Shown here: in pieces, positions 1 to 64,000 of the stretch
Layout of the letters: each line of letters begins with the position of its first letter
How positions within the stretch are numbered: the first letter of the stretch is position 1
Sequence record: PZ452594.1
Direction: 5' to 3' (one strand)
DNA: 64,000 nt
DNA from: a phage
Program-made: the position numbers and the translations under genes
Notes under the pieces: generated by a model
The model's input: the letters and a program-made list of their open reading frames with translations, nothing else
Database searches by the model: none
Told to the model about the DNA's origin: nothing

Positions 1-325
1 CATCACAAACTTGCTGAGTAACTAATTGAGGTTTAACTACATCTAAAACTTCTGCCATATCTTTAGAATAATGACGAGCACCTGGAATAATAAGAGTTCG
101 TCCATCTTTTAATTTAAAACGGTTGGCTGCACAGACAATTCGTCGTTGATACTTTTGGTTTTCATCCCAATATGCAGTCTGCCAACAGATTTCAGGAACT
201 TCTTTCAGAATATCTTCTTCTGTACATTTATAACCATGCGCTTTAAATTTTTCAACAAGACTTTCTGGAGTCTCACGAGATAAAGGCACATTCAGCATTT
301 TTAAACGATTAATAAATGGGTTCAT
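1..325 (-). CDS. hypothetical protein, N-terminal ~108 codons only (gene continues past left edge)
   Basis: Truncated minus ORF absent from track; ATG at 325-323 ([16 protein letters not shown]...); ATGA overlap with stop of ORF 322-651; no family recognised. Confidence 0.4.
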
Positions 326-651
326 TTAAACCATCCTTTAATACGTTGCCACAAAGTTTTCTGTTGAGCTTTGTTAACACCAATTGAGCGAATAACTGGT
401 TGAGATTCCTGGAATTCTTTATAATCAGCAAGGTAAATTTCGTAAGCTGCATCCGTAAATGAACTTATCGCTGCCATAAAATTATTGCGAATACCTACTG
501 GAGCATCTTTACTTTCACGAATAATCATGTATTTACCAGTCTTAATCTTTACAATAGTTCCAAGATAAGCTCCATGGTACCAAATATCCCAACCCTCTTG
601 TGTAGGTTCTGCACAACGACGAAGTTCATTAACAATTTCTAACTTGTTCAT
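322..651 (-). CDS. hypothetical protein (109 aa) downstream of motA
   Basis: ORF track; 10 nt downstream of motA stop; no family recognised. Confidence 0.5.
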
Positions 652-661
652 TATTTATTCC

Positions 662-1297
662 TCACAGTTCAGATGCTACAGTGATTACAGCTTCAATGTT
701 TTCTGCTGAGCGTTTAATGTCAAGATACACATTACCGTTTTTAGCGATTTTACATGACATTCCGATGTCAGTAAATTTCTGAATATGATGTTCCATCATT
801 TTGTATCCAAAAATTCGCATATTTCCATTATTGTTAATTTCAAAATTGCGAATTCCATGAGTACGTTTTTCTAAAATAGCAAGATAATTACTACGATAAG
901 TTTCAACCTTTTTAAGAACAAATCCATTTTCATCTAAAAGTTTTAACATGAGGTCTTTATCTTCTTCCATATCGGAAGTAATCTCGCGAGCTTTACGAGT
1001 TGCTCGTTTTTTCAGTAGTTCCGGAGCATTTTCCTGTGCGTATAAAGTTGCTGCGTTTGAAATAATATCCTGAGCTTCACCTGTAATGATTAATCCATCA
1101 CCAGATTTCTCCACCAGGCCTTTTTTAATCAATACCCCAATATTACTATTAACTACTGCGTTACCTAAATCTGGATGCACCTCACGAACTTCTGCAGCTG
1201 TAATGAAATCTTTCTTAGCAATAGTAATTAAAATCGCAGCAGTTTTTTCATTCAGAACATCGTTAGAAGTTTTGATGATGTAAGTTACTTTAGACAT
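662..1297 (-). CDS. motA: MotA, activator of middle transcription (211 aa)
   Basis: Protein MSKVTYIIKTSNDVLNEK... recognised as T4 MotA; length 211 aa matches. Confidence 0.9.
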   Translation of the reverse strand: MSKVTYIIKTSNDVLNEKTAAILITIAKKDFITAAEVREVHPDLGNAVVNSNIGVLIKKGLVEKSGDGLIITGEAQDIISNAATLYAQENAPELLKKRATRKAREITSDMEEDKDLMLKLLDENGFVLKKVETYRSNYLAILEKRTHGIRNFEINNNGNMRIFGYKMMEHHIQKFTDIGMSCKIAKNGNVYLDIKRSAENIEAVITVASEL

Positions 1298-1338
1298 TTT
1301 CTAATCTCCGTAATTCTGTATCAGTAGTTGATAGTTGT

Positions 1339-1368
1339 ATAGTACCACAGTATGCTTTGGTTGTAAAC
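1339..1368 (-). promoter_or_regulatory. T4-type early promoter upstream of motA
   Basis: Minus sense GTTTAC (rc of 1363-1368), 18-nt spacer, -10 TACTAT (rc of 1339-1344); ~45 nt upstream of motA ATG. Confidence 0.45.
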
Positions 1369-1390
1369 CGTTTTGTGAAAAAAATTTAAA

Positions 1391-1418
1391 ATAAAAAAGG
1401 GAGAGCCTCGGCTCTCCC
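1391..1418 (-). terminator. intrinsic terminator after the gene 52 operon
   Basis: Hairpin gggagagcc/ggctctccc (1399-1418) followed in transcript sense by a U-run (plus A-run 1393-1398). Confidence 0.55.
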
Positions 1419-1423
1419 TAAAA

Positions 1424-1573
1424 TTACTGCTCGAACGCGATAACTATCGTGATAACACGTTGAATTCCGAACGCAAGAAGACCTCCTGCTACGGCTGGAA
1501 CAACGCCTAAACCCGCCAGTAAAATGCTACCAGATACTAATGCAGCGCTTGTAATACCTATGAATGGACTCAT
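1424..1573 (-). CDS. small hydrophobic membrane peptide (49 aa)
   Basis: Hand-translated MSPFIGITSAALVSGSILLAGLGVVPAVAGGLLAFGIQRVITIVIAFEQ; ATG overlaps gene 52 stop in ATGA; below track size cutoff. Confidence 0.45.
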   Translation of the reverse strand: MSPFIGITSAALVSGSILLAGLGVVPAVAGGLLAFGIQRVITIVIAFEQ

Positions 1574-2898
1574 TTGATTTCCTCTAAATCTTTGGCGTAT
1601 TCTGTAACTACATCAGTAGTTTTCCAATATTCGTTTTCTTCTTTTTTAGCTTTAGCTTCTTCAGCAAGTTTCTTCGCTTCATCGGAAGTCATATGAAAAA
1701 TATTCATTCCAACTAGTTTATCAACATAAGAAGAATACATATCGATTTTCGAAAGTTCTTCGGTCAGTTCTTTACGAGTTTTACCCTGTACAACAATTTC
1801 ACCTGAAATTACTTTCTTAATGAAATGTGCCTTGGCAAAGGCTAAACGAAAAGCTGACTCAGTTTCTTTAATTTTGTTATCAATTCGTTTTTGAACATAA
1901 GTTTTACGAACTTCAACAAAGTCTTTAATTAAATCAACTACGTTATCGTAAACTTGTAGTTTTCCTTTCTCATTAATGACGGTAATATTCTGAGAACGAC
2001 GCTCAATCAACCCGAAGTCTTTCATAATTTTTGCATGGCGTTCTTCTTCGTTATCGCTCAAAGAATATTCTTTACGGAATTTAACTTTGAACCCAAAACC
2101 ATGCTCACCACAAGCATCATCCCACGTAATGAAGCCTTTATCTTCAAGTGGGTCTAAGATTTTACTCACATAAGTTTCACGATCATACTTATACGGAATC
2201 TCAGTGATATGCATTTGAGTTCGTGAAGTAAACTTATATGTTCCACGAATTTCATATTGCCCATCAATTTCAACGACTTCACCACGAAATTCTGGGAATT
2301 CTACCTTCGGTTTAGTTACTTTCTTTCCTTGAAGAGCTTGTAATACAGCTTTCTTAACAGAAGAAACACTATGAGGAAGAATGTAAGTTGCATAACCAGT
2401 TGCAATACCGGAAACGCCATTAAGAAGAACAGTAGGAATAATAGGCAAATAGAAAGCAGGCGGAATGTGTTCTTTATCTTGATGTACCGGAGCATATTCA
2501 GTATCTTTATATACGTTATAGAAATTTTTACTTACACGAGCAAAAATATAACGACTTGCTGCTGCTTTTTGGACGGTACGAGAACCAAAGTTTCCTTGAC
2601 CATCTAACAGAGGAAAGTTATTATTCCAAGTGTTAGCCATCAAAGCACCTGCGTCTTGCGCAGAGTTTTCACCATGATGATATCCAAGGTCCGCTACACC
2701 GCCTGCGATAGAAGCGAGTTTGTGAAACTTATCTTTATTTCCTCGTGCCAAATCAAGAGCTCGAGCAATAACAAATCGTTGAACTGGCTTAAATCCATCA
2801 ATCATATTTGGAATGGCACGATTTTCAACCGTGTACATAGCATAAGCCAATGCTTCATTATCAATGATACTTTTTAAATCGCGATTATTCAGTTGCAT
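1570..2898 (-). CDS. 52: DNA topoisomerase II medium subunit gp52 (442 aa)
   Basis: MQLNNRDLKSIIDNEALAYAMYTVENRAIP... recognised as T4 gp52 (GyrA-like cleavage-religation subunit). Confidence 0.93.
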   Translation of the reverse strand: MQLNNRDLKSIIDNEALAYAMYTVENRAIPNMIDGFKPVQRFVIARALDLARGNKDKFHKLASIAGGVADLGYHHGENSAQDAGALMANTWNNNFPLLDGQGNFGSRTVQKAAASRYIFARVSKNFYNVYKDTEYAPVHQDKEHIPPAFYLPIIPTVLLNGVSGIATGYATYILPHSVSSVKKAVLQALQGKKVTKPKVEFPEFRGEVVEIDGQYEIRGTYKFTSRTQMHITEIPYKYDRETYVSKILDPLEDKGFITWDDACGEHGFGFKVKFRKEYSLSDNEEERHAKIMKDFGLIERRSQNITVINEKGKLQVYDNVVDLIKDFVEVRKTYVQKRIDNKIKETESAFRLAFAKAHFIKKVISGEIVVQGKTRKELTEELSKIDMYSSYVDKLVGMNIFHMTSDEAKKLAEEAKAKKEENEYWKTTDVVTEYAKDLEEIK

Positions 2899-2902
2899 AA
2901 AT

Positions 2903-3043
2903 TTACCATACTAGTGAATGTAGTGCCATAATAACATCAGAAATGAAAAGCACGACTTGAATTAATCCGAACATTACTCCATAATATAGTGCTATTAATA
3001 AAATAGCAAGGGCTAATGAATAGCCCAAGATTTTCTTAATCAT
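2903..3043 (-). CDS. small hydrophobic peptide (46 aa)
   Basis: Hand-translated MIKKILGYSLALAILLIALYYGVMFGLIQVVLFISDVIMALHSLVW; immediately upstream of gene 52. Confidence 0.4.
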   Translation of the reverse strand: MIKKILGYSLALAILLIALYYGVMFGLIQVVLFISDVIMALHSLVW

Positions 3044-3191
3044 TAGATAACAACACAAATGTTAAATATGCACACATACCCTGAGCTAAAGCTTGCGAAA
3101 ACACACTGCTGGCATCAATACAGATAGTTAAAACACATGCTACTATCCAACAAATAAATGAAATAACTCCTAATAATTTTGCAATATTCAT
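3036..3191 (-). CDS. small hydrophobic peptide (51 aa), ac-like by position and size
   Basis: Hand-translated MNIAKLLGVISFICWIVACVLTICIDASSVFSQALAQGMCAYLTFVLLSND; T4 has the 51-codon ac gene in this neighbourhood (from memory). Confidence 0.4.
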   Translation of the reverse strand: MNIAKLLGVISFICWIVACVLTICIDASSVFSQALAQGMCAYLTFVLLSND

Positions 3192-3278
3192 ATTTTCCTC
3201 ACTGGCGTCCGAAGACGCCTTTAGTTTTAAAATTATTACGATAGAACTGCATCACATGTTCGTTATGGAAATTACTCA

Positions 3279-3737
3279 TTAATATGCCTGCAAAACAAAT
3301 TTAAAGTTATCAGCCAACATACGGTTCATTTCTTCAAGTGTTTGATACTCAGAATGATGATTACGAGTAAACGCCAAAGCTAACTGACCTTTACCAAATC
3401 CTGTCGTCAGAGGTTTCATCTTAGAAGCAGGCAGATAAAATACTGTGTATGGAACATTGTTATTTGCAATAGTACGTGCAAGCTGAGACCGACGTTGACG
3501 AATATGACTTAGAACTGCACTGAATCCTTGCTTAGAACGCTGATTACCTACATAAAATCGTGCAGACACACATGGATTACTAAATGGACGACCATCTAAT
3601 TTACTTACTAAAAAGTAAAATCCAGGTTTAGATAAAATATCTTTATGCGGAGTTCCCAAAAACCATTCACCACCCTTGATTGTACCAATAACGGTAGCGC
3701 CCGCATTATTCAGATCAGTAACAGTCATGTATTTCAT
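3279..3737 (-). CDS. ndd: Ndd nucleoid-disruption protein (~152 aa)
   Basis: [35 protein letters not shown]... recognised as T4 Ndd; start moved to internal ATG with SD AGAGGA (track ORF 3279-3785 begins at a non-ATG codon). Confidence 0.8.
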
Positions 3738-3797
3738 ATTAATTTCCTCTAAATTATTTTCTACTCCAAGGCCGCATGAATACACACGGCCATTAAA

Positions 3798-4013
3798 TTA
3801 ATCGTCGCAGTCGACGCTCAATTCCCAAAACTCTTCTACGGTATAAGTTTCAGTATCATTTTCAATACAGAAACGTTCATTACTATTGTTTGCTAAAGTA
3901 GCGTTAACTGTCATTTTCTCGCTGGTGCTCTTAAGAGGTGAAATACGAATTAACTGATCGCCGTTATCTAAACAAAAAATTTCACCAACTTTTACATCTT
4001 TAAAGATTTTCAT
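3798..4013 (-). CDS. hypothetical protein (71 aa)
   Basis: ORF track; position corresponds to T4 ndd.x small ORFs. Confidence 0.5.
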   Translation of the reverse strand: MKIFKDVKVGEIFCLDNGDQLIRISPLKSTSEKMTVNATLANNSNERFCIENDTETYTVEEFWELSVDCDD

Positions 4014-4128
4014 AATTCACCTCAAGGAGTATAAAATCCAAACGCAGTTGTTGACCATCCCATCCAATACGGGAAATTTGCGCCAATGTAAAACATAAGA
4101 ATATAAAACCAACCGCTCAGCAAATTCA

Positions 4129-4326
4129 TCATTTTACACCATTCCAAATTGTTTCAATCACGGATTTTAAACCATTTTGATGAATATCAATTCCGACAAC
4201 TGCCATCAAATAGATTCCAACTACAACTGAACCCAAGGCGAAAATCAGCATGAAAATGAATAAAGCCGGAAAAATATTATCGAAAAACCATTCAATAAAT
4301 GTAAAAGCACTGCGTTTACGCTTCAT
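4129..4326 (-). CDS. small membrane protein (~65 aa)
   Basis: ORF track 4129-4347; start moved to ATG with SD GAGGAAAAT; hydrophobic core IFPALFIFMLIFALGSVVVGIYLMAVV. Confidence 0.5.
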   Translation of the reverse strand: MKRKRSAFTFIEWFFDNIFPALFIFMLIFALGSVVVGIYLMAVVGIDIHQNGLKSVIETIWNGVK

Positions 4327-4333
4327 ATTTTCC

Positions 4334-4447
4334 TCACATAAATCCAAAGTAAACGTTTAATACATCAATCATTAAAACGATTGGGAATATACTCAAAACT
4401 ATTAGTATTATAACTACATTCCATATAGCTTTAACAATCTTTTTCAT
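4334..4447 (-). CDS. small membrane peptide (37 aa)
   Basis: MKKIVKAIWNVVIILIVLSIFPIVLMIDVLNVYFGFM preceded by SD GGAGGAACAG; C-terminal part of track ORF 4334-4582. Confidence 0.45.
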   Translation of the reverse strand: MKKIVKAIWNVVIILIVLSIFPIVLMIDVLNVYFGFM

Positions 4448-4475
4448 TTTCTGTTCCTCCGTAGTTGATAGGGTA

Positions 4476-4505
4476 ATAGTACTACGGAGGAACAGTCTTG
4501 TAAAC
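4476..4505 (-). promoter_or_regulatory. T4-type early promoter flanked by a 14-bp inverted repeat
   Basis: GTTTAC (rc 4500-4505), 18-nt spacer, -10 TACTAT (rc 4476-4481); inverted repeat ctgttcctccgtag / ctacggaggaacag spans the -10 and the downstream SD. Confidence 0.45.
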
Positions 4506-4754
4506 AACTTTTTTAAAAATATTCGTAATAAATGTGAATACCAATCACTACTGCCGAAACCTGTGCAACCCACCACGCACAAGCAATAAGTACAGAATTC
4601 AAAATTTTCATAATAACCTCATCACAAAAGTAAATGTTAAACAAATTACTGGAATACTAATTAACCAAACAAAACACCACCATAATGAACTCATAGTTCA
4701 ATCTCAGCGATTTTCATTTTATTCTCCAAATCTGTATCAGTAGTTGATAGTTGT

Positions 4755-4784
4755 ATAGTACCACGGTCCTTGTGGTATGTAAAC
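4755..4784 (-). promoter_or_regulatory. T4-type early promoter
   Basis: GTTTAC (rc 4779-4784), 18-nt spacer, TACTAT (rc 4755-4760); directly downstream of denB stop. Confidence 0.4.
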
Positions 4785-4799
4785 CATTTTGTGAAATTT

Positions 4800-5357
4800 T
4801 TAAATGGAAAGATACCATCCGTTGTAGTTGCTTTTTCTTACAACCTTACGAAGGTCTTCTCTGTCACCGATGAACTTCGGAGTGTACTGGATGACACCTG
4901 GATGAATTTCTTTAGTGTTGAATATAATTATACAGTCAGCGACTTGATGATTCAGAATGGGCCCTAGATTTATTCCAGAACCGTATGGATACTCTCCGCT
5001 GCATCCGGTTGTTACCGAAATCCATCGTGAGTCAGTTTGATGTGTTTTGACTTCTACACGAAGCCCACAGTATTTTGGATGCGCCAATACATCCCATGCA
5101 TATGTATATGGGTCATTAACATCCTCTTGGCCTTTGTTAACATACCCGCTTAGCCAATCTGCTACAAAAAATTCTGCGTACACAGCGATACGACATCTTT
5201 CAATAACTTCTGCTTTATCCTGGTTCGGGTTTTGTTTTAAAGAGTATCTTGCTGTATCAGCAATTTTGGCCTTCATTTCACTAGTCAAGTCACTGTTCGA
5301 TAGGGTAAATGTCGGAATCTGAAATAGTCTCTGCAAACCCGGATTCGTTTTCTGCAT
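4800..5357 (-). CDS. denB: endonuclease IV DenB (185 aa)
   Basis: 185-aa product, position between rIIB and ndd, sequence recognised as T4 DenB. Confidence 0.85.
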   Translation of the reverse strand: MQKTNPGLQRLFQIPTFTLSNSDLTSEMKAKIADTARYSLKQNPNQDKAEVIERCRIAVYAEFFVADWLSGYVNKGQEDVNDPYTYAWDVLAHPKYCGLRVEVKTHQTDSRWISVTTGCSGEYPYGSGINLGPILNHQVADCIIIFNTKEIHPGVIQYTPKFIGDREDLRKVVRKSNYNGWYLSI

Positions 5358-5420
5358 TTAAACTTTCCTTTATGTCGGAATCATAATTTCCCTTAAAACA
5401 AAAGGGCCGAAGCCCTTATT

Positions 5421-5615
5421 TTATTTGAATTGTGCAATTCTTTTTTCTAAACAATCTGCGTAAGATTTCATTGAGATGAACTGTGAAAGCAACAGTTCTT
5501 GCTCAACTGCACTAACCGTTAGAAACTTTGCGCTTTCTAAAAATTTGCTAAGTGCATTAATTTTGAGCATTAATTGATCGTATTCTTCTTTTACTCGTGC
5601 TTGATAACCTAACAT
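5421..5615 (-). CDS. hypothetical protein (64 aa) between rIIB and denB
   Basis: ORF track; flanked by CUUCGG hairpins at 5402-5417 and 5629-5646. Confidence 0.5.
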   Translation of the reverse strand: MLGYQARVKEEYDQLMLKINALSKFLESAKFLTVSAVEQELLLSQFISMKSYADCLEKRIAQFK

Positions 5616-5643
5616 AATTTTCCTTAGTTAAGGGCCGAAGCCC

Positions 5644-6582
5644 TTATTTAAATTGTTCAGTAACGTCTTCAACTACTTCGTATTGGCAGGTACGCATTTT
5701 AGCATCGTTGTAATCAATCGGAATTGATACTACATCACGCGGATGTACTTTAACTTTTACGACTCGGATGGTTGAACTGCCAAAGTGACGAATATAAGAT
5801 TTAGAACATACATGCAGACCACGAGAACAAGTTTGTGTATCATCGTCATTCACACGAGTACGTGGCATTTTAACTACTTTACCCGGACTGTTATCAAAGG
5901 TGTTTGAGTGACAGTCAAAGTAATTGCTGCGAACTACTTTCCAAGCATAGAAGTAACCATCTTCTGTAATTTCAATATCGTTTGCTACCAAGAAATCAAA
6001 GAGTCGAGATACTGCTTTTTGGCTCGGGTTTTCCAACAGATTTTCCAAGAACGGAAAATAAAATTCAAAGTTTTCGCCTTTTTCCATCGAATCGAGAATA
6101 CGATCAACTAAACCAGACCGCAATTCAATATTTTGATAGAACAAGCTTCCACCTTCAATTCGAACATCACCGGAAATATATTTTTCAACAGCGCGTCGAA
6201 CATTAATTTTTTGTGCAGCTTCTTCTAATTTATCTGCAACAAGCAGATTAAGAATTTCCTGGAAATTTGAATGAGTATTAGGGGTTGCGTTATAAGTTAC
6301 ACCATCAACAGTAATTGAAATGAATTTTTTAGATGCATTCCAAATAATGTCAGATTTAGCAACTGGAGCAATAACTGCATCGCTATTAACTTTAACTGTA
6401 ATATCACCGCTAATAGTAACTTTAGGGTGTTTAGCTTCTTCAGCATTTTTCAAAACACGACGGATTGTGTCAACCGATACACCTTGCCAATCAGCCAATT
6501 CCTGCTGAGTGTAATTACCACTTGAATACAGTTTAACAATTTCAGCTTGTTCGTTTTTGGTCAGGCATTTAATATTGTACAT
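5644..6582 (-). CDS. rIIB: rIIB rapid-lysis/membrane integrity protein (312 aa)
   Basis: MYNIKCLTKNEQAEIVKLYSSGNYTQQELADWQG... recognised as T4 rIIB; 312 aa. Confidence 0.93.
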   Translation of the reverse strand: MYNIKCLTKNEQAEIVKLYSSGNYTQQELADWQGVSVDTIRRVLKNAEEAKHPKVTISGDITVKVNSDAVIAPVAKSDIIWNASKKFISITVDGVTYNATPNTHSNFQEILNLLVADKLEEAAQKINVRRAVEKYISGDVRIEGGSLFYQNIELRSGLVDRILDSMEKGENFEFYFPFLENLLENPSQKAVSRLFDFLVANDIEITEDGYFYAWKVVRSNYFDCHSNTFDNSPGKVVKMPRTRVNDDDTQTCSRGLHVCSKSYIRHFGSSTIRVVKVKVHPRDVVSIPIDYNDAKMRTCQYEVVEDVTEQFK

Positions 6583-6593
6583 AATTTTCCTTA

Positions 6594-8771
6594 TTAGGCC
6601 GCAAGGGCCTTCATAGTTTTGGCGATTTGGGAAACTTCATCATCACTTAAAGAGTTGCGATATCCGATGAAGTCGGAAACAATACGGAATTTCTTGGTAA
6701 ACTCAGCAACCATTTTATCACTGTTTTTTGAAGCATTATTTGATAATACATCAAAAAGATTAGTTACTGTCCAGATGTCATGACCGATGGTATCTTTTCC
6801 ACCATTGAAATATACGCCCCGTAATGAACTAACTATATTAGCGAGTCGTGTATATTCTTCAGAAACATCATCTGTACTGAAATACTTCATCATAAAATCT
6901 AGTTCAGGATATTTAATAATTTTATCAATATATCGTTGAGCTGAACTTGAATAACCTACATACTTATCATAATCTACATCATCAAAAGCATCTACATATA
7001 AATCACGCAAAGCTTCAAAAATACATTGGCACTGACCGAGTTCTTTTACCTTTTTCTGTAAAAGCGGACGAATAACATAAAATTCATTAATGCCAATAAG
7101 ATTAGCCATACGAATCAAAATATTCATAGATGGATGACAAAGAGATGTAGTACCATCCATAGAGAAAATATCAGAACGATGCATATACGCTACATAACCA
7201 GTAATTTCATCTGCTTCTGATGTGAGCGTAAATAATTCCTCTTTTTCCCAACGCCCATCTTTAATTTCAAACTTAAACGCTGTAGCAGCTTTAGGACGAG
7301 GAGCTTTACTTTTAACTACCTTTGGAATATAACTTTTTACTAAAGCTTCAATTTCTGACAAATAATGAATGTTAACTTCATCACTTTCAAACATCGCCAT
7401 AATATCAGGGAGTAAATCAATCTGCGATTCTACTTCTGGGTTAATAAACAGAAGGCGTTCGTTATGATGAATATTTAAAGTGTTATTAAATTCACTATCA
7501 TCTAACGCATGTGCTAATCCACGGACAATATTAACACGATTTTTAATATTATCAATAACGATATTAATTTTTGTTGTATTAATACCAAACAGACGATAAC
7601 TTGATGCAACGGCTGAAGTTTCATGACTTTGCTTAATGCGCTTCAGTCGAGGGTCAAGATTTACTTCATACACAACTCCTGCATTGCATAACTTACTATC
7701 AGGTTCAAACATGCTTTGCATCTTCTTATATGACAGATTTTTAGTCGTAAATTTGACTGAATTACTAATCATATAATCTCGAGCAGAATACCCCATCTTC
7801 ATCAATTCACGATATGTATGACGGGGAGATGTGGATTCTTTAAATCGTTTTACATCTTCATTAAATGCTTTCTCACTGAGTTCTTTAACTCGTTCAATAA
7901 TATTTTTACGAGTACGATCATCCAGTGAAAGAGCCTCGCGAGATGGAGCAATATCAAGTGAACCCATTGGAAACTTAATGTAATTCACTTCATTGCGAAT
8001 GCTTAGCCAGTTACGGTCTCTAATAACACCATCGATAGGATAAACAATACCGCCATAGATAGCATATAATCCACCACGATCAGGCCAGTATCTTTCTGGA
8101 TTTACACCATAATAATCATCAAAATCCGGAAAATAATCAATTTCACGGTCAAGACCATTAATGATAGCCAAATCTTTGAACGGTCGCATGATATAAGAAA
8201 CTTCATAAGCAAAGTTTCTAAAGTCTTTTTCTTCAACTGGAACTACGATTTCAATACCAGTTTTATCATCTGGACCCATTTCTTTTACGAATGTAGGTTT
8301 AATCTGTGGACCATCACCATCCATGTAAGCTACATAACCACGAATTTCACCTTTATGATACGAAGTAATACTAAACGTATCAGTATAACTAAATGGAGAT
8401 TTAGAACCTAAACCAAATCCGCCAATAAAGTCATTAGATTCGGCTTTCGATGAACTGAAGTATGAATTATACAACCCAGGAGAATTATCATCACCTTGAA
8501 TATCAAAATCACTCATACCCGGACCAAAATCTCGACAAACAAATCGTGGATCTAATCGTCCTGGAACTTGAATGATAAATTTTTCAGGATTTCCATTGAG
8601 AGCATGGGCATCAATCATGTTGGTAATCAATTCACGGACTACTGCGCGAATCTTGTTTGTATACAAATCAGATGACAGAATTTTAAATACTTTAGGATTT
8701 GCTGCGATGCTAAATGCTTTTGATTTAGCACCATTACCAAGAATTGTTTCTTTTTCAGTGGTGATAATCAT
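6594..8771 (-). CDS. rIIA: rIIA rapid-lysis protein (725 aa)
   Basis: [30 protein letters not shown]... recognised as T4 rIIA; 725 aa; 11 nt upstream of rIIB. Confidence 0.93.
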
Positions 8772-8781
8772 AATTTCCTCA

Positions 8782-8985
8782 TTAATTCATATTGCGTTTA
8801 ATAACTTCAGCAACTTCTAGTAGTTCATCTTTAGTTGCGGTGTCGGATTGAATTTTATCTCTAATATCCTTAAAGCGGTTTTTAAACTCTTCGGCTTCTC
8901 CCATATCGAAAAAGCGTTGAATGATTCTATATTCTCGATGAACTGCTTTATCAAAAAGTTCTAAATTTACTCTGTATGATTTCAT
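8782..8985 (-). CDS. rIIA.1-like small protein (67 aa)
   Basis: ORF track; position between 39 and rIIA as for T4 rIIA.1. Confidence 0.6.
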
Positions 8986-9010
8986 TTCAATATCCTCATT
9001 TGCCCAATTA

Positions 9011-9040
9011 ATTATACCACATCCTTGTGGTAAAGTAAAC
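9011..9040 (-). promoter_or_regulatory. T4-type early promoter upstream of rIIA.1/rIIA
   Basis: GTTTAC (rc 9035-9040), 18-nt spacer, TATAAT (rc 9011-9016); overlaps gene 39 stop. Confidence 0.45.
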
Positions 9041-10860
9041 TACTGGCTCATCCATTCTTTGCGAAGGTCAGCATTATCTCCCATGAGCATTTCAAAAAGC
9101 TCTTTCCAGTTCTCAGGAAGTTTAACAACATCATATACTGGGTTTTGAATCATCTCACGATATTCAGATTTTTCTAAAGAGCCAAGTCCCTTAATATAAC
9201 GGATGCTATGTTTAGGTAGAGCATCTTTAGCACTCTCATATTCAGCGACTGTATAAAACCATTCTTGTTTTTTACCGACCTGAGCGATGATTACAGGAGT
9301 TTTGACAAAGCGAATTCTTCCTTGTTCAAACAGTTCTGGCCAATTACTAAAAAATCCGAGCAGAGAAGGATAAATGCTTCCTAGACCATCATGGTCAGCA
9401 TCAGTCATAATAGCAATATTATGATAATTCAAGTTTTCAGCTTTTTCACCGAGAACTAGACCAGTGATTGCGCAAATATCAAATAGTTCTTTGTTTTTAA
9501 GCATATCTGCATAAGACATACCCCAACTGTTGAGAACTTTACCACGTAATGGATAACCACCATGAAGTTCTTTATCACGAACATCAATAAGATATCCGAT
9601 AGCAGAATCACCCTCAGTCAAGAAAAGAGTAGTGTCAGCATCTTTACCACAAAGATTCGCTTTGATATGTTTATGAACCTTAGCTTTAGAAGCCTTTTTA
9701 GCTGCTTTAGTTTCTGCTGCTTTTTCTGCCGCCAATTTACGAGCCAAAGCAGCTTCGATAATCGGCATTAGAATTGCTTCATTATTTAGAATAGCACGTG
9801 AAATCTTTTTAGCATCAAGCTGAATATGACTACGGATTTCACCAAATGGAGAAGTCAAACGCTCTTTAGTTTGAGAATCAAATCGCATGTTTTTCATATC
9901 ACGAACAAACATAACGATAGTCAAACATTCTTTGACACGCGCTTTAGTCACATCAATTTTGAACTTACGTTTGATTTGTGGAATAAGGTCTTCACAAATA
10001 TCATCCATAACACAGTCAATGTGATGGCCACCATTCTTAGTGTGGATGTTATTCACATAAGTTAATTGACGAAATCCATCCGGTGAACGACCAACCGCAA
10101 TAGAACAATTTTCTTGTTCTTGAACGATAGCATGCTCATCATATTGGCGTGCATATTTCTTAAAATTGCCCTGAACCTTTTTACCATTAAAGGTAAATTG
10201 AATATCAGGATAAACAACAGCAAGTGTCTGGAGACGATCTAGTGTAATGTCAAGATAAACTTGGGACAGCTCATTAGTTTCAAATGACATAAAATCAGGA
10301 ATGAAAGTAACACGAGTTCCTTTCCATTTTCCTGGAATAGTTTCCCATGATTTATTTTCCATGCCATTTGAACAACGAACTACAATATTATTTTGACCAT
10401 CGCCAGTTTCACCGACAAACATCACAGAAAAAATGTTAGTTAAACTAGAACCAACACCATTCATACCACCGGTGACACGTTCTTTATCATCACCAAAGTT
10501 ACCACCCGCTTTTGGAATAGTCCAAGCAGCAACTGGACCAGGAATTTCTTCACCGGTAGGTGTTTTAACCATCGCTTGTGGAATACCACGACCGTTATCT
10601 TCAACTGTTACTTGATTGTTTTTGATGGTAACATTAATTTTATTCGCGAATTTAAACTTAGTACGAATACCTTCATCTACTGAGTTATCGATAATTTCAT
10701 CAATAAGCTTAACAAGACCAGGTACATACTGAACACTTTCCCATTTACCAAACAGAAAGCGCTCATGCATTTCATTAGCAGAAGAGCCAATGTACATGCC
10801 ACTACGCTTTTTGATATGTTCAATATCGCTCAGAATTTTAATTTCATTCTTAATCATCAC
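9040..10860 (-). CDS. 39: DNA topoisomerase II large (ATPase) subunit gp39, uninterrupted (606 aa)
   Basis: GHKL motif EDNGRGIP and TOPRIM LFLTEGDSA; one continuous ORF spanning what are genes 39 and 60 in T4. Confidence 0.92.
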   Translation of the reverse strand: MMIKNEIKILSDIEHIKKRSGMYIGSSANEMHERFLFGKWESVQYVPGLVKLIDEIIDNSVDEGIRTKFKFANKINVTIKNNQVTVEDNGRGIPQAMVKTPTGEEIPGPVAAWTIPKAGGNFGDDKERVTGGMNGVGSSLTNIFSVMFVGETGDGQNNIVVRCSNGMENKSWETIPGKWKGTRVTFIPDFMSFETNELSQVYLDITLDRLQTLAVVYPDIQFTFNGKKVQGNFKKYARQYDEHAIVQEQENCSIAVGRSPDGFRQLTYVNNIHTKNGGHHIDCVMDDICEDLIPQIKRKFKIDVTKARVKECLTIVMFVRDMKNMRFDSQTKERLTSPFGEIRSHIQLDAKKISRAILNNEAILMPIIEAALARKLAAEKAAETKAAKKASKAKVHKHIKANLCGKDADTTLFLTEGDSAIGYLIDVRDKELHGGYPLRGKVLNSWGMSYADMLKNKELFDICAITGLVLGEKAENLNYHNIAIMTDADHDGLGSIYPSLLGFFSNWPELFEQGRIRFVKTPVIIAQVGKKQEWFYTVAEYESAKDALPKHSIRYIKGLGSLEKSEYREMIQNPVYDVVKLPENWKELFEMLMGDNADLRKEWMSQ

Positions 10861-10884
10861 TTATCCTCGTTTGGTTTCGGGAAT

Positions 10885-10909
10885 ATTATACTCCGGTAAT
10901 CATAAAGCT
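10885..10909 (-). promoter_or_regulatory. MotA-dependent middle promoter upstream of gene 39
   Basis: Minus sense aGCTTTA (MotA box), 12-nt spacer, TATAAT (rc 10885-10890); 25 nt upstream of gene 39 start. Confidence 0.45.
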
Positions 10910-10926
10910 AAAGGCCCGAAGGCCTT

Positions 10927-11187
10927 TTATTTAAAACGGATAGTCGAATCCTTGAAGAATAGACCAGAACACACGGTTCCTTCTACTTTCTGCCCAGTAG
11001 GTCCAATAGCACGAAATCCAGTATGCTGGAAATCATTTTCAGAGCAACCGAACCAGTTATATCCAGTGATTTCAATATTCGTAAAACCACTTGAAGATAA
11101 AACTTTGGTTGCATTATCAGCATCAGTACATCCTGCTAAAGACACTGCTAATACTAATGCTGCGATAGAACGATTAACATATTTCAT
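10927..11187 (-). CDS. predicted lipoprotein (~86 aa)
   Basis: Signal peptide with lipobox LAGC (MKYVNRSIAALVLAVSLAGCTDADN...); start moved to ATG. Confidence 0.55.
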   Translation of the reverse strand: MKYVNRSIAALVLAVSLAGCTDADNATKVLSSSGFTNIEITGYNWFGCSENDFQHTGFRAIGPTGQKVEGTVCSGLFFKDSTIRFK

Positions 11188-11192
11188 AATTT

Positions 11193-11564
11193 TCACTTAA
11201 ATTTAATGGCTTGAAGAAGACTAATAACTCTCAAGCGACTTCTTTCATCTTTAACTGTAAAAGAAAGAGGGTCACCAGATTTCATAGTAATGGTACATTC
11301 AAAATCAAAATCTTCTGTAACTTCTTCGAAGAAGTCAAATTCTTCATCATAAATTAGAACATTACTCTGACAACTATGAAGAATTTTTCCATCATTTCCA
11401 GATGCTGTACTAATCATTGTAACATTATGACCTTTCATATCTTCAACGATAAATTCACTAGTCAATATTACAGCATTAATAGAACTATTCCTATTACTAG
11501 CAGAAAGTAGATATTTCTGTTCTTCACCTTCACGAATGCAATATTTCTTACCGATTTTAAACAT
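11193..11564 (-). CDS. hypothetical protein (123 aa)
   Basis: ORF track; region corresponds to T4 39.1/39.2/goF/cef/motB cluster. Confidence 0.5.
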   Translation of the reverse strand: MFKIGKKYCIREGEEQKYLLSASNRNSSINAVILTSEFIVEDMKGHNVTMISTASGNDGKILHSCQSNVLIYDEEFDFFEEVTEDFDFECTITMKSGDPLSFTVKDERSRLRVISLLQAIKFK

Positions 11565-11745
11565 AATTACCCTTTAAGTAAGTCGTAAAAACCACCATTC
11601 ACATGCTTAGGAGCAGAAGGCCGACGAGTAGACAAACGATGACATTTAGGGCAAACATCATTTTCTCGTTCAGAAATCTTTTTAATTTTTTCATATTCAT
11701 GCCCGCAATCTTCGGATTGGCATTTATAATCATACATTGGCATAA

Positions 11746-12165
11746 TTATTCCTTAAAGTGTGCTTTCAACATCTGATACAAGGACCATGCCTGTTCATTA
11801 TTTTCAATAGTAACTTTCATGACTGGGAATTCTGTGAAATCTTCTATTTGTTCTTGCTCTTTCTCTTCCTGCTCTTCAGCTGCCTGGTATGGATTTTCAA
11901 CTTCATCAAAGAACCCAGCTTCGTTAGTAGAAAGCCAGATAAAGTTTTCGTCAAGGATATCACCATGTGTTGCATATCCAACTGTGCCAGTAGATGTCAC
12001 AATTTTAGTAGGACGACCAAGATGGTCAACATCTAAAATTTTAAAAGGATGCATACCTAAACGGCGTGCATAGATTCCGTTATCAGTATGGTCTTTAATA
12101 AAATTTTCTTGAGCTTGTTTATTTTTAAATTGATACCATTTATTAACTTCAAATTTAATAGCCAT
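11746..12165 (-). CDS. hypothetical protein (139 aa), acidic C-terminus
   Basis: ORF track; size close to T4 goF but not verified. Confidence 0.5.
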
Positions 12166-12413
12166 TAATAAATTTCCTTCCAGTAAGTTGTGCCATCTTC
12201 AGTAATTTCACGAAATACACCGTAAATTGGTTGTTTATCACCAACCTTTTCATACACATAAACCGAAGTCAAGTGAGTAAACTTGATGGTGTGTTCCTTT
12301 TGAACTACTACCAAATCTGGATCGAATAATACATCTTCAAATTCGTCATTAGTGCAATTCTGAACAATTTTACGTTTCATTACAATTTCCTCATTAATTG
12401 AACAGTGGAGCAA
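12165..12413 (-). CDS. hypothetical protein (82 aa)
   Basis: ORF track; overlaps neighbours by a few nt. Confidence 0.45.
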
Positions 12414-12675
12414 TGCGTTTCAGAAGAGTAGTAGCACCTTTGGCGAATTTTACATCATGAAAAACAGTTTCTTCTTCTGTAACAACTCGAACTTTAATAT
12501 TTTCACAATCCCAATTTTTACGAGCAATCTTCAAAAGCTGCAGTAAATCTTTACATTCAGCAATATCGATAACACATCCACGAGAATCTTCCATTATCGC
12601 ACGATAACCGTAAGCCATACCATAATCGTTGAAAGATTGCTCGATGATAATTAAGTTTTCCATTTTATTCTCCAA
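12394..12675 (-). CDS. hypothetical protein (93 aa)
   Basis: ORF track; preceded by SD GGAGAATAAA and by a 12-bp inverted repeat tcagtagttgat/atcaactactga (12689-12729). Confidence 0.45.
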   Translation of the reverse strand: MENKMENLIIIEQSFNDYGMAYGYRAIMEDSRGCVIDIAECKDLLQLLKIARKNWDCENIKVRVVTEEETVFHDVKFAKGATTLLKRIAPLFN

Positions 12676-12760
12676 GTTGTTTTCTGTATCAGTAGTTGAT
12701 ATTGATATAGTACCATAATCAACTACTGATGTATATAGTTTTATGAAAAAATTTTAAACT

Positions 12761-13252
12761 TTATGCATAGCGAGCTTTGCTATAGTGTTTAATCCAACTT
12801 TCAGGAATGACTTTGTATGTTCCTAAAAATACCGCGTTGTATAACTTAACGCCATCTTCTACCCATTGATCAGTAATGTATGCACACATGGCGCGAGTAC
12901 GGTTAACAACCCCTTCCTCACCTTCAGTAAATTCAAACTCATAAGGAGCAACGAACTTAATAGCTTGACCGAGTTTCCACTTAAAGTCTACGCCTACATG
13001 CGAAGTATCAATCGTTTCAATTCCTTTAGCGGGAACAGCTTTCAAAAACGCAGGCTCAAGAAATTTCCATCGAACATAACCAAACTGAGGTTTAGACATT
13101 CCATCTTTAGGAATGATACGCACTTTTACTTCAGAATCTTCATCTTTAACACCATGTTTAAGCTGAATGCTTACGACTTCAACCAATTTTCCTGCTGCCT
13201 TAGAACGGGATTTATCAGATACACGAGCAATTTCACCGATATTAATATTCAT
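12761..13252 (-). CDS. hypothetical protein (163 aa), paralogue of next gene (MotB-sized)
   Basis: Shares TDQWVEDGVKLYNAVFLGTYKVIPES with TDQWIEDGVELLNVVHAGEYSVVPRS of ORF 13326-13826. Confidence 0.5.
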   Translation of the reverse strand: MNINIGEIARVSDKSRSKAAGKLVEVVSIQLKHGVKDEDSEVKVRIIPKDGMSKPQFGYVRWKFLEPAFLKAVPAKGIETIDTSHVGVDFKWKLGQAIKFVAPYEFEFTEGEEGVVNRTRAMCAYITDQWVEDGVKLYNAVFLGTYKVIPESWIKHYSKARYA

Positions 13253-13296
13253 AATTATCTCTCACTTGTTAAAAAGATTTTATACTCCGCAGGACC

Positions 13297-13326
13297 ATTA
13301 TACTCTGGTCCCAAGAGTTTGTAAAC
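13297..13326 (-). promoter_or_regulatory. T4-type early promoter
   Basis: GTTTAC (rc 13321-13326), 18-nt spacer, TATAAT (rc 13297-13302). Confidence 0.45.
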
Positions 13327-13826
13327 TAGCTTACACGAACATTAATCACTGCGCTGCGAGGAACTACGGAGTACTCTCCAGCATGAACTACATTAAGAAG
13401 TTCAACGCCATCTTCAATCCACTGGTCAGTTACCCAACCGCCAATCGGATTCGCGAATGGACGACGAATATAAACTGCCTTACACAACAAATCAGTCGGG
13501 TCTTCAATTTTTTCAACTGGTGTTACATACATAGAAACTAAATCCATATCAATATGGGATTTTTCTTGTTCTTCTTTTTCAATTTCTGTCAATAAATTGA
13601 AATCTTCTTCATAGATGATGAATGATGATACCCTTCCATAATAGTTTCTAATTTCCATGTACACTGTACCAATGAGAATTCCGCTATTAACACTAATAAC
13701 AGTAAAAGGATATCCGCCAGTTGTACCAAGAAGTTCCCAAAACTTGCTATCAGTCGTATTCGACATTGTCTGGAAATCAATTTCAGATGGTTTTTTCATT
13801 TGATACGTAGTATTAATTTTAATCAT
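13326..13826 (-). CDS. hypothetical protein (166 aa), paralogue of previous gene
   Basis: ORF track; C-terminal similarity to ORF 12761-13252. Confidence 0.5.
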   Translation of the reverse strand: MIKINTTYQMKKPSEIDFQTMSNTTDSKFWELLGTTGGYPFTVISVNSGILIGTVYMEIRNYYGRVSSFIIYEEDFNLLTEIEKEEQEKSHIDMDLVSMYVTPVEKIEDPTDLLCKAVYIRRPFANPIGGWVTDQWIEDGVELLNVVHAGEYSVVPRSAVINVRVS

Positions 13827-13835
13827 AATTTTCCT

Positions 13836-14348
13836 TTAATCTAAGGTAATAAAGCCTTTTAATTCGGCATGCGATTTGCGAAACATTACTTGATGCCCAC
13901 CAATGATAACTTGATCATCTGGCACTTCATAAATCGCAATGTACATTCCACGATCTTTTAAGTCTTCACGCTCTTCTCGAGTAAACCATCTCATTATATC
14001 ATATTCACTAGCGAAAGCAAAATGATATAATGCAATAAACCACAATGGAATATAATTTTCAATTCGTGAATAATCTTTATTCCATTTAGTTTTAATAGCA
14101 TCATTAGCATTTTCAACTAATAACTTATCATCGTGTGGAATAGGAATACTTTCATGACTTTCATAATCATTGCTATGATGATGAAATGATGATGAATTAA
14201 TACCGCAAAATTTTAGCCAAGTTCGAGTTTTCATAGAATCAAATCCACGATAAGGAGTTGATTGAACACATAACTCTTGCCTAATTTTCATTATACCACT
14301 ATCATCATTTAATGCGCTAAACGATGATTCAACACGATAAATTTTCAT
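13836..14348 (-). CDS. hypothetical protein (~170 aa)
   Basis: Track ORF 13836-14387; start moved to ATG (MKIYRVESSF...) with SD GAGGATAATAAA so that it lies downstream of the promoter -10. Confidence 0.5.
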   Translation of the reverse strand: MKIYRVESSFSALNDDSGIMKIRQELCVQSTPYRGFDSMKTRTWLKFCGINSSSFHHHSNDYESHESIPIPHDDKLLVENANDAIKTKWNKDYSRIENYIPLWFIALYHFAFASEYDIMRWFTREEREDLKDRGMYIAIYEVPDDQVIIGGHQVMFRKSHAELKGFITLD

Positions 14349-14375
14349 TTTATTATCCTCAGTAGCTATGGTGTT

Positions 14376-14405
14376 ATAATACCACAACTAACCGAGGAAG
14401 TAAAC
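14376..14405 (-). promoter_or_regulatory. T4-type early promoter
   Basis: GTTTAC (rc 14400-14405), 18-nt spacer, TGnTATTAT (rc 14376-14381). Confidence 0.45.
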
Positions 14406-14411
14406 AACTTT

Positions 14412-15095
14412 TTATCGTTTAGTTGGAAGAGATAGAGGATCGCATTCTTCCTCTGATGGAGCGTCTTCAAGACCCATAGCATAGCGCAAAGCATACTTCA
14501 TCATCAGGATGTCTTTCGCACAGTCATGAATAGAATCATGTGCAACGAATCCATCTAAAGTTCCCTTTGGAAGAGGACATGTGGTCATATCACGAACAAG
14601 TAGAAGTGCTTCAATTCTGGTACGAATATCACGCTGATTCCAGAATTTACACGGTTCTAACTTAAATGTATCAAGCTCATTCTCGGAAACGCCATTAAGA
14701 CGTTGAATATCGCGAATGAGATCGACTAAAATTGGAAAATCAAACGACATTCCACGGCACCAGCCTTGAGATTTCCAAGGATCGATATTATGTGCATTGA
14801 TGTAATCGTTGAATTTTGCAATACCATCAATGGTGCTTACATCTTCATCGGATGGTGCAATATTTTTTCGAGCTTCAGGAGACTGATTTTTCCACCATTC
14901 GATAGTGCTTTTAGTAAAAAGACGATGTCCTTTTTGGCTTTTTAAATCAAATTTGATTTTAATGCCACGTGAAACTAATTCATCAAATGTTTCAACAACT
15001 TCTGGGTTAGGGTCAAAGGCAATAACAGCCAAATCAATAACCGCTGCTTTTTCACCGCTTCCCATTGTTTCAAAATCTATAATAAAATCAAACAT
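14412..15095 (-). CDS. dexA: exonuclease A DexA (227 aa)
   Basis: DEDDh-type motif IIDFETMG near N-terminus; 227 aa; recognised as T4 DexA. Confidence 0.88.
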   Translation of the reverse strand: MFDFIIDFETMGSGEKAAVIDLAVIAFDPNPEVVETFDELVSRGIKIKFDLKSQKGHRLFTKSTIEWWKNQSPEARKNIAPSDEDVSTIDGIAKFNDYINAHNIDPWKSQGWCRGMSFDFPILVDLIRDIQRLNGVSENELDTFKLEPCKFWNQRDIRTRIEALLLVRDMTTCPLPKGTLDGFVAHDSIHDCAKDILMMKYALRYAMGLEDAPSEEECDPLSLPTKR

Positions 15096-15352
15096 TAAAT
15101 TTTCCTTGCTAAATCGCGAATTTGACCTACAGTATAGTCTTGAATATAAACTTTATTAATAGGTTCATCAATAAATTTTGCCATAGATTCAATATCTTTT
15201 TGCATCTCTTCAAGACTGTATATTATCTTTAAAGCTTTTTCGCGAATAGTAATATTTTCAGGACCTGGATTTTCTTTAATGACAGCTTTAACATTTGTCA
15301 TAAGAGATTTAAACTGGTACCAACTCAACTCAATCATTAATAATCGCCTCAT
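15095..15352 (-). CDS. hypothetical protein (85 aa), dexA.1-like
   Basis: ORF track; paralogous to ORF 15330-15590 (shared LEE..DI.....F......I.DY..G.I pattern). Confidence 0.45.
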   Translation of the reverse strand: MRRLLMIELSWYQFKSLMTNVKAVIKENPGPENITIREKALKIIYSLEEMQKDIESMAKFIDEPINKVYIQDYTVGQIRDLARKI

Positions 15353-15590
15353 AAAGATAGCTAATTTCGCCTAAAACGTAATCATTGATTGTAACAGTTT
15401 TCACTTCACCACAAAAGAATTCTAACGCAATTAAATCTCGTTCAATTTCTTCTAATTGAAGCATCAACTTACTAGATTCAATTTTTACAGTTTCACGATT
15501 TTTACCATGAGCAATTTCATAAATTTCGCTAACTTTATCCTGAAGAAGATAAAACTGATCTTTAGTTATTTCCACGAATAGCTTCCTCAA
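15330..15590 (-). CDS. hypothetical protein (86 aa), dexA.2-like
   Basis: ORF track; paralogue of previous ORF. Confidence 0.45.
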   Translation of the reverse strand: MRKLFVEITKDQFYLLQDKVSEIYEIAHGKNRETVKIESSKLMLQLEEIERDLIALEFFCGEVKTVTINDYVLGEISYLYEAIIND

Positions 15591-15822
15591 ATTTAATTAG
15601 TAATTTACAGACACTTTCATCTAGTGTAATTACCGTATCTGTATTACTGTGATATGATTGTTTTTCAATTCGTTTAATTGCTAATATAGTATCACTTATA
15701 AGATAAAGCTTATGAAGGAGCTCAGCTCCTGTTACCATAACATCGAGATTATCTTGCTTATTAGTATGCTTCCTTATACCATCTATTAGACGATTTAAAT
15801 ATTTTGAATTGATGTTAATCAT
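15562..15822 (-). CDS. hypothetical protein (86 aa)
   Basis: ORF track; immediately downstream of dda. Confidence 0.45.
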   Translation of the reverse strand: MININSKYLNRLIDGIRKHTNKQDNLDVMVTGAELLHKLYLISDTILAIKRIEKQSYHSNTDTVITLDESVCKLLIKFEEAIRGNN

Positions 15823-15828
15823 ATATCC

Positions 15829-17148
15829 TCACACATAAAATACGTCATAACGACCACGGGTAACACCAACATAAAGAAGTTGTTGAGCTAGTTCAGCATC
15901 TGCATAATGAATACAAGGCGTATAAATGAAAGCACGGTCTACAGACATACCCTGAGCTTTATGGAATGTTGATGCAGGAAGTGCTTTCACTTTACTAAAC
16001 TGTGATTTAGCATCCCAAAAATCACTCCACGGAGCTTTTCCGCCTTTGTTCCAATTTTTATAAGTTTCTGCAGTTTTACCTAAAAATAGGTTAAACTTAT
16101 ATAGCTCTTCATCAGATGAAATTATTTTAATCTTTTCACTATAATATTCATCATCGCCGTAAGTTTCTACTGTTAAATCCCAATGACGAATTAAGTATTC
16201 TCCAGGAACACCACGGGCTTTAACAAACGTCGATGTATACTCTGCTTCTATAATACGAACTAATTGTCCGTTATTAAAAATAATTTCTGACACAGGCTTT
16301 CCATCAATTTTATATGTTTTAATTAATGGTTCCTGCATTACAATAATTTCACCTACAATAAAATCTTTATCAGTTTCAAAAATCTTTTTACGAATAATGC
16401 TATTTAACTTGTCAACAGATTTATTCGTAAATGCCATTACGCGATTTTCAAACAAATCATCTAGAGATTTGACGATTGAAAAATAATTTACCATAAAATC
16501 GCGTAAAGCGGTATCACCTGTAAATCCACGTACTCCATGCCCGTCAACAACTTTATCATAAATCCACTTACCGTTGCGAACATCAGTAGCTACATCAATA
16601 ATAGGAGCATTACTGCGTTTAACTTCAGTAAGTTCACACTGATAAAAATCTTTGTGTGTAAAGAATGGACTGATATAAGCAGTATTTTCTCCTGGATCAA
16701 CAGGTCTAATTTGCTTATTATCACCTATTCCAATTATAGTACACCAAGGTGGAATAGTTGAAAGCAGAATTTTAAATAGCTTTCTATCATACATTGACAC
16801 TTCGTCGCAGATTAATACCCTGCATTTAGCTAAATCTGGTACTTCCTTCTGTTCAAAAAGAACGTTTTCTTCATACGTAACTGGGTTAATTTTAAGAATA
16901 CTGTGAATAGTACTCGCTTCTTTCCCCGACAGTTTTGAAAGAATCTTTTTAGCTGCATGTGTAGGAGCTGCCAAAATGATACCAGTTTCGCCTGTTGATA
17001 TTAAAGCTTCAATGATGAACTTAGTAAGAGTAGTCTTACCAGTACCAGCAGGTCCATTAATAGTTACATGATGTTTCTTTTCTTTAATAGCCCTCATAAC
17101 GATGTTAAAGGCATTTTTCTGGCCTTCTGTCAAATCATCAAATGTCAT
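15829..17148 (-). CDS. dda: Dda DNA helicase (439 aa)
   Basis: Walker A GPAGTGKTT; MTFDDLTEGQKNAFNIVM... recognised as T4 Dda; 439 aa. Confidence 0.93.
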   Translation of the reverse strand: MTFDDLTEGQKNAFNIVMRAIKEKKHHVTINGPAGTGKTTLTKFIIEALISTGETGIILAAPTHAAKKILSKLSGKEASTIHSILKINPVTYEENVLFEQKEVPDLAKCRVLICDEVSMYDRKLFKILLSTIPPWCTIIGIGDNKQIRPVDPGENTAYISPFFTHKDFYQCELTEVKRSNAPIIDVATDVRNGKWIYDKVVDGHGVRGFTGDTALRDFMVNYFSIVKSLDDLFENRVMAFTNKSVDKLNSIIRKKIFETDKDFIVGEIIVMQEPLIKTYKIDGKPVSEIIFNNGQLVRIIEAEYTSTFVKARGVPGEYLIRHWDLTVETYGDDEYYSEKIKIISSDEELYKFNLFLGKTAETYKNWNKGGKAPWSDFWDAKSQFSKVKALPASTFHKAQGMSVDRAFIYTPCIHYADAELAQQLLYVGVTRGRYDVFYV

Positions 17149-17456
17149 CGGAAAGTCCCTGCAATTGGAATACTAACAATACGCCCAGTATCTAGAATTC
17201 GTTGATATAATCTTTGTGTGTCTATGTCAGGCTTAACATGTTTAACTTCTATTTTATTAAACCAAAATTTACGTGGAGTCTCAACTAATCTTGGAATTCC
17301 CTTACCTAAAGCTAGTCGATACTGCTCTTTAAGAGTAGTAAATACTTTATCAGCAATATTCCATTCAAAAAATACAGCAGGACGATGTTCATCAAGTGGA
17401 ACTGGCGCCGTAAATCCGTCTTTGTCTCGGTAAACTATCGCGTATACATAAACCAT
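17145..17456 (-). CDS. hypothetical protein (103 aa), dda.1-like
   Basis: ORF track; ATGA overlap with dda. Confidence 0.5.
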   Translation of the reverse strand: MVYVYAIVYRDKDGFTAPVPLDEHRPAVFFEWNIADKVFTTLKEQYRLALGKGIPRLVETPRKFWFNKIEVKHVKPDIDTQRLYQRILDTGRIVSIPIAGTFR

Positions 17457-17457
17457 A

Positions 17458-18204
17458 TTATCCTCGGATAAGTTTAAAAATTGAACAATTTAGCGGATAT
17501 CCTCTTTTCAGTTTAAGTTTATCAATAAAAGACAAATTTTGATACCGCTCTACACCTTGAATAATTTTATCACACATATCATATTGCATTTCTGCTTCTG
17601 ACAACTTTTTCACAATTTTCCAATCCGAGCCTTTAAGAAGAACGTTCAGTTTAACAACTTCAGCGCCTTCTGCTATGCGAGAACCATCAATACGAGCTTT
17701 GAGTGCTATAATCCTTAGCTTAATGTCAGATGTCTGTTTTGATTTAGAAAGCTGAGAAATGTGTTCAATTCGATTTTCACGTTTTTTCTGTATAGCTTTA
17801 ATTTGATTATAAGTCTTTTTGATTTTAGCCCATTTCTTTTCATCTAAATTTAGTTTATGAACTTTTTTCGCAGATGAACGACCAATTCGCAAAGCAAATA
17901 AATCACGCTTTTCAATCAACTCTTCTAAAGTATAATCAGAACGAAATGTATTATACTTTTTCTTTACTGCAATAACATTCCCTTTAATGTATCCAACGTT
18001 ATTATCAAAACGTTCTAATGATAATTTCTCTCCTTCAATACGATTATCAAAAGGTTCTCCCGAGTAAGCGCAAACTTTTTGATCTAAAATGTTCTTAATG
18101 TAATTGAAGTCTAAGTTAAAATCTTTAGAACGTCTTTTTGCAGATGCCTGAGTATGCTCTAGACGACGTTTAATTTTACGAATTTGATTATTAGACAGCT
18201 TCAT
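17458..18204 (-). CDS. basic 248-aa protein at the position of T4 srd
   Basis: ORF track; Lys/Arg-rich; position between dda.1 and modA and length fit T4 Srd, sequence not verified. Confidence 0.45.
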   Translation of the reverse strand: MKLSNNQIRKIKRRLEHTQASAKRRSKDFNLDFNYIKNILDQKVCAYSGEPFDNRIEGEKLSLERFDNNVGYIKGNVIAVKKKYNTFRSDYTLEELIEKRDLFALRIGRSSAKKVHKLNLDEKKWAKIKKTYNQIKAIQKKRENRIEHISQLSKSKQTSDIKLRIIALKARIDGSRIAEGAEVVKLNVLLKGSDWKIVKKLSEAEMQYDMCDKIIQGVERYQNLSFIDKLKLKRGYPLNCSIFKLIRG

Positions 18205-18327
18205 ATTTTTCTCACATCTTACGGACGGTTAACTACTTATACTATAACATTTTTACTTTAACTTGTAAACAACTTTATGTAAAAATGCTTTAAAAATTTC
18301 ATGGTATAATGAATCTAAGTCCTTCCA

Positions 18328-18930
18328 TTATAGATTAAATCCTTCAAAATCAAGAGTATAGATAGTGTATGTTGAATACTTTTTGTACTCATATCTATCT
18401 GCAATTTTAAATACACTTCCAGCTGGTATCATTACTTCTTGTTCATCTGAAACTAATTCCATATTACGATAACGATGGCTATCCGGAAACTTAAAGTTTG
18501 GATTGTATTCTTTACAGCGTAGAGCTTTTATAGCATACTCCTGGAAATTGAATACCATAGGAGCTTTGAATTCAAAAATAACCTGTGTGTTATACTCTAA
18601 ACCGGAAGCAAAATGTAGAGCTATATTTTTATCATATGAAGCTGATACGACTTTATCAAATGTAATAATATCAATTCCTTGATTTAACACCTGCTTAGTC
18701 TCAGCTGGAACACCTCTCCAAAGAGGTTTATCGTTTGGAACCAAACGAGATTTGATTATTTCATTTAACCAAGTATGGTCATCTGGTTTGTTGGTAATAC
18801 AATGAATTAAAAGTTCAATTTCAGATAAATTAAACCCTTCAGAAAGTAATTCTTCACGAATAGAAGCACGCACCGATGCATCCATTGATTTTATTTTAAA
18901 ATCTTTTAGTTGCATTACTGAGTATTTCAT
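18328..18930 (-). CDS. modA: ADP-ribosyltransferase ModA (200 aa)
   Basis: R-S-ExE ART signature (LWRG, VSASYD, EQEVMIP); 200 aa; position after srd. Confidence 0.8.
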   Translation of the reverse strand: MKYSVMQLKDFKIKSMDASVRASIREELLSEGFNLSEIELLIHCITNKPDDHTWLNEIIKSRLVPNDKPLWRGVPAETKQVLNQGIDIITFDKVVSASYDKNIALHFASGLEYNTQVIFEFKAPMVFNFQEYAIKALRCKEYNPNFKFPDSHRYRNMELVSDEQEVMIPAGSVFKIADRYEYKKYSTYTIYTLDFEGFNL

Positions 18931-19562
18931 TCAACTACCTCAATATCATAAACTTTAAATGTTCCAAATGAATCGTGTAATTTTTCTTTTGAAATAGAAG
19001 TTATTCTATACTTTCCAATTGGAATCATCCATTCTTGTTCATGTACAATCATCATTAAGTTATCAGTACGCTCTGAATCTAATCCATCAGTGTCTTCATA
19101 CGTGTACTTAAACTCAGTATTAGGAGAAGAAAGTATAATATCGCTGATATGGTCAGAGTAATTAAAAGCTTTATCAGTTTTTAAACGAAGTATTGTTTCA
19201 GTGAAATATTCAGCATAAGAAAAAGAACACGCTGTATGCAAACTAGTAGTAAATGAATCTACCCTGTTCGTTGAAAACACTTCTCCAACCTGTAAATCTT
19301 TAATAAGTTCTTTTGTCGATTTTGATATACCACGATATAATTGATAAGGTGATTTAGTTAAATGCTTTTTAATGATTTTATTCAATTGCCGATGAAGAGC
19401 TTCATTCTTTTTAGCTTCCATACATTGCCAAAGAACAGACTGCTCAAAGTCAGTAAATTTTTCACAGACTTTTTTATACATATCATATTGAAAATCAACG
19501 CTTTCAGCTTTTATAGATAACTGTTCAACATCTGCAAGATTAATAATCATGATAGCCTCCAT
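18927..19562 (-). CDS. modB: ADP-ribosyltransferase ModB (211 aa)
   Basis: R-S-ExE signature (LYRG, FSTN, EQEWMIP); ATGA overlap with modA. Confidence 0.8.
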   Translation of the reverse strand: MEAIMIINLADVEQLSIKAESVDFQYDMYKKVCEKFTDFEQSVLWQCMEAKKNEALHRQLNKIIKKHLTKSPYQLYRGISKSTKELIKDLQVGEVFSTNRVDSFTTSLHTACSFSYAEYFTETILRLKTDKAFNYSDHISDIILSSPNTEFKYTYEDTDGLDSERTDNLMMIVHEQEWMIPIGKYRITSISKEKLHDSFGTFKVYDIEVVE

Positions 19563-19576
19563 ATACTTCAGAAGCT

Positions 19577-19606
19577 ATCATATCATCGTTAGAAAGGAAA
19601 GTAAAC
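19577..19606 (-). promoter_or_regulatory. T4-type early promoter upstream of modB
   Basis: GTTTAC (rc 19601-19606), 18-nt spacer, -10 TATGAT (rc 19577-19582). Confidence 0.4.
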
Positions 19607-19617
19607 AACTTTTTGAA

Positions 19618-19800
19618 TTATTTTGCCCAGGGAGCCCAAGGCGGAGGGTCAAGATGGTATGAAGCTAGTTCTTCTAGAAGAGCATCTGGGGCTTCAATTC
19701 CATAATTCTGTAATACTATACGGTACTCTTTCTTATAATCGCTAGAATCATTCTGGATATTCGTAGAATGATTATCTTCTAACATCTCAAATAAATCCAT
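19618..19800 (-). CDS. hypothetical protein (60 aa)
   Basis: ORF track; C-terminal PPPWAPWAK. Confidence 0.45.
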   Translation of the reverse strand: MDLFEMLEDNHSTNIQNDSSDYKKEYRIVLQNYGIEAPDALLEELASYHLDPPPWAPWAK

Positions 19801-19808
19801 ATTAATTC

Positions 19809-20279
19809 CTAGCGATAAAAACCAAATTGACGATTAGCTTCAATAATCTTTCTTTCTTCTTCTGACATTCTCCAGCGTAGTCCAACGTCAAAATGAGCCC
19901 AGACCATCTTAACAAATGCATTTATATCTTTAATATCTTCAATAATGAATGTTTTACTTTTAGAAGGTTGACTCGCTAATTTAACTTTATCATCTTCAAA
20001 CAGGTCAAAAAGACCATATTCGTGAGCTCTTTTATAGCCTTTAATAGTTAAAGCTTCAGAAGAAGAAAATGGTGAATCTGTATTCTGCAAAATATCTTCA
20101 GTATGCTTTATAACTAGAATAACATTTTCTGGATATTTTCTTTCTTTTATATCTTTAATTAAAATATCCGGATTTTCTGCTAAAGGAATAATTAATGAGC
20201 ACTTTTTATCAAGTGTATTTACTGATTTACCTTCTTTAGACATAAATTCTATTGAATAATGTTTTGCTACTTCAATCAT
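19809..20279 (-). CDS. hypothetical protein (156 aa)
   Basis: ORF track; T4 mrh/srh neighbourhood. Confidence 0.5.
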
Positions 20280-20432
20280 GTGATTTCCTCTTGCCTACTA
20301 ATGGGCCGTCAGGAATTTTGTTTTCCTGAATGTATTTCTCATTTTCTTCCATCATTTTAATGCCAATTTTAAGAAGCAAATCCATTGCTTCATTTGCTTT
20401 AGCTTTAGCCTCTTCTAACGTCATATCTCTGT

Positions 20433-20636
20433 TCATGATTTATCCCCATAGATGTCTCTCATCAATTTAAGCGCTGAGCGTTCTAATTTCTTTTCTTTCT
20501 CAACGCTAATCATTGATTTCATCCATTCTTCTGATTCGTTCTGCATTTCTTTATTTGCCTGTTCAACCCAACCATCATCAATGTACATTGAGTTTGGTCT
20601 ATTGAACCATTCAAACATTTTCTTCAGAACTTTCAT
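20433..20636 (-). CDS. hypothetical protein (67 aa)
   Basis: ORF track. Confidence 0.45.
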
Positions 20637-21108
20637 TTGTTTTACCTAAAACGATAGTATGGACACCGTCAAATTCATGAATTTTTAGCAAATTAGGATT
20701 TAAATTATTCCATAAAGAGGTAATAAAATATGATAGCGCACTTTCGTCCGTAATTATAAATTTATTTCCTTTATCTATTTTCCAATCATATATTGAATCG
20801 TATGAATAGAAGGATAACGGTTTATTATTATAGTATGCTTCAGCAACATCAATATAGTTAGATTTAGTAAATGCTTGAATTGCCATAAATGGAGAATTTT
20901 GTACAGTTTCAATAATTCCGATCTTTTTAAGTTTTATTTCAACATCTTCTGGAACTGGCATTGAAATAAAATCTTCTACTAGATACATGTCATTGTCATA
21001 TCTTTTATCAATCATTACTGCTACTGTAATTGGAACATCCTTGACAAACGCCATACTAATACTATTGATAGACATTTCAAACAAAATCGCTTCCATAATT
21101 TTCCTCAA
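20611..21108 (-). CDS. hypothetical protein (165 aa), Mrh-sized
   Basis: ORF track; size near T4 Mrh, not verified. Confidence 0.5.
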
Positions 21109-21446
21109 TCACAAGATGTAGATGAACAACTAGAATCACAAGAACTTCCACATGAATCGCCCGTCCATACATGAACAGGAACATTAGTATCATATGAATC
21201 AGAACTAGACTGTGTATTCTGTGCATTAGATGATGTAGTAGGTACTGACCAGCGCCAAGGATTTTTATAATATTCTTGGGCTTCTTCATAAGTCATAGTA
21301 ACTGCTTCTACTGTTCCATCTCCCATATAAACATATTCAACTACAGTTAAAGGAATGTAGTCATTTGAAATAGGAACTACACCTTCTCCGGGAGTTGTAG
21401 AGAAAAAATCCGTAAAGAAACTTTTAAACCAATTAAAGATAAACAT
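21105..21446 (-). CDS. hypothetical protein (113 aa) with Cys/Ser-rich C-terminal tail
   Basis: ORF track; tail ...[18 protein letters not shown]. Confidence 0.5.
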
Positions 21447-21652
21447 TACAAAAAGCCTCTTTTGAATTCGACTTGCTTTTCGCCATAATCATATCGAATC
21501 TCTGCATTAAATTCGACAGAACCATCTGCATACATCATAAATGAATGCACAACAACTTCTGTAGACCATGGTTGTAGTTCATATTTCTTCATTACATGTC
21601 GTGAAATGATAATATCTAAATCTTCATTCGGTTTAATCCAACGATTTAACAT
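21446..21652 (-). CDS. hypothetical protein (68 aa)
   Basis: ORF track; upstream of soc. Confidence 0.45.
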   Translation of the reverse strand: MLNRWIKPNEDLDIIISRHVMKKYELQPWSTEVVVHSFMMYADGSVEFNAEIRYDYGEKQVEFKRGFL

Positions 21653-21710
21653 AGCGCTCTCCTCTATAAGATAATTTTATTATACCATACTCATTTTGGA
21701 AAGTAAACCA

Positions 21711-21744
21711 TTTAAATGAAAAAAGGACTCCCGAAGGAGTCCTT
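21711..21744 (-). terminator. intrinsic terminator after soc
   Basis: Hairpin aaggactcc-cgaa-ggagtcctt (21723-21744; UUCG loop in RNA) followed by U-run (plus A-run 21717-21722). Confidence 0.6.
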
Positions 21745-21748
21745 GAAT

Positions 21749-21994
21749 TTATTCACCAGTTACTTTCCACAAATCTTCATTTGCAGCAATCCATTCAGTA
21801 CGTTGATTTTCTTCATATACTGTAGAATATGCTGCTTTTTCTGAAGGGAATGTCTGGTAATGTGCACCAGAAATTTTGTGAACGTCAGAATAAAGAGGGA
21901 AAGCTACGGAAATTTCCTTTCCTTCAATTTTCTTATTTCCATCTAATTTCTGCTCAAATGTTTTGATATTAACATAACCGCGAGTACTAGCCAT
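21749..21994 (-). CDS. soc: small outer capsid protein Soc (81 aa)
   Basis: MASTRGYVNIKTFEQKLDGNKKIEGKEISVAFPLYSDVHK... recognised as T4 Soc. Confidence 0.92.
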   Translation of the reverse strand: MASTRGYVNIKTFEQKLDGNKKIEGKEISVAFPLYSDVHKISGAHYQTFPSEKAAYSTVYEENQRTEWIAANEDLWKVTGE

Positions 21995-22024
21995 GTAATT
22001 CTCCTTTTATTTAAATTACATGAT

Positions 22025-22032
22025 TATTTATA
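22025..22032 (-). promoter_or_regulatory. late promoter (TATAAATA) for soc
   Basis: Minus sense TATAAATA (rc of tatttata 22025-22032) ~30 nt upstream of soc ATG; soc is a late gene in T4. Confidence 0.5.
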
Positions 22033-22077
22033 ATAAATTCTCGCGGCTTTTAAGTCGTCGTTTATTTAAACGAGCTA

Positions 22078-22596
22078 TTAATAGCCTCGGTCTTGACGAG
22101 CGAAATTTTCAGCATTTTTCAGATAATAAAGTTTAAATATTTCTTCAGCTGACATTCCAAGAGCAATAAATTTATTCATGAAAAAGTGAAATTGGTCAAT
22201 CAGTTCAAATTTAATTTCAAGCTGATCTTCAGGAGATAAGTCTTGAATTTTCTTGGATTGCATTTCAGAATAACGTTTCTTCCAAGGTTTCCATACGGCA
22301 GAAGCTTCTTTTTCACCATTACTCATACCACCAAGAGAAGTATATAGCTCGCGAGTTTCATCTGCGATATAATCGTCTTGGTTTCGCAACCAAGCAAGAA
22401 CTTCTCCTGCAGTTTCAAGTGAATCAGGATGACGATTTGTTTCTGGTTTATCATTAGCCAAACGAATCTGTAAATGCCGCTGCATATCAAGCATAACCTG
22501 CAGTGGGTCAATATTGTGCATAATATTCTCAGCATATGCACGATTTGCTTTATCAACACCTTCGATCAAATGAGCGCATTCATTAAAGTAAGCCAT
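22078..22596 (-). CDS. 56: dCTPase/dUTPase gp56 (~172 aa)
   Basis: MAYFNECAHLIEGVDKA... recognised as T4 gp56; track ORF 22078-22689 is an upstream non-ATG extension. Confidence 0.88.
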   Translation of the reverse strand: MAYFNECAHLIEGVDKANRAYAENIMHNIDPLQVMLDMQRHLQIRLANDKPETNRHPDSLETAGEVLAWLRNQDDYIADETRELYTSLGGMSNGEKEASAVWKPWKKRYSEMQSKKIQDLSPEDQLEIKFELIDQFHFFMNKFIALGMSAEEIFKLYYLKNAENFARQDRGY

Positions 22597-22667
22597 TATT
22601 TTTCCTTTCAATTCATGGGTTAGTAGATTAATTATACAATAAATATATAAAGCAATAAGGAGGACAT

Positions 22668-22868
22668 ATGGTACAAAAATTAATGGCACTTGTTAATGCC
22701 ATAAAAGGTAATAAAAAACGTATAGCTTTTACTATTTCTGCTATGGTAGGAATTTTACTCTGGAACTTTATTCTATCACCTGTTGCAATTGCACATGGTA
22801 TTAATATTCCAGTAGTTACTCTTGATACATTTGTAGATTTAGCATTTGCTTTAGTTGGGTTGATTTAA
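22668..22868 (+). CDS. small hydrophobic protein (66 aa) on the opposite strand
   Basis: ATG 22668 preceded by AAGGAGG (22657-22663); two hydrophobic segments; convergent with gene 61 and ends 3 nt into it. Confidence 0.5.
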   Translation: MVQKLMALVNAIKGNKKRIAFTISAMVGILLWNFILSPVAIAHGINIPVVTLDTFVDLAFALVGLI

Positions 22869-23893
22869 ATCTTAGCATATTTAGATAGCCGCATTTTAGC
22901 CATCAACCCCTGGGCAATATTATTTTTCATATATTCCATAATTTGTTCAGGGGTTGCACCTTCCTTTCTAATCATATCATTAACATCTTTTGATTTCCAG
23001 GGAGATTTATCCCAAAACATAACCCTTTCTCCTGCATCAACTAATTTAGTCATTCGCTTAATAGTGTCAGGATGACGAGGTTCATTATCTAAAACCCACA
23101 CTCGTCTATCTTTAAATGGAACAACTTCTAGGTCTAATTGACCACCCGTAATAGCTATACCATTTTCAATAAAAAGTGAATCTATAGGTCCTTCTAGAAC
23201 ATATACATCACCATCTTTAACTCGTTCGACTCCATAGATTTTTGTTGCTTCAGGATAAGCTTTGATGGTGATATATTTTTGGGGAGCATCTTTCTTTAAT
23301 GCACGTCCTTGAAAAGACTCAGCTTTTCCATTAGCATTATAAATTGGAATAACAAGACGAGGCTCAGGTATTTCCTTTTTATATGTTCCCGGTGCTATGC
23401 TATTAACTAATTTAGGCCATTCAGTTGTAAACCAAAGATATTTCCATTTATCCTTTGGAATACAACGAGCTTTTATATATTTTATAATTGCATGGTCTTC
23501 CGCCAGTTTATCTAATCTAACACATGACGGAAGAGATTTAATTATTTTCTTCTCAGGTTGTTTAGGAAGTTCTTTAGGTTTTTCTACTGGACGACTTTTA
23601 CCTTTTTCTTTTCTTATTTCAAAGATATACTCACGATATAAATCGGGTTCAAACTCCTTTAAATATATTCCGATTGGCGCATGATAGTTGCAGTTATAAC
23701 AATGAATATTTCCTTCATTATTATCACCATAATACCATCCACGGGCTTTATTTTGATCGGTTTTTGAATCTCCACAAACAGGACATCTAAACCGTAATTT
23801 AAAAGTTGAACTATTATTTACTTGCGCGAATTTAGGTAAATGAGCCAATGCACGGTATGCAAACTCATTATCAATCCAAGGTATTGATGACAT
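22865..23893 (-). CDS. 61: DNA primase gp61 (342 aa)
   Basis: Zinc-binding CPVCGDSK...CYNC; MSSIPWIDNEFAYRALAHLPKF... recognised as T4 gp61; 342 aa. Confidence 0.92.
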   Translation of the reverse strand: MSSIPWIDNEFAYRALAHLPKFAQVNNSSTFKLRFRCPVCGDSKTDQNKARGWYYGDNNEGNIHCYNCNYHAPIGIYLKEFEPDLYREYIFEIRKEKGKSRPVEKPKELPKQPEKKIIKSLPSCVRLDKLAEDHAIIKYIKARCIPKDKWKYLWFTTEWPKLVNSIAPGTYKKEIPEPRLVIPIYNANGKAESFQGRALKKDAPQKYITIKAYPEATKIYGVERVKDGDVYVLEGPIDSLFIENGIAITGGQLDLEVVPFKDRRVWVLDNEPRHPDTIKRMTKLVDAGERVMFWDKSPWKSKDVNDMIRKEGATPEQIMEYMKNNIAQGLMAKMRLSKYAKI

Positions 23894-23894
23894 T

Positions 23895-24060
23895 TTTACT
23901 CTTCTTTTTCTTTAGATTCCTCTTTTTTCTTTTTAGGAATCTGTTCAGGGCCTTTATTTACTACAGCACCTGATGTTGTTCCAGTAGAGATATTTTCAGG
24001 ATTACCACCTGAATCTCCAGCAACCATATCTTCTTTGATAAATTCTTTATATGTTTTCAT
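23895..24060 (-). CDS. small hydrophilic protein (~54 aa)
   Basis: Hand-translated MKTYKEFIKEDMVAGDSGGNPENISTGTTSGAVVNKGPEQIPKKKKEESKEKEE; below track cutoff. Confidence 0.35.
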
Positions 24061-24061
24061 A

Positions 24062-24418
24062 TTAACCTCTATTCATAAAAGCATTAAAAATTTGGTCATC
24101 AATCGATGGAATAGCAACCTTTTCGGCATCATTTAGCAAATCATTAATTTCATCAGATAGCATAACGCATGTACCTTTATTTCCTGTAATTGTTACTGCG
24201 CAATTACGAACGTTTTCTTTATCAAATTTTAGGTTAATATTTTCGTAGTGAAAATCCTTTAATGCCGAATATATTTTTAAAATGAAATTGTCTTTTACTA
24301 CAATAAACCCAACCTCACTATTAAAACGTGGTTCATGGAAACTGTAATAAACCTTTTCATCTATAAAATCGTATGAAATTTTTTCCATTTTTAAATATGA
24401 AAATTCAGAACTATACAT
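24062..24418 (-). CDS. hypothetical protein (118 aa)
   Basis: ORF track; within the 61-41 interval (T4 61.1-61.4 region). Confidence 0.5.
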   Translation of the reverse strand: MYSSEFSYLKMEKISYDFIDEKVYYSFHEPRFNSEVGFIVVKDNFILKIYSALKDFHYENINLKFDKENVRNCAVTITGNKGTCVMLSDEINDLLNDAEKVAIPSIDDQIFNAFMNRG

Positions 24419-24430
24419 ACTAACCTCTAA

Positions 24431-24724
24431 TTACTCACCTACCACTTCAGCGATGATATTTTTATTATTAAAGTTTTTATCACAATACAGAACGTAATTG
24501 TATTGCATTACACCACCAGACTTAAGCTGTTTTTGCACTTCAGCTTTCATTTCAGGGCGATCGCGCTCAACGATATTCATAATATCTGCTTCAATTTGAG
24601 TTTCAACCTCAGTCTGATCAGCAGTCATAGACCACTCACACAAATCTTTATCATAACCTGCCATAGCAGGCTGAGCAGCACAAGAAGCTAAAGCAAAAAT
24701 TGTAGCAAAGATAAATTTTTTCAT
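24431..24724 (-). CDS. sp: periplasmic/lipoprotein Spackle-like superinfection-exclusion protein (97 aa)
   Basis: Signal peptide MKKFIFATIFALASCAAQPAMAG; 97 aa; position in the 61-41 interval as for T4 sp (61.3), recalled from memory. Confidence 0.6.
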   Translation of the reverse strand: MKKFIFATIFALASCAAQPAMAGYDKDLCEWSMTADQTEVETQIEADIMNIVERDRPEMKAEVQKQLKSGGVMQYNYVLYCDKNFNNKNIIAEVVGE

Positions 24725-24784
24725 GATAATCTCCTCAGCAGTTTATGTTTATATAGTATCTCAATTTCCAACAAAAGTAAATAG

Positions 24785-25084
24785 TTATTTTAAAACTTCT
24801 GCGTAATCACATGTTACAAACTGTTTCTCTAGCTTGACGATTTTACGAAAGTATCTTTTACATTGACGAATCTGTCGCTTAGTAGGGCGCACAGCAAACT
24901 TAATAAATTCCACTCGACCAAATGGAGGGCTTTCTTCTGATGGAATATCTAACACCAATTCCCACGTATCTGCAATAAGTGCTTTGAATTGAGTATTTTT
25001 CCTAACGTTATACGGAGTAGGTTTAAATAAAACAATATGCATATTATCCTCGGCAATCCACTTCACATACTTTCTTGTCATCAA
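24785..25084 (-). CDS. hypothetical protein (99 aa)
   Basis: ORF track; 61.4-like position. Confidence 0.5.
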   Translation of the reverse strand: MMTRKYVKWIAEDNMHIVLFKPTPYNVRKNTQFKALIADTWELVLDIPSEESPPFGRVEFIKFAVRPTKRQIRQCKRYFRKIVKLEKQFVTCDYAEVLK

Positions 25085-25226
25085 TGAAAGCTTTAACTAA
25101 TGCTTTATTAACTTCAGCATACTGAGTAGTAGCCCATTGAACGTCATCTTTCATCATTGTGGTTTCTTTAGTAAACATGCTTTCATTCTTAAACCACCCC
25201 ATAAAAACTACCTTTACCAATTCCAT
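25044..25226 (-). CDS. dmd: Dmd-like protein (60 aa)
   Basis: 60 aa, immediately downstream of gene 41 as for T4 61.5/dmd; MELVKVVFMGWFKNESMF... Confidence 0.6.
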   Translation of the reverse strand: MELVKVVFMGWFKNESMFTKETTMMKDDVQWATTQYAEVNKALVKAFIDDKKVCEVDCRG

Positions 25227-25255
25227 AACAATCTCCTCATTTAACCAACAAGACT

Positions 25256-25285
25256 ACTATACCATAGTCTCGTCAGCTTGTAAAC
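25256..25285 (-). promoter_or_regulatory. T4-type early promoter upstream of dmd
   Basis: GTTTAC (rc 25280-25285), 18-nt spacer, TATAGT (rc 25256-25261); overlaps gene 41 stop. Confidence 0.45.
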
Positions 25286-26712
25286 TAAAATTTTAATTCA
25301 TTTGCCAAAGCATCTAACTGAGCTCGAGTAGATTCATTTCTTTGATAGCGATTCTGTTCAGCCTGAATCTGTTGTGAACCTGCTACTTCACTCACTTCAG
25401 TTGGAGTAGAATCTTGTTCAATTTCTACCCATTTCTGATTTCCCTTTTGAACACCCATCAAAAACTTATTCCATTTATTCTTATCACCATATCGTGATTT
25501 GATTTGCTTAATTAGTTGTTGTTCAGCAGCTGCTAACTCCTCGGTTTCAATGACCGCAAGCATAAAATCGGCTGTTGCTGGAAGACCGGCAGATTCTGCA
25601 ATATCGCTCATGTTAACATCAGAAGAATCCCAAGCTTGCTTACCAACTTGTGCTGCGGTCCAAAGAACAGTTTCGGTTTCAACAGCCAGAGCACGCAATT
25701 CCTCTGCGATAGCTTTAACAGTTGTGTAACTATTTTCTGAATAAACTCTGATGCGACAAGATTTACAAATACCCAGATAGTCAACAATAATGATTGTTGG
25801 AACAAAATTCTTCTTGAGCTTTAATTCATTTAAAAGCGACCGAAATGTATTAGCGTCTGCTCCACCAGTAGGATACTGTTTAACGATTAAACGTCCAAGA
25901 GTAGATTTCTCACGCCATTTTTCCATTTTTCCTTTATATTCAGCGTAAGAAATATGCCCATCATCAATGTCATCAAGAGAAACATCAAGCATGTTAGCGT
26001 CAATACGTTTAGCACAGACTTCTTCTGCCATTTCCATTGAAATGTAAAGAACATTATGACCGAGCTGTAAATAATCTGCTGCCAATGAACACAGACCTAA
26101 TGACTTACCAACGTTAACACCAGCCATTAAAACGTTCAGTGTTCCAGTCTCAGCTCCGCCTTTAGTAATTTTATTTAGAATTTTGAGTTTAAATGGAACC
26201 TTACGAGCTTTATTCATATAAGATAGCCAACGTGCTTCGTAGTCATCCATCCAATCATGACCAACGTAGCTATCAAATGAAATTGATAATGCTTGGCGCA
26301 TGATGTCAGGAATAGCACCTACATCTGGCATTTTCTTATTTCGTTTTTCCGGAGGAAGCTCAGCATTAGTTTGAATTTCAATTATTTTAGATGTGGCGTT
26401 AAACATCGCCCTTTGCTGAACATATTTTTCTGTTTCTTTTACTAACCAGCTATGGTCTTCTGGAGAATCAGCTAGTTTTGAAATAAGTGTTTTTACACCA
26501 GAATATTCTGTTTCAGTAAATGAACTATTTTCTAATGCAACATTTAACGCATTAATAGATGGAACGCTATGGTACTCATTAACATGAGATTTAATTAATT
26601 TGAATGTATTTTTAGCTGGACCACTTTCAAAATATTCTGAATCCATATATGGCCAAACTTTTGAAAAATAAGCTTGATCAAATATAAGATGAGAAAGAAT
26701 AATTTCTACCAC
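25285..26712 (-). CDS. 41: replicative DNA helicase gp41 (475 aa)
   Basis: Walker A GVNVGKS; recognised as T4 gp41; 475 aa; GTG start in this window. Confidence 0.93.
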   Translation of the reverse strand: MVEIILSHLIFDQAYFSKVWPYMDSEYFESGPAKNTFKLIKSHVNEYHSVPSINALNVALENSSFTETEYSGVKTLISKLADSPEDHSWLVKETEKYVQQRAMFNATSKIIEIQTNAELPPEKRNKKMPDVGAIPDIMRQALSISFDSYVGHDWMDDYEARWLSYMNKARKVPFKLKILNKITKGGAETGTLNVLMAGVNVGKSLGLCSLAADYLQLGHNVLYISMEMAEEVCAKRIDANMLDVSLDDIDDGHISYAEYKGKMEKWREKSTLGRLIVKQYPTGGADANTFRSLLNELKLKKNFVPTIIIVDYLGICKSCRIRVYSENSYTTVKAIAEELRALAVETETVLWTAAQVGKQAWDSSDVNMSDIAESAGLPATADFMLAVIETEELAAAEQQLIKQIKSRYGDKNKWNKFLMGVQKGNQKWVEIEQDSTPTEVSEVAGSQQIQAEQNRYQRNESTRAQLDALANELKF

Positions 26713-26721
26713 ACTTACTCC

Positions 26722-27066
26722 TTAAAAGAATTTAAATTTTTTCTTTGACCTTTTATTAAATGCATCTTGTAGTTGCATTGTAATACATTTTTCTACATGA
26801 GGAGCTAACTCAGCTTTTCTTTCTTGGTCAAGAACAGCAAAGTCCATTACAACCTTTCCATTAACCCAATCTAATTTTGTCACATACACAATGTGTGTAG
26901 AACCATCTTCTAGTTTAATGACAATCTCCTGGATAACATTTTCCATGGCAGATTTAATTATCTTAAGAGATTCATTAAAAAGACGTTCTTTTCTTTCTTC
27001 TTCCCCCTCCGAAGAGGGGGATTCATCGATAATTTCTAGATCTAAATCTAAATCATCTTTATTCAT
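26722..27066 (-). CDS. 40: gp40-like protein (~114 aa)
   Basis: Position between uvsX and 41; start moved to ATG (MNKDDLDLDLEII...); track ORF begins at GTG. Confidence 0.6.
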   Translation of the reverse strand: MNKDDLDLDLEIIDESPSSEGEEERKERLFNESLKIIKSAMENVIQEIVIKLEDGSTHIVYVTKLDWVNGKVVMDFAVLDQERKAELAPHVEKCITMQLQDAFNKRSKKKFKFF

Positions 27067-28240
27067 TAAATTCTTCCATATCACTTAGCTGATCTAGGTC
27101 AGTTTCTAAATCAGCTGCTGATTTACTTTTACTTTCTGAGGATTTAAATTTTTCAACTTTTGAGTTAATTAATTCATCAACTTCCGCTTCAACAATTTCA
27201 TTACTATCAATAGCACCTAACTGATAAGCACGCTTAATAGCATCACGGAATGGTTGATGCTTAAATAAAGGACCCCAGAATGTAGTGCAGTTGGTATCTT
27301 TTGCACGCCAAGATTTTTCTTCGCGAATCATCTCGCCGGTTTCTTCATCAAGAAATTCACGAGCATACCAACCATTCTTAGGTTTTACTACAAATCCTAA
27401 TTCTAGAGCCATATCTAACAATCCAGAATAAGGATCGATACCGCCGTCAAATTTAACATCAATAAAGAATTTACTTTTTTCTTTAACTGTACGAGATTTT
27501 TCTACATTTAGAACAAATTGATACCCCTGAAGATCAGAACCATCTTTAATCTGACGCTTACCGATAATGAATACAGTATCAGCCGAATACATTACACCTG
27601 TACCGCCTGTCATTACGGTTTTGCTAAACATTTCAATTGTTTCAATTGTATGGTTAACCGCAACACATGGAATATTTTTAATGCTAAAATAAGGAGTAAC
27701 AATACGGAATAATGACTTCAGTGATTTAGCACGAGTCATATCTGCCACAGATTTTTCATTCAAGGCATCTTCCGTTTCTTTCTTAGAAGCCATATTACCG
27801 ATTGAGTCGATGAATACAATAACTTTTTCACCGCGCTCAATAGCTTCAAGCTGATTCACCATATCAATTTTCAGCTGTTCAACTGACTGAATTGGCGTAT
27901 GAATTACTCGTTCCGGGTCAACTCCCATGGATCGCAAATAAGCTGGAGTAATACCAAATTCGCTATCATAGAATAGACAAACCGCGTCAGGATATTTGTT
28001 CAAATACGCCGCAACCATAGTCAAAGACATATTTGATTTAAAGTGTTTAGAAGGCCCTGCGAAAATAGTTAAACCAGACTGCATACCGCCATCAATCGCA
28101 CCAGAAATAGCGATATTAAGCATTGGGATTTTTGTACGGATTACATCCTTTTCATTAAAGAATTTAGATGTAGTCAGTTCAGCAGTCATTTTAGAAGTGG
28201 AAGCTTTAATCAAACGGGATTTTAAATCTGCAATAGACAT
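27059..28240 (-). CDS. uvsX: UvsX recombinase (393 aa)
   Basis: RecA-family P-loop GPSKHFKS; MSIADLKSRLIKASTSKMTAELTTSKFFNEK... recognised as UvsX; acidic C-terminus. Confidence 0.93.
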   Translation of the reverse strand: MSIADLKSRLIKASTSKMTAELTTSKFFNEKDVIRTKIPMLNIAISGAIDGGMQSGLTIFAGPSKHFKSNMSLTMVAAYLNKYPDAVCLFYDSEFGITPAYLRSMGVDPERVIHTPIQSVEQLKIDMVNQLEAIERGEKVIVFIDSIGNMASKKETEDALNEKSVADMTRAKSLKSLFRIVTPYFSIKNIPCVAVNHTIETIEMFSKTVMTGGTGVMYSADTVFIIGKRQIKDGSDLQGYQFVLNVEKSRTVKEKSKFFIDVKFDGGIDPYSGLLDMALELGFVVKPKNGWYAREFLDEETGEMIREEKSWRAKDTNCTTFWGPLFKHQPFRDAIKRAYQLGAIDSNEIVEAEVDELINSKVEKFKSSESKSKSAADLETDLDQLSDMEEFNE

Positions 28241-28317
28241 TCATTTTTTCCATAGGCATCATTATATTTTCCTCACTGGTTAAAGATAGAGTAATTATAA
28301 CACAATAAATTTAGGCA

Positions 28318-29160
28318 TTAATCAACTGCTATTGGATGAATAGCATTAAACTTATGAAATGCTTCTGATTTTTCTTTACGCGAAACACACATGCGAAGAA
28401 CCTTTAATGGCTCATCTTCTTCACCCAACGATTTTCGTTTTTCAATATTAGAAGTTTTCCAACGAGCTTGCTCTGGAAACTCTCTGTTGATTTGCTCAAG
28501 CGCTCTATTATGTTTAGAATTACTACGAATTGAACTGCACCCGCCAGGAGCTTGTGCTTTTCCAGATACAACCAGATATTTGAACAAGGCCAAATGCGGA
28601 TAACCTTGATTAATTAAATTGAGAAATGCATACATATCTTCGCACAAATCAATTTTTCCATACCCAATTTGTTCTGTCGTAAGTTTTCCAAGGTCATACC
28701 ATGTATTCGTGAATCCATATGAATTTTCACGATAATTACCCCAAGATGAAGTAATTTTAAAAATTGGTAGACGAGCATGGCCATGATAATACCCACAATC
28801 CATGGCATCCTCAACATATTGAATCAATTCATAGAACTGTTCACGGGTTAATTGATTGACTTTATCTACACAGCGACGATCATCTCTTTTTCGCATTGAG
28901 CTCATACGAATCGTAGTATCATCGTCAATCATCCAGATTCGTTGACCTGCATACATATCAGTAATTGCTTTACGAGTACCGGCAATTCCATTTACGTCAT
29001 CAGGAATAGTTATAATTTTAGCTCTAGACCCATAGGCATCATAATAAGCTTTTTCTTCATGTTCACGCACTACAATATGGGGTTCATAATCAGTCGGAAA
29101 CATATCAAGGGCAGAAACTGCCCCGACACGCTGATAACTTGGAATTACGAATTGAATCAT
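28318..29160 (-). CDS. GT-A fold (DxD) glycosyltransferase in the beta-gt slot (~280 aa)
   Basis: N-terminal VIPSYQR and DxD motif WMIDDDTT; lies between uvsX and 42; not T4 beta-gt (351 aa); start moved to ATG, ATGA overlap with gene 42 stop. Confidence 0.6.
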   Translation of the reverse strand: MIQFVIPSYQRVGAVSALDMFPTDYEPHIVVREHEEKAYYDAYGSRAKIITIPDDVNGIAGTRKAITDMYAGQRIWMIDDDTTIRMSSMRKRDDRRCVDKVNQLTREQFYELIQYVEDAMDCGYYHGHARLPIFKITSSWGNYRENSYGFTNTWYDLGKLTTEQIGYGKIDLCEDMYAFLNLINQGYPHLALFKYLVVSGKAQAPGGCSSIRSNSKHNRALEQINREFPEQARWKTSNIEKRKSLGEEDEPLKVLRMCVSRKEKSEAFHKFNAIHPIAVD

Positions 29161-29897
29161 TTCCACTCACCTTTATAGTCTTTTTTCACAATATGAGTTT
29201 CGCCAGTATTCCACCAATGATCAACCAAGTAAAAATGACGAGAATATACATGAAGACTTCCAACATTCCATATAATAGAACCTGCTTTATACTGACGAGT
29301 TGAATCGCCGGCATTCAAATCAGATACTAATTTATCTAATACGTATTTTTGCCATGCATAATCATTACGGAATCCGAAGACCACGTCATTTGAGCGCATG
29401 TTAACAACCGCATTGACTTTCTTATCACGAATCAGGTACTGTACTGTATTAGTACACATGAAATCTGACATACCATCTTTATTGTAGTCAAATTGCATGG
29501 ATGGACGAGTATAAATCATGATACCACGTCGAGAATCAGGATTTTGACCAAGTTCAGCTAAACACATATCATATTGAGCATAGTTATCTTCTGACCAGAT
29601 AGCCCAACCATAATTCGAGTTAATTTCACCTTTAGAAGATGCTACTTGTTGCCAAATCTTCGGTGTTTCACCCGGAATATCTTTAACGAACAAGCTCTTA
29701 GATTTATACCATTCAAGTTCACGCTGAATGTATTCATCATTAAGAGCGCCAAAAATAAACGGTTCATCTGCTATAAATGATGCGCCAATAATTTCAATAG
29801 TTTTAACGCCAGTTTTATCAACTACGAAATCTTTTTCCTTTAATGCAAGACCCAAATGAAGACGGATTTCTTCAACTGTCATAGAGTCACTAATCAT
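29157..29897 (-). CDS. 42: dCMP hydroxymethylase gp42 (246 aa)
   Basis: MISDSMTVEEIRLHLGLALKEKDFVVDKTG... recognised as T4 gp42; 246 aa. Confidence 0.93.
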   Translation of the reverse strand: MISDSMTVEEIRLHLGLALKEKDFVVDKTGVKTIEIIGASFIADEPFIFGALNDEYIQRELEWYKSKSLFVKDIPGETPKIWQQVASSKGEINSNYGWAIWSEDNYAQYDMCLAELGQNPDSRRGIMIYTRPSMQFDYNKDGMSDFMCTNTVQYLIRDKKVNAVVNMRSNDVVFGFRNDYAWQKYVLDKLVSDLNAGDSTRQYKAGSIIWNVGSLHVYSRHFYLVDHWWNTGETHIVKKDYKGEWK

Positions 29898-30050
29898 TTA
29901 AACCTCAATTGATACATTCATATTTAACTTGTAACAGTAATAAACCCCAACCTATAATAAGTGGCGGAATCATAAGAGGAACTGTTACGCTATAGTATAT
30001 ACTTATTATAACCATCAAGATTAAAAGCAACACTGCTATAATTTTGCTTT

Positions 30051-30302
30051 TCATTCTTTCTCTCTGATGATAATTACCTGATTTGGATGTGCAGACTTTT
30101 TGGTTTCACCCGCAATTGACCAAATGAATGTAATAAACCAACCAATAATTGACCAATTAAACAGTAAAGACGTGAAAAAGATTCCTACTGTCGATTTTGA
30201 CCCACGCATCAAGGCGATGAACCATGGAAGCATGTATATAATAATAGCCAACACACCTGAAACTAAAACCATAAAAATTGAACCTGCTACTAAAGTTTCC
30301 AT
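30051..30302 (-). CDS. imm: Imm superinfection immunity membrane protein (83 aa)
   Basis: Two hydrophobic helices (METLVAGSIFMVLVSGVLAIIIYMLPWFIALM...); 83 aa; position between 43 and 42. Confidence 0.85.
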   Translation of the reverse strand: METLVAGSIFMVLVSGVLAIIIYMLPWFIALMRGSKSTVGIFFTSLLFNWSIIGWFITFIWSIAGETKKSAHPNQVIIIREKE

Positions 30303-30309
30303 GTTTTCC

Positions 30310-30690
30310 TCACTTAGTCAAATTTTTTACGCATGAATTATAAGAATTCACTACATACTCCATCGGAGCATTTTTACCGGTACGCCATTGGTAATTATTA
30401 GCCCAATTTGCCCAAAGCTCGGCGCAGTAGTTTTCAATTTTTTCTTCGCGTGTAATTACATCCGAATTACGATATGCTTGAGCAGATTCATCTGGACGAA
30501 TAGCTTCGTCAAAATTCGCCTGCATTTGTTCTACTGTTTGCTTTGGAGCTTCTTTATAACACTTGACATTAGGATTATAAAATTTGCTTGAACAGTTTAC
30601 AATTTTTCCTACATCAGACTGATTTACTACCGGTTCTTGAGCTACACAACCAGTAAGACCTAATGCAATAACCAAAATAGCGATTTTCAT
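30310..30690 (-). CDS. predicted lipoprotein (126 aa), imm.1-like position
   Basis: Signal peptide with lipobox LTGC (MKIAILVIALGLTGCVAQ). Confidence 0.55.
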   Translation of the reverse strand: MKIAILVIALGLTGCVAQEPVVNQSDVGKIVNCSSKFYNPNVKCYKEAPKQTVEQMQANFDEAIRPDESAQAYRNSDVITREEKIENYCAELWANWANNYQWRTGKNAPMEYVVNSYNSCVKNLTK

Positions 30691-30702
30691 AATAATTTCC
30701 TC

Positions 30703-30954
30703 TTAAAACTTAACAAATAACTTTAAAGCATCTTCAATTTTAATTCCTTTTCTTACACCCATAACAGAAATTGGCTGTGACTGAAATTTTCCTTTACCAT
30801 TATAAATTTCTAATCCAGTCACCATTCCATTTTGTTCTATAATACCGTAAGTGTTACCTTCATTTTCAAATTCTTTAACTTTAAAGAGTTTATTAGCTTT
30901 TTCTGCGTTAACAACTTTTAAATTTTGAATAAAATTAGTTTGAATATTTTTCAT
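30703..30954 (-). CDS. hypothetical protein (83 aa)
   Basis: ORF track; SD GGAGGAACA upstream; downstream of early promoter cassette. Confidence 0.5.
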   Translation of the reverse strand: MKNIQTNFIQNLKVVNAEKANKLFKVKEFENEGNTYGIIEQNGMVTGLEIYNGKGKFQSQPISVMGVRKGIKIEDALKLFVKF

Positions 30955-30982
30955 TTTGTGTTCCTCCGTAGTTGATAGTTGT

Positions 30983-31012
30983 ATAGTACCACAGAGGAAC
31001 AGTCTTGTAAAC
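30983..31012 (-). promoter_or_regulatory. T4-type early promoter (cassette copy)
   Basis: GTTTAC (rc 31007-31012), 18-nt spacer, TACTAT (rc 30983-30988); 52-bp block identical to 56878-56929. Confidence 0.5.
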
Positions 31013-31087
31013 AGTTTTGTGAAAATTTTTTAGGGAATTCTAAAGGTCCAGAATCATCTGTTTTTCATAAGTATAGATTTATATTAC

Positions 31088-31115
31088 TTGTATGAAAAAG
31101 GGACCCGGAGGTCCC
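31088..31115 (-). terminator. intrinsic terminator after gene 43
   Basis: Hairpin gggacc-cgga-ggtccc (31100-31115) followed by U-run (plus A-run 31095-31099). Confidence 0.55.
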
Positions 31116-31128
31116 TAGATTTATTCTA

Positions 31129-33825
31129 TCAGCCAAACAGGAAGTCTAACGAAGCTTTTTCTTCATAGTCCATACCAGCCGATTCACACATGCCTGCAAG
31201 CGGTTTAACAAACGATTTTTGGAACAAAGTTGAGTAGTCAATCCAAGATAGTACATCAGAACGAATTTCTTTTGGAAGTTCTGTACCCGACGGCCAAGCA
31301 ATGCACTTGTCGCCAAATGGATTTCCTTCACGTAATGGAAGAACCATTACCTTATTTCCATCCAAAATTGGAGCTACACCCAAACCACTAACAGCTCGAC
31401 GATAAGTTAGCACACCACGAATATGGAACGGGCATTTAAATCCTGGCCAACCTTTATCATCATATTTCGCTATATCGTTCGCAGTTTTTACTTCAGCAAT
31501 AACTTTATAGTCAAGTTGACGATATTCTTTCTCGAAGTTCTTGTAATATTCTTGGACAGACTCTTCACCTTCCTGAAGAATACGACGAATACTTTCTTCA
31601 AGAGCTTCTTGTACTGCTTTTGGTGTTGAACTTTGCTGAGTTTCCATACCCATGATTTTTAGATGCGGTTCAGCAAATCGCTTATCTTCCATATCATAAA
31701 CGTTCAGAGCATAACGTTTTTTCGCTTTCCAAAATCCACCAACACCCTTTGAACCGAGCGGAGGACAAGAAATAGCTTCACGGTCCATATGCATCAGATG
31801 CTCGCGGTTATTCATATAGTCACATAACTCACGATATGCAACATCAATCATAGGTTCCATCTTTTTCTTACCGAACTGATTCATGAATTCAACTAAATCG
31901 TTCTGCTCTTTGAATCGGTCAAGACCAACTTTTTCAATAACTTTATCTACACAAACATATACCGAATCAGTATCACCTGCTGCGATGAAATCTTCACCAT
32001 TAGTTCCGCATACTTTATTCAGATATTCATTAATTTTACGAGCAATCCACTGAATACCGACTTGGCCGAAAATTGTGATAGCAGTAGCATTTCGCAGATC
32101 ATAATAACGGAAATGAATATTACCAAGAGCACCATAAAGACTATTAATGAGAATTTTACGGTTCAGCTGATTTGTGTTAGCAAGTGTAGCTGCTTTTTCA
32201 CATTCTTCAATCAAACTATTGAGAACAGATTCAGTATAATTCGATAGTTCATTTAAGAAATCATCACTGAACTTAACATATCGTTCAACTTCAGGTTTAG
32301 TTGAACAAGACCCTGCGCCTTTCATAATAATCTTTTTAATAGCTTCGGCATTCATTTCTTCAGCGAACATTTTCTTTTTCCAATCTTTACGCTGGAAAAA
32401 TACTTTAGCGATTTCCTTTGGAATGATACCTTCTTGATGCTTATCATACATCCATCCATTCGGAGAACAAGAATATTCATCACTCGGTTTAGGAGCTGTT
32501 CCTGCGATATATTCATGAATTGGATGAACTTTAAACTGACCACGAATAGTTTCAGGACTAATGTTAACCTGACGAATAATGCTCGGATACAGAGACGTCA
32601 AGTCAAAACTCATAATATATCGACGAGCAATTGGTTTAGGTTCAAATACAAATGCACCCGGAAAACTCTGTTTAACGTGCGAACCTTGTTGAGGAATAAC
32701 CTTATGTTCACCTTTCAATGAGTTAAAAATAATAGCATCCCAAGTTTTAATAGGACTCATTACACCGGAAAAAGGCATTTTAGCGTAATAAGACATACTT
32801 AAAACTAGATCGATAAACCCGCGAATTTTATCAATTGCTTGAACTGATTCTACGTCAATGATGTTATAACTAATGTATCGTTGATGATTAGTCTCACGAA
32901 GTTTATTAATAGGACCGTCGTATGGTAATTTACCTTTTTTGGTTTCATGTTGAGCAACTGATTCCAAAGAGAATGACGGCAAATTAGTAAAAGCGAATTT
33001 CTTGTACAAATCTAAATAATCAAGAATAGATACGCCATCAATAGAATAAATTTCTTTGCTGCCGTACATATTTTGAATTAGTTTAGATTTTACTCGACCG
33101 ATTGGAGAGAAACGTTTCATACTGCGTTCGCCCAGAATCATTTTAACACGATTCATGATATACGGAACGTCAAACCCCTCAATATTCCAACCAGTAAAAA
33201 TAGCAGGTCGTTTCTGTTCCCAGAGATTAATATATTCCATGAGCATATCACGCTCATTATCAAATGGCATATAAATTACTCGGTCAAGAATTTCTTGAGG
33301 AACTTCATCACCACCTTCACAGTCAAGCTTAGCAGCTAACTTTGCATCCCATTTTGATACTGAACCGTACATTGAATTCAAAAGGTCGAAAACATAAAAA
33401 CGATCGTCAATTGAATCGTAATGAGTGATAGCATCAATTTCATATTCAGCTTTCATTGGGTCAGGAAATTTATCACCAGTAACCTCAATGTCGCAGTTAG
33501 CTACACGAACAAATTTTCGGTCATAAACAATTTCTGAACCATATGTATCACTGATATAAGCGAGTTTAAAATCGTTCATACCGAGAGCTTCGAGACCAAT
33601 GTCTTCCATTCGCTTCATCCAATCTCGAGCATCTTTCATTGATGGAAATTTTTGAGGAGCGCAGTTTTTACCATAGATGTCTTTGTATTTTGACTCTTCC
33701 TTACAATGCCTAAACATAGTTGGAAGATATTCTACTTCACGAGTACGTTCCTTTCCGTTTTCATCAATATAACGTTCAACAATGTTATTTCCGACTGTTT
33801 CAATAGAGATATAAAATTCTTTCAT
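31129..33825 (-). CDS. 43: DNA polymerase gp43 (898 aa)
   Basis: Family B polymerase motifs (exo DIE, pol DTDS); MKEFYISIETVGNNIVERYIDENGKERTREVEY... recognised as T4 gp43. Confidence 0.95.
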   Translation of the reverse strand: MKEFYISIETVGNNIVERYIDENGKERTREVEYLPTMFRHCKEESKYKDIYGKNCAPQKFPSMKDARDWMKRMEDIGLEALGMNDFKLAYISDTYGSEIVYDRKFVRVANCDIEVTGDKFPDPMKAEYEIDAITHYDSIDDRFYVFDLLNSMYGSVSKWDAKLAAKLDCEGGDEVPQEILDRVIYMPFDNERDMLMEYINLWEQKRPAIFTGWNIEGFDVPYIMNRVKMILGERSMKRFSPIGRVKSKLIQNMYGSKEIYSIDGVSILDYLDLYKKFAFTNLPSFSLESVAQHETKKGKLPYDGPINKLRETNHQRYISYNIIDVESVQAIDKIRGFIDLVLSMSYYAKMPFSGVMSPIKTWDAIIFNSLKGEHKVIPQQGSHVKQSFPGAFVFEPKPIARRYIMSFDLTSLYPSIIRQVNISPETIRGQFKVHPIHEYIAGTAPKPSDEYSCSPNGWMYDKHQEGIIPKEIAKVFFQRKDWKKKMFAEEMNAEAIKKIIMKGAGSCSTKPEVERYVKFSDDFLNELSNYTESVLNSLIEECEKAATLANTNQLNRKILINSLYGALGNIHFRYYDLRNATAITIFGQVGIQWIARKINEYLNKVCGTNGEDFIAAGDTDSVYVCVDKVIEKVGLDRFKEQNDLVEFMNQFGKKKMEPMIDVAYRELCDYMNNREHLMHMDREAISCPPLGSKGVGGFWKAKKRYALNVYDMEDKRFAEPHLKIMGMETQQSSTPKAVQEALEESIRRILQEGEESVQEYYKNFEKEYRQLDYKVIAEVKTANDIAKYDDKGWPGFKCPFHIRGVLTYRRAVSGLGVAPILDGNKVMVLPLREGNPFGDKCIAWPSGTELPKEIRSDVLSWIDYSTLFQKSFVKPLAGMCESAGMDYEEKASLDFLFG

Positions 33826-33905
33826 AGATATTCCTTAGTTTATAGCCCGAGTTATTAGGCTCTTGATATATTATACTCCAAATAAGGGGCCGAAGCCCCT
33901 TTGCT

Positions 33906-34142
33906 TTAAATTTCTATTGTACGACGCGATATAACGGACTTGCCATCTTTATTTGCGGTTTTGATAATCGCATGAAATGCGCGTTGGTGTGGGTAAACTA
34001 ATCGTTGGAATTCTTTTTGGAATTCTATTTGTTTATCTTCCGGGAGGTCAAAAACCAGTTGGGTAGAAGACAGACCATATGTTTGTTTTAGATTTTCAAA
34101 TATTAGAAAAGCTTCGGTAAACTGAATCTCTGATTGTGTCAT
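33906..34142 (-). CDS. hypothetical protein (~78 aa) between regA and 43
   Basis: Track ORF 33906-34193; start moved to internal ATG (MTQSEIQF...) to avoid overlap with regA. Confidence 0.4.
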   Translation of the reverse strand: MTQSEIQFTEAFLIFENLKQTYGLSSTQLVFDLPEDKQIEFQKEFQRLVYPHQRAFHAIIKTANKDGKSVISRRTIEI

Positions 34143-34152
34143 ATAATTTGCC

Positions 34153-34521
34153 TTAATTACCAATCGTATATTTAGGAACGAGTTTCCATTCATGTTTTTG
34201 TTTAAAAGAAATAACTCGGAAGTTATTAGTTAAATCTTTCATAAAAGTTCTTTGACCAGGAACGATTTCAATCAGTCCCCAATCTTCTAACAACCATGCA
34301 ATCGAATCACGACGAACTTCATCTTCTTCTGTCATTTCAACTTGACGACCATCCATACGAAGCATTTCTTTAAAATGAACGATATAGTATAGTCCTTTTT
34401 TCTGAAGAATATGACAGGACTGATACAGAACTTTATCTTTATTATTAGCAATTCCCATACGAGTCAAAGTTTCTTTTACTTTCAGAAAATCTTCAGGTTT
34501 TTTAAGAGTAATTTCAATCAT
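34153..34521 (-). CDS. regA: RegA translational repressor (122 aa)
   Basis: MIEITLKKPEDFLKVKETLTRMGIANNKDKVLYQSCHILQKKGLYYIVHFKEM... recognised as T4 RegA. Confidence 0.9.
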   Translation of the reverse strand: MIEITLKKPEDFLKVKETLTRMGIANNKDKVLYQSCHILQKKGLYYIVHFKEMLRMDGRQVEMTEEDEVRRDSIAWLLEDWGLIEIVPGQRTFMKDLTNNFRVISFKQKHEWKLVPKYTIGN

Positions 34522-34522
34522 T

Positions 34523-35086
34523 TTACCATTCCAATGCTAGTTTTTTGAGTTGTTTCTGTTCTTTTACGTTCTTAGTCACTTCTTTCAAAAAATCATCCGT
34601 GACTAAACCTTTTAGTTCTTTTAATACTAAAGGAAGTTTTCCATTTTTAGTAAGAATTGATTTATAGTTAATTGCATCATTTGTATTAACTTGATACCGC
34701 TTAGCAAGTAACTTAATAATCAATACTTCGGTGGAATCTTCAACCAGTTTTGCCCATTTACCATATCTTTTACCACGAGGAACAGCAGCCATCAGATAAT
34801 TAAAATGGGCTTCATCGCTTAATCCTGATCCAATTAAATTCATAGCATATACAGCTGGCATGCACTCTGGAAATTGTGATAATGCATTCTCAACCATGAA
34901 TTTTGAATAATCTTTTTGAACAATAGAGCATTTAGTTTTATTATTAATAGCTCCAATTATTTCAAAAAACTCATTTTCAGCTTTTTCTTTAAAAGAATCA
35001 GCAGCGGATTGGACAGCTGTCCAATCTTTTGAATACCAAGCAACTTGATGCTCGTTTAATTGAATATCATCTTGAAATAAGCTCAT
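34523..35086 (-). CDS. 62: clamp-loader subunit gp62 (187 aa)
   Basis: Sequence recognised as T4 gp62; directly downstream of 44. Confidence 0.9.
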
Positions 35087-35087
35087 A

Positions 35088-36047
35088 TCACTTCCACTGC
35101 ATTTCGCACGCTAATTGAATGAAAAGATAAGCTAGATGCAATTCAGTATTAGCTGCAATACCATGATACTGATTATTTTCGCCGACAATTTCGTACATAC
35201 GAATAATACTCTGTGGAGTTACACGTGAATAAATTTCTTCGGCAAGTTTACCAACAAACCAAGAATAATCTGCTGCATATTTTGGTGCTAAAGCTCTGAG
35301 TTGTTTAACATCTTTATTTTTGAGAGACTCAAGAACATCATCAATAGCACCACGATCGTTAGTAACCAGTGATAAAATACCAGCATCCAAAACACCTTTA
35401 GATGAATAACTATCGAGCTCGCCAATAGTTTTACGAAAATCAGGAAAATTCTTTTTAACCAAAGCTGCTACAACTTTCATATCAGCTATAGCAATTCCTT
35501 CATGCTTGCAGATTTCAGTCAATCGACGAATCATCTGCTTCATCATTTCAATTTTATCTTCATCGGTCGGTTGACCGAATGTAATAACTCGGCAGCGTGA
35601 CTGAAGCGGTTTAATAATACCATCAATATTGTTAGCAGTAATAATAATACTACAGTTTGAACTATAAGCTTCCATAAAGGAACGAAGATGTCGCTGAGAC
35701 TCTGCTAGCCCTGAACGGTCAAATTCATCAATAACGATTACTTTTTGACGACCATCAAATGAAGCTGCACTGGCAAAATTAGTCAAAGGACCGCGAACGA
35801 AATCAATTTTACAATCTGATCCATTCACAAACATCATATCAGCATTTACATCATGACACAATGCTTTTGCTACAGTTGTTTTACCTGTTCCTGGAGAAGG
35901 AGAATGAAGAATAATATGTGGAATCTTACCTTTACTTGTAATAGATTTAAAGGTTTCTTTATCAAAGGCGGGAAGAATACATTCATCGATAGTAGATGGA
36001 CGATATTTCTGTTCAAGAATGTGTTCTTTTTCATTTACGGTAATCAT
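35088..36047 (-). CDS. 44: clamp-loader ATPase gp44 (319 aa)
   Basis: AAA+ Walker [11 protein letters not shown]; start at [22 protein letters not shown] with SD GAGGAAATT (track ORF adds 5 codons). Confidence 0.92.
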
Positions 36048-36098
36048 AATTTCCTCATTCAAGTTTTAGTGTAAATTATAAAGGGCCGAAGCCCTCTA

Positions 36099-36785
36099 TT
36101 AAAAATCGTGGGTAGAATCAGCTTCAAGAGCTACTACATAATTCGCGTGTTCACCTTCAAATTTAGCAGCACCTTGTTTACCTTTTGCCCAGAGCAGAAG
36201 TTTATAATTTCCTGGTTGCATTTTCATATTTGCCATATTGATAATGAAATTAAATGTATTTTCACCATCATAATCACCAAGAGTCAAAGAATATTTAACA
36301 CGGGTCAAAGCAGAATCTTCCACTTTATTAAAACCGTTAATTACGATTTTACCTTCTTTTACTGTGATAGCAATTGTATCAATCTGCAGACCGCGAGATA
36401 CACGCAACAGCTGCTGAAGGTCTTCAGCTTTAATTTCAGTAACAACAGATGCTACCGGGAATGGAATTGGTTTATTAGGAGCAACTACTGTACTCGGATC
36501 GGCTGCTGGCCAAAAAATTGTTGAACGAGCATCAGCAATTTTAATATTTCCATCTTCTGACTGGGAAATTTCTGCATCATCATTAACTAGGGACAGAATA
36601 CCGAGAAAACCGTTCAAATCGTAAATCGCTACATCAAAATCAATAGTGTCAGAAATATTTGCTTCTGCATAAGTTGTACCATTAACTGCGCGAGTCATAA
36701 TAAATTGACCGGATTTAAGCATAATACCAGAGTTAATAGTAGCGAAATTTTTAAGCAGAGCAGTAGTATCTTTAGACAGTTTCAT
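36099..36785 (-). CDS. 45: sliding clamp gp45 (228 aa)
   Basis: MKLSKDTTALLKNFATINSGIMLKSGQFIMTRAVNGTTYAEANIS... recognised as T4 gp45. Confidence 0.93.
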   Translation of the reverse strand: MKLSKDTTALLKNFATINSGIMLKSGQFIMTRAVNGTTYAEANISDTIDFDVAIYDLNGFLGILSLVNDDAEISQSEDGNIKIADARSTIFWPAADPSTVVAPNKPIPFPVASVVTEIKAEDLQQLLRVSRGLQIDTIAITVKEGKIVINGFNKVEDSALTRVKYSLTLGDYDGENTFNFIINMANMKMQPGNYKLLLWAKGKQGAAKFEGEHANYVVALEADSTHDF

Positions 36786-36840
36786 GTAATTTCCTTCAAT
36801 TCAAATGAGATTTAATTTTATAACTAATTTAATAAAGCAA

Positions 36841-37230
36841 TTAACGATTAAAATCAGCCGCAATTGTTTCCGCAACAATTTGAGCAGCAACAATTAGACG
36901 TTCATCTGCATTACCGCAATAATCATCTTCAAGGCGTTCACCGCATGAAGTCATAATAAATTTAGCACCGGCGTTTAGAGATTCTGTAGTATGTTTGCGC
37001 ATTAGTTCAATCCATTTATTACTTACTTCACGATCGATAGCTTCATAATACGCATGACGAGCAGGTGCAGATTTAATTTTATTCTGAATAACTTCCATTG
37101 CGTTATCAGAAAGAGACAAAACCCATGCTCGACGAATTTTATTTTGGTTTTGTGGATTTGATTCAGAACGCACGTGTTTTGGCTGAATATCTTTTACGTC
37201 AACAGTATAATTCACAGTAATTTTAGTCAT
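36841..37230 (-). CDS. rpbA: RNA polymerase-binding protein RpbA (129 aa)
   Basis: Position between 46 and 45; 129 aa as for T4 RpbA. Confidence 0.75.
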
Positions 37231-37239
37231 AATACACCT

Positions 37240-37428
37240 TTAGTCATAATAATCAGTAACAGTCCAAGCTTCATTTCTATTGGACATTATTTTTGTATAT
37301 TCTGCTTTAAATGCATTCCTAAGCATAGATTCAGTAACTATATGCTCTTCATTAGAAAAATTATTTCTCAGAATATATCGTTTTATTTCAGGAATAGTTA
37401 ATAGATGCTGTCCAGTTGAATATTCCAT
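37240..37428 (-). CDS. hypothetical protein (62 aa), 45.2-like
   Basis: ORF track. Confidence 0.55.
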   Translation of the reverse strand: MEYSTGQHLLTIPEIKRYILRNNFSNEEHIVTESMLRNAFKAEYTKIMSNRNEAWTVTDYYD

Positions 37429-37483
37429 GTTTTTCCTCCATAGAGATTATACTCTAATAAATTAAAGCATAATCTCTTATAAA

Positions 37484-39166
37484 TTAAACCATTACAGTAA
37501 ATCGACCAACTTTCTTCATTTGAAGATGCTGACCATATTCTTGCGGGTCATGGTCTTTATGTGAAATTATAAAAACATTAGTGTTTTTCATTGAATTTAT
37601 AATATTAGCTACACCTTTAATACCTTCGGCATCAAATGACCCATCAAACACTTCATCGAGTATTAATGTACTAATACTAACACCAGATACAATAGAAGCA
37701 ATATCACGCCAAGTAAATAAAAGAGCAATATCAATTCGTGCCTTTTCACCTTCACTAAATGAAGCATAACTAAAATCTTCACGACCACGGGATTTAATTG
37801 TCTCATTAAATTCTTCATCTAATGTAAACACATAATCCGCTTCCATTATTTTAAGATAATGGTTAATCTGCTTATTAAATAATGGAATGTACTTTTTAAT
37901 AATAGCACCTTTAATACCAGAATCTTTGAGCATATCAGTCAAAATTCCTCGGTGGTATTTTTCCATTACTAAATTAGTTTTTGTCTTAACAATTTTATCA
38001 AGTTCTTCTTGAAGCAGTGCTATTTCATCGGCATGGTCAATAAACTCAGATGATGCTTTTTCTATAGCCGCTTTAACCTTTTTAGCTTTATCTACCGTCG
38101 TGATTAGAGATTGCTTTTTATTGCGAATATCATTTGCCAACGACTGTTGGGTTTTAATATTATCTCGGTATTCATCAACAAGAACTTTTAAATTATCACG
38201 ATGTGTTGAAAGCTGTTCAAATGAATGTGTGCATTCAGAAACTTTATCTTTAATTTTAGAAACAACTTTATCACCGGAACTTAATTGTGACAAACAGGTT
38301 GGGCATAATCCACCTTCGTGATACATATTAATGACTTTATTATACGAGTCAATTTTTGATTTAATTAAAACTGCTTCTTGACCGATTTTATTAAATGCAT
38401 CAGTCGGATCTTCGTCTAAAACAATATTAACTAATCTTTCATTAGCTTCTTCTATTTCCGATTTTAGCGTTCTAGCTTCTTTTGCCAAATCATCATACAT
38501 ATTCTGCAAACGAGTAAGATTGTCACCCGTTAATTTTTTCTGGCGTTCAACGTTATCATTATATATTTTAATTTGTTGGATAATACTATCTTTTTTAACA
38601 TCAAGCACTTGGTTTTGTGAATTTAATTCACGTATTAGTGCTTTATTAAGCTTATCCATTTCAGCTAATGTTCCTACCTCGAGCAGGTCTTCCACAAGCT
38701 TTCTTCGCGCAGGGGTCGACAAACCCATGAAAGGGGTATACCCTGCTGTACCAAGGACAACAATCTGCTTGAAACTGGCATATGACATTCCGATAAGCTG
38801 TTCAAATTCTGCTTGGAAATCTTTACTGCTGGCAGATTCATTAAGACGTGTACCGTTAACGGTGATTTCGAAAACGTTTGGTTTTTGTCCTCTTTTGATA
38901 TAGTACTTTTTCTCATCATATTCCATCCACAGTTCAACTAAAAGTTCTTTCTTATTTGTGCTGTTTATTAATTGACCTTTCTTTACATCACGAAATGGCT
39001 TACCAAAAAGCCCAAATGTGATGGCTTCTAACATAGTAGACTTACCACCGCCATTTCGTCCAGTAATAAGAGTTTTTTGAACCTTATCTAATTGAATGTC
39101 AACTCCATTTTGACCAACTGACATTATATTTTTATATTTTACTCTATTAAGTTTAAATGATTTCAT
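37484..39166 (-). CDS. 46: recombination endonuclease subunit gp46 (Rad50/SbcC-like, 560 aa)
   Basis: Walker A GRNGGGKST, central coiled coil with CPTC zinc hook, C-terminal signature/Walker B; recognised as T4 gp46. Confidence 0.93.
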   Translation of the reverse strand: MKSFKLNRVKYKNIMSVGQNGVDIQLDKVQKTLITGRNGGGKSTMLEAITFGLFGKPFRDVKKGQLINSTNKKELLVELWMEYDEKKYYIKRGQKPNVFEITVNGTRLNESASSKDFQAEFEQLIGMSYASFKQIVVLGTAGYTPFMGLSTPARRKLVEDLLEVGTLAEMDKLNKALIRELNSQNQVLDVKKDSIIQQIKIYNDNVERQKKLTGDNLTRLQNMYDDLAKEARTLKSEIEEANERLVNIVLDEDPTDAFNKIGQEAVLIKSKIDSYNKVINMYHEGGLCPTCLSQLSSGDKVVSKIKDKVSECTHSFEQLSTHRDNLKVLVDEYRDNIKTQQSLANDIRNKKQSLITTVDKAKKVKAAIEKASSEFIDHADEIALLQEELDKIVKTKTNLVMEKYHRGILTDMLKDSGIKGAIIKKYIPLFNKQINHYLKIMEADYVFTLDEEFNETIKSRGREDFSYASFSEGEKARIDIALLFTWRDIASIVSGVSISTLILDEVFDGSFDAEGIKGVANIINSMKNTNVFIISHKDHDPQEYGQHLQMKKVGRFTVMV

Positions 39167-39181
39167 TTTGTATCCAATTGT

Positions 39182-40036
39182 TCACAATGAAGAAAATTCT
39201 TTAACTAAAGCCTGTAATGAAGCCTCTATTGGATATCCATTCTTAACTAACATTTTCCTAAACATTACATGTTTAGGACGATTATATGATATCCACAATT
39301 CATACAATTTATCTTTATTATCCCAATGATAGCCTTTTCGTCGAGATGCTATATGAGCTTTTCTAATCTCCGGATTTTTCCAACTAGCAGCTACTGAATT
39401 TGATATAGCTATTTTATATTCAGGTTTTGATAAAGCAGCACGAACAGCCTTTTGGTGTTTAATTTTATTTTCTTCGTTATTAAACCATTCCCTTGAAGCC
39501 ATTGAAATTTTTTGTTTTGTTTTAAAATTATTTAATCTTTCTTTATTATCTTTCCTATTTTTTGCTACTGAAAAATATTTTAATGCCCTTTCTCTAGCAG
39601 CATTTCTATTTTGCGGATTTGAATAATACTGTTGAAGCCTTTTTGATATTGTGTCACTTACATCTTGTTTTATAAAACTATATTCAGCAGCTATTAAATC
39701 AACTTCGGCTAAAGATAAATTTTTATATGTTTTTCCTGACATCATTCTATTTAAAGCATTTAACATTTTTCCATTTTTACCTTTTGCTAATAAGAAGTGT
39801 GCTTTAAAATGATTAAAATGACTTAAATTAACTAAATTCCATGTAGATTTTAAATATTCAGGAAATATTGATTTAGGAAGCACGTGGTGTGCTTCCGTTT
39901 TACCTGGAGTTTTAACAGTTGAATTCACAGAAATAAAATTAATGTAAGACTTGGCGTCTTCTTCACTCAACGCTAATTTTTCAACTAATTCCTTTATTAA
40001 AAATTCATCATTAATGTCAAGTTTAAAATTCTTCAC
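39182..40036 (-). CDS. HNH-family homing endonuclease-like protein (284 aa)
   Basis: HNH motif EAHHVLPKS...NLVNLSHFNHFKAH; basic C-terminal region; GTG start; lies between 46 and 47. Confidence 0.6.
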   Translation of the reverse strand: MKNFKLDINDEFLIKELVEKLALSEEDAKSYINFISVNSTVKTPGKTEAHHVLPKSIFPEYLKSTWNLVNLSHFNHFKAHFLLAKGKNGKMLNALNRMMSGKTYKNLSLAEVDLIAAEYSFIKQDVSDTISKRLQQYYSNPQNRNAARERALKYFSVAKNRKDNKERLNNFKTKQKISMASREWFNNEENKIKHQKAVRAALSKPEYKIAISNSVAASWKNPEIRKAHIASRRKGYHWDNKDKLYELWISYNRPKHVMFRKMLVKNGYPIEASLQALVKEFSSL

Positions 40037-40248
40037 AAAAGATTCCTTTTAATGTATCTTTTAGACCATTCTATCATATCATCATAATCTAAAAAGTATT
40101 CATCAAATTCAGCCATGCAAACAACACCTTGTGCTGTTTTTGATGTAATATAAATTATTCCAACATATCTAGAATCTTCTTCGGTATAATCAATGTTTGC
40201 TATGAATTCATCATTAATGTCAAATGTCGAAAACTTCACAGTATGCAT
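40033..40248 (-). CDS. hypothetical protein (~71 aa)
   Basis: Track ORF 40033-40296; start moved to ATG (MHTVKFSTFDINDEF...). Confidence 0.4.
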   Translation of the reverse strand: MHTVKFSTFDINDEFIANIDYTEEDSRYVGIIYITSKTAQGVVCMAEFDEYFLDYDDMIEWSKRYIKRNLL

Positions 40249-40483
40249 CCTTAATACAAGATACAGCCATATCTCGTAATGATTTAGGTGTGTCATTATC
40301 TAAAATGTTGAAGTTAAAAGATACAGCCCAGTCAGTGCAGACCGTGACCTTTTTAATACAATTATCTTCAACCTCTAACGGTTCAAACCAATATTCAATA
40401 ATTTCTTTATGCCCAATATCATCTTTTACTTCGCATTCAAAATGCTGACTCATCATAACATTTTTAAATTCATCAAAAGTCAT
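40220..40483 (-). CDS. hypothetical protein (87 aa)
   Basis: ORF track; ATGA overlap with gene 47 stop. Confidence 0.45.
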   Translation of the reverse strand: MTFDEFKNVMMSQHFECEVKDDIGHKEIIEYWFEPLEVEDNCIKKVTVCTDWAVSFNFNILDNDTPKSLRDMAVSCIKDAYCEVFDI

Positions 40484-41499
40484 TGTGTTGCCTCTACATA
40501 TAACTGATTTGCATATTGAATAAGTGCTTCACGGTCAGAATCAGTGATGTCTGGAATTGCATTAATGTATTCTTCCATCAACGTCTGAAGCGATTGAACT
40601 TCAACTTCTTCACTGTCATCTGACTCGACAGAGTTATCAATCTTTGACACAACTCGTAACGAATGCACAACTTTTTCTAGTTCAGATTCGAACTTCGTCA
40701 GATTTTTGTCTACTTCAGTTACTATAACACGTACTGATAGATTTGTAAAATCTTTATAGTCAATTTTTCCTTTAAATGGATAATGAATTCTACGGTGCCA
40801 GGTAGTGTTGTTTGGAATAAATTCCATTCGTTCTGTTTCTGTATCAAACATCCAGAACCCGCGAGGGTCATTCTCGTCACCTGCTGTTAGTGTCCATGGT
40901 GTCCCAATATATCTGACGTTTGCAGCCTCAGAAATAGTATGGAAGTGACCAGACCACACTTCTTTATAAGTCTTAAGGAAATCAGGTTCAAGACCGTGAG
41001 ATTTCATTCCTTTATAAAAATAAAATCCATTCAGTTCCCAGTGACCAACACAAAAAGAAGCAGATGAAGTTTTGATGTGTTCAAGAATTTCACCAGTATT
41101 TTCTTCGCACATCCAAGGAATTAAATCAATCAAACATCCGTCAAAATCTACTGTAGTAGGCTTATCATATACTTTAACATTGGGATATTTAGCCAAAAGC
41201 TCAGTAGAGGCATTTGGAGTTAAAGTATTTTTAAAGTGCATATCATGGTTTCCTACAACAGTATGTAGGGTAATACCAGCATCATCAAGCATTTGAACTA
41301 TTTCACGAGCAAACTCCATAGTTTTATGCGTGATTGCTTTTCGCACATCAAAAATATCGCCGTATTGAATCCAGGTAGTAATTCCATTTTTCTTAGAATA
41401 TTCTATTGCTTGTTTAATTCCATCCAACTGAATAGATTGAACCCACTCATCATCGGCTTTAACGCCTAAATGCCAATCACCTAAATTTAAAATTTTCAT
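40480..41499 (-). CDS. 47: recombination endonuclease subunit gp47 (Mre11/SbcD-like, 339 aa)
   Basis: Phosphoesterase motifs LNLGDWHLG, GNHD, GHFH; recognised as T4 gp47. Confidence 0.93.
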   Translation of the reverse strand: MKILNLGDWHLGVKADDEWVQSIQLDGIKQAIEYSKKNGITTWIQYGDIFDVRKAITHKTMEFAREIVQMLDDAGITLHTVVGNHDMHFKNTLTPNASTELLAKYPNVKVYDKPTTVDFDGCLIDLIPWMCEENTGEILEHIKTSSASFCVGHWELNGFYFYKGMKSHGLEPDFLKTYKEVWSGHFHTISEAANVRYIGTPWTLTAGDENDPRGFWMFDTETERMEFIPNNTTWHRRIHYPFKGKIDYKDFTNLSVRVIVTEVDKNLTKFESELEKVVHSLRVVSKIDNSVESDDSEEVEVQSLQTLMEEYINAIPDITDSDREALIQYANQLYVEATQ

Positions 41500-41634
41500 A
41501 TATCAAGAACCGTCATTGAAATGCAAAATAAAATTATTGAAATAAATCCATCTGGAGTGCTAAAGAACCCAATCCAACATGCTCTAGTGAATAGATAAAA
41601 TGCAAGAAAAAGTATCACATATCCAAGAAATATC

Positions 41635-41659
41635 ATTATATCAAACTCCGTATAAAGCT
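41635..41659 (-). promoter_or_regulatory. MotA-dependent middle promoter upstream of gene 47
   Basis: Minus sense aGCTTTA (MotA box), 12-nt spacer, TATAAT (rc 41635-41640); adjacent to CUUCGG hairpin 41660-41677. Confidence 0.45.
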
Positions 41660-41675
41660 AAAGGGCCGAAGCCCT

Positions 41676-42878
41676 TTATTTTGTAATAATGTCAAACTGT
41701 TCTTTAAAGCAGAAGCTTGAATCTTGATGCTGATACAAAAATTCATACGCTTTTTCTCGCTCACGGTCATAAAGAGCTCGGTCAGATGACAGTTCTTTAA
41801 TACGCTCGAATGTTGATTCCATATCATTTTCATCAAACCAAATGATACCGCTATCATGCGAGGTCAAAGGAGTATTATCAACACGGAATTTTAAATTTTC
41901 GCCAGTAGATTTCCAAAATACCGGAATTGTTCCACATGCACCAAGCTCGAGATGAGTATATTCTAAAGAACGTTGTAGATATTTTTTATCCAACTTACTC
42001 AACTGATAACCAAATCCGGATTTACTCATGCGTTCAAGCATTTCGCTATTTACATAACGGTCAAGAATTTGCGTTGGCAAATTAGGAGCAATTTTAATTT
42101 GGTCTACTTGATGAAGACGATAATATTCATATGGAATTCCCTTTTCTTTAATAGGAATGAACGCTGGAGAACGTTCCAGACCTTCCATAATAGTACTTAG
42201 TCCTGCAGGTTTAAGATGTTTTTCGTGAAAATCAAACATCTGATAAAAACCTTTCCATGTAGTCGTACGACCAATCCAACGGTTAACATTCATGTTAATT
42301 TCAGAAACATCTTTCCAGTATGTTGATCGAACCTTCGCAATATCCATAGGAGGCTGAAAGTTGTATACGGTCGGTGCTTCTTCAATATCATCAAACAGAG
42401 AAACTGTTTCTGGATACCATTCTTTCATCAGAACTTTATTAAAATCGCCATTATCAGAATGACTAAAAATAACATCAGCTCGACGAACAGTTTCTTCTAA
42501 TCCCAAATTTCGGCGCAAAGAAAGAGAAGAATGGTCATGTTGATAAACTACAACACGAACCGAAGGTTTAATGTTATCAATAATTTTTTTATAGTTATTA
42601 ATAGTGTCTTCTTCAACCGAAGTAGCAGGAACTGAATTGATAATTAGAATATCACAATCATTTACCAGCTTAAGTGTTTTATCGTATTCTTTTGCCAATA
42701 AAACCGGAATTGAAAATGATTTATAATCATGCGCGCAATTACGAGTAAATGATTTATCTTTAGCATAAACCAAAGTTACTTCATGACCATTTTTAATAAA
42801 CCAATCACGTTGCTCAAGAGAAAATTTAGTTACACCGCAACCTTCAAGACCTCGAGCCATAAAAATACATACTTTCAT
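41676..42878 (-). CDS. agt: DNA alpha-glucosyltransferase (400 aa)
   Basis: MKVCIFMARGLEGCGVTKFSLEQRDWFIKNGHEVTLVYAKDKSF... recognised as T4 alpha-gt; 400 aa. Confidence 0.92.
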   Translation of the reverse strand: MKVCIFMARGLEGCGVTKFSLEQRDWFIKNGHEVTLVYAKDKSFTRNCAHDYKSFSIPVLLAKEYDKTLKLVNDCDILIINSVPATSVEEDTINNYKKIIDNIKPSVRVVVYQHDHSSLSLRRNLGLEETVRRADVIFSHSDNGDFNKVLMKEWYPETVSLFDDIEEAPTVYNFQPPMDIAKVRSTYWKDVSEINMNVNRWIGRTTTWKGFYQMFDFHEKHLKPAGLSTIMEGLERSPAFIPIKEKGIPYEYYRLHQVDQIKIAPNLPTQILDRYVNSEMLERMSKSGFGYQLSKLDKKYLQRSLEYTHLELGACGTIPVFWKSTGENLKFRVDNTPLTSHDSGIIWFDENDMESTFERIKELSSDRALYDREREKAYEFLYQHQDSSFCFKEQFDIITK

Positions 42879-42944
42879 TTAATATCCTCTTTGTTTTGGT
42901 TTATTTTACCAAAAATTTATAAAGCAATATAGGAGCCGAAGCTC

Positions 42945-43061
42945 CTATCCGCATAATACGCCATACAGAGGCTCATTAGAACTTTTAAATTTTATGCGCT
43001 TATATTTTATAGTTCCTTCTGCTTTAGCTTTATCATGAGACTCTTTAAAGAGTCTCATCAT
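42945..43061 (-). CDS. small ORF (38 aa) whose start lies in a 24-bp perfect palindrome
   Basis: Hand-translated MMRLFKESHDKAKAEGTIKYKRIKFKSSNEPLYGVLCG; SD AGAGGAA; palindrome 43035-43058. Confidence 0.3.
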   Translation of the reverse strand: MMRLFKESHDKAKAEGTIKYKRIKFKSSNEPLYGVLCG

Positions 43062-43121
43062 TTCCTCTTTAGAGGAACGAATTTTATTATAATCTATTTC
43101 AGAAGTCTGGGTGTTCATCTT

Positions 43122-43328
43122 TCATAACTGCCACCATTTTTTGACTTGATAAGAATCAACCCACACTTTCATATTAGGGTCTGCTCTTACAATAGGAGGA
43201 TTAACTTCTTTAATTGAACTATCATGGTATTCTTTTTCAGAAATTTTCACACAAAGATGACCATTCAAAGATTCAGTAAATCCTGCATTAATTTTAAGAC
43301 GCTTGAATTTTACGTGTGTAAGCATCAA
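43122..43328 (-). CDS. hypothetical protein (68 aa)
   Basis: ORF track; between 55 and alpha-gt. Confidence 0.45.
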   Translation of the reverse strand: MMLTHVKFKRLKINAGFTESLNGHLCVKISEKEYHDSSIKEVNPPIVRADPNMKVWVDSYQVKKWWQL

Positions 43329-43611
43329 TCATATCCTCAATTTGCGATCTAGTAGTCTTCCAAAGAATACTAATGAGTTCATCGTTATATGGCTGTTTTA
43401 GAATATCCCGACTTTTCTTGATAGCATATTCGTATTGAGCAAAATTATTATTTTCAGCTGCAATCTGAGCGTGCTTATAAAGACGATTCAGTTCGCGTTT
43501 GTTTTTAGACAATAACTTATTTGCTTTTCTTTCTGCTTCAAGACGGTTCTTTTCTTCAATAGAAGAAATAAGCTTTTCCACTTCATCATTAATTTCGGGT
43601 TTATCAGTCAT
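43294..43611 (-). CDS. hypothetical protein (105 aa)
   Basis: ORF track. Confidence 0.5.
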   Translation of the reverse strand: MTDKPEINDEVEKLISSIEEKNRLEAERKANKLLSKNKRELNRLYKHAQIAAENNNFAQYEYAIKKSRDILKQPYNDELISILWKTTRSQIEDMIDAYTRKIQAS

Positions 43612-43612
43612 A

Positions 43613-43831
43613 TTATTTCTCTAATATAAAATAAAAATCATCATCTGTTAAATGATACCGATAGTTTAATTCTACACCATTAGATTTAAAAGCGGTATCA
43701 TACGGATTTTCTGGATCAATATCAATGTCAAGAGCTAAAACTTCCCTGAGATACATTTTAAGTAAATAGGGAATAGCTTCAACTTCAGGTATTTCTTCCA
43801 AGAATCCGGAGAGGTTAATCGTTAGCCTCAT
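43613..43831 (-). CDS. hypothetical protein (72 aa)
   Basis: ORF track. Confidence 0.5.
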
Positions 43832-44372
43832 ATAAAAAATCCAAACTAGGAGAATCGTCTACAACACTTTTCTTTTCAGCCCCCGGTGTTCTATAGGTTG
43901 ATTCTTCGTAATGCGTCATTTTATCATAGATGTCTTGAATAAAAGTTTCATCTACTAACGCAACCATATCGTCGTCACGACTGTCATAGACATTGTGAAC
44001 GAAGTAACTGTATTTCTTTGCAACTTCCTTACGTTCTTTTTTAATACGTTGGACGAATGCATTAAAACAAGCTTGAGTTATATATGCATGCGGGTTTTTA
44101 TATTTCGTTTCATCAAAATTATGAAGCCCCTTAATAGAAGCTTCTATACCATCTGCAATCATTTCTTGTTTCCAAGATTGGGTGTATCCTGAAAAGTTGA
44201 AACGTTTAGATAAGCCTTCTGCAATAAGCATAATGGCTAATCCGATAGTATCATTCTGACGAACTACTTTATTTGGGTCTTTATTATTTGCTAATTCTGT
44301 TTTCCAATCAATAATAGCTTGTAAAAGCTCTTTATTGTTTACGTAATTATATTTAGGCTTAGTTTCTGACAT
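43815..44372 (-). CDS. 55: late sigma factor gp55 (185 aa)
   Basis: [35 protein letters not shown]... recognised as T4 gp55; start at ATG with SD GAGGTGAAA (track adds 2 codons from GTG). Confidence 0.9.
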
Positions 44373-44450
44373 TTTCACCTCTTAGCTCAATTCATAGATC
44401 TATTATATCATAATATTTGAAGATCTATCTTAAAGCATAGAGGATATCAG

Positions 44451-44720
44451 TTATCTAAGTAAACAGTATGCTTGGAACACTTTCTCCATCATCTTTTTAA
44501 ATTCATGAATATCTATATAATGACTAGTTAAATCAGCATGATATAAAAAGTCTAAAAACTTTTCATGTGTGCTAACATATTCACTTTCATTTAATTCAGA
44601 AACATGACTTTCCCAATATCCAACACCAGTCTTATTTGGGAAAAATGAAATTTTCATGTATTGGTCAACATAGAAAATGCCATAATTTTCAATAGTAATA
44701 GAAATATTAATAAATTTCAT
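44451..44720 (-). CDS. hypothetical protein (89 aa)
   Basis: ORF track; 55.x region. Confidence 0.45.
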   Translation of the reverse strand: MKFINISITIENYGIFYVDQYMKISFFPNKTGVGYWESHVSELNESEYVSTHEKFLDFLYHADLTSHYIDIHEFKKMMEKVFQAYCLLR

Positions 44721-44932
44721 ACATTCATCAACTTAGCCGCTTCAAGAGCTGCATCTAGTGAATCAAATTGATCAACATATTCAATCAATTCGCCGTAATT
44801 GGCATATAACCACCATTGGCTAAATTCATACTCAAGGATGAATCCGTTTCCTTCAATTTGAGTTAAACCAATGCCATTTGTATTTACTTCATATCCAGCA
44901 AGACGCAAATCGTTAATAAGAGCTTCGTTCAT
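44717..44932 (-). CDS. hypothetical protein (71 aa)
   Basis: ORF track; ATGA overlap. Confidence 0.45.
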   Translation of the reverse strand: MNEALINDLRLAGYEVNTNGIGLTQIEGNGFILEYEFSQWWLYANYGELIEYVDQFDSLDAALEAAKLMNV

Positions 44933-44934
44933 AA

Positions 44935-45261
44935 TTATACCTTAGTAATTTTCAGGTCTGCAAATTTTTTCTTGCGTTGATTTTTCATGCGACGAATAGT
45001 TTTATCGGAAATTTCATGCTTTTGATAAGCTTTAGATTCTACACCAAAAGCTTTAACATCAAATTCTGACAAGATATATTGAACCAACAATTCACGGACA
45101 GTATTGCGTCCAATCTTCTGATCATTCTGTTTCATCGTCTGATGAAGCTCTTTTTCCCATTTATCCAAACTTTGAGGAGTTACAATATCGCCTTTTTCTA
45201 GCAAAGAAACTACTTTATCATATGCGTAAGAATTAATGACGTTTTTAATTTGAATAGTCAT
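44935..45261 (-). CDS. hypothetical protein (108 aa), basic C-terminus
   Basis: ORF track. Confidence 0.5.
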   Translation of the reverse strand: MTIQIKNVINSYAYDKVVSLLEKGDIVTPQSLDKWEKELHQTMKQNDQKIGRNTVRELLVQYILSEFDVKAFGVESKAYQKHEISDKTIRRMKNQRKKKFADLKITKV

Positions 45262-45313
45262 ACATTATCCTCAATTACGTTAAAATTTTATTATCCAAAA
45301 AGGGCCGAAGCCC

Positions 45314-45514
45314 TTAGCTAAACTTTTTGGCACCCTTCCAGCCTTCATACATCATTGCGGCTGATATTAATATTGCTCCTGAGCAACTTGAATATTTGTG
45401 ATTCCAAAACCAGTTTAGAAAAACTTCATCATCAATACCTTGAGCTATCATATTTTCAAAGAACTGACGACGAGCTTCGGCAATTCGCTGCGATAATTTA
45501 GATTCAGGATTCAT
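45314..45514 (-). CDS. hypothetical protein (66 aa)
   Basis: ORF track. Confidence 0.45.
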   Translation of the reverse strand: MNPESKLSQRIAEARRQFFENMIAQGIDDEVFLNWFWNHKYSSCSGAILISAAMMYEGWKGAKKFS

Positions 45515-45646
45515 TTAAATTTCCCAATTACCATTTTCATCAATAAATTTAATCCAATCATTTACTGACCACTTGGTCGTATCGCCTTTTGGAGCAACAT
45601 TTAAAGTGTATAATCCTTGCTTAAAAAGCATGCGTTTGATATTCAT
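45515..45646 (-). CDS. hypothetical small protein (~43 aa)
   Basis: Track ORF 45515-45730; start moved to ATG with SD GAGGAAAAT, which removes overlap with upstream ORF. Confidence 0.4.
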   Translation of the reverse strand: MNIKRMLFKQGLYTLNVAPKGDTTKWSVNDWIKFIDENGNWEI

Positions 45647-45653
45647 ATTTTCC

Positions 45654-45947
45654 TCAGCTGTAACGATAGCACTCATTTGATTTACGTTTAGCAACTCGTT
45701 GAGAAGTATTATAATCAAAATCATCGTCAATATAAACTGATTTTTTCAACTTTCTTACTTCACCGCGTAATTGGCGATTTAGCTCATCTTTAACTTCTGA
45801 ATCAATGCCTTTCATTCTACGCCATTTATCAGAGCGAAAAATGTTTTCAACCATATCTTTATGACTTACACCATCAGGAGCTTTACGCTTTCCGAAATAG
45901 TCATAATCACGTACTTTTAAATCTTTACGACGATACGTTTTACCCAT
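45654..45947 (-). CDS. hypothetical basic protein (~97 aa)
   Basis: Track ORF 45654-45992; start moved to ATG (MGKTYRRKDLKVRDYDYFGKRK...). Confidence 0.45.
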   Translation of the reverse strand: MGKTYRRKDLKVRDYDYFGKRKAPDGVSHKDMVENIFRSDKWRRMKGIDSEVKDELNRQLRGEVRKLKKSVYIDDDFDYNTSQRVAKRKSNECYRYS

Positions 45948-46122
45948 GGAGTTTAATTTCCTTAGCAACTGAACTAAATACAGCACGATCACAAATCATG
46001 CGTTTATGTAACTTGAGTATAATATAGCAAACTTCAAAACTATTTACATGAGTAACACGAACAGCATTACCATTCACGAGATAATACTGTCCCTTTTTAA
46101 TTTCTTTATCAACCACAACCAT
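45940..46122 (-). CDS. hypothetical protein (60 aa)
   Basis: ORF track; downstream of early promoter 46153-46182. Confidence 0.45.
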   Translation of the reverse strand: MVVVDKEIKKGQYYLVNGNAVRVTHVNSFEVCYIILKLHKRMICDRAVFSSVAKEIKLHG

Positions 46123-46152
46123 ATCAATTCCTCAAAGGTAATTCATATGTTA

Positions 46153-46182
46153 ATAATATCATGGTTTGAACTTGTTGTAAAC
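46153..46182 (-). promoter_or_regulatory. T4-type early promoter
   Basis: GTTTAC (rc 46177-46182), 18-nt spacer, TATTAT (rc 46153-46158). Confidence 0.4.
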
Positions 46183-46280
46183 AACTTTGTGAAAAATATT
46201 TTAGGGAATGTTAAGAAAGGAACGATAGCTTAGAATGGTAATATACAGAATGTGAGAAAGAAAGGCCCAGAGGGCCCGTC

Positions 46281-46589
46281 TTAATCTTCTATGATATCTC
46301 TATCATATCCAAGTGAAATGAGAGTTTCTTTGAAGTGTTTAATGTTCTTTTGTCTAGAATCATTAATGAAAATGACCGGATAACGAATGTTAAGAGATGT
46401 GAATCCAGCGCGTTTAGCAAGAGATACAATCAGTGGACGATCATACTCAATCTTACCGTTATTTGTAAGAACTTTATAGAAAGTAAAAGGAGCATTGAGC
46501 TCCTTTAGAAGTTTTGTAACTGATTGACATCCAGGACAACGACCTACTTCATCTGGAATTCCATAGACTTCAATCTTATTTTGTTTCAC
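46281..46589 (-). CDS. nrdH: glutaredoxin-like protein NrdH (102 aa)
   Basis: Redox motif CPGC near N-terminus; position upstream of nrdG/nrdD. Confidence 0.65.
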   Translation of the reverse strand: MKQNKIEVYGIPDEVGRCPGCQSVTKLLKELNAPFTFYKVLTNNGKIEYDRPLIVSLAKRAGFTSLNIRYPVIFINDSRQKNIKHFKETLISLGYDRDIIED

Positions 46590-46591
46590 AA

Positions 46592-46828
46592 CTATTCCTT
46601 ACTAAGAGCAGCATTCAGCTTGTTAGTAATTTTATCTAGACGCTCATTGAATTCGCTAGAAGATAGTCCTTTTTCTGGAGAAATCAAACTAATCACGAAA
46701 AATATAGCAATAAAAGGAATAAGGAAAATAGCTCCAACTGCCATAAACAAAAAGAATGTTACGGTTGTAAGAAAATCAGCTAAACCTTTACGAAATTTAT
46801 ACATATTTACCCTTAATTGATTAACCAA
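46592..46828 (-). CDS. small membrane protein (78 aa)
   Basis: ORF track; hydrophobic stretch FLTTVTFFLFMAVGAIFLIPFIAIFFVISLI. Confidence 0.45.
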   Translation of the reverse strand: MVNQLRVNMYKFRKGLADFLTTVTFFLFMAVGAIFLIPFIAIFFVISLISPEKGLSSSEFNERLDKITNKLNAALSKE

Positions 46829-46918
46829 GCATTGATAAGCACTAAACTATACTGCGAATAAAATTCTGGACCAAAATGAAAAATCATATCATTTATAGTA
46901 TCCATAATATAATTCAAT

Positions 46919-47389
46919 TTAATCATGTTTCCACACCCCATCGGTATTTGACCAAAGTCGCTGATTATCTGATCCTCGCCACAGCTTTTTAGTCGGAAGA
47001 TTTTTCTCATACTTCCCATCAATAATAACATCAACATATTTAAGCATTTCTAGTTGTTTAATATCTTCAAATTTATATCCTGTCCACAACCAAATGCTTT
47101 TATTGGGATAAAGATTTTTTACTGTTTGAACCACAGAGTGAATCACGTCTCTGTTATCAGGATAAAGAGGGTCACCTCCGGTTATAGTTAATCCTTCTAT
47201 ATAATCATTATTCAAACATTCAATCAATTGTTCTAGTGTTTCACCAGTAAATGGAATACCATTTCTAGCATTCCATGTTGATTTATTATAACACCCTTCG
47301 CATTTATGCAAACAACCTGTAACGAAAAGAACGACCCTGCAACCAGGGCCATTAACAAAATCGCAAGGATAAAATCTATCATAATTCAT
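46919..47389 (-). CDS. nrdG: anaerobic ribonucleotide reductase activating protein NrdG (156 aa)
   Basis: Radical-SAM CxxxCxxC (CLHKCEGC); ATGA overlap with nrdD. Confidence 0.9.
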   Translation of the reverse strand: MNYDRFYPCDFVNGPGCRVVLFVTGCLHKCEGCYNKSTWNARNGIPFTGETLEQLIECLNNDYIEGLTITGGDPLYPDNRDVIHSVVQTVKNLYPNKSIWLWTGYKFEDIKQLEMLKYVDVIIDGKYEKNLPTKKLWRGSDNQRLWSNTDGVWKHD

Positions 47390-49203
47390 TGGTGTTTAAC
47401 CCTATGCATGATTTCTTTATTTTTACCGAGATTAAATCCGCGTTCGTTTGGATTTCCCAAATAACCACATGTTCTTCTTATGGTGTTCATCTTTTTAGGA
47501 TCAGTTTCTCCACAAATAGAACAAACAAATCCGTTTTCAGTAGGAGTCATTTCATGGGTACTTCCACATGTAAAACATTTATCTACTGGCATATTAACAC
47601 CAAAATAATCTAAATGTTGTGCAGCATAATCCCATACGGCCTCAAGACCTTTTAAGTTATTTTTCATATCAGGAAGTTCAACATAAGAAATGTGACCACC
47701 TGTCGCAATGAAATGATATGACGCTTCACGAGAAATCTTTTCAAACGGAGTAATATTTTCTTCTACTGAAACATGGAAACTGTTAGTGTACCAGCCTTTA
47801 TCGGTAACATCTTTTACACTTCCATATTTTTCTGTATCAAGTTTACAGAAGCGATAACAAAGGTTTTCAGCAGGAGTCGAATATAAACTAAAAGCAAATC
47901 CAGTTCTTTCAGTCCACTGTTTAAGATGAGCATTCATTTTAGTTAAAATTTCTCGTCCAATATCACGACCGACAAGAATATTCAATTCGTGAATACCAAT
48001 GTATCCTAAAGACACTGAACTTCTACCGTTTTTAAATAACTCAATTATGTCGTCATCAGGTTTAAGACGAACCCCGAATGCACCTTCTTGGTAAAGAATA
48101 GGAGCAACAGTAGCTTTAACTCCTTTTAAGGAACTAATTCTACACATCAATGCTTCAAAACATAAATCCATTCGTTCATTAAATAGCTCAACAAATTTTT
48201 GTTCATTGAATTGTGTTCCAATATAAGAATCTAACGCGATGCGAGGAAGATTCAGTGTTACAACACCAAGATTATTACGTCCATCAAGAATTTCATTACC
48301 AGTCGAATCTTTCCATACGCTCAAGAAACTACGGCAACCCATTGGAGAAACAGGAACAGATGAACCAGTGATAGCTTTATTGTTCTTAGCTGAAATAATA
48401 TCAGGATACATCCTTTTGCTTGCACACTCTAGAGCAAGCTGCTTAATATCATAGTTCGGATCGTCTTTGTAAAGATTAACGCCTTCTTCGACGAACATAA
48501 CAAGCTTAGGAAAAATAGGAGTTATCCCATCACGACCGAGACCTTTAATACGATTTTTCAGAATTGCTTTCTGAATCATTCGTTCAGTCCAGTCAGTTCC
48601 CGTACCAAATGTAATTGTTACAAAAGGTGTTTGCCCGTTTGAACTAAAGAGAGTATTTACTTCATATTCATAAGCTTGGAATGCATCGTATACGTCTTTT
48701 TCTGTTTTAGATTGAGCATAATTCAACGCATCAGCGATTTGCCATTTTTCTGCATCCTCAATATGTTTTGCATAGGTGCGTTTAACATAAGGAGAAAGTA
48801 CTTTATCTACATTAGCAAAAGTCGTTCCGCCATATTGATGGGAAGCAACTTGCGCAGTAATTTGTGCCATAATTGCAGTAGCAACGCCAATTGATTTAGG
48901 AGTTTCAATCTGTGCATTACCAAGCTTAAATCCGTTCTCAAGCATTCCTTTTAAATCTACTAAACAGCAATTAGTAAATGGAAGAGCAGGGGAATAATCA
49001 ATATCATGGAAATGGATAATTCCGCTTTCATGCGCTTTCATAATAAAAGACGGGACCATATTTTTGGCAATGTGTTTAGACACAATACCAGCCATAAGGT
49101 CCCGTTGAGTTGGAAAAACACGAGAATCTTTATTAGCATTCTCGTTTAAAAGGTCTTTATTAGTTTTATGAATCAATCCTTCAATTTCTTTTTCAATTGT
49201 CAT
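47386..49203 (-). CDS. nrdD: anaerobic ribonucleoside-triphosphate reductase NrdD, intron-less (605 aa)
   Basis: Glycyl-radical motif RRTCGYLG and C-terminal zinc ribbon CFTCGS...CSICG in one continuous ORF. Confidence 0.93.
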   Translation of the reverse strand: MTIEKEIEGLIHKTNKDLLNENANKDSRVFPTQRDLMAGIVSKHIAKNMVPSFIMKAHESGIIHFHDIDYSPALPFTNCCLVDLKGMLENGFKLGNAQIETPKSIGVATAIMAQITAQVASHQYGGTTFANVDKVLSPYVKRTYAKHIEDAEKWQIADALNYAQSKTEKDVYDAFQAYEYEVNTLFSSNGQTPFVTITFGTGTDWTERMIQKAILKNRIKGLGRDGITPIFPKLVMFVEEGVNLYKDDPNYDIKQLALECASKRMYPDIISAKNNKAITGSSVPVSPMGCRSFLSVWKDSTGNEILDGRNNLGVVTLNLPRIALDSYIGTQFNEQKFVELFNERMDLCFEALMCRISSLKGVKATVAPILYQEGAFGVRLKPDDDIIELFKNGRSSVSLGYIGIHELNILVGRDIGREILTKMNAHLKQWTERTGFAFSLYSTPAENLCYRFCKLDTEKYGSVKDVTDKGWYTNSFHVSVEENITPFEKISREASYHFIATGGHISYVELPDMKNNLKGLEAVWDYAAQHLDYFGVNMPVDKCFTCGSTHEMTPTENGFVCSICGETDPKKMNTIRRTCGYLGNPNERGFNLGKNKEIMHRVKHQ

Positions 49204-49673
49204 TTTAAACTCTTTCTAAGCTGCTTCTTAAATGAAGCTATTAACTGTGTTTTAGTGTCAGATTCATTATATTCAAATCCTCTTTGAAGCATCTCAGCCA
49301 TCATTTCCTCTTTTCCTAAACGAGAAAATTCCTTTGATTTATCTCCAACGAAGTTAGGGTGAATATTATTTTGGGTGTAATCGGATTTTAAATAAGTAAG
49401 TAAATTTTCTAACCATTCAAGATAATCAACACCTTGTCCCTTTAAGCCAGAACGATTAAATTTATGCTTCATTTGACCTTCTGCGGCATTGCAGAGATTA
49501 CAAAGCAATCCACGTACCTTTCCTGCTTTTGGTCCATTTAATTCATGGTCATGATCAAGATGATTAGCTTGAACATCAGGATTTAGTTCTCGTTGGCAAA
49601 TTAAGCATTTACCATTTTGTGCATCATAAAATTTCTGTTTTTCTTCTTTATATAATTTGCCAGTCAATAACAT
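49200..49673 (-). CDS. 49: endonuclease VII gp49 (Holliday junction resolvase, 157 aa)
   Basis: MLLTGKLYKEEKQKFYDAQNGKCLICQRELNPDVQANHLDHDHEL... recognised as T4 endo VII. Confidence 0.92.
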   Translation of the reverse strand: MLLTGKLYKEEKQKFYDAQNGKCLICQRELNPDVQANHLDHDHELNGPKAGKVRGLLCNLCNAAEGQMKHKFNRSGLKGQGVDYLEWLENLLTYLKSDYTQNNIHPNFVGDKSKEFSRLGKEEMMAEMLQRGFEYNESDTKTQLIASFKKQLRKSLK

Positions 49674-49714
49674 AATAAACCCTTACCTTAAATAGATAAG
49701 GGTATTTATTATTT

Positions 49715-50200
49715 TCAAGTATTGTAAAACATTTGATTCAATCGCTTATATTGCCGAATCTTTTGGTCAGAAAAAGAAATTTGGGTTTCAAGCCATTCAA
49801 TATATTCTGCCGCAGCTTGCATCAAATTTCCTTCATAGCCATCGTTATTTTCTTGTGCAGCTAATTTAGCTAATGCGTATGAAATGCGTTCACCTTGAAA
49901 AGCGGCTTTAGGTTTATGAACAACTTGATTAGTTCGCTCTACAACTTCTTCAATTTCGCCATTTTCAATGGATTCAGTATTCCACAAGCACCAATACGTA
50001 ATTGGCTTATCGTAGATGTTAATAATCTTTCCATCAGAAAGTTCAATTTCAATAATTCCAGTGTCAGGCTCTATATCATCTTCACATTCTTTTGCAAGTT
50101 CACGAACTTTAAAGACAGTACCTGCACTAAGTTCCGGCCAGTAATTACACAGCCCTGTATCAGCACGATTAATTCTAAACCACTTATCTACTGTAATCAT
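49715..50200 (-). CDS. pin: Pin protease inhibitor-like (161 aa)
   Basis: Position after 49; 161 aa after moving start to ATG (MITVDKWF...); track ORF starts at TTG. Confidence 0.65.
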   Translation of the reverse strand: MITVDKWFRINRADTGLCNYWPELSAGTVFKVRELAKECEDDIEPDTGIIEIELSDGKIINIYDKPITYWCLWNTESIENGEIEEVVERTNQVVHKPKAAFQGERISYALAKLAAQENNDGYEGNLMQAAAEYIEWLETQISFSDQKIRQYKRLNQMFYNT

Positions 50201-50323
50201 GTCCCATCTCCATATCAATTAAGTCATTTATCGTTGGTTCATTATATACTGTTTCTTCATCAGTGTAAACCGGTTCTTCCGGCTCTGGCTCTACAGTTTC
50301 CCATCTAGCCGCCCACCAAGGTT

Positions 50324-50644
50324 TTATAGCGTAATCCATTCTCGTACTATCTGAGTTACTACACGTTCACGGGGCTCGACTAGTTCAACAGTCGGAACTG
50401 CATAATACCAGTCAGAATGATAAGAACCTGACCGAGATTCATTTACAGCCACATGTACATTATGTTTTGGACTAAAGTAAACACACTGACGATATTGACA
50501 TTTACCATCTTGCACCCAGTCTTCTATTTCGACAGGTTTAAGATAATCGGAAAAATCGAAATCATAGTTTTCCGAAAATGCATCATGGTCTTCAATGATT
50601 TCGCTCAGAACTGCATCAACATCTAATTTATTTTCAATAGTCAT
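50324..50644 (-). CDS. hypothetical protein (106 aa)
   Basis: ORF track; 49.x/pin-nrdC interval. Confidence 0.5.
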   Translation of the reverse strand: MTIENKLDVDAVLSEIIEDHDAFSENYDFDFSDYLKPVEIEDWVQDGKCQYRQCVYFSPKHNVHVAVNESRSGSYHSDWYYAVPTVELVEPRERVVTQIVREWITL

Positions 50645-50654
50645 TTTTCACCAA

Positions 50655-50864
50655 TTAATTTCGCAATTTATTAAGTTCTTCATCATCAATCCAGGATTCT
50701 AGTCCTGATGGCAAATCAGATTCAATTTCCCAAAGAAGTTCTTCAATTTTATGAAGACGATCTAGTTCTTCAGCAGGAATAGTAACCATTGACGGAGCTC
50801 TTGCTACATTAATATCGTAAATCATATTTACCCCAGTTTGACCATACAATCGCCGTATTTCCAC
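50655..50864 (-). CDS. hypothetical protein (69 aa)
   Basis: ORF track. Confidence 0.45.
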   Translation of the reverse strand: MEIRRLYGQTGVNMIYDINVARAPSMVTIPAEELDRLHKIEELLWEIESDLPSGLESWIDDEELNKLRN

Positions 50865-51043
50865 TTAGAAATAGACTTTTCACCATTAGAATAATAAACT
50901 TCAAGTTTAGCACGATTATTTTTAATTTGAATAACCTTGGCTGTCATCAAAGTTCCATACCCATAATAAACTGCAACTTCATCACCTACATATACCGCGC
51001 TTCCGCGGTAATCATGAATATAGTCAGTTCCTTCGAGCATCAT
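50828..51043 (-). CDS. hypothetical protein (71 aa)
   Basis: ORF track; ATGA overlap with nrdC. Confidence 0.45.
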   Translation of the reverse strand: MMLEGTDYIHDYRGSAVYVGDEVAVYYGYGTLMTAKVIQIKNNRAKLEVYYSNGEKSISKWKYGDCMVKLG

Positions 51044-51303
51044 TTAAAATATTCTCGCAGTTGGTCAAATCCACCAATATGACTTCCATCAGGAGCAAAT
51101 ACCTGGGGCATTGTCAAGCCGATTTGAGTATCACGACCTAGTTTAGTCAGAAGCTCAGCGATTTTCTCATCATCAAAAACACCTTTTTCCGGCATAATGT
51201 TGATAAATTCAAACGGCTGTTTCTTCACGGTCAAAAGACGTTTTGCATTATCGCAATACACGCATTTATGAATGTTGCTATCATAACCATATACTTTAAA
51301 CAT
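51040..51303 (-). CDS. nrdC: thioredoxin/glutaredoxin NrdC (87 aa)
   Basis: Active site CVYC; MFKVYGYDSNIHKCVYCDNAKRLL... recognised as T4 NrdC. Confidence 0.9.
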   Translation of the reverse strand: MFKVYGYDSNIHKCVYCDNAKRLLTVKKQPFEFINIMPEKGVFDDEKIAELLTKLGRDTQIGLTMPQVFAPDGSHIGGFDQLREYFK

Positions 51304-51304
51304 A

Positions 51305-51547
51305 TTATTCCTTAATTCCTAGTACTTGTTTAAAAGTCTCGTCGTAATCAAGACTTTGGCCCGTTTGTTCTTTATGTTTGTATATAATATCACTTACTTC
51401 TGATAGCATATTTTTATATGAACGAGTTAAAGCAGATTTAAGCACGCTGTATCTATCAGGAAATTTACCATGTTCATTATAATAAGCTATTGCTAATTCA
51501 CGGACTGCCTTTTCAGCAGCCTCCATATATTCTTTACGCTTGGTCAT
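51305..51547 (-). CDS. hypothetical protein (80 aa)
   Basis: ORF track; nrdC.x accessory stretch. Confidence 0.5.
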
Positions 51548-51549
51548 TT

Positions 51550-51939
51550 TTAATCCAAAATATTATTAGGCATTGGTTGAACACTCACAAGTTCTTTAAA
51601 GAACTCAGTAGAGTCAGGCAATTTAACCATTTCCGGAGCATGCTTACTGAATTTATGTTTACATTGACGGCATTTATATTCAAGCTCTGGTTTACGCCAG
51701 TTAATCAACTGAACTTGTTCAGTACCGCATTCAGGGCAATTAGGAACGTTTTTAGAAGCTCTTTCACGTCGTTCAACCATAGCCATAATAGCATCCCATG
51801 CTGGAGGTTTAAAATCTAAATCGTCGCAGCCGTGAATCTTTCCACGCATTTCCATATCATCTTCCTCACCAGCCATAATAATTTTAATTAAACTGGAATT
51901 ACTTGAAGCTGCAATGTCTTCTAATAAACGCTTTTTCAT
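51550..51939 (-). CDS. zinc-ribbon protein (129 aa)
   Basis: CPECG...CRQCKHKF (CxxC-x17-CxxC); acidic N-terminal part. Confidence 0.5.
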
Positions 51940-52865
51940 TTCAATACCTCAATAGCATTACGTAAACCATTTGCTTTTGCATTAAGAGCTTTTAACAATT
52001 TGGTGTGTTCTGCAATTTGGGCTTCAACTTCAATCAAACGGGCATTGAGATATTCACGTTCTTCACTCAGATTATCAACCTTTTCTACTTTAGGCTCTTT
52101 TACAACTGTCTTATATGTATTAGGGTTCTTCAGTTTAATTAGAATGCGTGAACTGTATAACATTGAACCATTATCTTCGGTTTCGTCATACATTTCCACT
52201 ACGTCCATAATTTTTAACATCATGCGGAGTTTATAAGACAACGAACGAATAGTTTTGTTGTGCTTATTAATTTCTTTAGCTGTCATGGTGCCAAGATTAC
52301 GTGAGTAATAATAAGGAACCTGGATATTAATTAATACTGATGAACCACCTGGCTTGTGTGTTACTTCATCAGCAATAACCCAGTCCTTAACATGAACTGT
52401 ATTTGTACGGTCATCGCCCGCGGTAAATAGTTTGCGAGCATGCTTAAAAAGCATATTCACTTGGTCATTGAATTGACAAGCAAATTTATCAGCAAATTTA
52501 GTTTCAGGAATGGTAGAAAACCAATCAGCCAAATGAGTCTTTTTAACATCATTAACAATAGTAAATTCAACCAAATCGGTTATAGATGTCTCAGATTTAA
52601 TGAAGCTCGGCTTCATAAAGTTTTTAATGTTCTCATGAGCTACAGTAGAAGATAACATACGAGAACGTTTAAACCATTCAAGCAAATTGCCTAACGAATG
52701 AGAATAAGCGTTTTGAGTATCTTTACAGATATGATTTTCCTGACCAACATATTGAAGGAAATCACGAAGAATATTATTGATTACTGCTCTGTGTCCTATC
52801 TGATAATTACGATGTTTAGTAATAAGACTGTCAAAATAATCAATATAATGTTTACGAGTTTTCAT
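51936..52865 (-). CDS. hypothetical protein (309 aa) with C-terminal coiled coil
   Basis: ORF track; C-terminal heptad repeats ...[42 protein letters not shown]. Confidence 0.55.
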   Translation of the reverse strand: MKTRKHYIDYFDSLITKHRNYQIGHRAVINNILRDFLQYVGQENHICKDTQNAYSHSLGNLLEWFKRSRMLSSTVAHENIKNFMKPSFIKSETSITDLVEFTIVNDVKKTHLADWFSTIPETKFADKFACQFNDQVNMLFKHARKLFTAGDDRTNTVHVKDWVIADEVTHKPGGSSVLINIQVPYYYSRNLGTMTAKEINKHNKTIRSLSYKLRMMLKIMDVVEMYDETEDNGSMLYSSRILIKLKNPNTYKTVVKEPKVEKVDNLSEEREYLNARLIEVEAQIAEHTKLLKALNAKANGLRNAIEVLK

Positions 52866-52917
52866 GTTCTTCTCACTTGGTTAATGGTTTATACTCCGAG
52901 CCATCCTTGGCTTTAAA

Positions 52918-53916
52918 TTACTTAATTAACTGTAAAGCTTGTTCAAGACGATCAAGACGATTAACGGATTCTTCCCAAATCTTTTTAGCCTGCTCATATT
53001 CTTTCTGCGCTTTATTAGAAATTTCTAGAACTTCTTTATAAGCTTTTTCTAATGCAATAACTTCTGGACGAATTTCTACCGGTTCAGGTGAATCATCAAG
53101 ACATTCCATTAGTTCCTCAAGGGTAGTTTCTTCTTTAGGAGTATTCACAATTTCATCACATTTTTGTTGGTAAATTTCTTTACTAGTAGGTGAATAAGTA
53201 CATTTCACTTCACGAAGACTAACTACAATTTTATATCCTTCCCAACCGCATATATTCTTAAAAGGATATGTATGAATATTTTCTACTGTTTCCATACAGC
53301 CCAAAACCGCCTCTAATTGATAAGTTATAGTGCTAGCAATTGAGAAAAATTTATTAATATTCTTTTGGTTAGCGTTTGGTGTAAAAAATCCATAATTCAC
53401 AAAAATAGCTACTTTATTTTCATCAAGCTCATATTCTTTTACGATAATCATATCAGAAGCCAAAGGATGAATTTGACGATAATCGCCATAACATAATTTA
53501 GAAGCTGATTTTAGAATTTGTCCTTTGAAAAGTCTGAAATTACTAATCCAACGACGAGTAAAAATATTCTCAGGGTCTTCTTTATTAAGATGATAAGAAT
53601 TAACATCACCGAACCAATTATATCCTACTACATCTTTAGTTCGTTTAATTTCTTTCCCAAATTTACTAAGAATATCTCTGTTGACTAAGTATGAAAGAAG
53701 ACGAGACCCTTTAAAGGTTTTCTTAATGTCATCTTTATCTGTACGACTAGAAATTTCACGAACTTCATGAATAAATTTGCCGGAAGAAACAATACTTGCA
53801 TCAGTATTATTGAGCCATTGATTGATAATAGAAATCACACTATTCTGACTAGACATAGGTTTAACTTTATCATCAATAACGCTGTTGAACGATTTAATAT
53901 ATTCGTTGCGAGTCAT
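52918..53916 (-). CDS. hypothetical protein (~332 aa) with C-terminal coiled coil
   Basis: Track ORF 52918-53946; start moved to ATG with SD GAGGAG downstream of promoter; C-terminal ...KEYEQAKKIWEESVNRLDRLEQALQLIK. Confidence 0.55.
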   Translation of the reverse strand: MTRNEYIKSFNSVIDDKVKPMSSQNSVISIINQWLNNTDASIVSSGKFIHEVREISSRTDKDDIKKTFKGSRLLSYLVNRDILSKFGKEIKRTKDVVGYNWFGDVNSYHLNKEDPENIFTRRWISNFRLFKGQILKSASKLCYGDYRQIHPLASDMIIVKEYELDENKVAIFVNYGFFTPNANQKNINKFFSIASTITYQLEAVLGCMETVENIHTYPFKNICGWEGYKIVVSLREVKCTYSPTSKEIYQQKCDEIVNTPKEETTLEELMECLDDSPEPVEIRPEVIALEKAYKEVLEISNKAQKEYEQAKKIWEESVNRLDRLEQALQLIK

Positions 53917-53944
53917 ATTAATCTCCTCAGTAGAAAGTAAGAAC

Positions 53945-53974
53945 ATTATACCACATCCTTGTGGCGAAGTAAAC
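53945..53974 (-). promoter_or_regulatory. T4-type early promoter
   Basis: GTTTAC (rc 53969-53974), 18-nt spacer, TATAAT (rc 53945-53950). Confidence 0.45.
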
Positions 53975-54978
53975 TAGTTTAGTGCATTTAGTGCGTTGTT
54001 CAATTTAGAACGTTGCTTCGTGAGATTTTTTACTTTTTCTTGGGCTTTTTCTAGCATCTTTTCAGCTTCTAACACTTCATTAGTTGCTTTAACGAGTTCA
54101 TCATCTACTGCCTTGATAGACTTCTCAATCGCATCCGCGTGCCATTTTTCAACAGGTTTAAGACTCGGATTTTCAACAGGAAGAAAATTCACTTTATTGA
54201 ATTTCCATGCATCATTATTACCTGAACTATACATCCAAAATTTAGGATCGTTTGATGAGTAATTAGTTTGGGGTTCAGGTTTTTTCTCTTGTGTAACTTC
54301 GTCCTTTCTCAAAAAATCATATTTAAATGAAACGATCATATCAAGTTCATATGTTGTCGTATCTAATTTAAATCGTTCGAAATGCTGCGAAATCTTAGAT
54401 TGAACAGCAGCAACAACATCCATATACTTAAATGCTTCTGTCAGCTGTGATTTAAGACATTCACAAATTGAAAGAGAATTTTTTGTATTAGGTTTAAAGC
54501 TAATTCGTGCAGTTCTATTATTTTCTTTAGATGGTCTTACTTCCATCTGAAGAGTATAACCATCAAATTTCAGATTCTTTAAGTTAATATCAGAACCTTT
54601 TAATCGACTAGCCGTCGACAAAATTTGCTTTAATTGTTTACGGAATAGAGCAATAAATCTCCATTCAATACGATAATGATTTGGATTGAAAAATCCAGAT
54701 GATAAATCGACCTTACTCTGACCAACACCTTGAACAAATAGAGGATTTTTATAATCAATAGTTTTACAGAAATCGGTGAGCTGCTCACGAGCAGTCATTT
54801 GTGTAATATACCCCGCTTTACTAAAATGACGTAACCATTCACTGCTATTCATATATTTAAAGTGAATATCACGATTAACTTTATCAGGGTCTAAATTATT
54901 TTGGCACAAAAATGTCATAACATCGCGAGTATAGCTGGCATTACGAACCATATCTTCAATTTGAGAACGAGTTTTCAT
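53974..54978 (-). CDS. hypothetical protein (334 aa) with C-terminal coiled coil
   Basis: ORF track; C-terminal ...LVKATNEVLEAEKMLEKAQEKVKNLTKQRSKLNNALNALN. Confidence 0.55.
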   Translation of the reverse strand: MKTRSQIEDMVRNASYTRDVMTFLCQNNLDPDKVNRDIHFKYMNSSEWLRHFSKAGYITQMTAREQLTDFCKTIDYKNPLFVQGVGQSKVDLSSGFFNPNHYRIEWRFIALFRKQLKQILSTASRLKGSDINLKNLKFDGYTLQMEVRPSKENNRTARISFKPNTKNSLSICECLKSQLTEAFKYMDVVAAVQSKISQHFERFKLDTTTYELDMIVSFKYDFLRKDEVTQEKKPEPQTNYSSNDPKFWMYSSGNNDAWKFNKVNFLPVENPSLKPVEKWHADAIEKSIKAVDDELVKATNEVLEAEKMLEKAQEKVKNLTKQRSKLNNALNALN

Positions 54979-54986
54979 GGTGTTCC

Positions 54987-55895
54987 TTAAGATTTAAGTA
55001 AATCAACAATTTTAATTAATTTTTCACGTTCAGATTTAGCTTTACTACTCAGTCCAGATAGTCTGAAAATTTCATCGTCATATTGTTGAATAGAAATATT
55101 CAGCTCTTCAATTTGCTTATTAAAATAATCAATTTGTTCAGAATGTTTTTCGTTACTACGAACTGGTACAGGTTTTGTAGGAAATTTAGTTAAACTGGAT
55201 TCATCCGGGCGATAAATTAAAATGCAATTTGAACCAATCGGGCATTTAGCACCAGATGAATATTCTAACGTTCCAGCTTCTTTTAAAACTTCAAAAGCTA
55301 AACAGAGATGATGCCCCATATTAACATAATCTGTAGAGCGAGCTCTGATATAATAATCATCGCCGCGAATACTAAATTTAAAGCATTTAAGGTCTTCTGT
55401 ATTATTGGTCTTAAAAATCATTTGTTTATCTAGACCTTTAGCTAATCGAGCGCCTAATGCTAATAATCGTCGTTGATTTTCCCACAAATCCGCAATCATT
55501 TGATCGAATGACAATTTCGGCATTAGTCTACCATAAAGGTCATATCCTTTATTATAATTGCGAAGAATTTCACTCGCGTTAATACGAGACAACGCTCCAA
55601 TTTTATTAAGGGCTTTCATGATGCGATTAGATAAACCCATTCCAGACCCGTTTGTTCGCTGTAAATGTTTTTCTAATCCAAATCCAATATCAACTTTAAA
55701 CTTATCTAAAATTTCTGCATGAACATCTCTGTCAATAACATTCAAATCCAAAGTTGGGTTAAATCTATGAAAAAATTTATCTGGCTCTCCACGACGAAGT
55801 ACAGTCCATTCATTCAATTTTTTATTAACTAAAGATTTAATTACTGCATTGACATTATTAATTACTACTGACATATTTTCCTCACTCAATTTCAA
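54987..55895 (-). CDS. hypothetical protein (302 aa) with C-terminal coiled coil
   Basis: ORF track; C-terminal ...QIEELNISIQQYDDEIFRLSGLSSKAKSEREKLIKIVDLLKS. Confidence 0.55.
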   Translation of the reverse strand: MKLSEENMSVVINNVNAVIKSLVNKKLNEWTVLRRGEPDKFFHRFNPTLDLNVIDRDVHAEILDKFKVDIGFGLEKHLQRTNGSGMGLSNRIMKALNKIGALSRINASEILRNYNKGYDLYGRLMPKLSFDQMIADLWENQRRLLALGARLAKGLDKQMIFKTNNTEDLKCFKFSIRGDDYYIRARSTDYVNMGHHLCLAFEVLKEAGTLEYSSGAKCPIGSNCILIYRPDESSLTKFPTKPVPVRSNEKHSEQIDYFNKQIEELNISIQQYDDEIFRLSGLSSKAKSEREKLIKIVDLLKS

Positions 55896-56289
55896 TTTTA
55901 CTAAATACGCAGAATATGATGGAAAAGACTATATAAGCACCGCATACAGATTGAACTAATACCATTCCAAAGAACCAAACAATATTATCAAACAATGTCT
56001 GTTTTACGTCGAAAGGACGTAAACTTACAGTAATATTATCGCCTTTTTCTATTGATGAATACATCTCTGGGGAAATATATTCGCTAAATCTATAACCGTC
56101 TTTGAGTTCATATACGGCAATAAACGATAAACTAGACCCCTTTCCTTGAGTTCCTGTAAGGGTATTAACTACAGTAACATCATAATCTTTATAATGCATA
56201 TAATCATTAATTGCGTAATAACCATATGCAATTACTATACATAAACAACATATCAATAAATTCAATCTTTTAATTATCAACTGTTTCAT
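55882..56289 (-). CDS. membrane protein (135 aa)
   Basis: Hydrophobic segments at both ends (LLICCLCIVIAYGYYAI; VWFFGMVLVQSVCGAYIVFSIIFCVF). Confidence 0.5.
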   Translation of the reverse strand: MKQLIIKRLNLLICCLCIVIAYGYYAINDYMHYKDYDVTVVNTLTGTQGKGSSLSFIAVYELKDGYRFSEYISPEMYSSIEKGDNITVSLRPFDVKQTLFDNIVWFFGMVLVQSVCGAYIVFSIIFCVFSKIEIE

Positions 56290-56318
56290 AATAATCTCAA
56301 TTAAAAGGGCTTAGAACC

Positions 56319-56343
56319 ATTATACCATCCTTGGTATAAAGCG
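56319..56343 (-). promoter_or_regulatory. MotA-dependent middle promoter
   Basis: Minus sense cGCTTTA (MotA box), 12-nt spacer, TATAAT (rc 56319-56324); 30 nt upstream of ORF 55882-56289. Confidence 0.4.
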
Positions 56344-56344
56344 G

Positions 56345-56872
56345 TTATGCGAGTACCGTCTTTAACCGTTCTTCAAACTTCCGAAGAGTATTCTGGCGTT
56401 CAGCTCTTTGCTTTTTGTAAGTTTCAATACGCTCTGAAATGAGAGTGTATCGTTCATTTACTGATTCTTTCATAAAATCAGGAATTTCACGAGAAGCTTT
56501 AATCTCGTCAAATTTATCAATAACAGCTTGCTCTTCAGCAATTAAGTTATCATACATCAAAATATCTTTCTTGATGAACTCAATATCTTCTTGAGTTACA
56601 CGAGATAATTTAGATGCTTTATCCTTTTTGTACTGTTCGTTAGTATCACGAGACCAGTGTAATGTACGATTTTTATTCGTATTCTTATAAATTTCTACAA
56701 TACCAATCTCATCAATAATAACGATCCAATTCCAACGGGATTTGTAAATTTGTCCTCCATCAACAGTGATTTCACCTCCGATTGAGATGTCATTAAAGAA
56801 CTTGCTTTGTGCTTCAGATTTAAATTTACCATCATTGTAGTTTACCAAGTTGAAAATATCTTTAGCATTCAT
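56345..56872 (-). CDS. hypothetical protein (~175 aa), coiled-coil C-terminus
   Basis: Track ORF 56345-56932; start moved to ATG (MNAKDIFNLV...) downstream of promoter cassette, SD GGAGGAACA. Confidence 0.5.
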   Translation of the reverse strand: MNAKDIFNLVNYNDGKFKSEAQSKFFNDISIGGEITVDGGQIYKSRWNWIVIIDEIGIVEIYKNTNKNRTLHWSRDTNEQYKKDKASKLSRVTQEDIEFIKKDILMYDNLIAEEQAVIDKFDEIKASREIPDFMKESVNERYTLISERIETYKKQRAERQNTLRKFEERLKTVLA

Positions 56873-56899
56873 TTTTGTTCCTCCGTAGTTGATAGTTGT

Positions 56900-56929
56900 A
56901 TAGTACCACAGAGGAACAGTCTTGTAAAC
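56900..56929 (-). promoter_or_regulatory. T4-type early promoter (cassette copy)
   Basis: GTTTAC (rc 56924-56929), 18-nt spacer, TACTAT (rc 56900-56905); 52-bp block identical to 30961-31012. Confidence 0.5.
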
Positions 56930-56931
56930 CA

Positions 56932-57246
56932 CTAAAAGAAACTTCTTTCACAATTTTTTCCACTGAACCAAGCGCTCACTGCTTTCTTAGTCTCAGGAGC
57001 AGTGTTATCCATAAACCATTCAAAGGCAGCCTTTTTATGATTCTGGAGGGCTTCTCGGGCTTTAATCTGCTCACGGTCTATTAACACTAACATATGAGCC
57101 TTTCTTGTCACCAAGGGCTTCTTATGATTCTTGGAGTATTCCCAGTCATTTGTCCAACGCATTGTCGTTGCGAACTGATGAACCGCGTCTTTAATTTTAG
57201 TTTCGTAAATTTCACGAGCCTTTGAGTATAACATCACTACCTCCAT
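56932..57246 (-). CDS. hypothetical protein (104 aa)
   Basis: ORF track. Confidence 0.4.
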   Translation of the reverse strand: MEVVMLYSKAREIYETKIKDAVHQFATTMRWTNDWEYSKNHKKPLVTRKAHMLVLIDREQIKAREALQNHKKAAFEWFMDNTAPETKKAVSAWFSGKNCERSFF

Positions 57247-57335
57247 TTACCAGTTTAATTCTAATCATCTTTTTGATGGCAGTCCATATAATCTATTTCT
57301 GAACTGCCTTTTTGTCATAGAAGTCCTCTTATGAA

Positions 57336-58304
57336 TTATTTCAGAAGAGTAACCTCAGCGATTTCTTCCCAACCGTTTTTGTCGGTCATAATAAAGTCAG
57401 CAAGATAAAGAGCAGTACGCAGTGAAACATTACGTAAACGATTAACATTGACTTTCATCCATGATAATGCTTTATAAGTTTCTTCATCAGAAAGACCGCG
57501 CTTTTGCATCATGTCAGTTGAAAGAATAACATCTTCAACCCTGACCATAATTTCTTCATTAGTGTGAACACCCAAATCCAAATAAACTGAGCGGGACACT
57601 AATGCTTGTAAATGTGGAGCAAGTTTAGTACCACGGTCTAATTCGCGGTCAATGTCAACGTTTGTGATAAAAACAATCGTTCCTTTAAATTCAAACTCAC
57701 GCTCAATGCCTTTTTCTTCTAAGTAAGAAGATGCGGTGCTCCAGCAGACTTTACGGGTCTCTCCAGTGTCCAGAGCAGCTTTCAGAAGATTAAGAATGTC
57801 CATATCAGAGAAAACATCCACATCATCAATCAAAAGGACAGAATTCTCTTCACGATTATTCCAAAGCTGCTCATAAAGACCAATACCAGAGATTTTACCA
57901 TTAATGCTTTTATATTCAATGTATCCAATATCATTTGCTTTATTTAAAGCTTTATCTAAAGAATACGTTTTACCAATACCTGCTGCACCAGAGATAATTA
58001 ATGAACGAATGTTTCCGTTAATAATACCATTCGTCATCATTCCCATAACATTAAATCTTTTATTAATGCGGGTTTTCATATCTTCATACGATTCTTTAAC
58101 TTCTTCAACTTTTACACCATCATATGAAATGTCTGATTTGTAAACCCAAACACCGCGACGTTTACCGTCAATTTCAACAAAAACTTTACCATCTCCTTGT
58201 GCATCTACCGGAGCATTATCTGGGAACCATTCGCCTAAGAGCTCAAAAGTTCCAGAAATTTCTTTACCGAAGTAGATACCCTTATTGATAGTTACAGTTT
58301 TCAT
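57336..58304 (-). CDS. P-loop NTPase (322 aa)
   Basis: Walker A GAAGIGKTYS and Walker B VLLIDDVD. Confidence 0.6.
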   Translation of the reverse strand: MKTVTINKGIYFGKEISGTFELLGEWFPDNAPVDAQGDGKVFVEIDGKRRGVWVYKSDISYDGVKVEEVKESYEDMKTRINKRFNVMGMMTNGIINGNIRSLIISGAAGIGKTYSLDKALNKANDIGYIEYKSINGKISGIGLYEQLWNNREENSVLLIDDVDVFSDMDILNLLKAALDTGETRKVCWSTASSYLEEKGIEREFEFKGTIVFITNVDIDRELDRGTKLAPHLQALVSRSVYLDLGVHTNEEIMVRVEDVILSTDMMQKRGLSDEETYKALSWMKVNVNRLRNVSLRTALYLADFIMTDKNGWEEIAEVTLLK

Positions 58305-58361
58305 TTTATTCTCCTTTGATTTGATAGGACTACTATAACATAGTCCTATCAGTTTGTATAC

Positions 58362-58562
58362 TTATTTTGACATTTCTTCGATGTCACGACGATACCCGTC
58401 ACGAACTTCACGAAGAGCTTCAAGGCCACACATAGGCTCGATACCAGTAATGTGAACTTGATTAATCTGATACTCTACATCTTCTAACTGAGCGAAAACA
58501 TAACGACGTTCAGCTGCACAACCAGATTTAGCTTTACCGAAACGTTTATTCAAAGTAGTCAT
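58362..58562 (-). CDS. hypothetical protein (66 aa)
   Basis: ORF track; downstream of promoter 58601-58630. Confidence 0.45.
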   Translation of the reverse strand: MTTLNKRFGKAKSGCAAERRYVFAQLEDVEYQINQVHITGIEPMCGLEALREVRDGYRRDIEEMSK

Positions 58563-58600
58563 TTTGTATCTCCAATTTACTCATTTGTTTTGATAGTTGT

Positions 58601-58630
58601 ATAGTACCATAAAGCTTTATGCTTGTAAAC
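58601..58630 (-). promoter_or_regulatory. T4-type early promoter
   Basis: GTTTAC (rc 58625-58630), 18-nt spacer, TACTAT (rc 58601-58606). Confidence 0.45.
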
Positions 58631-58649
58631 AGTTTTGTGAAAAAATTTT

Positions 58650-58679
58650 TGAAATAAAAAAGGGAGCCCGAAGGCTCCC
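58650..58679 (-). terminator. intrinsic terminator
   Basis: Hairpin gggagcc-cgaa-ggctccc (58662-58679; UUCG loop in RNA) followed by U-run (plus A-run 58654-58661). Confidence 0.6.
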
Positions 58680-58681
58680 TA

Positions 58682-59695
58682 TCATTTATAATAACTTCGG
58701 TGGTTTTCAAGATAGACCTTCTCAAGGAAGTCATCCCAGAAACTCATGTCTACTTTTTGCTGCATACCGTTCTTAGAAGCTTCAGTAGATGCTGCTTCTA
58801 CTTGATCAACCACATCTTCCAAAAACTCTTGAACTGTTTTAAATGGATGTTTACCCAACTTCACGTCGAGAATAAATGGAGCATCTTGGAGTGGATAAAT
58901 CAAGTCGCCAGTTTTGTAAATTTCCAATAGTTGAAGTCCACCACGACAAGCATGACTTAGTGCTTTCCAATCAATACCTTCATTAGCTTCGGCTTTACGA
59001 GCACGTTCACCATATTCAGCATCTAATTTGTTCAGTGACTGCTTAAGCTCAATAAGAGAAAGTGTTGTCTGATATTTACGACCCAACACAGTGTAGAACG
59101 TTTGCGGGCCTGTTTTCTCGTGATTATGGAACACCCATTCACAGAATTCGTTTTCTGGAAGACGATGCTTAATATCTTCAACTTTAGTGCGACGCTGCTT
59201 AATAGAACCATCTTCTTGGTAATCAATCCACTGCTCAGGAATTTGATTAACTACTTTCAATACATCACGTAATGCAGCCAAACGAGAACCCTTGACACCG
59301 TATTTAGAAGCTTGCTTGCGAACATATCCTAAATAGGATTTCATGTTAGTCGTATAAAAACGAGAACGGTTGTCTTGAATAAACTTCCACACGTCAGGCA
59401 AATCAGATTTAACCACTAGTTCAGGTGGAGTGTGAAGCATATCCAATGCTACAGTTTCACCATCTGCTGCTAATTTAAAGAAATATTTAAGACTGTATAG
59501 TTCATGGTCAATATCATCTTTAGTGTTTTTAGATGATGTGTTGTTGGTATTTTTACTCATATGCTCTTTAACATTTCCGATAAGAATATCGCGAGCAGGA
59601 GGAACAAAGATTTCTTTAAAATCTACATCAGATTCTGGGGTAGAAGTTCCATAAAGATGACTACCAAAATAGCTTTTCATTACTGTTTTCATCAT
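58682..59695 (-). CDS. Pol-beta-superfamily nucleotidyltransferase-like protein (337 aa)
   Basis: N-terminal GSHLYGTSTPESDVDF fits the hG[GS]x9-13 D-x-[DE] nucleotidyltransferase signature; followed by terminator. Confidence 0.5.
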   Translation of the reverse strand: MMKTVMKSYFGSHLYGTSTPESDVDFKEIFVPPARDILIGNVKEHMSKNTNNTSSKNTKDDIDHELYSLKYFFKLAADGETVALDMLHTPPELVVKSDLPDVWKFIQDNRSRFYTTNMKSYLGYVRKQASKYGVKGSRLAALRDVLKVVNQIPEQWIDYQEDGSIKQRRTKVEDIKHRLPENEFCEWVFHNHEKTGPQTFYTVLGRKYQTTLSLIELKQSLNKLDAEYGERARKAEANEGIDWKALSHACRGGLQLLEIYKTGDLIYPLQDAPFILDVKLGKHPFKTVQEFLEDVVDQVEAASTEASKNGMQQKVDMSFWDDFLEKVYLENHRSYYK

Positions 59696-60153
59696 TCAGC
59701 CTTATATTCAATAACAGGACATACTTTAGCTTTACGCGCTTTTAAAAATTCAACGATAACCGATTTCTTGGGTTGAATAGGAGGTAAACCTTTATACGCC
59801 CTATCAATATTTTCTACGTGTAAAGCATAATCCTTTTTCCATTTATAATCTTTATATTTTTCACGCAAATGTGCAGGAATAACAAATGAACCGATAATAA
59901 GTAAAACAACCAAAATCGCAAGTATAAATGCTGATGGAAGCAAAGTCCATAAACTACCAAAAATAATCCAACGCTGTAGGCTTTCTGCACAAATAATTGT
60001 TAGCCCTACGAGTATAGCACATCCAAAAATAGAAACGAAAAATGTAGGAATGGCAATAGACCAAAAATATGCGCATAGTGTCTTAGGTCGTTGCCATTCA
60101 TCGTTAAACAATTTGAATAATTTATAGTGCCAAGAGTTTTCATTAATAATCAT
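59692..60153 (-). CDS. membrane protein (153 aa)
   Basis: Two or three hydrophobic helices (FWSIAIPTFFVSIFGCAILVGLTIICA; LLPSAFILAILVVLLIIGSFVI). Confidence 0.5.
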   Translation of the reverse strand: MIINENSWHYKLFKLFNDEWQRPKTLCAYFWSIAIPTFFVSIFGCAILVGLTIICAESLQRWIIFGSLWTLLPSAFILAILVVLLIIGSFVIPAHLREKYKDYKWKKDYALHVENIDRAYKGLPPIQPKKSVIVEFLKARKAKVCPVIEYKAE

Positions 60154-60155
60154 AA

Positions 60156-60677
60156 TTATACTTTCATTGAAGGTGTAACAGTTGTTAAATACTTAATCAT
60201 AGCTTCAGCTTCTGATTTTGATAATGAAATTTCTCCACTGTTTTGACGAATAGAAATAAAATCCGGATGACGGTCACCACCAGCTTTTAAAACACACATA
60301 TAAGTATCAACTTCGCCTTCAATATTTGAAATGATTGAAGCAGTTCCACATGAATGCGGTTTTTGATAAATCAACACAGCTTTTCTTCCGCCATTTGACT
60401 GTTCATAGGCTTTTAATACATCAAACAAATCAGTTCTTTTATCAATAGCTAAAATGTTATTTTCATCTTCAATGTTAAATCCTTCGGATACTTCATAAAG
60501 TGTTACCCATAAATCACCAATGTCAATAACAGCATTTACTTTTCCACGGCTTTCAAGAGTATGACAAATTTTCTTGATTTCGTCATAACTCATTTTAATA
60601 ATATCATCTCCTTGACTAAGAAAGATGTCATTTTTAAATTCAACACGAATTAAACCGCTTTCACTTGAAATAAACAT
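60156..60677 (-). CDS. hypothetical protein (173 aa), paralogue of next gene
   Basis: C-terminus SEAEAMIKYLTTVTPSMKV resembles DEAIALKTYLDSVIPTMISK of ORF 60684-61238. Confidence 0.5.
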   Translation of the reverse strand: MFISSESGLIRVEFKNDIFLSQGDDIIKMSYDEIKKICHTLESRGKVNAVIDIGDLWVTLYEVSEGFNIEDENNILAIDKRTDLFDVLKAYEQSNGGRKAVLIYQKPHSCGTASIISNIEGEVDTYMCVLKAGGDRHPDFISIRQNSGEISLSKSEAEAMIKYLTTVTPSMKV

Positions 60678-60683
60678 ATTTCC

Positions 60684-61238
60684 TCACTTTGAAATCATAG
60701 TTGGAATAACAGAATCAAGATAAGTCTTTAGTGCAATAGCTTCGTCTTTGGTAAATGTGACAATATGTGCTCGAGAATCATCAATTTGGCGAACAAGTAC
60801 GACATCGCCATCTTCATAAGAAGTCTTGACATCCAAAGTCGTAGTATAATTTGCAGCTACTGGATTAATAATGCTAGCACCGCGATCTTTAGCCCATTGA
60901 AGTTTAGCCTTTTCGGGTGTTTCGACTGTTTCAGATTCCAAGAATTCTTTCACCTTGGCAACGAATGTTGCCCAATTGTTGATAGAAAGACACATAAATT
61001 CAGTTTCAATATTACCGCCGTAAAGGCCACGATAAAAACGAACTTGGAGGTCGCCTGTAATATTAGTTACACCGGTAACTCCTGAGGGAGCATAAGATAA
61101 AATCGCAGCCAGTTCCATAGGAAGAATAGTAATACTATCGTCTTCCTGCGTCAGAACGTATACATTATCACGTTTTTCGATAACCAGGTCACCGAACAAA
61201 TCAGTTGTTTCAATTACAGCTTTCATATTATTTACCAA
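60684..61238 (-). CDS. hypothetical protein (184 aa), paralogue of previous gene
   Basis: ORF track; shared C-terminal motif. Confidence 0.5.
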   Translation of the reverse strand: MVNNMKAVIETTDLFGDLVIEKRDNVYVLTQEDDSITILPMELAAILSYAPSGVTGVTNITGDLQVRFYRGLYGGNIETEFMCLSINNWATFVAKVKEFLESETVETPEKAKLQWAKDRGASIINPVAANYTTTLDVKTSYEDGDVVLVRQIDDSRAHIVTFTKDEAIALKTYLDSVIPTMISK

Positions 61239-61413
61239 TTAAAGTTTCAATATAAGAATCAAGATTTACTTTAGCTTCTTCCATAAGAGTTTTGTATTTA
61301 ATCTTGTTAGCATGTCCGGAGAAAGCTGATTCATCAATAATTGTTGATGTATGAACAGCTCTACTATACGTCTCAATTAATTCTCTTAATTTAAAAGCCT
61401 GCTCACTCGTCAT
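61228..61413 (-). CDS. hypothetical protein (61 aa)
   Basis: ORF track. Confidence 0.45.
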   Translation of the reverse strand: MTSEQAFKLRELIETYSRAVHTSTIIDESAFSGHANKIKYKTLMEEAKVNLDSYIETLIGK

Positions 61414-61545
61414 TACATACTCCTTTGAATAATATCAATAATGTTATTCACCAAATTATAAGTAAACATTGGGTAATTATATTGAATCATCACATACACA
61501 ACAAACAAAACTTTCATTCTCTTCTCCTTGGCAGTTGACAAGATT

Positions 61546-61575
61546 ACTATACCATAACCTTGCCAACTTGTAAAC
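61546..61575 (-). promoter_or_regulatory. T4-type early promoter
   Basis: GTTTAC (rc 61570-61575), 18-nt spacer, TATAGT (rc 61546-61551). Confidence 0.35.
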
Positions 61576-61740
61576 CATTAAATGACGTTTTCAATAAAAT
61601 TCTGAAGCTTTGTGTGAGCATCAACCATGATTTTCAATTCTTCTTTGGCGAAAGCTATACCTCTTTCCCGAGAAGAACACTCATAGTCAGAAACTGCATT
61701 AGCATATTCTTCAATTAGCTTCATTAAAAACATCTGCTTT

Positions 61741-61935
61741 TCAGTTTTCATTATTCCACCTAATCATTTCAAGATATTGAACTAACTTAGCTTTGGATTT
61801 ATCCAAATCCTTTTTAGCTGCTTCTATACCGTCGTATGAATATCCTTCACAATGCTCAACTGCTAATTGGTATGAATCTATTTCAATATCACGTGCTAAT
61901 TTAATGATTTTTTCAAACTGTTCACGTGTTAGCAT
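61741..61935 (-). CDS. hypothetical protein (64 aa)
   Basis: ORF track. Confidence 0.45.
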   Translation of the reverse strand: MLTREQFEKIIKLARDIEIDSYQLAVEHCEGYSYDGIEAAKKDLDKSKAKLVQYLEMIRWNNEN

Positions 61936-61937
61936 AC

Positions 61938-62141
61938 TTAAACTCTCGTATTATGATCGATAATTTCATCAAGAAACATATCTAACGCTTCTAAAGCATT
62001 ATCAACTTTAGCTTCAAGTTCATCAATGCCTTTATTTGCAATGCCTGACGAAAACCAAGCAAAGTCACTAAGTTCCTCGTCTGCTTTACGAATTAAAGCT
62101 ACCAATTCTTTAATCTTATCCGCTTGTTCGATACTAATCAT
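61938..62141 (-). CDS. hypothetical protein (~67 aa)
   Basis: Track ORF 61938-62177; start moved to ATG with SD GGTGGAA, TAATG junction with upstream ORF. Confidence 0.45.
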   Translation of the reverse strand: MISIEQADKIKELVALIRKADEELSDFAWFSSGIANKGIDELEAKVDNALEALDMFLDEIIDHNTRV

Positions 62142-62374
62142 TATTCCACCACATATGAAAGAGAGAATATTGCACACGCCATGTGAGTTGCAACTTCATC
62201 ACACATATTATAACGTTTCTTAAGAAGTTCTACAAGTTCTTCACTAGTAACTTCATCCATGTCGACGAAAAAATCACCATTAATGATGACGTAGATATTT
62301 CCTTCTTGATTGAGTGCTTCAATTTTCATGATGTTCTCCTCTTTATCCGATAGTTGTATAGTATCACAGCTCAA
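62141..62374 (-). CDS. hypothetical acidic protein (77 aa)
   Basis: ORF track; downstream of promoter 62358-62387. Confidence 0.45.
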
Positions 62375-62387
62375 ACGGAAAGTAAAC
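62358..62387 (-). promoter_or_regulatory. T4-type early promoter
   Basis: GTTTAC (rc 62382-62387), 18-nt spacer, TACTAT (rc 62358-62363). Confidence 0.4.
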
Positions 62388-62390
62388 CGG

Positions 62391-62420
62391 TAAAATGAAA
62401 AAAGTCTCCCGAAGGAGACT
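62391..62420 (-). terminator. intrinsic terminator after rI operon
   Basis: Hairpin agtctcc-cgaa-ggagact (62403-62420) followed by U-run (plus A-run 62398-62402). Confidence 0.55.
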
Positions 62421-62424
62421 AATG

Positions 62425-62811
62425 TTATTCGAGGGAAAGAAGATACTTACTCTGGTAAAACATTCCAGTAATATCATCTATCGTGCTTTGGATGGCTGGA
62501 GGCATTTCTTTATAAATGCTGTTAGATTGGTCTAGTATGCGATCAATCATTTTAATTGTGTCGGTAGGAAGTTTACTGGCATCTGGAATTGAAGGTGTGT
62601 ATTTTCTACCAGAATACCCCAAATATTGCTCACCAAATTTATCAATCAAATCTGGCAACTCGGAGAAAATAAAATCGTATGCTTTATGTCTAGCATAACT
62701 TTTAGTTTCAAAATGTGCAGAATGAAAATAAGCTTGTGCAGCCATTAATAAACCTAAGTATTCATCTGCCTTTGAAGGTTTTCCACTTTGTGAAAAGTCG
62801 CTGAATTTCAT
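62425..62811 (-). CDS. hypothetical protein (128 aa), rI.-1-like position
   Basis: ORF track; ATGA overlap with rI. Confidence 0.5.
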
Positions 62812-63101
62812 TCAGTCTCCAATTTAATGTTCATAATTCTAGCGTATGATTGTGCCATCTCCGCGCCTCGTTCTATACATTCAAAATCAGAAGAGCACGG
62901 GTCATTTTTATAGGTCGTTCTCATAAAACTATAGAATTGTTCAGACGATTCTACGCTTTTATTTTCAAAAAGCATATAAACGTGCCTAATACCAGATTCC
63001 ATAAATTTATCAAAATGAGAATCGACATTCGCTTCAATTGATGGAGATAAAACAAATGACAATCCTAGCATGGCAAAAAGTGCCGTTGCTTTTAAGGCCA
63101 T
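62808..63101 (-). CDS. rI: lysis-inhibition regulator rI (97 aa)
   Basis: MALKATALFAMLGLSFVLSPSIEANVDSHFDKFMESGIRHVYMLF... recognised as T4 rI; N-terminal signal-anchor. Confidence 0.9.
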   Translation of the reverse strand: MALKATALFAMLGLSFVLSPSIEANVDSHFDKFMESGIRHVYMLFENKSVESSEQFYSFMRTTYKNDPCSSDFECIERGAEMAQSYARIMNIKLETE

Positions 63102-63113
63102 AAAGGCCTCCTA

Positions 63114-63326
63114 TCATTTTTGTCCTGTATTTACTTTATGCCGGTGCACGGCCTTAACTTTATCAAAGTATTTTTCAAAATTTCGCAATCTAGTATAGTC
63201 TGCCGGAGATTGGTTGAGCGATACTTCTCGACGCAAAGCTGAAATGATATTTCCAACTTCCCTACGAATTTCATCTAATTGAAGAACAGTAAGATTGCGA
63301 AGTTGCTTTTCAGTTAATTGTAGCAT
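63114..63326 (-). CDS. hypothetical protein (70 aa), rI.1-like
   Basis: ORF track. Confidence 0.5.
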
Positions 63327-63368
63327 ATATACCCCTTTAGTTAGATAAACCTATTTATAACTTTTGCA

Positions 63369-63950
63369 CTAACCAAGCTTTTTAGTTAATTCATTCCAAT
63401 GTTTTCTACACAAAGAAACATAAATTTCATCACCAATACAGATTTGATTACCTTCTTTAACTGGTGTTCCATCTTCCATTAATCGAGCTGTCATAATCGC
63501 TTTTTTACCGCAATGACAAACTGCTTTTAGTTCAATAAGTTTATCTGCAATCGCTAAAAGTTCTTTAGAACCTTCAAACAATTTTCCAGCGAAATCAGTC
63601 CTTAATCCATAAGCCATAACAGGAACATTATATGTATCAACAATTCGGCTCAATTGATGCACTTGTTCAGTTTTTAAAAACTGGGCTTCATCTACAAATA
63701 CGCAATGAATATCTTTTTGTGCTTCAGCCCATTTATAGAACTCGAAAATATCCATATCATCTGTGATAATATTCGCTTCCTGTTTAATTCCAATGCGAGA
63801 AACGACTTCACAGACAGAGTCGCGAGTATCAATAGCAGGCTTAAGAACTAATACACTCATTCCACGTTCTTTATAATTATGTGCAGCAGTCAAAAGAGAA
63901 GCAGATTTTCCAGCATTCATTGCTGCATAAGTAAAAATTAAACTCGCCAT
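63369..63950 (-). CDS. tk: thymidine kinase (193 aa)
   Basis: P-loop AAMNAGKS, zinc ribbon CHCGKK...C; recognised as T4 Tk. Confidence 0.92.
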   Translation of the reverse strand: MASLIFTYAAMNAGKSASLLTAAHNYKERGMSVLVLKPAIDTRDSVCEVVSRIGIKQEANIITDDMDIFEFYKWAEAQKDIHCVFVDEAQFLKTEQVHQLSRIVDTYNVPVMAYGLRTDFAGKLFEGSKELLAIADKLIELKAVCHCGKKAIMTARLMEDGTPVKEGNQICIGDEIYVSLCRKHWNELTKKLG

Positions 63951-63962
63951 TTTAGTCCTTAG

Positions 63963-64000
63963 TTAAATTTTCTAAATATGTTTCTAAATCATTTTCAGCT
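63963..64000 (-). CDS. C-terminal fragment of a gene upstream of tk (runs off right edge)
   Basis: Open minus-strand frame ending at TAA 63965-63963; only ~12 codons in window. Confidence 0.25.

Follow-up and report, generated by a model that had tools for sequence, protein, structure and literature searches.

The window analyzed here, a stretch of 64,000 nucleotides (sequence record PZ452594.1), belongs to a T4-like phage of the genus Tequatrovirus. Positions 58682..59695 of its minus strand form an open reading frame (ORF) of 337 aa when counted from the first ATG; the N-terminus reads MMKTVMKSYFGSHLYGTSTPESDVDFKEIF in the ORF list and is also given as MMKTVMKSYFGSHLYGTSTPESDVDF. A preliminary description of the gene had reported its coordinates, strand, length and a nucleotidyltransferase motif, all of which were recovered from the ORF list and the translation. 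A minor correction concerns the start codon: in relatives, T4 and phiD1 among them, the annotated start is the second ATG (59692), which results in a protein of 336 aa. With either ATG, the start overlaps or directly adjoins the TGA of the upstream ORF. Plus-strand ORFs covering the gene (43-76 aa) were treated as spurious, because the minus-strand frame is kept at full length in hundreds of homologues.

Judged by its sequence, the window gene is T4 nrdC.11, which is known and already assigned to a family in the literature: 329 of the 336 residues (98%) are identical to T4 NrdC.11 (NP_049709.1), labeled "nucleotidyltransferase" in RefSeq. At the DNA level, the gene is 98.8% identical to that of Yersinia phage phiD1, the surrounding 24 kb show 97-98% identity to phages such as MLF4 and Kelasse, and megablast matches to the gene were found in 729 phage records. 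At E ≤1e-3, the protein family comprises 3,430 representatives (50%-identity clusters), of which 826 remain at E ≤1e-30; the best-scoring representatives are mostly near end-to-end matches of 300-360 aa. Many NrdC.11 orthologues in GenBank/UniProt are named "thioredoxin", apparently taken from the gene label nrdC, and at least one record is named "putative HNH homing endonuclease", perhaps via the neighboring mobD. Both labels are at odds with the match of NrdC.11 to Pfam family PF10127 described below.

nrdC.11 is an accessory gene and dispensable in the laboratory; T4 is viable after a deletion spanning nrdC.11 to mobD.3 (PMC9825161). Its earlier placement in the nrdC-rI stretch agrees with an rI-like ORF at 62808..63101 and a tk-like ORF at 63369..63950. 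Directly upstream, an ORF of 153 aa (59692..60153, minus strand), predicted to encode a membrane protein (phrog_944, "membrane protein"), overlaps with its TGA the nrdC.11 start (ATGATG) and occupies the position of the HNH homing endonuclease gene mobD in T4. This membrane-protein gene was found upstream of nrdC.11 in 42 viral and no bacterial loci, i.e., the link is one of synteny with no demonstrated functional pair. Further upstream, two y05I-like paralogues of 173 and 184 aa (60156-60677 and 60684-61238, minus strand; Pfam T4_y05I_N and T4_y05I_C, "putative transcription factor") form a tandem duplication. Downstream of nrdC.11 follow an ORF of 66 aa (58362..58562) and the nrdC.10 orthologue (57336-58304, minus strand), a 322-aa P-loop ATPase (GAAGIGKT) with weak AAA/STAND similarity and a full-length match to phrog_1250, a family of unknown function. 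nrdC.10 adjoins nrdC.11 in T4-like loci only (34 viral, 0 bacterial), and a functional link between the two was rejected since only synteny connects them.

The intergenic region 58563-58681 contains, according to a consensus scan, both a terminator-like and a promoter-like element. One base past the TGA of nrdC.11, an intrinsic-terminator-like hairpin (58661..58680, minus strand) consists of an 8-bp G+C-rich stem and a UUCG loop, followed by UUUUUUAUUU with a U-run; its folding energy is -17.7 kcal/mol (z -3.8 vs. shuffled sequences), and it probably acts as a terminator. An early-type promoter-like site for the 66-aa ORF (58629->58601) comprises GTTTACA, a 17-nt spacer and a TG-extended TACTAT. 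Since this hairpin and the promoter-like site of the next gene follow nrdC.11, nrdC.11 appears to be the final gene of its transcription unit, which may start at a promoter-like site at 61574->61546. A second terminator-like hairpin with UUCG loop and U-run is present at 62403-62420 (minus strand), just downstream of an ORF of 128 aa (62425..62811). In addition, 43 viral loci, the majority T4-like, have a Macro-domain gene at a distance of up to ~8 kb from nrdC.11; in phiD1 (L001), this gene lies at 12281-12760 (g119, "phosphatase") in the tk.4 position. A link of the Macro gene to the processing of RNA 2'-phosphate or ADP-ribose is possible.

Family assignment, catalytic residues and predicted structure

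The window protein matches PF10127 ("RlaP, RNA repair pathway DNA polymerase beta family") with 44.7 bits at a cutoff of 23 (E 1.7e-11). The match spans aa 7-135 only, which is the N-terminal ~40% of the protein, and profile positions 23-142 of 249. A second family, phrog_388 ("nucleotidyltransferase"), is matched end to end (E 1e-136). Conservation was assessed in an alignment of 52 homologues, 34-55% identical to the window protein, and 51 of these 52 clade members pass the RlaP model. Invariant in all 52 are G11, S12, G16, S22, D23, D25, N57 and D63 and, toward the C-terminus, Y132, R231, K244, H248, R251 and P268. The catalytic signature G11-S12...D23-V24-D25 is encoded at 59621..59665 (minus strand, translation GSHLYGTSTPESDVD). 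Recognition of this GS...DxD signature was the core of the preliminary description, and the matches to PF10127 and phrog_388 as well as its invariance in the 52 homologues show that it is not due to chance. The reading as a nucleotidyltransferase of the Pol-beta superfamily is supported and is narrowed by PF10127 to the RlaP family.

Profile-profile comparison using hhalign with a set of canonical RlaP proteins (n=11, ~255-275 aa) aligned aa 4-93 with a probability of 94.9% and an E-value of 4e-8. GS, DxD and D63 fall onto the canonical invariants S24/G25, D37, D39 and D73. As D63 (59507..59509, minus strand; at the start of strand 62-68, translation DID) is aligned to the invariant D73, it is predicted to be the third metal-binding carboxylate. 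Three acidic residues bind metal in the Pol-beta fold (PMC12776372), and a metal-binding role of D63 would follow from this rule by analogy.

An AlphaFold2 (AF2) model calculated with the 52-sequence alignment reached a pLDDT of 94.2 and a pTM of 0.83. It shows an alpha/beta core (aa 3-96), helices (aa 100-150), a beta-rich subdomain (aa 155-209) and five helices (aa 214-336). AF2, hhalign and Pfam together delimit the N-terminal Pol-beta nucleotidyltransferase core to aa 1-96 (59408..59695, minus strand). The core begins with a strand, GS, a helix and a strand carrying DxD, followed by more strands and two helices; the secondary structure elements in the model are E3-10, H12-15, E24-31, E45-49, E62-68 and H69-87. 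A Foldseek comparison of the model with the PDB, as proposed in the preliminary description, returned Pol-beta-fold transferases as leading matches (3c18, HalB, kanamycin nucleotidyltransferase, LinB, Tam41, AadA and MNT), all of them weak (best E 3e-3). Sequence searches of a PDB copy without the structure of PfRlaP, a Pseudomonas RlaP, found no match for either the window protein or canonical RlaP, and the 52-sequence profile yielded three chance-level matches only (E 0.77-1.6) in this copy. Family membership, the full catalytic signature and the predicted fold are properties of the window protein itself, and NrdC.11 is very probably an active transferase of the RlaP family.

The insertion of the NrdC.11 clade and the C-terminal half

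Compared to canonical RlaP, the NrdC.11 clade carries an insertion of ~100 aa (aa ~137-236). Within the insertion lies the beta-rich subdomain (aa 154-212; 59060..59236, minus strand), which is modeled at a pLDDT of 95-98 and is the least conserved segment of the protein, with a mean top-residue frequency of 0.27 and not a single column at ≥90%. The spacing between the motifs KYG (aa 131-133) and DWKAxSHAxR (aa 242-251) amounts to 92-130 residues in the clade. In canonical RlaP, we chose the invariant Y128 and K148 as reference points for the corresponding stretch, and these lie only ~20 residues apart.

The C-terminal helical domain contains the motif DWKALSHACR (aa 242-251; 58943..58972, minus strand), in which K244, H248 and R251 are invariant. 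When aa 137-236 were cut out in silico, the profile alignment to canonical RlaP extended from 82 to 147 columns (E 1e-9), and only then did K244...H248...R251 fall onto the canonical K148...Y152...R155. The C-terminal part alone did not match canonical RlaP significantly (E 0.13, or 0.011 without the insert) and, therefore, the equivalence of K244/H248/R251 and K148/Y152/R155, possibly as a shared motif K-x3-[YH]-x2-R, is suggestive only. The DWKALSHACR motif may have a role in NTP or RNA binding. A HEPN RNase in the C-terminal domain was considered and rejected, as no Rx4-6H motif is conserved; the conserved pattern is H248-x2-R251.

Homologous loci and RNA repair genes

Neighborhoods of nrdC.11 homologues were inspected in 80 bacterial or archaeal loci, the proteins being 32-53% identical to the window protein. 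RtcB, RtcA, Hen1, bacterial Pnkp, an Rnl1-type ligase or Ro60/TROVE is found within 8 kb in 18 of the 80 loci, while about three quarters of the bacterial loci have no RNA repair gene within reach. Ro60/TROVE modules are present in five bacterial loci. The NrdC.11 clade is linked to RNA repair genes in cellular genomes, and this linkage would represent a strong enrichment if such genes were as rare in bacterial genomes as we assume. In five non-T4-like viral contigs, Rnl1, Pnkp or RtcB is likewise within reach.

Canonical RlaP is encoded in 12 of the 80 loci, usually immediately downstream of the NrdC.11-like gene, and in at least 10 bacterial operons the two types are direct neighbors. A Nitrosospira locus (L036) has the order Ro60 - RtcB - RtcA - NrdC.11-like - RlaP - Hen1 ... 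Pnkp, with the pair at 8004-8975 and 8979-9746. A second operon (L059) reads Pnkp - NrdC.11-like - RlaP - Macro, with the pair at 8001-8984 and 8981-9802 and the Macro gene (9813-10277) closing the operon. Head-to-tail pairs within RNA repair operons, which sometimes overlap, also occur in L006, L020, L054, L055, L060, L072 and L073. Two different enzymes of the RlaP family in one operon suggest a division of labor. Moreover, the ~100 extra amino acids and the frequent co-occurrence with canonical RlaP suggest that the NrdC.11 type is non-redundant and possibly differs in activity.

Two further loci combine the NrdC.11-like gene with a ligase. In L050, it starts 4 bp after a gene for a kinase-phosphatase-Rnl1 fusion; in L005 (62-3803), NrdC.11-like, T4-type Pnkp and T4-type Rnl1 genes occur together on a 4-kb contig. 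The latter is binned as a Bathyarchaeota metagenome-assembled genome but is possibly a piece of a virus that ended up in an archaeal bin. An unusually long NrdC.11-like ORF of 501 aa (L075, 4866-6371) is either an N-terminal fusion or a start codon artifact of the crude ORF caller.

No RNA ligase or kinase gene was found near nrdC.11 in the window or in T4-like loci. In phiD1, polynucleotide kinase (Pnkp) and RNA ligase 1 (Rnl1) are encoded ~80 kb from nrdC.11, and the association with Pnkp and Rnl1 in T4-like genomes is, accordingly, in trans only.

Possible role in tRNA repair and comparison with known systems

The family has been noticed before. In 2006, nrdC.11 orthologues were matched to the nucleotidyltransferase domain COG3541 (PMC1524935). 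In 2016, Burroughs and Aravind gave PF10127 the name RlaP for its linkage to RNA ligases and, as their work is summarized in later publications, they predicted that lost nucleotides are restored before ligation (via PMC7824862, PMC12776372). A preprint of December 2025 by Carruthers, Fatma and Huang characterized two Pseudomonas RlaPs, PfRlaP and PaRlaP, and states that no RlaP had been assayed before (PMC12776372). Both enzymes extend RNA 3'-OH ends by one or two NMPs (or dNMPs), prefer Mn2+ or Co2+ and favor a mimic of a broken tRNA; they are inactive on DNA and protein, leaving E. coli proteins unlabeled (PMC12776372). A tRNA with one nucleotide missing from the anticodon loop partly regained its aminoacylation; with untemplated addition, the right nucleotide would be put back in only a fraction of cases (PMC12776372). 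In the structure of PfRlaP, the transferase domain is joined by a helical domain and a terminal helix (PMC12776372). An RlaP would accordingly be expected to have a cleft formed by its N-terminal transferase and C-terminal helical domains, the last helix packing back onto the N-terminal domain. The same study placed T4 NrdC.11 in cluster 5 of PF10127 (PMC12776372). Our literature search on nrdC.11, RlaP and PF10127 found no activity or phenotype for the phage protein.

On balance, we favor with moderate confidence that NrdC.11 is an enzyme which restores nucleotides at RNA 3' ends and supports tRNA repair in T4. D23, D25 and D63 would hold two divalent metal ions, probably Mn2+, and one or two NMPs, supplied by NTPs, would be joined to the 3'-OH at an RNA break. 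The likeliest substrate would be a tRNA broken in the anticodon loop, whose 5' half would receive back the nucleotides trimmed by RloC-type "excising" anticodon nucleases. In the order of events, T4 Pnkp would remove the 2',3'-cyclic or 3' phosphate, NrdC.11 would act next, and T4 RNA ligase 1 would reseal the break. The RNA substrate, the addition of 1-2 nt and the Mn2+ dependence are carried over from the Pseudomonas enzymes and would hold for NrdC.11 by analogy; its role would be one of counter-defense. For this chemistry, the T4 setting appears more coherent than one with RtcB, because the 3'-OH product of RlaP suits 5'-phosphate ligases such as Rnl1 (PMC12776372). Several observations weigh against this role: the Pfam match is confined to the N-terminal ~40%, the C-terminal part by itself has no significant similarity to canonical RlaP, the clade with its ~100 extra residues often accompanies a canonical RlaP, ligase and kinase genes are associated with nrdC.11 of T4-like phages in trans only, most bacterial loci have no RNA repair gene within reach, untemplated addition would not always put back the right nucleotide, and T4 tolerates the loss of the gene in the laboratory. 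A more specific proposal, which we consider rather doubtful, is that the clade has a distinct specificity, e.g., recognition of the tRNA anticodon stem or a choice of the restored nucleotide, and that T4 NrdC.11 is the third component of the Pnkp/Rnl1 pathway, directed against RloC.

Four other explanations were weighed, all of which rest only on resemblance at the fold level or on the loose specificity of the family. NrdC.11 could be an offensive enzyme adding nucleotides to the 3' ends of intact host RNAs (tRNA CCA, mRNA, sRNA) and disabling them, in a takeover resembling MenT or AbiEii. MenT-type toxins extend tRNA 3' ends, and nrdC.11 lies within a stretch of T4 accessory genes. In assays of the Pseudomonas RlaPs, full-length tRNAs and RNAs of rRNA size were labeled as well, with little NTP specificity (PMC12776372), which would suit such an activity. 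However, the bacterial homologues reside in repair operons (RtcB, RtcA, Pnkp, Hen1, Ro60) and not in toxin-antitoxin pairs, NrdC.11 matched no family among the PADLOC defense models at E ≤0.1 (PADLOC-DB dated 2023), and RlaP prefers the mimic of a damaged tRNA (PMC12776372); offensive tailing is, in our view, unlikely. The PADLOC search likewise gave no match that would place NrdC.11 among CD-NTases (CBASS), AbiEii or other defense transferases. The repair operons argue against a HalB-like synthase, whose product, a protein-primed or free oligonucleotide, would serve as signal or decoy, e.g., by keeping nucleotide-gated defense effectors shut, and we hold this to be highly improbable. They also speak against AMPylation of proteins (DrrA, GlnE or MntA-like) and against the modification of a metabolite or an antibiotic-like compound (ANT-like). 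Matches to such enzymes are weak and at the fold level, the scores for NTP_transf_2 (13.6 bits, cutoff 21) and NCBIfam MntA (13.4 bits, cutoff 60) stay below threshold, no HEPN toxin gene was found beside nrdC.11 (its neighbors encode the membrane protein, the 66-aa ORF and the AAA ATPase), and the protein has no invariant Rx4-6H motif. Together with the unlabeled E. coli proteins in the Pseudomonas RlaP assays (PMC12776372), this makes a protein or small-molecule target very unlikely.

The chemistry could also be the same and the lesion a different one: NrdC.11 might act on tRNAs trimmed at the CCA end, on precursors of phage tRNAs, or on rRNA or mRNA that has been cut. T4 has tRNA genes of its own, and the Ro60/TROVE modules in five bacterial loci point to a general handling of damaged or misfolded RNA. 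The weak substrate specificity of the family (PMC12776372) would fit this reading as well. Our observations agree with this reading as well as with the favored one; neighborhoods with ligase and Pnkp favor the repair of breaks ending in ligation, and another lesion as the main target seems quite unlikely.

If NrdC.11 does restore nucleotides removed by RloC-type nucleases, it would complete the textbook pathway of T4, in which PrrC is countered by Pnkp and Rnl1, and would explain the answer of T4-like phages to a host strategy proposed to be repair-proof in 2008-2012. The idea of countering RloC is already published as a prediction, the chemistry has been demonstrated for bacterial members, and the gene is re-identified here. 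Our own addition, of modest value, is to describe the clade-specific insertion and how genes of the NrdC.11 type pair in tandem with those of canonical RlaP.

Compared to T4 NrdC.11, the window protein represents the same gene; its length agrees, and in both genomes nrdC.11 is flanked by nrdC.10 and the mobD.x/rI genes. It differs by seven substitutions, and the T4 translation also contains one ambiguous position (X); position 61 is N in T4 and D in the window. The window phage also differs from T4 by its membrane-protein ORF in place of mobD. With canonical RlaP (PF10127 cluster 1a), NrdC.11 shares the Pol-beta core with aligned GS, DxD and third Asp, in its AF2 model, the succession of an N-terminal transferase domain and a helical C-terminal domain, and the linkage of bacterial homologues to RtcB, RtcA, Pnkp and Hen1. 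In contrast, proteins of the NrdC.11 type are longer (~320-340 aa vs. ~255-275 aa), they carry the ~100 extra residues including the beta subdomain and a "KNT" loop with the invariant N57, and their C-terminal half aligns with the canonical profile only when the insert is removed. Hailong HalB (PDB 9dbh, 9dbj) is 14-16% identical to the window protein; it is a tetramer of ~217-aa subunits whose product, tyrosine-primed poly-dA, guards the HalA channel. A HalA-like partner was not identified at nrdC.11, and the upstream membrane protein was rejected for this part due to its viral-only synteny. Finally, the kanamycin/aminoglycoside nucleotidyltransferases ANT(4'), AadA and LinB and the MNT antitoxins resemble NrdC.11 in having a helical bundle after the minimal transferase core.
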